Part shown: positions 1-40,043 of the stretch, in pieces | Numbering within the stretch: the first letter of the stretch is position 1 | How the letters are laid out: every line of letters begins with the position of its first letter | Virus record (IMG/VR): IMGVR_UViG_3300034079_000006 | Span: 1 to 40,043 of that record | Reading direction: 5' to 3' (one strand) | Length of the DNA: 40,043 nucleotides | Origin: a virus | Lineage: Duplodnaviria > Caudoviricetes | The notes under the pieces: generated by a model | The model's database searches: none | The model's input: only the letters and a program-made list of their open reading frames with translations | What the model was told of the DNA's origin: nothing | Made by a program: the position numbers and the translations under genes

Positions 1-127
1 GGGCCAGGCCATGCTGATGCCACACTATTAAAACTATATCTCGCAGCAGGTGCACAAGGCATCCCAGAGGGCTATCAACTGGTGCCTATGGAGCCGACGC
101 AGGAAATGCTGACTGCCGGGCACCAGT
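1..127. repeat. 127-bp terminal direct repeat, identical to 39917-40043 (circular assembly overlap)
   Basis: Exact identity of the first and last 127 nt; an ORF reads in frame across the junction. Confidence 0.95.
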
Positions 128-219
128 GTCCAGTGATTGATGATGGTAGTGAAGATGGCCCAGAGGATTACAGGGCTGTGTATAAAGCAATGCTGATAGC
201 AGCAAAGGAGCAATCATGA
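1..219 (+). CDS. 3' part of a 165-aa hypothetical phage protein that starts at 39638 and spans the circular junction
   Basis: Frame 1 is open 1-219 (GPGHADATLLKLYLAAGAQGIPEGYQLVPMEPTQEML...YKAMLIAAKEQS*); ends in an ATGA overlap with the next gene. Confidence 0.8.
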   Translation, partial: GPGHADATLLKLYLAAGAQGIPEGYQLVPMEPTQEMLTAGHQCPVIDDGSEDGPEDYRAVYKAMLIAAKEQS

Positions 220-623
220 CAGACACACTTAGCAAAGCAGTCTTCACAGTGCTGGAGGGCTTCACACTTCCGCATGATGCGCGAAAGATTCTTGAGACTG
301 CTTATTACGCACAGCCAGTGCAGCAGGAGCCAATTGTTTGTACAAAGACATGGTTTGATGGTGAGAAGGTTATCACCAAAAACCTGACAGTAAGCGACGT
401 TTACGCGCCCCCAGTGCCAACATAAGAGCAGCCAAACGACGATTTGACCATTGCATACATGAGCGGGTTCCACGAGCAGATTGAAATGCTGAACTTCTTG
501 TACGGATCTGGTGAATTGGATGGCGTGTGGTTTGGAGAACGTCACCCCACTGCAAAAGGCGCGTTTTTGTGGCGTAAACATTTGCGCCGTGTTTTTGATG
601 ATGACATCAAGGAGGGCTCATGA
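216..623 (+). pseudogene. Hypothetical early protein interrupted by an in-frame TAA at 423-425
   Basis: The frame continues after the TAA (EQPNDDLTIAYMSGFHEQ...WFGERHPTAKGAFLWRKHLRR...) to an ATGA overlap with the gene at 620. Confidence 0.65.
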
Positions 624-985
624 AAGACGCAGCACTGAAACTGGCGCTGGATGCGCTGGAGAACTCGGTGGATTTGGTCTTTGAAGCGCATACCGAGGCG
701 GTTCGCCGGTATGGCGATTACCCGTCCAGAAAAGGAAAAATTGACGGGCTTAAGGTACTGGCCGACGCACACCAAGGGGCCATCGATGCAATCAAGGCAG
801 CACTGGCGCAACCAGCGCAGCAACCCATTGGCGACAAGCGCATTGATCCAAAAGACATTTGCCAGCGTGAATTTGTGGGTCTGACGGAGGATGAAATGCA
901 AGAGACTTGCGTTGATGCTTTTTCGTATGACCCTTATGTGATCGCGCGGGCCATCGAAGCCAAGCTGAAGGAGCGAAACACATGA
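620..985 (+). CDS. Hypothetical phage protein
   Basis: 121-aa ORF, GGAG RBS, ATGA coupling at both ends, C-terminal motif typical of small phage early proteins (FVGLTEDE...ARAIEAKLKERNT). Confidence 0.8.
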   Translation: MKDAALKLALDALENSVDLVFEAHTEAVRRYGDYPSRKGKIDGLKVLADAHQGAIDAIKAALAQPAQQPIGDKRIDPKDICQREFVGLTEDEMQETCVDAFSYDPYVIARAIEAKLKERNT

Positions 986-1122
986 CGCTGATCAACGCAA
1001 ATGAGGTTTCAACCATGCTAGGGTTATCCCTAACAAAAGTTTACGAATTGGCACGGTCTGGTGAGATACCCTGCTTTAAATTCGGCAGTCAAAATGCCGT
1101 GGCTTCATTTTCACGATGTTAG
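982..1122 (+). pseudogene. xis: Excisionase-like HTH protein, C-terminally truncated or fused
   Basis: MTLINANEVSTMLGLSLTKVYELARSGEIPCFKFG is a Xis/MerR-type HTH pattern; after FG it runs into out-of-frame integrase sequence. Confidence 0.7.
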
Positions 1123-1282
1123 GCATTCGGAGGCGAGTGCCATGATTCAGGACGGGGTTGATATTCACACTGTGGGGGCTGTGCTGGGCCACAGGAGCGT
1201 AGCAAGTACCCGAAGGTATAGCCACCTAGCCATGGAAAACTTAAAGGCCGCTATTGGCCGCATTGTAAGGAAAGCAGCATGA
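1085..1282 (+). pseudogene. int: C-terminal fragment of a tyrosine recombinase (integrase)
   Basis: FHDVRH...LGH...TRRY carries the HxxR, H and Y catalytic motifs; the N-terminal region, including the first catalytic Arg, is missing. Confidence 0.85.
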
Positions 1283-1443
1283 ACATGCAAGCTCTTTCCG
1301 TAGCTCTTGCTAAAGCAAAACTCCCGGTCAAAGTCATTGACGGAGTTGAGCATTTCCGCTTTGGGGATATGGTTGATCTGTTGCACGGCATCAAGTCAGA
1401 TGATGTCAAGAAATCACCCATCAAGATTCAAACTGCTACATAA
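1279..1443 (+). CDS. Small hypothetical protein (54 aa)
   Basis: MNMQALSVALAKAKLPVKVIDGVEHFRFGDMVDLLHG...; ATGA overlap with the int stub. Confidence 0.55.
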   Translation: MNMQALSVALAKAKLPVKVIDGVEHFRFGDMVDLLHGIKSDDVKKSPIKIQTAT

Positions 1444-1471
1444 TGAATAGTGCTGAATCTAATGTTTATGC

Positions 1472-1515
1472 TGTAGGCGCGACCAATAGTCGAACTTGGC
1501 TAGACGGATTTGCAA
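1472..1515 (-). other. Degenerate attP core: 3' half of a tRNA-Cys(GCA)
   Basis: Minus strand TTGCAAA-TCCGT-CTAG-CCAAG-TTCGACT-ATTGG-TCGCGCC-TACA is colinear with the proteobacterial tRNA-Cys from anticodon loop to CCA; located just downstream of the integrase stub. Confidence 0.8.
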
Positions 1516-1543
1516 GCGGTTTAGTTGCCAGATTCACCAGCAA

Positions 1544-1556
1544 AATCAACAACTTG
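1544..1556 (+). promoter_or_regulatory. IHF binding site in the attP arm
   Basis: AATCAACAACTTG matches the IHF consensus WATCAANNNNTTR, ~30 bp from the att core. Confidence 0.6.
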
Positions 1557-1706
1557 CAAGGGTCTAAAAACGTGCTATTCAGAAACAACCTTACAAGCCC
1601 GTATTTTAAGCTACTTCGGCCAGATCGCCACCGTAGCTTTGCACCAGGTGTAAAAATGGAATGCGAAACTTTTTGGCCTCACATTCCTGGTAAACGAAAT
1701 TCGATG

Positions 1707-2231
1707 TCAGGGCTGCGCTCTCACTGAAAATGTATCTGCCCGGCAGCTGATGTAGGCGCTGTTGATGTCGTCGGCCTCTTTGAGTCGGGCTCGAAGTAAT
1801 CCAGAAAGCTCTGCTGAAAGTAGCCCACCGGCTTCGGCAGGGTCTGCTGCACTATCACCGGCGGCGGCGGCAGTTGCACCCGGGGCGCCACCACCACCGC
1901 CCCCACATCCGGTGGCGTTGGGGTCGCGCAGCCTGCCAGCAGGGCCGGCAATATCGCGCAAGCGAGCAGACAGGCCCGCCACTGTTTTTTGATGATCTGC
2001 ATCTTTTCGCTCCTGGGTGTTTTTGAAGTTTTGCAACGCCTGTTCGGCGCGGCGAGTGTTTTGGATCTCAGTGGCCAATGTGCCGGCCGCTTCCGTTTTT
2101 TGCTTTTCGATGGCAATGGTGTCGACCGCCAACTGTCGCGCCGCGCCACGGCCCTCGATGTAGCGCTCTCCAAAAAAAAGCGCGGCCAGCAGCGCCAGGC
2201 CGACGCCGATCTTGATTAAAGCGTCGTTCAT
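1707..2231 (-). CDS. Inner-membrane spanin (Rz-like)
   Basis: N-terminal TM helix, coiled-coil periplasmic region, follows the endolysin. Confidence 0.8.
   Translation of the reverse strand: MNDALIKIGVGLALLAALFFGERYIEGRGAARQLAVDTIAIEKQKTEAAGTLATEIQNTRRAEQALQNFKNTQERKDADHQKTVAGLSARLRDIAGPAGRLRDPNATGCGGGGGGAPGATAAAAGDSAADPAEAGGLLSAELSGLLRARLKEADDINSAYISCRADTFSVRAQP
1721..2002 (-). CDS. Outer-membrane spanin lipoprotein (Rz1-like), embedded in the Rz gene
   Basis: MQIIKKQWRACLLACAILPALLAGC signal peptide with LAGC lipobox; Pro-rich; alternative frame within Rz. Confidence 0.8.
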   Translation of the reverse strand: MQIIKKQWRACLLACAILPALLAGCATPTPPDVGAVVVAPRVQLPPPPVIVQQTLPKPVGYFQQSFLDYFEPDSKRPTTSTAPTSAAGQIHFQ

Positions 2232-2671
2232 GCCAGACCCCTTGCATTAATGATCTCAATCGTGATCGCTTCCCCGCGCGCGATCGCGCCACGCAGCTCT
2301 TGCTTGACCAGGTTCACCGCCGGGCGCGATGTGCCGCCGACCAGGCTGACCTCGGTGGCCTGCATGCCCAGCAGGATGCAGCCCTCAGTGTCCGCGCTCG
2401 TATTGCCAGCGTGCATGCGGATGTACTTAAAGCCCGGCACATCGTTGATGGTGGGCGTGTCCGGGCCAAACCGCCCGCTTTGCTCCAGCGTGACGCGGTA
2501 GATGCCTTGCGGGATGGCGGTGGCGCCTTTGATCTTCCAATCCAGCACCGGCGCGCCCTCGATCTCGCGCACCTCATCTTCCAGCGTGGCGCAGGCAAAA
2601 ACGCCGTCGATGTGCAGTTTGCCAATAGTGGCGCCGCCGACGGATTCACGGCGGTGAATGGTGAGTTTCAT
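2228..2671 (-). CDS. Putative endolysin, DUF5675 / L,D-peptidase-like
   Basis: TLED...TAIPQGIY...IRMHAGNTSADTEGCILLG motif with a His...Cys pair; lies between holins and spanins. Confidence 0.75.
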   Translation of the reverse strand: MKLTIHRRESVGGATIGKLHIDGVFACATLEDEVREIEGAPVLDWKIKGATAIPQGIYRVTLEQSGRFGPDTPTINDVPGFKYIRMHAGNTSADTEGCILLGMQATEVSLVGGTSRPAVNLVKQELRGAIARGEAITIEIINARGLA

Positions 2672-2704
2672 ATCAACCTTTCTTGATTCGGATATGGACG
2701 TGGC

Positions 2705-3007
2705 TCATCGTGTCTCCAGCCAGTCAGTGGCGCGGCGGTGTGCCATGCGTGAGCGCTGCGCCCGGGTACGCCACAGATAGCCCGCAGCGCAAATCAGCAG
2801 GCCCAGGCTGATCAGTGCGTGGGCGAATACCAGCGGGCCGGCGCCTGCTGGCTCCACGCCGAGGAAAAACGCGCCCAGAAAGCCAAGTGACACCAGCGCC
2901 AGGCCGATCTTGATCACGATGCCGTCGCGCACGCAGGGCGACATCACGGCCCACCCGGCAAATGCCGAGAGTGCCAACGACATGAGTGTGTTGAGTGCGT
3001 TGAGCAT
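2705..3007 (-). CDS. Membrane protein, holin/antiholin-like
   Basis: Three hydrophobic segments, basic C-terminus, lysis cassette position. Confidence 0.65.
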   Translation of the reverse strand: MLNALNTLMSLALSAFAGWAVMSPCVRDGIVIKIGLALVSLGFLGAFFLGVEPAGAGPLVFAHALISLGLLICAAGYLWRTRAQRSRMAHRRATDWLETR

Positions 3008-3011
3008 GGTC

Positions 3012-3326
3012 TTACCCCTTGCGGCTGAGCCAGCCAGTCAGAATTTCTCCCACCTTCAACTCGCGCAAACCGGCCATCACGGCGGCCGCCAGACTGAGCC
3101 CAAACATGCCAATCACAAAAGCTAAAAAGCCCAGCATGGACAAGCTTTTGAGCCCGAAACCCTCCCAGGCTGCAGGCGCCCCGACGATGGCAAAAGCACT
3201 GCCGATGGCCACGTTGGACAAGCGCTCAAGCCAGCTATTGCCAGGAGCCAGGCGCAGGCTGATCAAGGCACCAACAACACCAAGTGAGAGCGGGTTGGCG
3301 ATTAGTTTTTGTGGGTCGATGTCCAT
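3012..3326 (-). CDS. Holin
   Basis: 104 aa, three predicted TM segments, first gene of the lysis cassette. Confidence 0.7.
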   Translation of the reverse strand: MDIDPQKLIANPLSLGVVGALISLRLAPGNSWLERLSNVAIGSAFAIVGAPAAWEGFGLKSLSMLGFLAFVIGMFGLSLAAAVMAGLRELKVGEILTGWLSRKG

Positions 3327-3432
3327 GGGGTCAGTCCTTTTTTAAAGTTTTGTAGACGTATTAAATATCTATTGATTTGGTAATGCCTTTAGCTATCTAC
3401 TTTCAAATTTCCTTGCCCGTAAATAGTAATTT

Positions 3433-5511
3433 TTAAGTCGCCGTGAAATATGTCCCACTAACGACAAATACACCGTCAATACTGACCTCATTTATGGTCA
3501 TTGCTGCGTCGCCTGATGTAGATGTGAAAGCCGTTTTTCTCAGTTCGATGTAGCTAACGCCTCCTGCCATGCGGGCTTGTAAAAACGCCGCAGCTGCCAT
3601 GTTCAGCCCTGATGTGAAGCTGACGTTGAACGCAAAAAGCCGTGCAGCCTTGCTGGCATATGGCATTCCAATAACGAAGGCGGAATCTGTCCCGGTAAGC
3701 GTTCCTAGCCCCGTCAGCGCAAGTGTTAACGAAAAGTCAACCTTGTTACCGATTTTTGTGTATTCACCCGTCTGGATCGAATAGGTTGCGCCCTCTGCCG
3801 CCAACCCAAAGTCGGCCAGAACGGGCGTGAACGATCCCTCCTCATAGTCATCAAGCGTGTTGGGGTCTGTTGATGGTGCTTGCACTGCCGGAAACCGCAT
3901 ATTGCCAAAAGTAATTGATGCACCGGCAGAATACAAAATGCGGTTATTGCGTGAGGTGAGTTGTAGCTCTGTGCCAATGCCGGTCGTGAACGCCTCGGAG
4001 AATCGGAAAGAGCAATTACTCGCCACGTTTCCACCGCTGTCAATCGCAGCGAAATCACCTGTTGTAGATGTGCCAGTGATGTCAAGATCAAAGTCTGACA
4101 GGTAGCTAGCCGCTGGTAATCCACTTGACCCCGCCGCTGCACCACCAATTTGCGCTTTGTAACCGCAAGCGCCCTTATTGCCTGTGACCTTGGCATTGGC
4201 GTTGTGGGCGTATGCCACGGTGAGTGCCCCCACTTCCGCAACAGTGTCAGCGGCAAACCACTTCGCCCCGGTGTAGCTCAAAATACGCGCTGCCGCCGTC
4301 TTCGTAGTCACCACTTTGCATTCAACGTCAATTCCGTGAGCACGCCCAATCGCCACGTCATTCATGCAGTTGATCGTTGTCGCCCTGACTTTCAGCCCGC
4401 TTGACATGTCTTTTGTCAGTGCAGCCGAGGCAGCACCTGCCGAGAACACAACACCTTGACGGCAATCCTCGGCCACGAGATCAATATCAATGCTGGTTTT
4501 CTTGGTCATCGACGCAACCAAATCAAGCTCCAGCCCGAAGCCGTAAACGCAGCCTCTTGCCATCACCCGCGCCACCAGCGTGCCGCATTCAAGCGTCTGC
4601 CCCGCTGTAGGGGTCTGGATGCTCAAGCCCTTACCGCCATCAATATAAGTCGTCTTGTCAATAAATGCGCAGTTGTAAGGCGAGATTTCAAGCGTCAGAT
4701 TGTCGTAGCCATTTGTAATTGAGCAGCCATTTGACCCGGCAGTTGATCCTGATATTGTGGAGGTGAGTGTTGGGAAACCCTTAACATGAAAATTCTTCAG
4801 GCCGTTTAGCTGGAATACATCAGCGCCATTGACAGAGTTAGTAGCGAAAACAGTTGCTGGACCGTCGCAATAGAGTGTGACGTTGTTGCAATCGAGCAGC
4901 GTTGCAACCACCGCTTGCCGCCATGGGAAACTAGACTCCCCAATCTCATACAAGCCAGCCGGGGCGTACAGATCATGCGATGCGGCCAGCGCAGCAGTCC
5001 ATGCTTTATTGCACGCTGTGTACATATCAAGCCGGTCTTGGGCCGTGTAGACGCCCGCTGCCACGACATCTTTTAGGTCGTCAATCATGAAGTCCAACAG
5101 GGATTTTATTTCACGGTTTTTGCGTTGGATAGTGGTAGCAACCGCCCCCGTCCCTGCTGGCAGATAGCCCACCAGACTTGCACCAGAGGATGCGGCGAGG
5201 TCTGTGCGGAGGCTGTCAAGACTAGAAACATCAAGCGCAGACGCAATGAATGCCTGCGTCTTGTCTCGGACAGTGATTGAGAAAATGTTCGGGCTTGTGT
5301 AAAGCCTAGCTGGAGACCCGTTGCGCGACAAATACCCATTGATTGTGCGAATTGGTTGAGCGGCTGGGATGGTTAATGCATCATCCCAATAAACTGCGAT
5401 TGGATTTGTTTCCGGGTTTTGGTTTGCTGTCCCAATGTAAACATAGCCGTTATCCAATGGATTCCCACTGGTATCTAGAAATTGCTCAAAAGGGAATGTG
5501 ACTTGTAGCAT
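3433..5511 (-). CDS. Tailspike / receptor-binding protein with P22-type head-binding N-domain
   Basis: N-terminus GNPLDNGYVYIGTANQNPETNPIAVYWD...QPIRTINGY typical of P22-like tailspike attachment domains; beta-helix-like central region; NTLDDYEEGSFTP motif before the C-terminal domain. Confidence 0.85.
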   Translation of the reverse strand: MLQVTFPFEQFLDTSGNPLDNGYVYIGTANQNPETNPIAVYWDDALTIPAAQPIRTINGYLSRNGSPARLYTSPNIFSITVRDKTQAFIASALDVSSLDSLRTDLAASSGASLVGYLPAGTGAVATTIQRKNREIKSLLDFMIDDLKDVVAAGVYTAQDRLDMYTACNKAWTAALAASHDLYAPAGLYEIGESSFPWRQAVVATLLDCNNVTLYCDGPATVFATNSVNGADVFQLNGLKNFHVKGFPTLTSTISGSTAGSNGCSITNGYDNLTLEISPYNCAFIDKTTYIDGGKGLSIQTPTAGQTLECGTLVARVMARGCVYGFGLELDLVASMTKKTSIDIDLVAEDCRQGVVFSAGAASAALTKDMSSGLKVRATTINCMNDVAIGRAHGIDVECKVVTTKTAAARILSYTGAKWFAADTVAEVGALTVAYAHNANAKVTGNKGACGYKAQIGGAAAGSSGLPAASYLSDFDLDITGTSTTGDFAAIDSGGNVASNCSFRFSEAFTTGIGTELQLTSRNNRILYSAGASITFGNMRFPAVQAPSTDPNTLDDYEEGSFTPVLADFGLAAEGATYSIQTGEYTKIGNKVDFSLTLALTGLGTLTGTDSAFVIGMPYASKAARLFAFNVSFTSGLNMAAAAFLQARMAGGVSYIELRKTAFTSTSGDAAMTINEVSIDGVFVVSGTYFTAT

Positions 5512-7434
5512 TTATTTTCCTTCTGCATTCAGTGATGCGGTAATTTTTGCACGTAGTTTTTTATCTTTTATCATGGATGCGATTTGTCGCAGTCCAGATA
5601 CAACAGGTACAGGCAGTCCAAACATAGCCCCTGCTGCCCCAGCTTCGGCTAATGCTGCCATTAGTACCCCTGCAGTTCCTGACGTGTTTATTAGAGTTCC
5701 AGGCGGCACGGTGTTGACATACTTTACGACTTCATTCAGTAATTGCATTTGTTCAGCGCCTTGCTTTCCAAATACGATATCGAGCCTGCCATTCTTATCC
5801 AATGTATTAATTACTTGGTGTAGTTTCGCTGTAGATACAAGCGGCCTGCCAGCGCTATCGGTATTCATTCCTGATGTAGCTTGATCACGGATATAGTTAA
5901 CAGTTGCACCCTGCAATTCTTTCCATGCCTGTTTTCCACTATCTCCGCTGGTCTGGAGAACGCGTTTCAAGAATCTTATTTCTTCCGGCGCGCCGCCAAG
6001 AATCGTTTTGTTGAAAACCTGATCAATGGCAACTTTTGGATCGGACATGCCTTTACGGTTGCTGATCAAGTCGGCGATGATTGCGCGGTTCTCGTAGCGC
6101 TCAGATTGCTGTCGCCTAAGTTCTTTTGCTTTTTGATACAGCGGTCCTGCAACAGGATCAGTCTGAGCGTCGATTAATTTTTTCAAAACTGTTGAATCTC
6201 TGATGTCGGTTGCGTCATATCCAGTCGCTTGACTAATCTCCCTACGCCAATCCTCCATAGCCTTGACATTGGCAGTTTTTGGAATCAACTGACCATCATC
6301 TCCAATTTCTGCAATTCCAAGTTTTACCGCATATTGTTTCGCATGATCTGCCAATGCAGTGGTTTTTAGGCCCGTCGGCCTTTCATTTAAATATGAAATC
6401 GGAGATGCTGTTATTTCAAATTCACCAGAACCAATTGTTACAGGGGTTTCAATATCAACCTTTGCAAGCGCCTCAGGTGACTTATTGGCCGCGTTATAGG
6501 CTGATCGTGTTTTTGCTTTTGCTTGGGCTAGCCCGCTTACAAGTGGAGCTGTAACGCTTCGGCCAGTGGCGGAAATATCCGGGGCTTGCGCGCCTGTTTG
6601 ATCGATAAATGATTCAAAATTCGCCAAAATCTGCCGATTATTTTCTTCGGCCCGCTGGCGAAGCGGAGATCCAAATTCTGCGGATTTCATCTGCTCTTTT
6701 TCAAATCCGAGTTGCCCGGCGTTCCGTGTTGCTGCCCCCCTGGTTAATTCCACTGGAACGGGTAGACTTCTCGCCGCTTCAATGCGCATTTGGGCAAGAT
6801 CAGCTGCAGCCGCACCGCCAGATTCTCCAAATGTGGCCGCCTCTGGTGCTTTAGTCATTGCCTGTTTCACAGCCTGTACGCCACTTTGCGCCGCTCGCTG
6901 AATGGGCGCAGCCGCTCGCTGCATGGTAGCTGTCACGATTGGAGCTGCGGATTTTGCGCCCGTTGCTACAGCCCCAACTTGTCCGGCTAGTGGCGCAACC
7001 GGGATCAGGTTTTGAAGTGCTCCACCGATTGCCTGGACTTGCTCCTGGCCAGCCTGAGTGCGTGGGGCATACGTTAATGCCTCCGCACCTTTGATCGCAG
7101 ATTGTTCAACCAACCTAGCGGCTTCAGGCGTTCCAAATTGTCCAGACAGGATTTGTTCTGCCAGTCCTTTTAATGTCCCGCCAATCATACCCACCGCGCC
7201 GCCTGTGGCCCCTGTGGCAAGCGTCAAACCCGCTTCTCCTGCTCCTATGGCCTGATCGACAAACGACGGTTCTGAAGCTTGTTGAATGGTTTCAGGAATA
7301 ACTGATCCTGGAATTAGGTTTGCAGAATCAGCCCGGGCGGACGTAATAGCGGCGGCAAGCTTTCGTGCAGCATCCATGTCGCCCGCTTTGTCAGCGTTAC
7401 GTAAGGCGTTTTCAAGCTGGGCCAGAGTTGCCAC
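5512..7434 (-). CDS. DNA ejection (internal virion) protein, gp16 position
   Basis: 640 aa, Ala/Gly/Gln-rich; third of three consecutive ejection-type genes before the tailspike. Confidence 0.65.
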   Translation of the reverse strand: MATLAQLENALRNADKAGDMDAARKLAAAITSARADSANLIPGSVIPETIQQASEPSFVDQAIGAGEAGLTLATGATGGAVGMIGGTLKGLAEQILSGQFGTPEAARLVEQSAIKGAEALTYAPRTQAGQEQVQAIGGALQNLIPVAPLAGQVGAVATGAKSAAPIVTATMQRAAAPIQRAAQSGVQAVKQAMTKAPEAATFGESGGAAAADLAQMRIEAARSLPVPVELTRGAATRNAGQLGFEKEQMKSAEFGSPLRQRAEENNRQILANFESFIDQTGAQAPDISATGRSVTAPLVSGLAQAKAKTRSAYNAANKSPEALAKVDIETPVTIGSGEFEITASPISYLNERPTGLKTTALADHAKQYAVKLGIAEIGDDGQLIPKTANVKAMEDWRREISQATGYDATDIRDSTVLKKLIDAQTDPVAGPLYQKAKELRRQQSERYENRAIIADLISNRKGMSDPKVAIDQVFNKTILGGAPEEIRFLKRVLQTSGDSGKQAWKELQGATVNYIRDQATSGMNTDSAGRPLVSTAKLHQVINTLDKNGRLDIVFGKQGAEQMQLLNEVVKYVNTVPPGTLINTSGTAGVLMAALAEAGAAGAMFGLPVPVVSGLRQIASMIKDKKLRAKITASLNAEGK

Positions 7435-7436
7435 GG

Positions 7437-8732
7437 TTAGCCCCCGTATTTCTTGAGCAGCGCATCAATATCCCCTGCTCCCGTATCTGCGGCTGGGGTA
7501 TCCGGGATTGACTCAGGAACTCCGTAACGCCTCGATAAATTTGCCCGCCCCTTGAGAATCAATCGTTGCGCTTCACGGACATTTTCAAGAAGTCGTTCAG
7601 GGGATTGTTTCAAACTGAAATTTTGCAACGCGGCTTGCAATTTCTCGCCCTCTGCGTTCGATAGGGCACCCATACCTTTGATATTGGGGATTTGGGCCAG
7701 GAATGCTTGTGAGCCAAGGGTTTCTACTAAGCCCTCAAAATCTGCTGTATCTTGGCTTGTTGTAAGCATGCGCGCAGAAATTGGACCAGCAGCAGATCCA
7801 ACTACACCAACAGGTGTTTTCAAAATACGATCAGCCGTGTTCAGCATGTTGTCCATGTTGGATCGTGCAGACTCTACATCCGCCTCTTTTGCCCTGATCG
7901 TCTCGTCTCTTTTTTGCGCAAGCTCTCCTACTTTCAATTGCAGTTCTTGCCGCTTCAAGTCATTTCCAGCCCTTGAAATAGCCAAATTAGCGGCTGCAAT
8001 CTGTGAATTCTGCTTTGCAATCTTGATGTCTTCTTGAATCTTTGTGATGTCCCAGCCTTTCTTTTGCAGATCAATCACTGCATCGGATTCAGCGAACTTC
8101 GCAGCGACTGCGGCTTTTTGTGCATCAGACTGCGCCTTCGACAATTCCGCTGGCGCTTTCTCTTCAGCCCGGCGCTCGGTCCCGAGTTTTGTAACCCCTT
8201 CAATAACCTTGTCCCCGCCGGGAATCTGTGTCAGCAACAAGCCAATATTAGTACGTGCCATTGCCGGATTCAGTTTGGCGATTTGCGCATAAGTCTCAGC
8301 CGCCTTTGCTCCTGCTTCATCTCCAGAATTCCTCAAGGCTGCTGCCTCTTCTGCCAGCAAATCTTGCGCGATTTCAGGAACATCAGAGTTGAGTGCAGCC
8401 AGTACTTGGCCAGTTTTACTGAGGCGCGATTTCTGTTTTTCAGCGTCGAGCATGTCCCACGCTTTGCGGGTACTTTCGGCTTGGTCTTTCGGCATCAGCA
8501 TGGACAATTGCGCGTAGTCCTTAGCTGTAGGGTTTGGATTTGACATCACGGATTTAATGCGCGCGCTCAACGCCCGCTGCTGCTCCAATGCCATCTGATC
8601 CTGTTGCAGCTTCAATTGCTGGGCCTCGCGTTCTGCCTGCATTTGCTGGATGCCAGATCCAAACTGGAAGCCCTGTGCAGCCGCCTGAAATGGCGATTGA
8701 ACGTCTTGGATGTAGTTGATTGGCGCTACCAT
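7437..8732 (-). CDS. DNA ejection protein, gp20-like
   Basis: 431 aa helical, Ala/Gln-rich; C-terminal KGMGALSNAEGEKL motif seen in gp20-like proteins; synteny. Confidence 0.7.
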   Translation of the reverse strand: MVAPINYIQDVQSPFQAAAQGFQFGSGIQQMQAEREAQQLKLQQDQMALEQQRALSARIKSVMSNPNPTAKDYAQLSMLMPKDQAESTRKAWDMLDAEKQKSRLSKTGQVLAALNSDVPEIAQDLLAEEAAALRNSGDEAGAKAAETYAQIAKLNPAMARTNIGLLLTQIPGGDKVIEGVTKLGTERRAEEKAPAELSKAQSDAQKAAVAAKFAESDAVIDLQKKGWDITKIQEDIKIAKQNSQIAAANLAISRAGNDLKRQELQLKVGELAQKRDETIRAKEADVESARSNMDNMLNTADRILKTPVGVVGSAAGPISARMLTTSQDTADFEGLVETLGSQAFLAQIPNIKGMGALSNAEGEKLQAALQNFSLKQSPERLLENVREAQRLILKGRANLSRRYGVPESIPDTPAADTGAGDIDALLKKYGG

Positions 8733-9436
8733 CAGAAACCTCCACCTGGTTGCATTGGGATCATAGTCGGGTCCGAATAGTAGCCGGATGACCCAGTTGG
8801 AGTGCTTCCAAATCTTCCGCCTAATCCTGAATAGACCCCCAGCGCTTGCGGGATGGCATTTGCCATGTTCTGGTTTGCCGCTGATTGCCCAAGGATTCCG
8901 CCAGCCTGTGCCGCGCCCTGTTGCTGCATCAGATTCGAGACGTTGAGCCCGGTCTGCATGCCAGCATTGCCAACACCAGCAGCAGCGTTTTGTCCAATAG
9001 ATGTCAATCCGCCGAGCCGATCGTATTGCTGGCTGATAAGCTGATTCAACAGAGCAGGACGGAACTGAGCGAGAGCGCCTTGCACATTACCTCCACGTAA
9101 CCCTCCAGTTGCCGATGCACTTTGAAGGATGCCTGCCTCCCCCTGGCGCGCCATCGCCTGGAAGCCTGGGGATTGTTCGAATTCTTGATAGGCAGCAGCT
9201 TGCGTTCCTGGCGCACCAAGTCCAAGAATGTTTTGCTGTTGCTGCAATGCGCCTGTTCCTGCCGCGGTGTATGGCGCGAGTAGTTCGCGGATTGCATTGA
9301 ATTGTCGGCGCTGTTCTGAGATTCCGGCAGCAACCTGCCCAGATTGTGCCTCTGATGCACTTTGTGCTGCGTCGGCTTGTTGACTCGCGCTGTAAACACC
9401 AACGGCCAGCGTTGCGCCTGCTACCCAGCCTGACAT
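8732..9436 (-). CDS. DNA ejection protein, gp7-like
   Basis: Gly/Ala/Gln-rich; SPGFQAMARQGEAGILQSASATGGLRGGN motif typical of P22 gp7-like proteins. Confidence 0.8.
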   Translation of the reverse strand: MSGWVAGATLAVGVYSASQQADAAQSASEAQSGQVAAGISEQRRQFNAIRELLAPYTAAGTGALQQQQNILGLGAPGTQAAAYQEFEQSPGFQAMARQGEAGILQSASATGGLRGGNVQGALAQFRPALLNQLISQQYDRLGGLTSIGQNAAAGVGNAGMQTGLNVSNLMQQQGAAQAGGILGQSAANQNMANAIPQALGVYSGLGGRFGSTPTGSSGYYSDPTMIPMQPGGGF

Positions 9437-10260
9437 AATTGTTCTCCTTTGAGTGTTATACCGAAATTTACCCGCATCGAGTTGCGGTAATCGATCAGAA
9501 TTTCCTCGCCGGGGAAAATATGGCGGGTTGCAACTGCGCTCAAGTCGCCGTTTTCATCTTTGAATGTTTCCGCATTTGCCCTGACCGAGTGATTGATGTA
9601 ACGTCCTGCCGGCGTCCTTTTGCCATCTATCCGGCCTGGCGCGATAAGCTCCCCTGGGGTGAACCTGCGCAACGCGAATAACCCTTGCCCATGAATCGCG
9701 GAATCTTGCACATCAACATCAAAACCGACAGGCATGGGGATTTGATCTGCCTGATTGCTTGCGACAGCCCATACCTGCGATTCGCTCAGTCCAATTTGCG
9801 ACAGGAAAACGAGGTAATCATTACGGTCTTGCTCAATAATCCTGTTTTCACCAAGGCCAACGCCTTCATGGTCATAAATGCGGTCTTCGATGATTGCAAT
9901 ATCTTCGCAGTCGTCTGGATTCTCGTAAACGTCAACCCAAACCACATCGTCAAAAGTGAACCCGACACGCTTTACCCCCGCAGGCGCATCGAATGAAAAC
10001 GGAGCGGTCAGGACGCAAATGCCGTTATCCGTGTTGACTGCGATTGATCCTTGCTCAACACGGACAGAATACGGGGTTTTGTGAATCGCCCCGGTCAGGA
10101 CAGTGAAAGGCGGGATTGTGATTTTCCGCTCGTAGAATCCAGGCCGAAAACTGTGCGACGTGATGATATTCGGCTGCGGAAGATTCAACAACGCAGATTC
10201 AAGCCGATAGACCGGATCGGTGCTAATCGCCTTCTCTTGATATCTGTTGAGTGAGTTCAT
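9421..10260 (-). CDS. Cupin-like domain fused to a SET-domain (lysine methyltransferase-like) domain
   Basis: N-half HSFRPGFYERKITIP...LTGAIHK (cupin-like); C-half SAIHGQGLFA...RYINHS...ATRHIFPGEEILIDY (SET motifs). Confidence 0.8.
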   Translation of the reverse strand: MNSLNRYQEKAISTDPVYRLESALLNLPQPNIITSHSFRPGFYERKITIPPFTVLTGAIHKTPYSVRVEQGSIAVNTDNGICVLTAPFSFDAPAGVKRVGFTFDDVVWVDVYENPDDCEDIAIIEDRIYDHEGVGLGENRIIEQDRNDYLVFLSQIGLSESQVWAVASNQADQIPMPVGFDVDVQDSAIHGQGLFALRRFTPGELIAPGRIDGKRTPAGRYINHSVRANAETFKDENGDLSAVATRHIFPGEEILIDYRNSMRVNFGITLKGEQLCQAG

Positions 10261-10318
10261 GCCAGCCCCATAAATAGCGGCTGCTGGCTGCCTGGTGACT
10301 CAGCACGCACAGTATATC

Positions 10319-10696
10319 TCAACTTATTCGATACCATGTTGTATTTTCCAATCTATAAATCCATCCTGCGTATCCGTTGTACGAAACAAGGCCTTGAAGT
10401 ATTTGCCCTACATTTGGTGAAACCGTCAAAGCCGTAATCAGATAGGTGGAAATCAGGTAGAAAATTTGCCCATCAACCGGGGACGCTGGGAGATTTACCG
10501 CGCCTGATGCCAATATTCCAGCCGGGTCGAGAATCAACGTGTTTGTCGTGTCCGCTGGGGTGACGTTAAACCCAGTAGCAGGCGTCAGATACTCAATAAT
10601 CGAATTGTTGGTGATCGCCTGAACGACTGGGGCCATGCCCTGCAAATCGGCTGCACTCCGATTGCTTAGGTCGCTCAAGTGAGAGATTCTGCGCAT
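10319..10696 (-). CDS. Small virion structural protein, paralog of 13240-13695
   Basis: 125-aa ORF in the tail module; shares P(S)ATGF...LxLxP...LPA...ITxLT...TWYR pattern. Confidence 0.7.
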   Translation of the reverse strand: MRRISHLSDLSNRSAADLQGMAPVVQAITNNSIIEYLTPATGFNVTPADTTNTLILDPAGILASGAVNLPASPVDGQIFYLISTYLITALTVSPNVGQILQGLVSYNGYAGWIYRLENTTWYRIS

Positions 10697-10698
10697 GA

Positions 10699-11043
10699 TC
10701 AGCTTTGAATGAATCCGTCAATCTGAGATGCGTTAATGCTTGATGCCGCCCCTGCCTGGGCCTGGACGAATCCATCGGCAGACACATAAGGCAAATCAAG
10801 ATCAATGTACGAATTTGCTGCAATACTCAGAGTGGGCAGGCAGACGTTTGCATCAGACGCCGTACCAGCTGCAGGCACAGCCCATGCTTTTATCGTAACG
10901 GCCCCTGCTGTTACATTGGCAAACCGCACACGTCCGTTACGTAGGACATTCGTTGTCGGGGACGCCGCCACTGTAAACAAGGTGTCAACGGCTGCGTTGT
11001 TGACCAGCTTTGCAGCGAATAATGGGATAAATGACAGTGCCAT
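10699..11043 (-). CDS. Hypothetical structural protein (beta-rich)
   Basis: 114-aa ORF, tightly packed in the tail module. Confidence 0.7.
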   Translation of the reverse strand: MALSFIPLFAAKLVNNAAVDTLFTVAASPTTNVLRNGRVRFANVTAGAVTIKAWAVPAAGTASDANVCLPTLSIAANSYIDLDLPYVSADGFVQAQAGAASSINASQIDGFIQS

Positions 11044-11044
11044 A

Positions 11045-11374
11045 TTAGGCCCCTATGAGTTGTTCAAGTTGTTCAATTCGACGAAGTAAATCGCCGTGCG
11101 TATCGCGCCGTGCTAATTGCATTTCAAGTTCTTGCACTCTGGATTCCAGCGCTGAAAGATTCGCCATTCTTGGTTTTGATTGTTCTAATTCCTCAATCCT
11201 TGGGTGATTTCCTGATTCCCGGTTTTTTGTTGAGTTGACCAGAATAAGCAGGTCCTCGAGTGTTTCTGGTGTTGATTCTGTAACTACAAGAAACAGGTTT
11301 TCAAACGCCTTGATAGCCCTCGCGTCAGGCAGGAATTTCGCCAATTGATCGCGAGTTAGCGGGCTGGCCATCAA
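11045..11374 (-). CDS. Coiled-coil tail protein (tail-needle position)
   Basis: Heptad-like LESRVQELEMQL...LLRRIEQLEQL; directly follows the gp10-like gene with ATGA overlap. Confidence 0.6.
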   Translation of the reverse strand: MMASPLTRDQLAKFLPDARAIKAFENLFLVVTESTPETLEDLLILVNSTKNRESGNHPRIEELEQSKPRMANLSALESRVQELEMQLARRDTHGDLLRRIEQLEQLIGA

Positions 11375-12771
11375 TTACTCAAGGCTTCGAGCCTTGCCTC
11401 AAGTCTTAGTACCGAAATAAATGTTTGCGAGTCCCATTGGAAACGCTGGATTCTGAAATTGCGCATGAATCCACACTGTAGCCAGACGATTCTTTTTGTG
11501 CGGTCGCCCTGCATTCCTGCTTTGACATATTTATCCTGGCTCCATGTAACTCCGTCAACGGAATATGATGTGCTGATTGTTGGGTCAAGCCCAAAGGCTA
11601 CACGACCGGTAAGGCAAACCAGTTCAAGCTCATGGAAGATCGCAGATCGTCCCTCGTTGTACGTGATCATCGTCCCAAATTCCATGCGAACGTGAGACCC
11701 GTAATGCGTGGCGATAGTGTCGACCAGATACCCGTGATTGGACGATGTAGGATCTCCTGCAAGCCATTTGTCATAACACCAGACAAAGTTTTTCGCACGG
11801 TACTGAAACAGCCCAGATAAGCCTGAAGTGAGGACGAACCACACAGCCTCTTTCAACGCGATTGAAGCAGCTGAGTCATATACCAAAGTATGATCAGGAA
11901 GATGCAAATACAGCATCGACAAGCCATTGGAGATACGGGATTCCATGACAGCCGATGCGAGCTGGGCTTCGGTGTAGTCCGTCAGGATTTGATCAATCTC
12001 GCGGGTCGAGATTTTTACCGCGCCACCATTTGACCCAAGGTAAATTGCCGGGGCCTCGTTTCGTCCGCAACCCAAAAATGCAATGGTGTCCACAAACACA
12101 GCAGCACAATGGGTACCTAAAACACCCTTTTGAATCTGTGCGCCTTCAATTCGCTGGAATGGGAAAAGAGACCCTCCAATGTTGTCGAATACCTCAATCG
12201 TGTAGCGGTTGAGCGCATAGACCTCGTTGCGCAGTTTGAACAAGCCTTTAACCGGGTCAGGATCAGCCTCAGAGCTTCCATACTTCAGCGGATTGATGTC
12301 GGTAGGCGCGTTCAATTCTGTAACGACCAGGCTCGTCCCATCTGTGGACATGAAATAGCCATCTACCCACAACACATCGAGCGATGTACCAAGATCAACA
12401 TCCGTTACTTGCGTGAGTGTTGTTCCGTCCCAGTAAAACAGATTCCCGTTTGAGCAAATCGCAAGACGATCGAATGAGTAATCCAGGGTTACTTGAGTTG
12501 ACCCGCCAACATCTCCTAAAGTTGTCGTAGCTCCATCGCTTGCGATGCTTACAAGTTTGGTTCCCATGACACGATAACAAATGCCGTTCCAATTGATTCC
12601 GCCGCGATCAACGCCCGGGCCAGTACCAAATAAGGAAATTCCATCAGCAGGACGTAAATAGCCCTTGCTTACGCCATTTTCCTTGGGGACAGGAATCAGA
12701 TTGATCGGGTAACTGTTTCTCAAGTCAGCCGATGAATCCGAGTAAATCCCATTGAGGACGCCAATTTGCAT
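11371..12771 (-). CDS. Tail hub / packaged-DNA stabilization protein, P22 gp10-like
   Basis: 466 aa; NLIPVPKE...GYLRPADG...GVDRGGINWNGICYRVMGTKL; SEADPD motif; synteny. Confidence 0.9.
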   Translation of the reverse strand: MQIGVLNGIYSDSSADLRNSYPINLIPVPKENGVSKGYLRPADGISLFGTGPGVDRGGINWNGICYRVMGTKLVSIASDGATTTLGDVGGSTQVTLDYSFDRLAICSNGNLFYWDGTTLTQVTDVDLGTSLDVLWVDGYFMSTDGTSLVVTELNAPTDINPLKYGSSEADPDPVKGLFKLRNEVYALNRYTIEVFDNIGGSLFPFQRIEGAQIQKGVLGTHCAAVFVDTIAFLGCGRNEAPAIYLGSNGGAVKISTREIDQILTDYTEAQLASAVMESRISNGLSMLYLHLPDHTLVYDSAASIALKEAVWFVLTSGLSGLFQYRAKNFVWCYDKWLAGDPTSSNHGYLVDTIATHYGSHVRMEFGTMITYNEGRSAIFHELELVCLTGRVAFGLDPTISTSYSVDGVTWSQDKYVKAGMQGDRTKRIVWLQCGFMRNFRIQRFQWDSQTFISVLRLEARLEALSN

Positions 12772-13230
12772 TTAGCAGCCTTTGAATACTTGCACCAAAA
12801 ATGATATTGTCATGTCATCAGCGGCAGCGGCTATGGCTGCAGAATCATAAAATCGGATAGATGATCCAGCAGGTAGATATAAGTCGATCGGGATCGGAAC
12901 TTGAATCATTGCATCAACAAATGTTGTTTCGCGATAAATACCTTGCATGAACCCATAACTTCGCGTCAAACTTGCAGCCTGAACGGCCCCGGCAGATATG
13001 TAGCCAACATCGTTCCCATTTGGGTCGGCGACTGAAAATCTGATTTGCCTATTCCCCACAGCTGCAGATGTAACAAGCACAACATTAGCAAAAACCAATT
13101 TCCACATTTCGCCATCTGGCACAGTAAAACTTTTGTCGCTGTCATTGGCGGATGAATCAAAGACACCATAAATAGGGGCGACAACCGTAACGCCTTGCGT
13201 GAGATTTGACCCGGGATGTGAAAAATTCAT
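12772..13230 (-). CDS. Hypothetical structural protein
   Basis: 152-aa ORF with AGGAG RBS, abuts the gp10-like gene. Confidence 0.7.
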   Translation of the reverse strand: MNFSHPGSNLTQGVTVVAPIYGVFDSSANDSDKSFTVPDGEMWKLVFANVVLVTSAAVGNRQIRFSVADPNGNDVGYISAGAVQAASLTRSYGFMQGIYRETTFVDAMIQVPIPIDLYLPAGSSIRFYDSAAIAAAADDMTISFLVQVFKGC

Positions 13231-13239
13231 GATTACTCC

Positions 13240-13695
13240 TTATCCTACGCGATACCACGTATCGGTAACGGCTTCAAAGCGGAGCCGAAAGAACGCATTT
13301 GCTGCCATCGTCGTTGGTGCTCCAGTCACATTCGAGCCATTGGCTGTGATGGTCAGCGTGGTGATTGATTGGGTGCTGTTTACGAGGATTTCTTGTTTGT
13401 CAATGCAATTGGCAACGGCTGGAAGTACCAAGGTCCCAGCGGCATAGCCTGCAACAGGCGTCAGAACAAGCCAGATACTGGAACTGCTGTCCGTGATCGC
13501 CACACTAAACCCAGTGGCAGACGGTGCAGCGTATTGCGTCACCTTATTGTCTGCCGTGCTGATGTTGGCTTGCATGTATGCCAGCAAGACAGACAGCGCA
13601 GCTTTGCGTGCGTCACCGCTCACGCTGGAGTAGATGGGCAACTGATCAGTGCCGGATACCGTATCCACGGCTGTGAGTTGGTTGATTGTGGTCAT
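13240..13695 (-). CDS. Virion structural protein
   Basis: 151 aa, Thr/Ala/Ser-rich, follows the gp4-like gene. Confidence 0.75.
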   Translation of the reverse strand: MTTINQLTAVDTVSGTDQLPIYSSVSGDARKAALSVLLAYMQANISTADNKVTQYAAPSATGFSVAITDSSSSIWLVLTPVAGYAAGTLVLPAVANCIDKQEILVNSTQSITTLTITANGSNVTGAPTTMAANAFFRLRFEAVTDTWYRVG

Positions 13696-13698
13696 GAT

Positions 13699-14175
13699 TT
13701 ACTCAAAGTCGATTGCGCTATCCTGTCCCGCCAACAGCGGATCAACAGGGGCTGAAAGGAATGGGTTATCCGTGCGCCACGGCTTGTTACCAGAACCGGA
13801 TGGCATGCTGGGTAGCTGCATCTCCATGGGCATGGCAGCGCGCGATAGCAGGGCGTCATAGGCGAGTTTGGCGCTTACCTTGACCTCAGGCGGGATCATC
13901 TTGCCAAAGTCTGGGGCGATGCGTATCGCCAAGTTCAGGTAGATCGCTTCATTGGCAGAATCTGGAACATTCGTCTCTTGGTCGAGATCGCTATTTTCTG
14001 GGCTTGTCGGTACCGGATATCCAAGACGGACGCCCTTCGCGTTCCACGTCGCCAGCATGGAATCCATGTCGCGCATGGCTGAATCAAGTTGATCAGGCGT
14101 CAGATCGAAAACGTACGCAGCAAGCCCAGCCTTGCGGAAAGCCTGCTGTACGAATTGGCGTTTAGTCCACGACAT
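13699..14175 (-). CDS. Head-to-tail adaptor / packaged-DNA stabilization protein, P22 gp4-like
   Basis: MSWTKRQFVQQAF...MDSMLATW...NLAIRIAPDFG...MPSGSGNKP pattern. Confidence 0.85.
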   Translation of the reverse strand: MSWTKRQFVQQAFRKAGLAAYVFDLTPDQLDSAMRDMDSMLATWNAKGVRLGYPVPTSPENSDLDQETNVPDSANEAIYLNLAIRIAPDFGKMIPPEVKVSAKLAYDALLSRAAMPMEMQLPSMPSGSGNKPWRTDNPFLSAPVDPLLAGQDSAIDFE

Positions 14176-14464
14176 GATCGGCAATCATCTTGCCCAGCTT
14201 CACATCGCTGGTTCTGCCGTCAAATTTCAGTCCCAACTCTGCGGCTTTTTGCTCAAGCTCAGCCCGGGTAGGTGGCGCATTGTCATCCGGGATCACTTCG
14301 GCGGGCTTCACGGGCGGGTTGATCGCAGTCAGCATGTCAGCATACCAGCCGTCAAGCATTGCAGCGTCGAACGATTCGGCATCATCAACACACTTTTGTG
14401 CGTAAGTGCCTCCAGCCCGTTGCAATGGGCCGGGACATTTGTAAACCATGCGCGGGAAGATCAT
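14162..14464 (-). CDS. Hypothetical protein with a small helical C-terminal domain
   Basis: PTRAELEQKAAELGLKFDGRTSDVKLGKMI motif; coupled to neighbours. Confidence 0.75.
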   Translation of the reverse strand: MIFPRMVYKCPGPLQRAGGTYAQKCVDDAESFDAAMLDGWYADMLTAINPPVKPAEVIPDDNAPPTRAELEQKAAELGLKFDGRTSDVKLGKMIADHVVD

Positions 14465-14745
14465 TTTTTCACCTTCTTAATCGGGAATGCGCGAAATTGA
14501 ATCTTCTTGACTGGCAGCGGTTCGCCTGATTTTTTGCATGCCGCAATGAAGTCGCGTTCTTTGTAATTCGGGCAACCAAATGAGACCACCATACATTCAC
14601 ATCGGTTGTTTCCGCGCGGTTTGTTGTGCCACGTTGCGCGAACGACAGTCTTTTCGTCAATGTATTTTGTCGCTGATTTGAACCCTGAGGCAATCAAAGC
14701 GCCACAAACAATACCGAATAATTTTGCATCAATTTGCTTTTTCAT
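14461..14745 (-). CDS. Hypothetical basic protein (AT-richer insertion)
   Basis: 94-aa ORF with ATGA overlaps at both ends. Confidence 0.65.
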   Translation of the reverse strand: MKKQIDAKLFGIVCGALIASGFKSATKYIDEKTVVRATWHNKPRGNNRCECMVVSFGCPNYKERDFIAACKKSGEPLPVKKIQFRAFPIKKVKK

Positions 14746-14924
14746 TTCTTGCCTTTCATGGCCTTCATGTCAGCCTTGGACATTGGCATACCTGCTTTAA
14801 TTTTGGCTTTGTGTGCTGTACTCATGGCAATGGCTACAGCTTGTTTTTGTGGCTTGCCAGCTTTCATTTCAGCCTTGATATTTTTGCTGACCGTTTTGGC
14901 GGAATAACCTTTTTTGAGCGGCAT
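14742..14924 (-). CDS. Small basic protein of the head module
   Basis: MPLKKGYSAKTVSKNIKAEMKAGKPQKQAVAIAM; GGAG RBS. Confidence 0.75.
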   Translation of the reverse strand: MPLKKGYSAKTVSKNIKAEMKAGKPQKQAVAIAMSTAHKAKIKAGMPMSKADMKAMKGKK

Positions 14925-14940
14925 CAGGATCTCCGGTTAA

Positions 14941-14965
14941 TGGCGCGAGGTTTCCCCCCGCGCCA
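14941..14965 (-). terminator. GC-rich hairpin after the capsid genes (possible weak terminator or mRNA stabilizer)
   Basis: Minus strand TGGCGCGGGG-GGAAA-CCTCGCGCCA; poor U tract. Confidence 0.4.
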
Positions 14966-14970
14966 AATCA

Positions 14971-15570
14971 TCAAGCCAAGCGGTACGTGACAAACGTATT
15001 GGCAGCAGTCTTGCGAGTGCGGAAACGGCCAGACGTGACAGTCGCCACAACAGCAGTACCGACCAGCGTATGATCAGCAGCTGCGGTCACAGTAAATGCA
15101 TTTGCACCGGTAGCGATGACAGACCAATCAAACGAATCACCGATAGCAAAGGCACCAGCAGAATCAAGCACCGTACCAGTTGGGACAGTACCAGCAACAG
15201 CAGCGGCGGTTGTCGATGTAACGATGCCAGACAGCATCATTGCAGCAGTCAGGGCTCCGGTTGCATTCAGCACGCCTGGGGTTCCTTGCACGCGATTGAT
15301 CAACACGGCGTCGGTAACTGGATCTACGCCAACTGCGTATTCAACTGCAGCAGCGCCAGCCTCTACGACAATGGTTGCGCCGGATGCATAGGCACCGAAG
15401 ACAGTCTGGCCAGCGGTAACAGAGCCCAGCAGAGTTTTCGTTTCCGGGAAATTGGGATAGCCAACGATTCGGTAAACTTTTGCGGTGCCCTTGGTGTAAA
15501 CAGCGATGCTTTCGGTTGCAGGAATGGTGATTTCTGCAGTACCTTGGGGATAGATGGTTGTGGATGACAT
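14971..15570 (-). CDS. Putative capsid decoration / minor head protein
   Basis: 199 aa, Ala/Thr/Val/Gly-rich, AAGGA RBS, first structural gene after the coat. Confidence 0.7.
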   Translation of the reverse strand: MSSTTIYPQGTAEITIPATESIAVYTKGTAKVYRIVGYPNFPETKTLLGSVTAGQTVFGAYASGATIVVEAGAAAVEYAVGVDPVTDAVLINRVQGTPGVLNATGALTAAMMLSGIVTSTTAAAVAGTVPTGTVLDSAGAFAIGDSFDWSVIATGANAFTVTAAADHTLVGTAVVATVTSGRFRTRKTAANTFVTYRLA

Positions 15571-16415
15571 GATTTTTCCTTGAATGAGTTAAGTACAGAT
15601 TTTTCCTTGCGCATGGCCTCAAGCCGTTTTGCGCGTATTGCCGGGTCTTTCCAGAGCTCAGCCGCTTTCGCAGCCATCGCAGCCTTTTTTTCTGGAGTCC
15701 ATGCTGCGCGGATTGATGCAACTCGTATTGCAGCAGCATCCTTGTCTTCCCATGCGGCCTTCGCATTTGTAGATAGCTTTGCTTTCGTTTCGTCGCTTCT
15801 TGGTGCTTTTGGCTTTCCTTTGGCTGCCGCACTCATTTTCAACTTCGTTTCTTGACTGACAATCTTCTTTGATAGATTGTCTTTATGAGATTGCGGCATC
15901 ACCCATCCATCAGCCTTTCTCTTGGCCCAAAATGCTTTGGCTTGCTCGCTCCTTTTTGCTCGCATTTCAGGAGTCCATGACGCCTTCGCGGCCAATATCA
16001 CTTTCTCACGATATTCGACATTTCCCCAATTAGCTTTTGATTTCTGGCTGATCATGATTTTTGCATCATCATCAACCTTTCTGCCAATTGCCTTTTGTGA
16101 AATCTTCGCAGCAACCTCGGCATTCTTTGATGGTGCAGTATCACCGCCAATCGACAAGTTATAGCCAAATGGAGCCATCGTCTTAAATCTGGAAATTGCT
16201 TCAATCTCAGCGGTATGTAATGCCTCTTGTGAGTCAGCCTCAGCCAACACTTCAATCACCGGCTCACCATACATACGCCACGCGCAATGAACAGCTAGGA
16301 GGCTGCCAGTGCGCGCTGATTGGCGATGTTGAGTAATCCGAGTAATCATTTTTCGGCTCGTTTGACCTATGTAGCTTTTCCCAGAAGAAAACGTAAGCTT
16401 GTAAACCTTGTACAT
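15363..16415 (-). CDS. Free-standing GIY-YIG homing endonuclease with NUMOD3-like repeats
   Basis: KVYKL...YIGQT...RITQH...AEIEAI...GYNLSIGG catalytic domain; SQETKLKMS / SDETKAKLS repeats. Confidence 0.9.
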   Translation of the reverse strand: MYKVYKLTFSSGKSYIGQTSRKMITRITQHRQSARTGSLLAVHCAWRMYGEPVIEVLAEADSQEALHTAEIEAISRFKTMAPFGYNLSIGGDTAPSKNAEVAAKISQKAIGRKVDDDAKIMISQKSKANWGNVEYREKVILAAKASWTPEMRAKRSEQAKAFWAKRKADGWVMPQSHKDNLSKKIVSQETKLKMSAAAKGKPKAPRSDETKAKLSTNAKAAWEDKDAAAIRVASIRAAWTPEKKAAMAAKAAELWKDPAIRAKRLEAMRKEKSVLNSFKEKSCHPQPSIPKVLQKSPFLQPKASLFTPRAPQKFTESLAIPISRKRKLCWALLPLARLSSVPMHPAQPLS

Positions 16416-16451
16416 GCAACCTCCAAATGGTTCATTGAAGGCTGCATTGTA
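16414..16451 (-). promoter_or_regulatory. RBS/start-codon-occluding hairpin with an overlapping -10 box upstream of the GIY-YIG gene
   Basis: Minus strand ATGCAGCCTTCAA pairs with TTGGAGGTTGCAT (13 bp incl. two G-U); TACAAT at 16446-16451. Confidence 0.75.
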
Positions 16452-16471
16452 CTAGGTTTGACTTAATACTA

Positions 16472-17740
16472 TCATGTCTGTGCGAACATGAGCAAACCCG
16501 CCATTTCTGGTTGTTTCATGACAACCCCGAATCGGAGGTCCCAGCGGAACTTGGTCTTCATGGTGTTGATGTCATACCATTTCTGCATCACCATTTCGAT
16601 ACCCTGATCGGTCGAAGCACGCATGATCGAGACGCCGGAATTGTCCGGGATGGCGTAACGACCGGGCAGAATCTCGATTGCATCACGGTGCCAAAACGGA
16701 TTAACCGAAGCTGTAACGGTGTTCAAAAACACAATCGCACTGTTCGCGGCTTTGGTGTTGATCACACAGTTCTGATACTGAGCCGATGCGTCAGAGGCCA
16801 CTTGGTTCGTGATCATCGGGGGGCTGATGGTCATGGTAGTGGCAGAGTCAACCGAGATAACGCGGAAGGTCTTCAGCTGGCCGGTGTCGCCCTTGGTGAT
16901 GTGATGCACAGCGTTGAGAGCCGCCACGGTAAACGCATCGCCAGCCACCACGGATGCAGTGCTTGACACGGTGATGGTTTGGTAACGATTGTCAACGTTG
17001 GACGTCTCGCCGGTCGTAGCCGTTCTGGTGGCTTCTGGCACATAGTAGTTCAGTGCAGCATCAAGCGTGCTGATCGTCAAGCCAGCACCACCGGCGGCTG
17101 CGGTCTTGCTGTTGGCGTAGTCGAGTTTGTAAGTCTCGAAGCTGGCCACAGTACCGACAAATGCTTTTTCATAGGCGGTAGTAGGCTTACCTGCCATCGT
17201 TGCTCGGCTTGCCAGGTTGCTTGCCATGCCGTTATAGTCGCGAGTTGACAACGCAAGGTAGCGGTCAAAGCTCTGCACGCCTTGTTCATTCATGATGGCT
17301 TCGCACTGGGCGACGTCATCGAAACCGGATGCAGCAGCAGCGCGCTTGACGAACAAAGTGCCTTGATTCGCGGCAACGGCCATTACTGCGACGTTGATGT
17401 CGCTGGACAGCTTTTGAGCAGCAGCAACACCGAGCCGGCCTTCTTGCAACAGGTCGCGCAGTTCGGTTGCAGTCAGGATCGCGGTAGAGTGCTTGGCATA
17501 ACCGATTGTTGAGGGAACGGAAAGCTGGGTAGCTTCCTTAAAGTTTGCCGTTGCATCGGTGCCGTCGAAAGACTGCGCGATGTACGGCTGCGGGCGCCAA
17601 ATGGTGTCATTTGTACGCTCCATGGTTTGAGAGTCTGTCTGGTATTTGCTGACGTTGCGCGAAAGCACCAGAGAGTCATCGAACTTTTCGAGAACGTCTT
17701 CAAATGCGACTTTCTCTTCTTTGCTGAATTCATTGGCCAT
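16472..17740 (-). CDS. Major capsid protein, P22 gp5-like
   Basis: 422 aa; MANEFSKEEKVAFED...TIWRPQPYIA...AAAQKLSSDIN...QPEMAG pattern; follows the scaffold. Confidence 0.92.
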   Translation of the reverse strand: MANEFSKEEKVAFEDVLEKFDDSLVLSRNVSKYQTDSQTMERTNDTIWRPQPYIAQSFDGTDATANFKEATQLSVPSTIGYAKHSTAILTATELRDLLQEGRLGVAAAQKLSSDINVAVMAVAANQGTLFVKRAAAASGFDDVAQCEAIMNEQGVQSFDRYLALSTRDYNGMASNLASRATMAGKPTTAYEKAFVGTVASFETYKLDYANSKTAAAGGAGLTISTLDAALNYYVPEATRTATTGETSNVDNRYQTITVSSTASVVAGDAFTVAALNAVHHITKGDTGQLKTFRVISVDSATTMTISPPMITNQVASDASAQYQNCVINTKAANSAIVFLNTVTASVNPFWHRDAIEILPGRYAIPDNSGVSIMRASTDQGIEMVMQKWYDINTMKTKFRWDLRFGVVMKQPEMAGLLMFAQT

Positions 17741-17746
17741 GATTGG

Positions 17747-17857
17747 CTCCTAAAAAATGGTGAGGTTTTGCGATTGCTCGCGCTATCTCACCAATTTCAG
17801 GAGGCGGGGCCTGTCAATACTCGCGTTTTACGCCTGCGGACGGCTGTATTGGACGGC
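17747..17857 (-). promoter_or_regulatory. Structured 5' leader of the coat gene; the long stem includes the SD
   Basis: Minus strand CTCCT-GAAAT-TGGTGAG...CTCACCA-TTTTTT-AGGAG-CCAATC-ATG, plus an upstream imperfect hairpin at 17809-17857. Confidence 0.55.
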
Positions 17858-17878
17858 TAAAGGCATCCAATGTCTAAA

Positions 17879-18067
17879 TTATGCCTTATTTCCGGCTCCG
17901 TCAACAATTATTTTCGACTCTGCTACCGCACTCTGCCTCCCAAGCATTTTTGCAATTTTCTTTCTTTGCTTTTGCTTTTCCTTAATAAATTCTCCATATC
18001 TTGAAAGCCCATGAATAAGCTCTTCAAAGCATTTCAATTCATATTTGGTAAATTTGATTGCAGGCAT
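17879..18067 (-). CDS. Hypothetical basic protein (AT-rich insertion between scaffold and coat)
   Basis: MPAIKFTKYELKCFEELIHGL...; starts 1 nt after the scaffold stop. Confidence 0.55.
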   Translation of the reverse strand: MPAIKFTKYELKCFEELIHGLSRYGEFIKEKQKQRKKIAKMLGRQSAVAESKIIVDGAGNKA

Positions 18068-18068
18068 A

Positions 18069-18914
18069 TCATCCCCGTTTTTGCTTCTTGTATGCAATAA
18101 CTTTGCTGTAATCGCCTGATTTTTCTGCGTCTGACCGTAATTTTTCCAAGGTCGAGCCGGTCACGCCTGAGATTTTGCCACTGCCGGTTACTGTCTTTTC
18201 AGGAGAAAGTGTAGGTTTTTTGGGTGCTGTTTTCAATTGAGTCTCCAATCTTGCGACGGCAAATGTGAATTTAACGGGATCGATGATGGAAGCAAGCTCT
18301 TTGGCTTTGTCTGGGTTCTTACCCAGCGCATATACCACCAGGGCCGGATTTGTTGCACCTTGCAGGATGATGCCCTGCTGCGTTACAGACAAAACCTCAC
18401 GCGCCACATCCTCGGCGTCCTCAAAGTCAGGCACCTTGAGCGATGTCTTGGCTGTACCATAACTATCGAGGCGTTCTTGCCATGCCTTGGCTTGTTCATC
18501 CTGTTGCTTTTTTTGCTCAGCCTCATTGGCTTCGACTTTCTTCTTTGATTCGTACCAGCTTTCCAGGGCTTGCTCGTATTTATCAGAGTCGAAATCATGA
18601 TCTTCAAGGGTCGGCTTCTTACCCAATTGGACTGTCTTTTCAGGCTGAGTCAACTTGGCTTTTAGCTCGCGGTTCTCTCGCTGAAGCTCCCGATTTGTCT
18701 TACGCACTTCACGTACCCAGTCCGGTGCGTGCTGATCTTCCTCTGGCGGTTTCTCTTCGCCAATCGTGACTACGACCTCTTCTGGCGTCTCTTCGGCGGT
18801 TTCCTCTGCTACCTCTTCGTCTTCAACAACCGTATCGGTGCCGCCGGTGTCTTCACCATCATCATCGACCGGCGATTGGAGTCGTGCCATCAGTCCTTGT
18901 TTGCGTAGATTCAT
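18069..18914 (-). CDS. Scaffolding protein
   Basis: Acidic N-terminus, helical body, basic C-terminal helix (DYSKVIAYKKQKRG); between portal and coat. Confidence 0.85.
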   Translation of the reverse strand: MNLRKQGLMARLQSPVDDDGEDTGGTDTVVEDEEVAEETAEETPEEVVVTIGEEKPPEEDQHAPDWVREVRKTNRELQRENRELKAKLTQPEKTVQLGKKPTLEDHDFDSDKYEQALESWYESKKKVEANEAEQKKQQDEQAKAWQERLDSYGTAKTSLKVPDFEDAEDVAREVLSVTQQGIILQGATNPALVVYALGKNPDKAKELASIIDPVKFTFAVARLETQLKTAPKKPTLSPEKTVTGSGKISGVTGSTLEKLRSDAEKSGDYSKVIAYKKQKRG

Positions 18915-20976
18915 TTAATACTCCAGTCTCGCCCGTAGATGCGCCGGGCGGTTGCGCGTTCGGCTGCTGGCCGAATTTATCAATAACCTGCATGGCTTGA
19001 TGTTGTTCCATGTCATCAATTTCGGCGGCAATCTGCACCGTCTCTGCTTGTGTCTTTTCGGCATTGGCAATCACCAGCACGGTATCTGCTCTAGCTTTAG
19101 TCGCCTTGGCCTCGGCCTCTTTGGCCGCAGCCTGCAGGTATTCGGTGTTGGCGTCTGGCTTGGCATTGGCCTTGCTTTCTGCCAGTTTCTGCGCTTCTTC
19201 TTCGGTGGGCTTGACAACACCCATGTTCACCAGCTTGTTGCGGAAATAGTCCTGAACATCAGATAAGCCCTCGCCTTCCATGTTCATCATGATCATCGAG
19301 GACAGCACTTGCATGGTTTCCTGATCTGTCGTGACCTGCATCATGCCCGTGAGTGCCCTAACGGTCGCCTGGCGCTTGCTGGAGCTGCTCGGGCCTACTT
19401 CGGTCGTGATGTCAAAGTTAGCCCCAGTTAGGTCATTGGCTTGGATCGTGGCACCAGTTTCCTTGTCGATCATGGGTTGCATCAACTCCACCATCTCGAC
19501 CTCACCTTGGGCGTTGATTGATTTGACCTTGCGGCCTTTTTCAACAAGAACATCTTTGGCCATGCTCAGCCATACTTCGCCGCTGCGCTTGATTGCTTTG
19601 GCGTGGTTTGACATGTAAATGTAGGTCTGCATGTCGAGCTTATCTTGCACCAGCTCAATTGCTTTACCTGAGATATTGGACACGATCTGCTCGCCAGCCT
19701 GCTGATTGCCCAACAGGTCTCTGATGTCCTGCTCTGTCATTTGCAGCAATGCCGCCATGGCCGGCGGAATATTCGGCACGCGGGTATAGGCCAATGGTCC
19801 CGCTGGCTGTTGCATGCCATCCGGGCCGGTCACTGGGTTGATCAGTAAATACGGATAATTTTTGATATTGTCTTCTTGCCACATTACCTGATGCCCAGCG
19901 ATTTGCTCGGGCGTAATGATTGGCTTTTCGACGCTGGATAGCGCACTTATTTCAGCCAACTTGGACATCTGCATGTTCTTGAGCCGGGATGCATCTACGG
20001 ACAGTCTGACGTGTCCCATGCACCGCTCGATGTTGTCCACATACCATCTCTTACCATAAGACACGATGATCGGGATATGCCGACCTGCAATGTATCCACA
20101 GTCTTCCAGGATTCCACCGCCACTCATGATGTACTTGCGTACCTTGCGGCGCTTCACTTTCTTTTCGCGTACCAATTTGCTGCCAATGGCGTCCAGCTTC
20201 GCGGCAAGTTCTTCGCTCCATGCAGACTCTTGATAGCGGGTTTCCACTCCCTGCAGGTCTTCAAACACGCGCACGGTCTCACTGACTTCCTCAACTTTAT
20301 ACATCTCTGCGACAAAAACAACATCAGGAGATGCCCAGTCAAATTCGGACTGTTGCACCACCTTTGGCCATGATGCCGGGTTATCGTCGTATTCTTCCTC
20401 ATACGCGCCCCGGCTCATGGATCGCAGCACATAGCAGCGCTTGGCATCCGCTTTGTCTTGGCGCTTGGCGTCGAGGTCAAAAAATACAGAGTTGTCAGCG
20501 TCGGTGATTGGCTCGATGCAGATTTTCAGGTAATCATTCTCATCATCTTCATCATCGTCATAGTCAGCTCTGAGTCTCCAAGCCCCCATGCCACCGCCTA
20601 CAGCCTCCTCAAATGCGTTGTCATACGCTTCTTCCGCACCGCTGTCCTGTTCATTCGCCCGATACATTGCAGCGCAGACATCGGCCAGCGCATCGTTCTT
20701 TTTGCCGGTCTTGCTGACAAAATTTACTGTAACGCGGTTGTTACGGTACTCATTGATGATGCGAATTACCGCCAAATGAGTCTTATTGAACTCATATCGC
20801 GGCTTGTTCTCGAATTGCTCGCCTAACTTTCCCTCCCACATTGCGCCAGGCACAGAGTAAAAGCGCCGGTCTTTCAGGCACTGCAATCGTTCATCACGGT
20901 ACGCCGCCTGGATCTGGTCGAATTCCCGCAGCGCCTCGGCGTGGATTTCCTGCAATTTCTGTGAGTTTGATGCCAT
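18862..20976 (-). CDS. Portal protein, P22 gp1-like
   Basis: 704 aa; AYDNAFEEAVGGGMGAWR, SVFFDLDAKRQDKADAKRC, EVGPSSSSKRQATV motifs; follows TerL. Confidence 0.92.
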   Translation of the reverse strand: MASNSQKLQEIHAEALREFDQIQAAYRDERLQCLKDRRFYSVPGAMWEGKLGEQFENKPRYEFNKTHLAVIRIINEYRNNRVTVNFVSKTGKKNDALADVCAAMYRANEQDSGAEEAYDNAFEEAVGGGMGAWRLRADYDDDEDDENDYLKICIEPITDADNSVFFDLDAKRQDKADAKRCYVLRSMSRGAYEEEYDDNPASWPKVVQQSEFDWASPDVVFVAEMYKVEEVSETVRVFEDLQGVETRYQESAWSEELAAKLDAIGSKLVREKKVKRRKVRKYIMSGGGILEDCGYIAGRHIPIIVSYGKRWYVDNIERCMGHVRLSVDASRLKNMQMSKLAEISALSSVEKPIITPEQIAGHQVMWQEDNIKNYPYLLINPVTGPDGMQQPAGPLAYTRVPNIPPAMAALLQMTEQDIRDLLGNQQAGEQIVSNISGKAIELVQDKLDMQTYIYMSNHAKAIKRSGEVWLSMAKDVLVEKGRKVKSINAQGEVEMVELMQPMIDKETGATIQANDLTGANFDITTEVGPSSSSKRQATVRALTGMMQVTTDQETMQVLSSMIMMNMEGEGLSDVQDYFRNKLVNMGVVKPTEEEAQKLAESKANAKPDANTEYLQAAAKEAEAKATKARADTVLVIANAEKTQAETVQIAAEIDDMEQHQAMQVIDKFGQQPNAQPPGASTGETGVLNESTQTRTDGTTPIAGR

Positions 20977-21002
20977 GATTTAGCCTATGTTTTGCGGATT
21001 AT

Positions 21003-22364
21003 CTACCATCGATGCGAAGTGGGCAATGGCATGGCATCTTTCGCATTTGGTTTTGTCGCCACCATTGACGGAAATAGCTCAGCCATAGCCCATACGTGAG
21101 CGTCTGCCCGATTTGGAGAGCCTGGGCCTGTGTAACCTGATGTCGAAAAGGCACATAACTCGTCTTCAAGTTCAGGGAATATGCCAACATGGCGCACCTT
21201 CCCATGCTCATAGAGCGCGCTGAACGGTTCTGCCCGCTGGCTCTTACCTCGGCTTGCAGTCACAGCCTTAAATGGCGGCATCCTGATCTCAAGCTTTGCT
21301 GCTGCCGCCTGAACCGTGCTTTTCACCATTCCGCCACCGAAGTTAGTCTCTCCGACGATCAGGTCTGCACCATGCCGGGTGAATGCATCAACTGCCACGC
21401 GGCCCCATGTCGATGGCCCACCTTTCACAGTCAGGTCTTCCAGTAAATACGCCTTGCCATCAGTACCAAGAGCGTCCACCACGATGCCAATTTCGTCATT
21501 ATCTACATTCGACTCATCGTCTCCAGCTCCGCTCGGGTCAACACTTACCACGATCCGCACAAAGTCAGGAACAATGCCATCAGTCACGCGCCATGCGTCG
21601 ATGTGCTCTTCAGAAAATAGGGCGTTGGGCGTGGCGTCCGCGAACTCTCCATCCTCAAAACGTCTTCGCATGCGACCGCTCAACATTGACAGGCTTTCCA
21701 GGTATTCAGGCGACAGATTGGCCTGATTGTCGCGTGGGTTCATCTGAAAACTGACAAAATTGTCAGGAGATTTCAGCGGTTCTTTTGTGTCTGGATCAAC
21801 CTTTTGCCTAAAAACCTTAAAAGTCCAATGCGCTTTGCTGGGGGGATTGCAGTCATATAGCATGCGCGGCTTAAGCAGCCTTTCCTGTGCGCCTTGCATG
21901 ACCTGCATTACGCGCTGTGCCAATCGCGTTACCAGAATCTGCACACCAGCCCACGATATTTGTGAGCACTCGTTCAAATAAATCGTCGCGTATTCAGCTC
22001 CGAGAATTTTCTCCATGCGGTCGCTGTCATCCAACCCGCCGAACCAAATCTCAGAGCTACCCGGCAATGTCACATACCAGTCCGTGCGGTTCAAATCCCA
22101 GTGTTCGCCCTTGATCAGTTCTGGAAAGCACAGCTTCATTACCTTCGGAAATGTATCCAGAATAATGGACTGTTTAACGTGGTTGAAGCGGAACCTAACA
22201 ATCAGATGGCGCGAGCCTGGTGCCTTCAATGCGCGTGTGACAATGTTTCTAACATGAAGAAACGTCTTTCCGCTTCGCCCGCCACCAAATAGCATCACAT
22301 GCGTTGCACCGCCTGCCGCTACCTTGAGCGCTTCATTTTGCTTTGCCGTGAATGAAAAGCTCAC
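21003..22364 (-). CDS. terL: Terminase large subunit
   Basis: Walker A GGGRSGKT, Walker B IYLNE, DCNP, nuclease VSVDPS and PNRADA motifs. Confidence 0.93.
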   Translation of the reverse strand: MSFSFTAKQNEALKVAAGGATHVMLFGGGRSGKTFLHVRNIVTRALKAPGSRHLIVRFRFNHVKQSIILDTFPKVMKLCFPELIKGEHWDLNRTDWYVTLPGSSEIWFGGLDDSDRMEKILGAEYATIYLNECSQISWAGVQILVTRLAQRVMQVMQGAQERLLKPRMLYDCNPPSKAHWTFKVFRQKVDPDTKEPLKSPDNFVSFQMNPRDNQANLSPEYLESLSMLSGRMRRRFEDGEFADATPNALFSEEHIDAWRVTDGIVPDFVRIVVSVDPSGAGDDESNVDNDEIGIVVDALGTDGKAYLLEDLTVKGGPSTWGRVAVDAFTRHGADLIVGETNFGGGMVKSTVQAAAAKLEIRMPPFKAVTASRGKSQRAEPFSALYEHGKVRHVGIFPELEDELCAFSTSGYTGPGSPNRADAHVWAMAELFPSMVATKPNAKDAMPLPTSHRW

Positions 22365-22882
22365 AAATCCTCGTCTTGTGGCGTCATGCTGATCGTAACG
22401 CCTACCGTGCTTTTCACTTCAGACCGATCAACAAACATCCCCAAATGACGCGCCACGCTGTCAAGCGCTCCCTTTTTATCAATGAATTTGATCTTACTCA
22501 CGTCAGCCATCGCCTCACGATCACCATCTTTGCTGCGCTCTGTTGTTACTTCCATTCCAGCCAGTGCAGCAGCCACATCAGCCGGGAGCAACGGAACGGG
22601 AATCAAGCCGCCATGTTCGTCGTAAAACCGGCGCGGGTCCAGAAATGCTAATTTTGCATACTCCTGCAGCACCCTATCCTGTGTTATTTCTGTTCGCTTT
22701 TCTCGATCCTTTATGCGAGTTTGAATATAAGAGGAAACCTTAGCACCACTTAGTAATCTAGATGCGTTTACCTCTGCTGTATTTCCGGTCCCAGCATACC
22801 CAGCCCGCTTGTAAGATGCGGTTGCATTGAGATCGATAAGATACTCATCTGCGAATCGCTGCTGTTTAGGTGTTAGTGCCAT
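22361..22882 (-). CDS. terS: Terminase small subunit
   Basis: LTPKQQRFADEYLIDLNATASYKRAGY...ASRLL...DKKGALDSVARHLGMF. Confidence 0.93.
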   Translation of the reverse strand: MALTPKQQRFADEYLIDLNATASYKRAGYAGTGNTAEVNASRLLSGAKVSSYIQTRIKDREKRTEITQDRVLQEYAKLAFLDPRRFYDEHGGLIPVPLLPADVAAALAGMEVTTERSKDGDREAMADVSKIKFIDKKGALDSVARHLGMFVDRSEVKSTVGVTISMTPQDEDL

Positions 22883-22887
22883 GACAC

Positions 22888-22916
22888 ATTGTAATAAAAC
22901 TACGCGTCCATTGCAT
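22888..22916 (-). promoter_or_regulatory. Putative sigma70 promoter giving a leaderless terS transcript
   Basis: ATGCAA-17 bp-TACAAT-GTGTC-ATG; no SD before terS. Confidence 0.45.
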
Positions 22917-22950
22917 CAATTACAAGCAGTGCGCCATCCGCCGTAAACCA

Positions 22951-23226
22951 TTACCGTGCTGCAGATTGTTTGCGATAGGCCCGGACCCATGATATGAAGC
23001 GCTTAAACAAGGTTGTTTTTAGTGGCGAAGGGATAAAGTTGTTTTGTTCGTCAGCGGTTCCGCCCCAAAAGTTGCACATTGCCTCTTGCTCTCCGTTTGT
23101 CAATGGTCCGCGCTGATGCATGCCTTCCGCCGCTTCAGCTTGAAGCTTCTCCATTTCTTCGTTGCTTATAGCGCGCATTCCTTCAGCTTGTCGGCGCATG
23201 ATTTCTTGTCGTTGAGCATTATTCAT
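22951..23226 (-). CDS. Hypothetical protein
   Basis: 91-aa ORF with AGGAG RBS. Confidence 0.65.
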   Translation of the reverse strand: MNNAQRQEIMRRQAEGMRAISNEEMEKLQAEAAEGMHQRGPLTNGEQEAMCNFWGGTADEQNNFIPSPLKTTLFKRFISWVRAYRKQSAAR

Positions 23227-23253
23227 GCTGTTCTCCTGTGATGATTAATGATT

Positions 23254-23469
23254 TCATAATTTACTTTCTGTTGGTAAATCTTTGTGTTTGCAGCCTACAC
23301 ACTGCGTATCATTGTAGCGGTCATCAGCTTGGTACTGGCAGGTTTTCGTCATCGGATCGGGAATAATCACTATGCGCGGCGTTCGGGTATCGCCTGATTG
23401 ATCCCAACCGTCCTGCACCATGACTCTGCTTTTCAGTGGCGCGCGATCAAAGCAGCCGTTCTTTCTCAT
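23254..23469 (-). CDS. Hypothetical Cys-containing protein
   Basis: MRKNGCFDRAP...CQY...CVGC; ATGA overlap with ninB. Confidence 0.65.
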   Translation of the reverse strand: MRKNGCFDRAPLKSRVMVQDGWDQSGDTRTPRIVIIPDPMTKTCQYQADDRYNDTQCVGCKHKDLPTESKL

Positions 23470-23876
23470 GCGGCCTCCCTCGCTGGTGATTTGTAAACAG
23501 GAGTCACACCCGATTGCGCGGCCATTGCGACCAAATACTCCATCCACTCAGAAAACACTTTCTTGCCCATCTTTGACGTGCGCTGCGGCATCATGATCAC
23601 GCGGCCGTCGAATGCAGCCATTCGCATCTCGCCATTCCAGCAAGCGGTGAGCACATCTTTCCAGTCATCGTTTGTGACCCACTCCATCGCGCCATTGATG
23701 CAAAGCTGTTTCTGTTTTGCGAAGCCTTCAAGGTATGGCCATTGGGCGGCGTTCTGCTCTAGCGTTCTGTTTTCCGGCGAGATCACGACACGGCTGTTGT
23801 CGTCGGCATCCCATACCTCGGCCTGGCAACGGCGGCGGATGTCTTCGGAGCGCAGGATAAAAATGCGCTTGCTCAT
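23466..23876 (-). CDS. ninB: NinB-family recombination protein
   Basis: RTLEQNA...DDWKDVLTA...RTSKMGKKVFSEWMEYL pattern. Confidence 0.85.
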   Translation of the reverse strand: MSKRIFILRSEDIRRRCQAEVWDADDNSRVVISPENRTLEQNAAQWPYLEGFAKQKQLCINGAMEWVTNDDWKDVLTACWNGEMRMAAFDGRVIMMPQRTSKMGKKVFSEWMEYLVAMAAQSGVTPVYKSPAREAA

Positions 23877-24157
23877 ACGAAAACCTCAAGCTCAAGCCGT
23901 TCAGCAATGTGCGCCTCAAGTGTTGCGCCCTTGCTTTTCTGCCATCCCTCAAGCAAGTGGATGGCGTCGCACGTCACCAGGGCGGCAATGTCGGTCTTCA
24001 TGCAGTCATGCCAACTCATGCTGGCGTCAGGGTTGATTTCTGCCGGATTAATCGCATCGTGGCCAAGCGCACGGATGCGGGTAGCTGCGGCGTGAAAAGC
24101 GGGAAAGTTAAGTTCTTCAAAACCCGTCATCGGGCCTGCGATGTAAATTCTTTTCAA
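23873..24157 (-). CDS. DUF4406-family protein
   Basis: RIYIAGPMTGFEELNFPAF...INPA...CDAIHLLEGWQKSKGATLEAHIA; TTG start overlapping the upstream TGA. Confidence 0.85.
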   Translation of the reverse strand: MKRIYIAGPMTGFEELNFPAFHAAATRIRALGHDAINPAEINPDASMSWHDCMKTDIAALVTCDAIHLLEGWQKSKGATLEAHIAERLELEVFV

Positions 24158-24438
24158 AGCAATTCCCCTTGTGCTGTCTGTGCTGCTTGCTTTTGTGCCT
24201 GGCGAACTGCAGCCCACTTCGCATCCTTTTCTTTTTCCTCGCGCTTGATCACGTCCGATCGGACAAGCGGCTGACCCTTCTCGTGATAGGCGATCTTGTA
24301 TTGGTGGCCGTTGTAAGTGCAGCCGCTTGAGTGGCTTGCCAGGCTCAATTGCGTGTTCACCCAGCCGTAAATGCGCTCGGGTGGCTCGGGGTTGATCAGC
24401 CTGTCAATGGCGGCTAGGTCTTGGGGTGTGGCGGTCAT
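24154..24438 (-). CDS. Hypothetical protein
   Basis: 94-aa ORF coupled at both ends. Confidence 0.65.
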   Translation of the reverse strand: MTATPQDLAAIDRLINPEPPERIYGWVNTQLSLASHSSGCTYNGHQYKIAYHEKGQPLVRSDVIKREEKEKDAKWAAVRQAQKQAAQTAQGELL

Positions 24439-25004
24439 GCCAATTGCTCCTTGAGTGCTTTTGCCTTATCCATGTACTTGCGCTTGATCGCCTTGAGGTC
24501 GTCTATCGTGTATTTCCGTGGCGTCTGGTCAGTCTCCAGCTCACGAACGGCCTCAAGCCCTATGCGCTCGATCAAACCGTAGCGATAACCAACCACGTTG
24601 CCGCTTGCATACCGGTTGTCGTGCTTTGATTGCGCGTGACAGTTCCGTTCGTCAAAACGTAAATGGGGGGCTGAACCTCGTGAACGATAGTGACCTGCAT
24701 CTACTGCGTTTCCAGCCCAGTCAAGCTGCTTCCCGCTGGATATGCAGGCGTGTCCGGCATGTCGATCCCTTAAACGGATGAACAAATTGAATGCGGATTG
24801 CGCCTCTGCCATCCAGTCGCCGCGCTTTTTCAGGATCTCGCGCTTTTCATTATCAGCCCGGCGCTCTTTGACCTTCGCCACTTTTTCAGCCTTGCCGCGC
24901 TCACTGACAGCCATCGAAATCGCGCATTCTGGGCTGCACACTTTCTGGCCCATCTTTTGCGGGGCGAAAATCTTCTTGCAAACCTTGCATTTTTTTGCTT
25001 TCAT
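24435..25004 (-). CDS. ninG: NinG/Rap-family endonuclease
   Basis: KKCKVC...AQSAFNLFIRLRD...CISSG...DAGHYRSRGSAPHLRFDERNCHAQ. Confidence 0.9.
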   Translation of the reverse strand: MKAKKCKVCKKIFAPQKMGQKVCSPECAISMAVSERGKAEKVAKVKERRADNEKREILKKRGDWMAEAQSAFNLFIRLRDRHAGHACISSGKQLDWAGNAVDAGHYRSRGSAPHLRFDERNCHAQSKHDNRYASGNVVGYRYGLIERIGLEAVRELETDQTPRKYTIDDLKAIKRKYMDKAKALKEQLA

Positions 25005-25162
25005 TTGCGCGGCTCCTTGCAATCATTATCAAACTCGTGCTGCCACAAATCAGCCTCGTCCTGCTGCTGATAGGGATTGCCACGGCTGGGCCAGCCACTG
25101 CGCAGGGCTGCAGCGTCCTGATGGGCTTTTCGGACGATCTCTGCGATTTGTTTGTCAGTCAT
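25001..25162 (-). CDS. Small hypothetical protein (53 aa)
   Basis: MTDKQIAEIVRKAHQDAAA...; ATGA overlaps with the HNH gene upstream and ninG downstream. Confidence 0.6.
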   Translation of the reverse strand: MTDKQIAEIVRKAHQDAAALRSGWPSRGNPYQQQDEADLWQHEFDNDCKEPRK

Positions 25163-25680
25163 TCAGATACCTCCAAGCAGTCGATAGGCTGTTGCGGCTT
25201 GCAATGGGACTTGGGCATTGCCGTAGCCTTTGAGTTGGCCCACCCGATTGGGAATGCCTGTTGCAACGCGCCCGACAGTTGGTTCTTTTGCCCACCATAA
25301 AGCGCTGGCATCCTCCCCGCCACTTCCAGCCCCGTCCGCTTCTGCGCCGTGTGCCAAAAGTCGTGACAGTGCTTGCAAAGAGTCTGGATGTTGTCCGGCT
25401 GGTTGTTCGTCTTGTCCTGATCCACATGGTGTGCGTGAAGCGACTTCGTGTAACCGCAAGCCTCGCAAGCACTTTTCAGGTGTTTCCTTGCCCTGAATGA
25501 GTACCCGTGAACCGTCAGCGTGAATGTGTCCCGTGTGTTCGCGCATGAAAGGCTGCAAAATTCCTGCTTCAAAAACAGTTTCACATCCTGTTTCCGTCCG
25601 TTCGGCATCACTTTTCTGTTGAATTCCGTGCCGCAAGTTTTGCAAATCTTGTTCGGCAGAACTGTTAATGGCATTGGCAT
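25159..25680 (-). CDS. HNH endonuclease nested in the methyltransferase gene (alternative frame)
   Basis: CKTCG...FCSLSC zinc motif; CEACG...HAHHVDQDKTNNQPDNIQTLCKHCHDFWH HNH motif. Confidence 0.85.
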   Translation of the reverse strand: MPMPLTVLPNKICKTCGTEFNRKVMPNGRKQDVKLFLKQEFCSLSCANTRDTFTLTVHGYSFRARKHLKSACEACGYTKSLHAHHVDQDKTNNQPDNIQTLCKHCHDFWHTAQKRTGLEVAGRMPALYGGQKNQLSGALQQAFPIGWANSKATAMPKSHCKPQQPIDCLEVSE

Positions 25681-26461
25681 TTATTTCCCCTTCGCTTGTG
25701 CAAATCCGATTGGAAAACCCATCAACCAACCCACCCAATCCGGGTTCAGTTGTCCACCATTCATTGCGACATCCGAAGTCAAATCTTTCTGCCTCTGAGA
25801 TGGGTAATATTTCCCCGCTGTGTTCTCGCTGTCGTGCGCTCTCGGCGCAAGTGGCGTATTGAAAATCCTCATAACCTGCTCGGGAAGTCGTACTCCACGG
25901 CTCATCTCCATTCTTTTTATCAATGAGGCACCCACTGGCGATCCCTTGTGATCCGTGGCTGTTGGCGTTGGCAAGTAAGAACCATCTGTCTCTGTGATGC
26001 GGCGCTCCGACATCGGATGCGCGTATGCAGAGCCACCTTGTGTCATACCCCAGCGCGGCCAGGTCTCCGAGTACGGTTCCGAGTCCGTTAGAAAGGATTG
26101 CTGATACGTTCTCCAGGAACAACTGCTTTGGTCTAACCACGCCAGCGATGCGCAAGACTTCGCGGTAAAGACCTGATCGGGTTCCCTCAGATACACCTGC
26201 CTGCTTTCCAGCAACGCTAATGTCCTGGCAAGGGAAGCCTGCATGGATGCAATCCACTTTTCCGGTGTACTCGGATGGATCGAACAGTCTGACATCGCCT
26301 TCCCACACGTGCAGGCCGGGAAACCATCCGTCAGCGGCTCGTTCGCGCAAGACGCGGCAGGCGTAGGGTTCCCACTCAACAGCGACAACTGGCTGGTGTC
26401 CGAGAATGAGGTCGGCAAGCAGTCCGCCGCCGATGCCTGCAAACAAGTGCATGGTGCGCAT
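25163..26461 (-). CDS. DNA cytosine-C5 methyltransferase, alpha polypeptide
   Basis: Motif I FAGIGG, IV GFPCQD, VI ENV, VIII GAPHHRDR, X YGNAQVP; motif IX not found in this frame. Confidence 0.9.
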   Translation of the reverse strand: MRTMHLFAGIGGGLLADLILGHQPVVAVEWEPYACRVLRERAADGWFPGLHVWEGDVRLFDPSEYTGKVDCIHAGFPCQDISVAGKQAGVSEGTRSGLYREVLRIAGVVRPKQLFLENVSAILSNGLGTVLGDLAALGYDTRWLCIRASDVGAPHHRDRWFLLANANSHGSQGIASGCLIDKKNGDEPWSTTSRAGYEDFQYATCAESARQREHSGEILPISEAERFDFGCRNEWWTTEPGLGGLVDGFSNRICTSEGEINANAINSSAEQDLQNLRHGIQQKSDAERTETGCETVFEAGILQPFMREHTGHIHADGSRVLIQGKETPEKCLRGLRLHEVASRTPCGSGQDEQPAGQHPDSLQALSRLLAHGAEADGAGSGGEDASALWWAKEPTVGRVATGIPNRVGQLKGYGNAQVPLQAATAYRLLGGI

Positions 26462-26466
26462 GTCAT
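25681..26466 (-). CDS. C5 methyltransferase beta polypeptide (overlapping alternative frame)
   Basis: 261-aa frame open within alpha; ends LNPDWVGWLMGFPIG (motif IX-like); start ATG overlaps the upstream gene stop (ATGA) after a GGGGAG RBS. Confidence 0.7.
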   Translation of the reverse strand: MTCAPCTCLQASAADCLPTSFSDTSQLSLLSGNPTPAASCANEPLTDGFPACTCGKAMSDCSIHPSTPEKWIASMQASLARTLALLESRQVYLREPDQVFTAKSCASLAWLDQSSCSWRTYQQSFLTDSEPYSETWPRWGMTQGGSAYAHPMSERRITETDGSYLPTPTATDHKGSPVGASLIKRMEMSRGVRLPEQVMRIFNTPLAPRAHDSENTAGKYYPSQRQKDLTSDVAMNGGQLNPDWVGWLMGFPIGFAQAKGK

Positions 26467-26612
26467 TTCTCCCCCTTCATGGCTTCAAAAGCCTGCCGAA
26501 GCTCCCATTCTGGGTAAGCGCGACTCACCATAGTTGCAAGCTCGCGGGCGTGGTCTTCATCGCCCAATTCGCGGATTTTTTGGATCAAGGTGATGGCCTC
26601 TTGTTTTGTCAT
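26463..26612 (-). CDS. Small hypothetical protein (49 aa)
   Basis: MTKQEAITLIQKIRELGDEDHARELATMV...; ATGA overlaps at both ends. Confidence 0.6.
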   Translation of the reverse strand: MTKQEAITLIQKIRELGDEDHARELATMVSRAYPEWELRQAFEAMKGEK

Positions 26613-27571
26613 TGCTCTGGATGGCTGTAGAGCGACAGCGGGTTATCCCCTGCGTTGCCAACGTACTGCAATGAGTTGCGATCAAACCAAAGGCCGATCT
26701 GACCCTCCCATTCGCCATTACGCTGCTTGTCGCAAATCAACAGTGCGTCAGGCTCTTGATCCGAAACCGCTTTACCGGCTTCGCGGTTCTTTTCCTTGGC
26801 CTTGTTGCGCCATACTGCAATCACGTTGTCCACCTGATCCGTAATGGCGCCGGTTCCTTTAAAATCGTATTTGCCGGGTTTGTGGTTTTCGTCGGCTGGC
26901 TTTTTGACATGGTGAACAAGGTGGATGTGCATGGCGTTGTCGCGCGCAATGGCCGTCAGTTCATCGACAAATTCCTTTTGACCGTTGTAGTCGTCTTCCC
27001 CGCTGACGCACTTCATGAGGCTGTCAATCACAAAATGGGTGATGCCTTTTTCCTTTGCGCAGTACCGAACCACGGCGCACACCTGTTTTGCATTGGCTGT
27101 GCCCTGCTGGTCGTACATCCACAGCTTTCCATCTGTCCACTCTGAAAACTGCTCATAAAGGTCGATAAACTGGCGCTGGGCTCTGTTGTCGCCTTGAAAC
27201 GCCGGGTCGTTGACGTTGTAGCCACTCCACTGCCTGGCCATGCGCTCAAGCGTTTTGATCGGCTTCATCTCGAAACTTGCGACACACACCTTTTCATCCT
27301 GGCTGCACAGCGACAGCATGACCTGCCCGGTTACGAGTGATTTGCCCTGCCCGTTGGCGCCGCCCCACACCGTCACTTCACCTGGCCTGAATTGCACCTG
27401 GGAGTGGGTTTTGCGCCACGGCATGACGGAGCGAATTTCTTTCACCGGGTTCTTGATGCGCTCGATCAGCTCACGCACCCAAAGGCTGGCAGGCTTTACC
27501 TTTTGTTTTGCATTGGTTTCATGCTCGTAAAAGCTGAAATCAATATCGTCTGCAATGATCATTTCTGCCAT
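26609..27571 (-). CDS. DnaB/SF4-family replicative helicase (compact form)
   Basis: Walker A GANGQGKS, ASFEM, FVIDSL, HLVHH, KQRNGE motifs. Confidence 0.88.
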   Translation of the reverse strand: MAEMIIADDIDFSFYEHETNAKQKVKPASLWVRELIERIKNPVKEIRSVMPWRKTHSQVQFRPGEVTVWGGANGQGKSLVTGQVMLSLCSQDEKVCVASFEMKPIKTLERMARQWSGYNVNDPAFQGDNRAQRQFIDLYEQFSEWTDGKLWMYDQQGTANAKQVCAVVRYCAKEKGITHFVIDSLMKCVSGEDDYNGQKEFVDELTAIARDNAMHIHLVHHVKKPADENHKPGKYDFKGTGAITDQVDNVIAVWRNKAKEKNREAGKAVSDQEPDALLICDKQRNGEWEGQIGLWFDRNSLQYVGNAGDNPLSLYSHPEQ

Positions 27572-27885
27572 GTCATCACCCCGTCTGTGTCGGTTGTCTC
27601 GATAATTTCAAAGCTGTAACCGTCGCGGCTGTGCAGGTTTGTGATGACCCGTTTTGCCTTTGCGTCGATGCAAGCCCTGCGCATGGATGCAAGCCGTGAT
27701 CTGTTGGCACTTTCAGCAAAAACAGTCGTGCCCACCAGAAACCGCAAATCAAGCGCTTCAGGGTTGTCTGTGGGGGATATGGTTACCGCGTAGTCATTCG
27801 GGGCTTGTTGGGCGTCCTGAAGCCAAATAAACGCTGGTTTGATGCGTTCCCTGCGCATGGCAATGATTGCGTCGTGGCCGTTCAT
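27559..27885 (-). CDS. Hypothetical protein of the replication module
   Basis: 108-aa ORF coupled to both the initiator and the helicase. Confidence 0.7.
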   Translation of the reverse strand: MNGHDAIIAMRRERIKPAFIWLQDAQQAPNDYAVTISPTDNPEALDLRFLVGTTVFAESANRSRLASMRRACIDAKAKRVITNLHSRDGYSFEIIETTDTDGVMTWQK

Positions 27886-28484
27886 AGGAACACTCCCAAT
27901 CCAGCATCATGCGATTTGCCGTCTTCCCATCGGCGCTGATTAAGGTAGGTGGCTGGGTGTGGTATGAATTGGCCGTGTTCTTTTTGCCAATCAGGGCTGT
28001 CAATGCGGGATTCAATGTCTGCCAGTACGTCAGGAAGATTGACGTTGATCTTTGCAGACTTAAATGCGCGAGCTGCTGCTGGCTTGGCTTTTTTGTTTGG
28101 GTATTTTTGCCAAAAAAGATCAAACCCGTCTGTCTCTGTCTCTCCCTCTGTCTCTGTCTCTGGAGTATCAGTTTGATATCCGTCTGATATCGGAGTGATA
28201 TCGCTTTGTATCAGCCAGTGAGACAACTTGGAAACGCAGTCTGTGACGTCTTTTTCAGTCGTTCTCATTCTGAATGCAAGCGTTGAGACACCAGGCAACA
28301 CGCCTTCAAACTCGCTTGCGATAAGCCACAAACTGACAAGCATCTTTGCAGCTTTTGGGTCTAGTTTGTGCCACTCCATGTCATCAAGAAGGTCGCGATA
28401 CAGCTTTACCCATGGTGGCCTGCGATCTTTGAAGTGCTGGAATTTGGCCCAGTTCTTGATGCTGAATGTCATAGTGCAGCCCAC
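27882..28484 (-). CDS. Replication initiator protein
   Basis: IKNWAKFQHFKDRRPPWVKL N-domain; FDLFWQKYPNKKAK...FIPHPATYLNQRRWED C-domain typical of phage initiators. Confidence 0.8.
   Translation of the reverse strand: MGCTMTFSIKNWAKFQHFKDRRPPWVKLYRDLLDDMEWHKLDPKAAKMLVSLWLIASEFEGVLPGVSTLAFRMRTTEKDVTDCVSKLSHWLIQSDITPISDGYQTDTPETETEGETETDGFDLFWQKYPNKKAKPAAARAFKSAKINVNLPDVLADIESRIDSPDWQKEHGQFIPHPATYLNQRRWEDGKSHDAGLGVFL
28125..28215. repeat. Putative replication origin iterons within the initiator gene
   Basis: TGATATC at 28174, 28185 and 28196 (11-bp period) flanked by GTATC half-copies and a TCTCTG repeat. Confidence 0.55.
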
Positions 28485-28759
28485 AATCTCTCACGCCGCC
28501 CTGTAGCCGTCAAACGGGTTTCCTGATGCGGCTGTACCAGCTCACGCTTTTGAAGGTCACTCAAACGCTTCCTGACCTGATACGCATCCAAGCTAGTCAT
28601 GGCTGCGATCTGCTCGGCGCCGGCCTGGCCCTTGCGCTTCAATGCCATCAAAATGCTGGTGCAGTGATCGGACTGGAATTCCTTCACGCGGTCAGCCGCC
28701 TCAAAGCTGGTCACTGGATCAGATGCGCGGCATAGTGGGGGTTGCAGGTCGTAGTTCAT
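28469..28759 (-). CDS. Winged-helix DNA-binding protein
   Basis: RASDPVTSFEAA...AEQIAAMTSLDAYQVRKRLSDLQKRELV. Confidence 0.7.
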   Translation of the reverse strand: MNYDLQPPLCRASDPVTSFEAADRVKEFQSDHCTSILMALKRKGQAGAEQIAAMTSLDAYQVRKRLSDLQKRELVQPHQETRLTATGRRERLWAAL

Positions 28760-28992
28760 GCGATGCTCCTAACTGACTCAGGCATTGCCGATCCGCGCCA
28801 GAAACCATCACTACCAACAAACATACCCTTTGCTGTCATCTCCGTGATGCTCAGACAGCGCCGTTGATTGTTTTCATGCTCACCTACACGGTGCTTCTCA
28901 AAAGCGTGTGATGAATTGAAATACTGAGAACATGCCCCGCATTGATTTCTATCGCCGCGAAGTGTTTTCCTTGTTAAAATTTGTTCAGTCAT
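28756..28992 (-). CDS. Small zinc-binding protein
   Basis: CGAC...FEKHR...RRC motif. Confidence 0.7.
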   Translation of the reverse strand: MTEQILTRKTLRGDRNQCGACSQYFNSSHAFEKHRVGEHENNQRRCLSITEMTAKGMFVGSDGFWRGSAMPESVRSIA

Positions 28993-29060
28993 TGAAATTC
29001 ATCCTTTCAGTTAATAGAAGGCCGCTGGTGTTTGCGCACCATGCGGCTTTTGTTTGGCGC

Positions 29061-29723
29061 TCATACAAGCGCCTCTTGGAATTGCTTCATTGGTTCTGGC
29101 GCGAACAGCTGGCCTTGCGCTACAGCTTGTTCAATGCGGCGACAAGCTATTTCAAAGTAGCGTTCTTCGCGTTCTATGCCGATAAACTTGCGGCCTAGCT
29201 GGATAGCTGCTACGCCTGTTGTGCCGCTTCCCATGAATGGGTCTAGGATGGTTTGCGGGTGGTTTTTGCATATGTCAATGCACCAGCGCATTAACTCAAC
29301 AGGCTTCTGCGTTGGGTGCTCATCGCCCTTGTTTTTCTTGTGATGGCTAAACTGGCGAAGCGCCTTGTGTTGGCTTGTCCACGCAAGTTCTCCGTCTGCA
29401 AAGTCGCCTCCCATACGCTTTTCCCAATACAGCCAACCCATGGTTGGGGGGAGGTAGTCGGCAAAATAGTTGCCACCCCAATAAACTCGCACTTCGCCTG
29501 CAGCTTCCATCAACGCAAATACCGCCGCATCAGGCCGACCGGAATCCCATCCCATCTTTTCGCCGTTGGTGCGCTTGCTTCCTCGCGTGCGCTGAGCGCC
29601 ACCATCTTGTCCGATGCCATACGGAGGGTCAGTAATCACCGCATCAACCTTTCCCAGCGTCGGCAGCAAATCCATGCAATCGCCTAAAAATAAAGTGGCA
29701 TCACCAATGATTACGGGTGTCAT
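29061..29723 (-). CDS. DNA N6-adenine / N4-cytosine methyltransferase (beta class)
   Basis: TDPPYG, HPTQKP and [11 protein letters not shown] motifs. Confidence 0.92.
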
Positions 29724-29890
29724 ATCGCCGCCTTGCAAATCACCCGGCTCTTATCCGTATCCGCCTGCGAAATCATCGGCGGGCAGAAGTGATGGTTCGT
29801 CTTCGGTGTGCAGTCTTTGAGCAAAGCAAGGATGCGCTGGCGGTGCTGTGCGTTGCCCTGGCGCATGGCCTCGGATATTGATTGCTTCAT
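29720..29890 (-). CDS. Small hypothetical protein (56 aa)
   Basis: [27 protein letters not shown]...; ATGA overlaps at both ends. Confidence 0.6.
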
Positions 29891-30369
29891 TTTGCTGCAA
29901 TCTTGCGATGAGCCTTGTCGATCAACGCCTCAAGCCATGCTCTGCCATGATGATGCGCCATAAGCTCACGTAGCTTTGCCCAGTGCGGAATGGTTAAGCG
30001 GATTGACGCCGCAGATGTCAATCCGACTGATACTAAAACTTTATTCTTTTTTGATGATTCTGGGAATGATCTTAGCTTACTATCCAAAGCCATTCCTCTT
30101 ATTGAATTGCACGAAAAGCAAACTGGATCTACTTCAAGTGGCTTTGTGTAATCTCGATGATCATGAACATGAGCACGGCAACCACAATCGACACATAATT
30201 TTTCAGTTGCTTTTGAAAAAGCATGTTTTTTTATGTAGTTATTAAGTATCGCGCTTGCTTTGCTTCCCTCTTTTAAGTGCTCTTTCTGGCAAGATTCACA
30301 AACATCTTGAGCTTGCGTGTGTCTTGTTGATTGACTATTACAGCGCATACATTTGAAAGTGCGATTCAT
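29887..30369 (-). CDS. Zinc-finger / HNH-like protein with a possible ribbon-helix-helix C-terminus
   Basis: CMRC...CESC; CVDCG...HDHRDYTKPLEVDPVCFSCN; ATGA overlap with the cro-like gene. Confidence 0.65.
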   Translation of the reverse strand: MNRTFKCMRCNSQSTRHTQAQDVCESCQKEHLKEGSKASAILNNYIKKHAFSKATEKLCVDCGCRAHVHDHRDYTKPLEVDPVCFSCNSIRGMALDSKLRSFPESSKKNKVLVSVGLTSAASIRLTIPHWAKLRELMAHHHGRAWLEALIDKAHRKIAAK

Positions 30370-30524
30370 TTCATGCCTTTCTTTTTCAACCATGCTAAAA
30401 ACTGAAACTCGCGCAGCGGAGGCATGGACTCCCCCCAGGCGTAGATCGCGGTCGTGGTGATCTTGAAGATCGCGGCCAGGTTCTTGATGCCCTTGGCCTT
30501 CTTGATTGCGTATTGTGTTTTCAT
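30366..30524 (-). CDS. Cro-like HTH regulator (52 aa, likely leaderless)
   Basis: MKTQYAIKKAKGIKNLAAIFKITTTAIYAWGESMPPLREFQ fits the Cro-like pattern; first gene after the divergent promoter. Confidence 0.8.
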   Translation of the reverse strand: MKTQYAIKKAKGIKNLAAIFKITTTAIYAWGESMPPLREFQFLAWLKKKGMK

Positions 30525-30530
30525 GGCTGG

Positions 30531-30559
30531 ATTATGACGCATGAAAAATAAATTGTCAA
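30531..30559 (-). promoter_or_regulatory. sigma70 promoter driving cro and the replication genes
   Basis: TTGACA (30559-30554) - 17 bp - CATAAT (30536-30531); ATG 7 nt downstream. Confidence 0.8.
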
Positions 30560-30565
30560 GATGTG

Positions 30566-30594
30566 TTGACAAGATAAATTGATTGGCATATGAT
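30566..30594 (+). promoter_or_regulatory. sigma70 promoter driving the early plus-strand operon
   Basis: TTGACA (30566-30571) - 17 bp - TATGAT (30589-30594). Confidence 0.85.
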
Positions 30595-30600
30595 TCAGTC

Positions 30601-30837
30601 ATCGCAAAACGAAACGACACAACCCAGCCCGACGCAACGAGGGCTTTTATCCGAACCGCATGGCGCTAGGGGGTTTAGCTACTAAGTGGCGCAGTGGAGT
30701 TAGGCGGGTAGAGAGTGATTCGATGAAGTGGCTACATGACGGGAGTGTTTCCCTCTGTGCTGATCAGACTGGTTAAGCGAACGTAGCCTAGCCACTTCTT
30801 CGAATTGCTCTCTAGGTCAATCAACCAAGGAGTGAAT
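30601..30837 (+). other. Structured ~240-nt 5' leader (candidate regulatory RNA)
   Basis: Hairpin AGCCC...GGGCT-TTTAT at 30626-30650; 26-bp stem 30709-30734 / 30789-30814 with one mismatch and two G-U pairs. Confidence 0.6.
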
Positions 30838-31779
30838 ATGGCAACACGTAAAAAGAAATCTGAGACAGCACTTGTGCTGCGCTGCTGCAACTCAGACATG
30901 AGCAGCAAAAACGGCTTTGTCTGGCCCGGTGTCGGCGGCATCGCAACTGCGCCAGATTGGAAAGATGATGGAGAATGCGGGTCTGGCCTGCACGGTTGGC
31001 TGTATGGGCAAGGCGATCACAACACCAGTGATTATTGGAATCAAATTGATGCAAAGTGGCTGGTTGTCGAGGTGAAATTTTCCAGCATCAGAATGCTGGG
31101 CGGAAAGTGCAAATTCCAGAGAGGAAAAGTTGTTTTTATTGGCACTAAATCAGAAGCTGCCGACTACATTGTTTTAAACGAACCGCAGGCTGCGAATGTT
31201 TCGGTGATCGGATTGATCGCTGAATGTGGCGAAGGCGGCGTTTTGCAAGGAGGTGCGCTATCGGTGCTGACCGGCGGCTACTCCGCAACGATGACCGGCG
31301 GCAACTCCGCAACGATGACCGGCGGCAACTCCGCAACGATGACCGGCGGCTACTCCGCAAAGATGACCGGCGGCAACTACGCAACGATGATCGGCGGCAA
31401 CTACGCAACGATGACCGGAGGCCACTCCGCAAAGATGACCGGCGGCGAATCCGCAACGATGACCGGCGGCGAATCCGCAACGATGACCGGCGGCTACTCC
31501 GCAACGATGACCGGCGGCAACTCCGCAACGATGACCGGAGGCAACTACGCAACGATGACCGGCGGCTACTCCGCAAAGATGACCGGCGGCGAATCCGCAA
31601 CGATGACCGGCGGCCACTACGCAACGATGACCGGCGGCAACTACGCAACGATGCACTTCGCTTATTTTGATGGCAAGCGCGACCGCACTGTTATTGGATA
31701 TGTTGGTGAGGACGGAATTAAGCCAAACATTGCTTACATACTTGATTCGAATCACAAAATTGTCGAGGTTATCAAATGA
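30838..31779 (+). CDS. Ice-nucleation-protein (InaZ)-like protein, miniature (313 aa)
   Basis: N-domain ALVLRCCNSDM...GFVWP...GLHGWLYGQG...DAKWLVVEV...KFQRGKVVFIG; 16 octapeptide repeats TGG[YNHE][SY]A[TK]M; C-domain FDGKRDR...GEDGIKPNIAY; AAGGAG RBS. Confidence 0.75.
   Translation: MATRKKKSETALVLRCCNSDMSSKNGFVWPGVGGIATAPDWKDDGECGSGLHGWLYGQGDHNTSDYWNQIDAKWLVVEVKFSSIRMLGGKCKFQRGKVVFIGTKSEAADYIVLNEPQAANVSVIGLIAECGEGGVLQGGALSVLTGGYSATMTGGNSATMTGGNSATMTGGYSAKMTGGNYATMIGGNYATMTGGHSAKMTGGESATMTGGESATMTGGYSATMTGGNSATMTGGNYATMTGGYSAKMTGGESATMTGGHYATMTGGNYATMHFAYFDGKRDRTVIGYVGEDGIKPNIAYILDSNHKIVEVIK
31270..31653 (+). repeat. Coding tandem repeat, 16 x 24 bp
   Basis: Consensus ACCGGCGGC(T/A/C)ACT(C/A)CGCAA(C/A)GATG with GAA variants; no spacers. 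Confidence 0.97.
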
Positions 31780-32117
31780 ATGCACAAATTGACATGGAAC
31801 AGCTCGCATCCCAGGTCTGCGGCTTTGCGCCAAAGAGCTTAGTCAAGCAGCTTGCAGAGTACAAGCGTACCGAGGGCTACGGGTCAAACTTTGTTGCTGA
31901 AACCGCGCTAGGAGAAGGCGATGGAAAGGTTTCGGTCTACTTCAACACCGACAGCGAAAGTGATCCGGTCGACCTGCGCATCTGGCATAGTGGCACTGAG
32001 GTCACATCAATCATGACTGCGGACCAACTGACACGCTGCATTGACGCCTGCGAAAAGGCGCTGCCGAAACAACTCAAATCTTACAACAACGACATGATGA
32101 TTGCGAGGACGGTATGA
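31776..32117 (+). CDS. Hypothetical protein
   Basis: 113-aa ORF, ATGA-coupled at both ends. Confidence 0.75.
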   Translation: MNAQIDMEQLASQVCGFAPKSLVKQLAEYKRTEGYGSNFVAETALGEGDGKVSVYFNTDSESDPVDLRIWHSGTEVTSIMTADQLTRCIDACEKALPKQLKSYNNDMMIARTV

Positions 32118-32521
32118 AGGCGCTATCCATTCGCCAGCCTTGGGCTTGGTTAATTCTCAACGCTGGCAAAGACATTGAGAACCGGAGCTGGTCGACAAAG
32201 TTCCGTGGAACAGTGCTTATTCACGCAAGCAAAGGATGCACCAAAGCCGAATTTGAAGACGCATCAGAGTTCGCATGGAGTATTGGTGTCGATACCGAAA
32301 AGATGCCCGGCTGGAAGCAAATTGAGCGCGGCGGAATTGTTGGCAGCGTTGAAATTGCCGATTGTGTCGATGACAGCGGATCTCAATGGTTCTTTGGTGA
32401 TTATGGGTTTGTGCTTCGCAACCCAAAGATATTGCCATTTACGAATTTCACTGGTGCGCTTGGCTTTTTTGATGCTCCTGAAATTGTGTTGACCCCCCAT
32501 GTGAACGGCGGTGCAGCATGA
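32114..32521 (+). CDS. ASCH-domain protein
   Basis: KALSIRQPWAWLILNAGKDIENRSW...LIHAS...GGIVGSV...GALGFF. Confidence 0.9.
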   Translation: MKALSIRQPWAWLILNAGKDIENRSWSTKFRGTVLIHASKGCTKAEFEDASEFAWSIGVDTEKMPGWKQIERGGIVGSVEIADCVDDSGSQWFFGDYGFVLRNPKILPFTNFTGALGFFDAPEIVLTPHVNGGAA

Positions 32522-32736
32522 AATCCGGCATCGCAACTTACGGCCACCTCTGCTGCGCCAACGCATCCATGAGCGTATGGCAATGGGACACATCGCTACA
32601 CGGCAAGAAGTCTGGCACCTACTTTGTGGTGTGCAACAACTTGCCGCTGGCACACATGCAGGGCGTGAATGTCAGCAACATGCACGTCGAGTGCATCGTG
32701 GACGATTTTGGAAACCTTGTGAAGGCAACATCATGA
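32518..32736 (+). CDS. Hypothetical protein
   Basis: 72-aa ORF, ATGA-coupled. Confidence 0.6.
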   Translation: MKSGIATYGHLCCANASMSVWQWDTSLHGKKSGTYFVVCNNLPLAHMQGVNVSNMHVECIVDDFGNLVKATS

Positions 32737-33176
32737 AAACAAAACAACTGGCGCTTGACGCGCTGAAAAAATGCCTTGATGAATTTGGGCCAGAGCATGA
32801 CGGCACAGATTTTGAAAGCGAATGCACGGAATGCTGGGCGGCAAAGCAGGCTCGTGAGGGTGTAGCCGCCCTGGAAGCCGATATTGCGCAGCCGGTGGAG
32901 CCGGTGTGGTTCGCTTGCGATACAGAAGGCGCGGAGTTCGACATCACGTTTGTCACAACGCGCGAAGAAGCTGCGGAGGCGGTTGATTGCGCGCTTGCGG
33001 ATGATCCAGACTTGAAATTCGAAGACCTCGTTACGCCACTCTACACCACCCAACCAGAACCAGCAGTGAATGCGGAACTGCTGGAAGCGCTGAAACGGTG
33101 CAAATTTGATTCGCTGAATATGTCGCTTGCCGACATGGAATTTTGCCGAGCAGCCTTCTTAAAGGCCACATCATGA
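32733..33176 (+). CDS. Hypothetical protein
   Basis: MKTKQLALDALKK...TPLYTTQP...NAELLEALK; ATGA-coupled. Confidence 0.7.
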   Translation: MKTKQLALDALKKCLDEFGPEHDGTDFESECTECWAAKQAREGVAALEADIAQPVEPVWFACDTEGAEFDITFVTTREEAAEAVDCALADDPDLKFEDLVTPLYTTQPEPAVNAELLEALKRCKFDSLNMSLADMEFCRAAFLKATS

Positions 33177-33331
33177 GCTACCCCACATCCCTACGTTTCC
33201 CGCGCACCATGCGCCAGTCCGGTACGGCCTACGCCGCCAGCATCGAGCGCACCCGCCGCAGTGACGCCAGCGGCAAGATCATTGTGCTGGTGCTCATGGC
33301 CCTGCTGGGCATTGCCTGGAGCTTGTCATGA
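33173..33331 (+). CDS. Small protein with a C-terminal TM helix
   Basis: RFPRTM motif, hydrophobic C-terminus, ATGA-coupled. Confidence 0.6.
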   Translation: MSYPTSLRFPRTMRQSGTAYAASIERTRRSDASGKIIVLVLMALLGIAWSLS

Positions 33332-33537
33332 GCGGGGCGCATACACCAGGCCCGGTGAATTACGACCCAACAGATACCGACAAGATGAATCTCCCTGCTG
33401 GAATCACATGCGGTGATTGCCAGAGCATCCGCCGCTGCAAAGCCATGTTTGGGCATATTGAAACCGACACCCGCTGCGATTGGTCGCCCTCTCGTTTCTG
33501 GCCTGCACGTGTCGTAGCCACTGGAGCCGCATCATGA
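33328..33537 (+). CDS. Small Cys-rich protein
   Basis: LPAGITCGDC...RCKAMFG...CDWSPSRF. Confidence 0.7.
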   Translation: MSGAHTPGPVNYDPTDTDKMNLPAGITCGDCQSIRRCKAMFGHIETDTRCDWSPSRFWPARVVATGAAS

Positions 33538-33836
33538 CCAAGCCCTACGAATCCGGCTGCACCCAAGTGTGCAACCAAGGCCGCGACTGTACATGCACGC
33601 AGATGGTGTGCCAAAGCGCTGCACCCGAGGCGGGCAATTTCCGAATCATTGACCTCGGGCCGGATGACGACGACAGCCAACCGCTGAACCACGATGAAGC
33701 CATGCGCCTGGTACGCACGCTACTGGTCTGGCTGCTGGCTGTGCCGGCGGCTGTGGCCGCGCTGGCCCTGGCCGTGAGCTACACAACCGAGCGCTGGGCT
33801 GATGTGATCTGGGCTTACCTGGCGCAACTGTCTTGA
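33534..33836 (+). CDS. Hypothetical membrane protein
   Basis: CNQGRDC motif and a C-terminal TM segment. Confidence 0.65.
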   Translation: MTKPYESGCTQVCNQGRDCTCTQMVCQSAAPEAGNFRIIDLGPDDDDSQPLNHDEAMRLVRTLLVWLLAVPAAVAALALAVSYTTERWADVIWAYLAQLS

Positions 33837-33866
33837 CTACCAACTATTTTTTAACTGAGAAACATC

Positions 33867-34724
33867 ATGAACGCAGTAGTAGAACTTAAACCGTCCGGTG
33901 CGCTGGCACATACGCAAAACTCTGGCCGAATGGCGGTAGCTGACATCATCCAACACGTCGCAGTAGTCCAAGAGGTTATGCGCGCGGTGATGAAACCAGA
34001 CGTGCATTACGGCACGATCCCAGGTACGCCAAAGCCAACACTCTACAAAGCTGGTGCCGAAGTGCTTTGCATGGTATTTCGTGTCGCTGACACCTACGAA
34101 GTAACTGACCTGTCCACCGCCGACACCGTGCGCTACCGGGTCAACTGCATCGGCACGCATCAGGTAAGCGGCGTGGTTCTTGGCTCTGGTCTTGGTGAGG
34201 CTTCCAGCGGCGAAGAAAAGTACAAATGGCGCAAGGCTATTTGCAAGGAAGAATTTGACGAGACGCCAGCCAATATGCGCCGGGTCAAGCACGCACGCGG
34301 CAAGGGCGGGACAACCTACAAACAAGATCAGATCCGCACCGAGCCTGCCGACTTGGCAAATACCATCCTGAAGATGGCCAACAAACGAGCAAAGATGGCA
34401 ATGGTGCTGAATGTCACCGCTGCCAGCGACTGCTTTAGCCAAGACCTTGAAGACATGGACGCTGCTCTGGTGGACCACCTGACAAGGCATGAGGGCGATG
34501 TACCGACTGATCAAGGAGAGCCAGCTGCCAAAACATTGCCACCCTACTCCGACGCCGACTTCGAGAAGAACCTGCCGGCCTGGCGCAAGCTGATCGAGTC
34601 TGGTAAGAAGACGGCCGAGGCGATTATCAGAAACGTCAGCCTTGTCGCTGTCATGAGTGAAGAGCAGAAGGCCATGGTTTTGGCTACAAAAAGTAACACG
34701 ATAGAAATGGAGCAAGCAGCATGA
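33867..34724 (+). CDS. Putative single-strand annealing / recombination protein
   Basis: HYGTIPGTPKPTLYKAGAE...NTILKMANKRA...FSQDLED; coupled to the YqaJ-type exonuclease. Confidence 0.6.
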   Translation: MNAVVELKPSGALAHTQNSGRMAVADIIQHVAVVQEVMRAVMKPDVHYGTIPGTPKPTLYKAGAEVLCMVFRVADTYEVTDLSTADTVRYRVNCIGTHQVSGVVLGSGLGEASSGEEKYKWRKAICKEEFDETPANMRRVKHARGKGGTTYKQDQIRTEPADLANTILKMANKRAKMAMVLNVTAASDCFSQDLEDMDAALVDHLTRHEGDVPTDQGEPAAKTLPPYSDADFEKNLPAWRKLIESGKKTAEAIIRNVSLVAVMSEEQKAMVLATKSNTIEMEQAA

Positions 34725-36487
34725 TTACCCATGACGACCTGGTTCAAGGCGAAGATAACTGGCACGAATTCCGACTTACCCACCGGGGCGCCAGCGAAGC
34801 GGCTGCCATGCTTGGATTATCTAAGAAGGTACGGCGTACCGAGTTGCTGCACATGAAGCACACCGGAAACGCCAAAGAATTTAGCGACTGGGTGCAAGAG
34901 CATATCCTTGACCATGGCCATGAAGCTGAAGCGCTGGCGCGGCCCATCATGAATCGCATCCTTGGCGATGACCTCTACCCTGTAACTTGTTCCGATGGCT
35001 TGCTATCAGCCTCTTGTGATGGCCTGGTCATGGCAGAGACGCGAGGCTGGGAACACAAGCAATGGAATTCCGAACTCGCCGCCGCAGTGTCAGCAAAGGA
35101 ATTACCTGACGAATTCATGGCCCAGCCGCAGCAGTGTCTGATGGTCACTGGAGCCGAAAGCTGGACCTTCACTGTTTCTGATGGCACCGAAGAAAATATG
35201 GTGTCCATGGAAATACTGCCTGACCCAGTATGGTTCGAGCGCATCCGCGCGGGCTGGGCACAGTTCGAGATTGACCTGGCCGAATACGTCCCATCTGAAG
35301 TGGTCATCGCCCCGATTGCCAAGCCGCAGATGTCGCTGCCCGCCGTATCCATCCAGGTAAACGGCAGCATTGCATTGGTGGACAACCTGCAGGCATTTGG
35401 TGCCGCTCTGACTGCTTATGTCGAGCGCATCAACAAAGAGCCCGAAACCGATCAAGACTTTGCCGACCTTGAGGCCACGGTGAAGACACTCAAAGCCGCT
35501 GAGGAAGCCCTGGACGCCGCAGAGAATGGCGCCCTGGCGCAGACCGAAAGCATTGACAGCATGCGCCGCACCGTGGGCCTGTACCGCGACACCGCGCGCA
35601 CCAATCGGCTGCTGGTAACACAGTTGGTCAAAGTCGAGAAAGAAAACCGGAGAACCAAAATCATCGGTGACGCCGTGGCCGAGCTGGTAACGCACACCGC
35701 GAAGTTGACGCAACGCATTGGCAAGCCCTACCTGCCCACCATTGCAGGGGATTTTCAGGGTGTTATCAAGGGACTGAAAAGCATTGACTCCATGCGGGAC
35801 AAAGTGGCTAGTGAACTGGCGCGTTGCAAGATCGAAGCCAATGCCAAAGCTGATCTGATCCAAGCGAACCTGACGACGCTGCGCGAGTTGGCCAGTGAAC
35901 ACACGTTCCTGTTTGCCGACACATCGGCGATTGTTCTCAAGGCCAATGACGATTTGACCGCGCTGGTGAAGTCGCGTATTTCCGATCACCAGGCGTCCGA
36001 AGCCGCGCGCATTGCCACAGAAACCTCACGTATCGCGGAACAGGAACGGGTAAAGGCCGAAGCCGCGGCCACCGCCCGCGCCAATGCTGAGATTGCAGCA
36101 GCTACCGCAGCAGCGCAAGCCGAATCTGCCCGGAGCATCGCCGAAGTCATTGCCAAGGCGGCGGAGGCAGAGTTGACGCTGGCCACCGCGCCACCATGCC
36201 ATCAAACTATCGTGCCAGTGCTCAGCGAGAAGACCGTTGCAGACCGGAACGCTGTCGAATTTATTAACAAGATCGAAGCAAAGACACCGCCCAGCATGTC
36301 GCTCGGTGAAATCTCAACGCGCCTCGGGTTCAACGTCACATCAGTGTTTCTGGCAACGCTCGGGTTTGAAGCCACGAACGTGAAAGCCGCGAAGTTGTTT
36401 CATGAGGAAGACTTTCCGGCTATCTGCCGAGCATTGATTGAGCACATTGCCGAAGTGTCGGAACAGTACGACGCTGTTTCGGCCTGA
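34721..36487 (+). CDS. YqaJ / lambda-exonuclease-family nuclease with a long helical C-terminal region
   Basis: QGEDNWHEFR...ASEAAAMLG...GHEAEALAR...SASCDG...WEHK...QPQQCL. Confidence 0.88.
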   Translation: MITHDDLVQGEDNWHEFRLTHRGASEAAAMLGLSKKVRRTELLHMKHTGNAKEFSDWVQEHILDHGHEAEALARPIMNRILGDDLYPVTCSDGLLSASCDGLVMAETRGWEHKQWNSELAAAVSAKELPDEFMAQPQQCLMVTGAESWTFTVSDGTEENMVSMEILPDPVWFERIRAGWAQFEIDLAEYVPSEVVIAPIAKPQMSLPAVSIQVNGSIALVDNLQAFGAALTAYVERINKEPETDQDFADLEATVKTLKAAEEALDAAENGALAQTESIDSMRRTVGLYRDTARTNRLLVTQLVKVEKENRRTKIIGDAVAELVTHTAKLTQRIGKPYLPTIAGDFQGVIKGLKSIDSMRDKVASELARCKIEANAKADLIQANLTTLRELASEHTFLFADTSAIVLKANDDLTALVKSRISDHQASEAARIATETSRIAEQERVKAEAAATARANAEIAAATAAAQAESARSIAEVIAKAAEAELTLATAPPCHQTIVPVLSEKTVADRNAVEFINKIEAKTPPSMSLGEISTRLGFNVTSVFLATLGFEATNVKAAKLFHEEDFPAICRALIEHIAEVSEQYDAVSA

Positions 36488-36499
36488 CGGAGAAACAAT

Positions 36500-36928
36500 A
36501 TGGGATACACAACAAAATTTACTGGGCACATAGCACTATCGCGGGCACTGACAATTCAAGAAGCCAAGCAACTGCTTGAGTTCAACGAAGACCCTGACTT
36601 AATCCAGGATGGCGTACACCCGGAGCGAAGTTATTTGCAGTGGGTTCCGTCTGAATCACTCGATGCCATCGTCTGGGATCAAAACGAGAAGTTCTATGAT
36701 TACGAGGCTTGGCTTTATTGGTTGCTTGAATGGCTTGGCACACGCGGCGTTAATGGTAGCGGGAAACTCAACTGGCGCGGAGAATGTCAGGATGACATTG
36801 GCCGAATCACTGTTATTGACAGCATTGTTTCGGTAGAAAAAGGAGCGAAGCAGACGCCAAGCAACCACAAACCAATGACGTTAGACAGACTTGCCCGCAT
36901 GGCGCTTGACGCAGCAACTTCTTCCTAG
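36500..36928 (+). CDS. Hypothetical protein
   Basis: MGYTTKFTG...EKFYDYEAWL; GGAG RBS. Confidence 0.8.
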   Translation: MGYTTKFTGHIALSRALTIQEAKQLLEFNEDPDLIQDGVHPERSYLQWVPSESLDAIVWDQNEKFYDYEAWLYWLLEWLGTRGVNGSGKLNWRGECQDDIGRITVIDSIVSVEKGAKQTPSNHKPMTLDRLARMALDAATSS

Positions 36929-36941
36929 CCGCTCAAAAAAG

Positions 36942-37418
36942 ATGACCACCATGCAATTCCAAACCCACTGGCAACCCGCCTACACCCCGCCCGGATTCAT
37001 GCATGTCCCCGAGCGCATCAAGCAAACAGCGAAATCCAGATTGTTTGAATATCTCGAAAAGCACGGCGCGCGGGCGAAAGACGACATCCTGAAAGACACC
37101 GGCTTGACCGAAGCACAATTGCGGCACTCAATTGCCGCGCTGCGTGGACAAGTGGAATTTGAGCAGTCAGGCAATGGGAAAACAAGAACTTGTTTGTACT
37201 GGCTGACTGGCAACCCGCCGCCGACTGAAAAACGCTGCGCATCGCACCGGGTGTATGAGTGGTACAAGTCAAACCCGTGGCGGCCAGCTGCTGACATACC
37301 AAGCGATATTTACTCAGTTGGCGGGCATAAACACGGTTGCGTGTGCATGCTGGAGAAACTTGGCCGATTAACCAGCCGCGTGAAAAACGGCAAGAAACAA
37401 TACAAGGCGGTGGTATGA
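36942..37418 (+). CDS. Hypothetical protein with possible winged-helix domains
   Basis: LFEYLEKHG...DILKDTGLTEAQLRHSIAAL pattern. Confidence 0.6.
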   Translation: MTTMQFQTHWQPAYTPPGFMHVPERIKQTAKSRLFEYLEKHGARAKDDILKDTGLTEAQLRHSIAALRGQVEFEQSGNGKTRTCLYWLTGNPPPTEKRCASHRVYEWYKSNPWRPAADIPSDIYSVGGHKHGCVCMLEKLGRLTSRVKNGKKQYKAVV

Positions 37419-37759
37419 ACGATCTTGAAATCAGCAAAGCCCTGGCGCTGGCTATTGGGTGGGTTGAAAACAAGTTGGATGAAAACGGCTGCAACGATTC
37501 TGATATTGCGGTGTTTGGTGACTTTGACAAAGAAGACGAACTCAAGGTGTGGAACGGTGAATGCTGGCGCACATTCGACTACCGCGACCCTGCTGTGATC
37601 TGGCCTATTGCGGCGAAGTACAACGCTTTCCCTGTGTTATTTGACGGGAATCAAATTTGGTACGCAAACGCATGGAATGGGACAACTCTTCGTGAGGAGT
37701 GGTCATATACCCCAGAAAAAGCAGTCGCACTTGCAGTCATCAACAGGAACAAGCCATGA
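37415..37759 (+). CDS. NinX-like hypothetical protein
   Basis: MNDLEISKALALAIGW...FDYRDPAVIWPIAAKY...TPEKAVALAVI. Confidence 0.65.
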   Translation: MNDLEISKALALAIGWVENKLDENGCNDSDIAVFGDFDKEDELKVWNGECWRTFDYRDPAVIWPIAAKYNAFPVLFDGNQIWYANAWNGTTLREEWSYTPEKAVALAVINRNKP

Positions 37760-37899
37760 ACGATTACACCAAAGGCACTCTGCGCAAAAAAGAAGAACCC
37801 GAAGAAACGCACTGGCTCTGGGAAGCAGTCGGAGCCATGCTGGCACTGGCTGCGCTGTCAACGCTTGGTGCTTGGATTGCTGAGAGGTTGATGTCATGA
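37756..37899 (+). CDS. Small membrane protein
   Basis: 47 aa with a TM helix; ATGA-coupled. Confidence 0.55.
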   Translation: MNDYTKGTLRKKEEPEETHWLWEAVGAMLALAALSTLGAWIAERLMS

Positions 37900-38150
37900 A
37901 ACAACCTAAAGCATTACGGCTATCTGGTATGGCGTGGATTGCACGCGGAAAAGATTGGCATGTAGAAGCCGACGCCGAGCTTCGCCGCCTGCATGAAGTG
38001 AATCAGGAACTGCTTGATGCGCTGAAAGAAGCAGAACCAATGCTGGCAGCTATGTTTAACCACATTGTTACAAATCTTGGTGGCAACTACACAATGACAG
38101 CATTGGATAGAGTCCGCGCAGTCATCACAAAAGCAGGCGGTGCAGCATGA
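37896..38150 (+). CDS. Hypothetical protein
   Basis: KQPKALRL...AELRRLHEVNQELLDALK motif. Confidence 0.7.
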   Translation: MKQPKALRLSGMAWIARGKDWHVEADAELRRLHEVNQELLDALKEAEPMLAAMFNHIVTNLGGNYTMTALDRVRAVITKAGGAA

Positions 38151-38230
38151 ACAGCCTAGGCGTACTCCTATCCCTGATCGCGCTGGCACTCGCGCTGTCC
38201 GTGTGGGCCTGTTGGAGGCTTGGGAAATGA
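38147..38230 (+). CDS. 27-aa hydrophobic peptide
   Basis: MNSLGVLLSLIALALALSVWACWRLGK; ATGA overlaps at both ends. Confidence 0.5.
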   Translation: MNSLGVLLSLIALALALSVWACWRLGK

Positions 38231-38394
38231 TTTGCCCAACATGCAAAGAGCCAGTCCTTTGCATTGAAACTCGGCAAAAGATCATTGGCGTCTATCGCAG
38301 ATACAAGTGCAAGACTTACAAAACGAAGCCGATCGTGACAATGGAGCGCGTTGTCCAGAAGAAATTATTTTTATGTACTAGGGTAAACACCTAG
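38227..38394 (+). CDS. Small zinc-ribbon-like protein
   Basis: MICPTC...ETR...YRRYKC...TMERV; GGAGG RBS. Confidence 0.6.
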   Translation: MICPTCKEPVLCIETRQKIIGVYRRYKCKTYKTKPIVTMERVVQKKLFLCTRVNT

Positions 38395-38414
38395 TTCACA
38401 AAGTCAATAGGTGC

Positions 38415-38444
38415 TTGCATTGTCTGATTGTTGCGCTCTATAAT
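38415..38444 (+). promoter_or_regulatory. Second early sigma70 promoter
   Basis: TTGCAT - 18 bp - TATAAT in the intergenic gap. Confidence 0.65.
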
Positions 38445-38464
38445 TTATCATCGCAACACAACTG

Positions 38465-38671
38465 GTGAAACAAATGCTGAACTCAAAAGAACACTATGAA
38501 TTACTGGCTCAGTTCGAAAAAGATTGCAAGGGATTTGGCTCTTTCGACAAAGAGCAAAAAGCAGACTGGGTGCGAGGAATCATTTACCAAGATGGCCATG
38601 TAAATAACTTTTTCAAGGTGTACCGCCAAGGGTATGCGCTTGGTAAATGTGTGGAGCGGCAAGAAGCATGA
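38465..38671 (+). CDS. Hypothetical protein
   Basis: 68-aa ORF directly downstream of the promoter. Confidence 0.7.
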   Translation: MKQMLNSKEHYELLAQFEKDCKGFGSFDKEQKADWVRGIIYQDGHVNNFFKVYRQGYALGKCVERQEA

Positions 38672-38829
38672 GAGGCGGTAAACGACCAGGCGCAGGAAGG
38701 CCCAAAGCAGCGCCTACAGCGGTCATTCGCATCAGGCTACCGCTGCCAGTACACGCCAAGGTGAAAGATCGTGGTGGCGACATTTGGGTGAAGCGGATCA
38801 TTAACGAACAACTTCAAGGATTGAAATGA
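38668..38829 (+). CDS. Small DNA-binding protein (AT-hook-like plus ribbon-helix-helix-like)
   Basis: MRGGKRPGAGRPK...VIRIRLP...GGDIWVKRII. Confidence 0.7.
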   Translation: MRGGKRPGAGRPKAAPTAVIRIRLPLPVHAKVKDRGGDIWVKRIINEQLQGLK

Positions 38830-39075
38830 AACACACCGAAGCAGCCTATGCTGCACTGATTAAACCTTTTGAAAGTGCATCATGAAAACAACGGAAAATG
38901 AAAAACCGAAATGCACCGTGAAAGGCTCTCTGCATGACGGTCGTGCAATGTGCGGATATGTGATTGTCGGTGGTGTGTTCTGCTCACTGAAACAAGGTGA
39001 ATGCAACCTTCAAGCAGACTAAAAACCAGCCGCAGCGAATGGCGTACAGGCTGCCGCTGCAATAGGAGAAGCACT

Positions 39076-39468
39076 GTGACCACACCATTCCCCAAAGAAC
39101 TTGCAATGTTCGCATCCAGCGGAAAGCAACTGGATGATCTGCTTGATATTGTGCGGTCCTACGGTGCTGCTGAATACAAGCGCGGAACAGAAGCCATGCA
39201 AGCAGTGACAGCAGAGCGTGATCAACTGGCAGCGGCACTGGAAGCGACAACGCTAAAGTAGGCTGAACTGACGGGTGAGGTTTACACACTGCGCATGGAG
39301 CTTGGCGACTTGCCACAAGCACAGGCTGACATGCTGGCGACGATCAAAGCACAGCGCACAGTGCTGGAGCAGGCGCTGGAGGCTTTGACGTACCAAGGAA
39401 ATATGGGGCCGACTCGCAGACAACGCAGAGTAGCAACCATCACCGCAATACAAGGAGTTTTGAAATGA
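39076..39468 (+). pseudogene. Hypothetical coiled-coil protein interrupted by an in-frame TAG at 39259-39261
   Basis: AGGAG RBS plus GTG start; frame continues 68 codons after the TAG to an ATGA overlap with the next gene. Confidence 0.65.
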
Positions 39469-39641
39469 GAGCACTGATCTGGAAATTCAAGTACACACGT
39501 CACATGCAAAGACGCGCCAATTGCTCATTTGGTTTTGCGTGGGCAAACGCAGACGCATGGGTGGAGGCATTTGGAATGGACGACACGCCAAGTAACGCCG
39601 CCGAAGAAGAAATGTCAAACTGGGATGGAGAAGGGCTATGA
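39465..39641 (+). CDS. Small hypothetical protein (58 aa)
   Basis: MRALIWKFKYTRHMQRR...AAEEEMSNWDGEGL; AGGAG RBS; ATGA-coupled. Confidence 0.65.
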   Translation: MRALIWKFKYTRHMQRRANCSFGFAWANADAWVEAFGMDDTPSNAAEEEMSNWDGEGL

Positions 39642-40043
39642 ACACAATCGAACAAGCGCGGGAAGTGTCGGCACGGTTGCACGATTTACTGGGTGACTGG
39701 ACTGTAGCGTGTGAGGCAGCAGACACCCTTGATGCCCTGATTGCAGAGCTTGCTGAAACCGTCGTAGACCGTGACGAGTGGAAGGATGAAGCTCTTAGCG
39801 CACAAGAGCGATTTAAACGGGCTGAGGCAGAGATTGCCGCGCTCAAGGCGCAGGAGCCAGCATACTTGATTCAGTCGGATGGCCGCTGTTTTGCTTACTG
39901 TGGGAAAAAGCCGCTTGGGCCAGGCCATGCTGATGCCACACTATTAAAACTATATCTCGCAGCAGGTGCACAAGGCATCCCAGAGGGCTATCAACTGGTG
40001 CCTATGGAGCCGACGCAGGAAATGCTGACTGCCGGGCACCAGT
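39638..40043 (+). CDS. 5' part of the 165-aa hypothetical protein that continues across the junction to position 219
   Basis: MNTIEQAREVSARLHDLLG...LKAQEP...; open to the end of the window and in frame with position 1. Confidence 0.8.
   Translation, partial: MNTIEQAREVSARLHDLLGDWTVACEAADTLDALIAELAETVVDRDEWKDEALSAQERFKRAEAEIAALKAQEPAYLIQSDGRCFAYCGKKPLGPGHADATLLKLYLAAGAQGIPEGYQLVPMEPTQEMLTAGHQ
39917..40043. repeat. Second copy of the 127-bp terminal repeat
   Basis: Identical to 1-127. Confidence 0.95.

Follow-up and report, generated by a model that had tools for sequence, protein, structure and literature searches.

A short-solenoid phage homologue of bacterial ice-nucleation proteins with a predicted ADP-ribosyltransferase-like head

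Does a phage that encodes a small homologue of the bacterial ice-nucleation proteins (INPs) form ice with it, or does the protein serve the infection in another manner? The question is raised by a 313-aa gene, the product of which is hereafter called P0001, in a stretch of DNA of 40,043 bp (the window). The window is a complete phage with portal and coat genes of P22 type, and the host phage of the gene is a P22-like podovirus. Neither cI nor an integrase was found among the 31 window proteins scanned. This phage also encodes two DNA methyltransferases and, beside the coat gene, a homing endonuclease-like ORF, and sediment metagenomes were the best matching datasets for the whole window. The features of the locus are as follows.

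30531..30559, minus strand: divergent sigma70-like promoter (11/12) before a Cro-like gene
30566..30594, plus strand: sigma70-like promoter, TTGACA-17-TATGAT (11/12)
30827..30832, plus strand: Shine-Dalgarno-like AAGGAG, 5 nt before the ATG
30838..31779, plus strand: P0001 gene, 313 aa, of the DUF7666 / PHROG 18079 / Bbp36 family
30862..31197, plus strand: globular head (residues ~9-120), predicted ART-like fold, homologue of the INP N-domain
31198..31272, plus strand: irregular first solenoid turns at the head-to-repeat junction (strands 127-130, 135-137 and 143-146)
31273..31656, plus strand: VR2-like array of 16 x 24-bp units, encoding 8 sixteen-residue beta-solenoid coils
31645..31776, plus strand: C-terminal cap, FDGKRDR...GEDGIKPNIAY, homologous to the INP C-cap

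The earlier note, made from the sequence without database searches, described a 313-aa ORF with 16 octapeptides, most of which bear a TxT motif, and this description was borne out. Sixteen units of the pattern GG[NYEH][SY]A[TK]M[TI] lie in frame, the final one ending in H, and TxT is present in 11 of them. The array, for which TRF gave a period of 24, 16.1 copies, 91% matches and a score of 611, is the sole long array in the window. Codons 2, 5 and 7 are identical across units 1-15, and the variation, which is non-synonymous, is concentrated in codons 3, 4 and 6; the variable residues sit at turn positions. The AlphaFold model of P0001 is confident (pLDDT 95.9) and shows a head up to residue ~120, a strand every eight residues from 127 to 265, and then the cap. 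The N-domain of ~140 aa that had been proposed is therefore real as a globular head but shorter, spanning just residues ~9-120, as solenoid turns are already present at 127-145. The proposal of about eight coils without Arg-rich ones agrees with the model, which has ~8-9 coils, and with an Arg count of zero in the solenoid. Tyr occupies position 3 in 4/16 units and forms no continuous ladder, and the rows of Thr are interrupted by Lys or Ile in four units. No strongly hydrophobic export or anchor segment was detected in P0001 (highest 19-residue hydropathy, 1.27). A Foldseek search of the whole model against PDB returned nothing at E<=0.001, and the whole-model structure search was filled by generic solenoids. 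Residues 137-310 hit NCBIfam PRK09946/YdhT weakly (E 1e-4), well short of the cut-off; YdhT may represent another bacterial branch that derives from the solenoid and cap.

The claim that this is the first gene behind a near-consensus promoter stands for the assembly, barring a 38-codon leader ORF, but not for its variants: in three of the four compared runs, 486 other bases lie between promoter and gene. In the assembly, the gene starts 244 nt behind its 11/12 promoter, which stands back to back with the other 11/12 promoter, that of a 52-aa Cro-like gene (30524-30366, minus strand). Looser promoter-like sites numbered four, equal to the shuffle mean of 3.9. The ASCH and YqaJ recombinase genes located 3' of the 313-aa gene place it by position in the early arm, opposite the structural genes, and from this position and the lambdoid-type divergent promoter we infer that it is expressed early. 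The 244-nt leader had no match in Rfam. A 24-bp stem is predicted in it (30710-30734 with 30789-30813; z -2.9; 1/200 shuffles as stable), within the stretch that is swapped for the 486 other bases in the variants of three runs; at the one threshold applied (80%), this 486-nt insert did not align with the macro-like gene of the related locus L005. Directly after the promoter lies a GCCC...GGGC hairpin (30627-30645), which we presume to resemble a lambdoid boxB stem. The next gene (113 aa, 31824-32113), unmatched to any family, is either exchanged or missing in variants of the population and constitutes a hypervariable accessory block.

P0001 is a true homologue of INPs from end to end. The parallels to InaZ that the earlier note had drawn were reproduced with INP genes of Pseudomonas-genus genomes (PF00818 in 7/301; six genes taken): head identity is 33-38% with 50-62 bits for 5/5 INPs, and the C-cap is 31-36% identical, ungapped over 39-40 aa, for 6/6. 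The match between the heads of the P0001 family and the INP N-domain was also recovered at 75-85 bits, the profile comparison called for in the note gave an hhalign probability of 99.89% (E 6e-33, 107 columns), indicating homology, and the Atlas models of the family head and the INP head superpose with a TM of 0.87. Both kinds of protein share a flat beta-solenoid built of 8-residue half-coils with TxT. Nevertheless, P0001 has 8-9 coils compared with ~51-73 in four full-length INPs, in which 10-15 basic residues stand at position 12, and it lacks the R-coils, the regular Tyr ladder and the long flexible linker of INP type. Its unit is an 8-mer, whereas INPs alternate a 16-mer, and no match to PF00818 or to AGYGSTxTAGxxSxLT coils was found in it. 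Conversely, D40, C47, H52 and K90 are kept in the P0001 head and missing from INP heads. A word-index search for longer homologues, an insensitive method, did not recover INPs. Structural homologues of the INP terminal domains were not found by Forbes et al. 2022, according to the accessible text (PMC9418140), and the word 'phage' is absent from the main text of three INP papers (PMC9418140, PMC12978214 and PMC10727499).

P0001 is in no way unusual within its phage family, which is large and uncharacterised. Its head scores 34.8 bits against PF24703 (DUF7666; cut-off 27), the protein matches PHROG 18079 with E 2e-85, and 1,435 clusters (50% identity) were matched by the head alone. Bbp36 of Bordetella phage BPP-1, which carries VR2, is a full-length homologue (45-50% identity over 96%; 62% in the head). 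As in P0001, the Bbp36 proteins of phages BPP-1, BMP-1 and BIP-1 have in-frame 24-bp repeats with a constant and a variable part, and their gene lies in the early region. The two differ in the repeat unit (GGxxATMT in P0001, AGxxGTAT in Bbp36) and in gene position, as several genes separate cI from the downstream bbp36 in BPP-1 and the P0001 gene is first behind its promoter. VR2 comprises 9-20 copies of the 24-bp unit (accessible text of PMC2884959), and in the 187 of 264 family proteins with detectable repeats the copy number ranges from 1 to 20. One related contig displayed an in-frame loss of 288 nt, equal to 12 units, which may be an assembly collapse. The neighbours of the family genes are early or regulatory genes with no fixed partner, a repressor-type HTH gene being present in 39/119 loci. 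Two family paralogues stand in tandem at loci L016 and L121, one L121 copy having only ~2 repeats. Two GenBank labels bear on the family: gp52 of Burkholderia phage Mica (QPB08664.1), a family member, is called 'ice nucleation protein' (BLASTp to Q47879, E 4e-10), and gp30c of Acinetobacter phage fLi-Aba02 (QJT69938.1), of a distant YKxF...CxxGFH subtype of DUF7666-solenoid proteins, 'putative ADP-ribosyltransferase'. These are labels alone, and neither record links the two ideas.

Which of the two, the phage family or INP, gave rise to the other? INP heads form one clade in the family trees. In an unrooted tree of 72/86 rows (6 outgroup rows, 7 long branches and 1 duplicate were dropped), INPs and 27 family rows share one side of a 97-supported split, apart from the clade of the window and BPP-1. 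From this split, INPs nest in the family unless the root lies on the INP branch. The rooted tree is unreliable, as the alignment of its YKxF-type outgroup to the family reached just 1.3%. Likewise, the tree alone does not decide descent, since family monophyly withstood the AU test with the distant outgroup and the higher score went to the constrained tree. On the other hand, the short solenoid, the cap and the CxxG[LF]H motif persist in DUF7666 proteins of phage type that have diverged much further than INP has, and the protein closest to INP keeps that motif too; by parsimony, these observations favour derivation of INP from the phage superfamily. That closest protein, encoded at 6022-6804 of the viral IMG/VR contig L136, ranks 1/385 against the INP profiles of head and cap alike, with identities of 44-50% in the head and 41-50% in the cap. 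It bears GGYGSTLT/GGNRSTLT repeats, a last coil almost identical to that of INP and an intact CGNGLHG, and is a candidate intermediate between the phage family and INP. P0001 ranks 210 and 92 by the same two profiles and is a cousin of INP, not its nearest relative. If INP arose in this direction, the head would have lost D40, C47, H52 and K90, a linker would have been inserted, the 8-mer would have been doubled to a 16-mer, and 50-70 coils would have been reached.

The head of P0001 is predicted to adopt an ADP-ribosyltransferase (ART)-like fold. Its conserved residues are R15, D20, D40, C47, H52, K90 and K92, of which R15 and H52 lie on the first two core strands and K90 and K92, with F93, on strand 5. 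Assigned by strand order and not by residue-level superposition, R15 (strand 1) and H52 (strand 2) may correspond to the first two positions of the catalytic triad (cf. R6/H31 in TreTu), and C47 and K90/K92 would complete the pocket. ART triads, borne on strands 1, 2 and 5, are of the H-H-h, H-Y-E, R-S-E or hybrid R-H-h type. The triad is R-H-h in TreTu and H-H-h in KptA/Tpt1 and CC0527, and Arr is a further small enzyme of ART fold; the head is 8-14% identical to these enzymes and differs from them in its strand-5 Lys/Phe, its conserved Cys and its fusion to a solenoid. Z-scores to active ARTs are low. PDB sequence searches with P0001 and the head profile yielded no match, and the Atlas feature search, with DUF7666 and INP clusters excluded, no usable match. 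In BFVD and Atlas models from giant viruses and phages, this head fold is also joined to repeats of ankyrin, pentapeptide, LRR, DUF4116 and YdcK type, which suggests a recurring design, 'ART-like head plus repeat sensor'.

The head is likely a remote homologue of the C-terminal domain (residues ~205-312) of T4 RIIB. With the head as query, RIIB proteins among the viral models gave TMq values of 0.60-0.68, and a 10-row profile of the RIIB C-domain aligned to the head motif on motif (67%, above 60/60 shuffles), K...CxxGLH...K being present in 10/10 rows. T4 RIIB shares with the P0001 head a basic strand-1 residue, CxxGLH and a late Lys (K215, C252/H257 and K295), and both proteins are products of accessory phage genes. 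Unlike P0001, RIIB has an N-terminal HTH, works with RIIA and carries no solenoid. The resemblance is confined to the head and the RIIB C-domain: P0001 matched no RIIB PHROG, and the scan of 31 window proteins revealed no rIIA. An hhalign comparison of the family with T4 RIIB alone was negligible (1.9%), and INP heads aligned to RIIB no better than shuffles (18/60 as high). RIIAB counters RexAB by a mechanism described as unclear, and RIIB is toxic in E. coli, according to the accessible text of bioRxiv 10.1101/2023.05.28.542683 and PMC13716836.

Another domain, A1S_2505, is fused in 2/264 family proteins and fused or adjacent in 6/137 loci, and is absent from the window genome. Macrodomains made up 6/9 PDB sequences returned by its profile, at non-significant E. 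This domain, named 'phage non-structural protein', resembles a TARG1-type macrodomain (RIGCGLAG motif; UniRef calls P0357 a macro domain); it was seen in P0015, P0025, P0267, L005, L015, L036, L069, L076 and L113, and two different DUF7666 subtypes bear it as a fusion. In some relatives, the head may be partnered with a macrodomain eraser.

The earlier note had offered, as an alternative to an ice protein, a phage solenoid family with another role that shares ancestry with INPs. The shared ancestry is established, and a role in host takeover or anti-defence is the better-supported branch, for which the predicted ART-like fold offers a mechanism. As this fold is predicted and its key residues are missing from bacterial INPs, P0001 probably serves the phage as a weapon with which to overcome the defences of its host. 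In the reading that we prefer, with a probability of about 0.5, P0001 is an ART-like counter-defence effector of early infection, its length-variable solenoid picks targets, and INP is a derived offshoot with an inactivated head and an expanded solenoid. P0001 would be made right after phage entry and bind NAD+ in the R15/H52 cleft, and the head would ADP-ribosylate, and so modify or block, a defence, takeover or housekeeping target of the host. The flat solenoid would choose or hold this target, and slippage of the 24-bp unit would reshuffle target binding. Some phages would carry an eraser beside the DUF7666 gene, and the protein would be dispensable on a permissive host.

How do explanations based on ice compare? 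The headline of the earlier note, a miniature ice-nucleation protein, finds no support as a function: with 8-9 coils and no R-coils, P0001 falls below the published minimum. A PbINP with 12 repeats is inactive, the minimum being 13-15 (accessible text of PMC9418140), and at least ~8 R-coils are postulated to be needed for nucleation (accessible text of PMC10727499); compared with 13-15 coils including ~8-12 Arg-rich ones, P0001 has 8 regular coils and no Arg. Although both caps are homologous to those of INPs, the 8-residue periodicity is common to both, and the Mica homologue is labelled accordingly from BLASTp alone, the shortfall in coils, the missing Arg, the irregular Tyr ladder and the fact that phages with homologues infect, among others, B. 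bronchiseptica and P. aeruginosa render it very improbable that P0001 is a functional nucleator made during infection. The solenoid could instead be an ice-binding module (antifreeze or recrystallisation-inhibiting) that shields the host cell during infection or lysogeny, whether or not the head serves a second purpose. TxT prevails in 95/103 family genes, and an antifreeze solenoid ranks top in the whole-model search, yet this rank is tied with unrelated solenoids, namely those of curli, TibA and RTX proteins in the PDB rows. We regard ice binding as unlikely, as (i) close homologues occur in phages of Bordetella bronchiseptica and Pseudomonas aeruginosa, (ii) the repeat number varies as widely as given above, (iii) relatives with a P0001-type cap use ASGxxSQL, SSGxxAQI or TTGxxAPA units without TxT, and (iv) the Thr rows are interrupted and no strongly hydrophobic export or anchor segment was detected.

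Outside ice biology, the ART-like head may be no transferase at all. It could bind NAD+, a metal (through Cys47, His52 and Asp40) or an immune signal of ADP-ribose type, or act as a decoy, and thereby damp defence, the solenoid being a protein-binding scaffold. The absence of a strand-5 Glu, the conserved Cys, His and Asp as potential ligands, the low Z to active ARTs and the ART-like domain of CNFy, a top match without confirmed activity, would all fit. Nevertheless, neither TreTu nor KptA needs a strand-5 Glu for activity, and the association with a likely macrodomain points to actual modification; we consider this alternative to be less probable, though one to be taken seriously. It is hardly credible, by comparison, that P0001 is an adhesin or fibre-like part of the virion or cell surface, the repeats of which vary to alter host binding. 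The solenoid does resemble the beta-helices of adhesins and tailspikes, and its variable residues occupy turns, but the structural genes occupy the other arm, VR2 length is apparently unlinked to BPP-1 tropism and bbp36 is dispensable (accessible text of PMC2884959).

The family itself is already known, and so, from labels in databases, is its likeness to INP. In the papers covered by our searches we met neither an ART-like fold for the DUF7666 head, nor its apparent loss of activity in INP, nor an extension of that fold to RIIB; within that scope the three are new. Searches for DUF7666, PF24703, DUF4774 or phrog_18079, or for papers linking ice nucleation protein, phage and bbp36, found none. 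The accessible text of PMC11515562, PMC13001434 and PMC7824862 holds nothing on a link between INP, phage and ART, and no link between RIIB and an ADP-ribosyltransferase fold was found in the text that the search covered.

It is attractive to speculate, albeit tentatively, that the DUF7666 head represents an unrecognised clade of active ARTs (R/K-H-K) in phages and giant viruses, including the C-domain of T4 RIIB, and that bacterial, and then fungal, INPs are domesticated phage effectors with a dead head, the solenoid of which was amplified as an ice template. If this is the case, ART activity in the RIIB C-domain would explain how RIIAB defeats RexAB. The ART-like assignment, which extends less securely to T4 RIIB, names the residues to mutate. 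The analysis also corrects the annotation 'ice nucleation protein' of phage genes that could be miscounted as climate-relevant auxiliary genes. With its two caps, short solenoid and intact head, the phage family may provide an origin for biological ice nucleation, the INP head being likely a dead enzyme.
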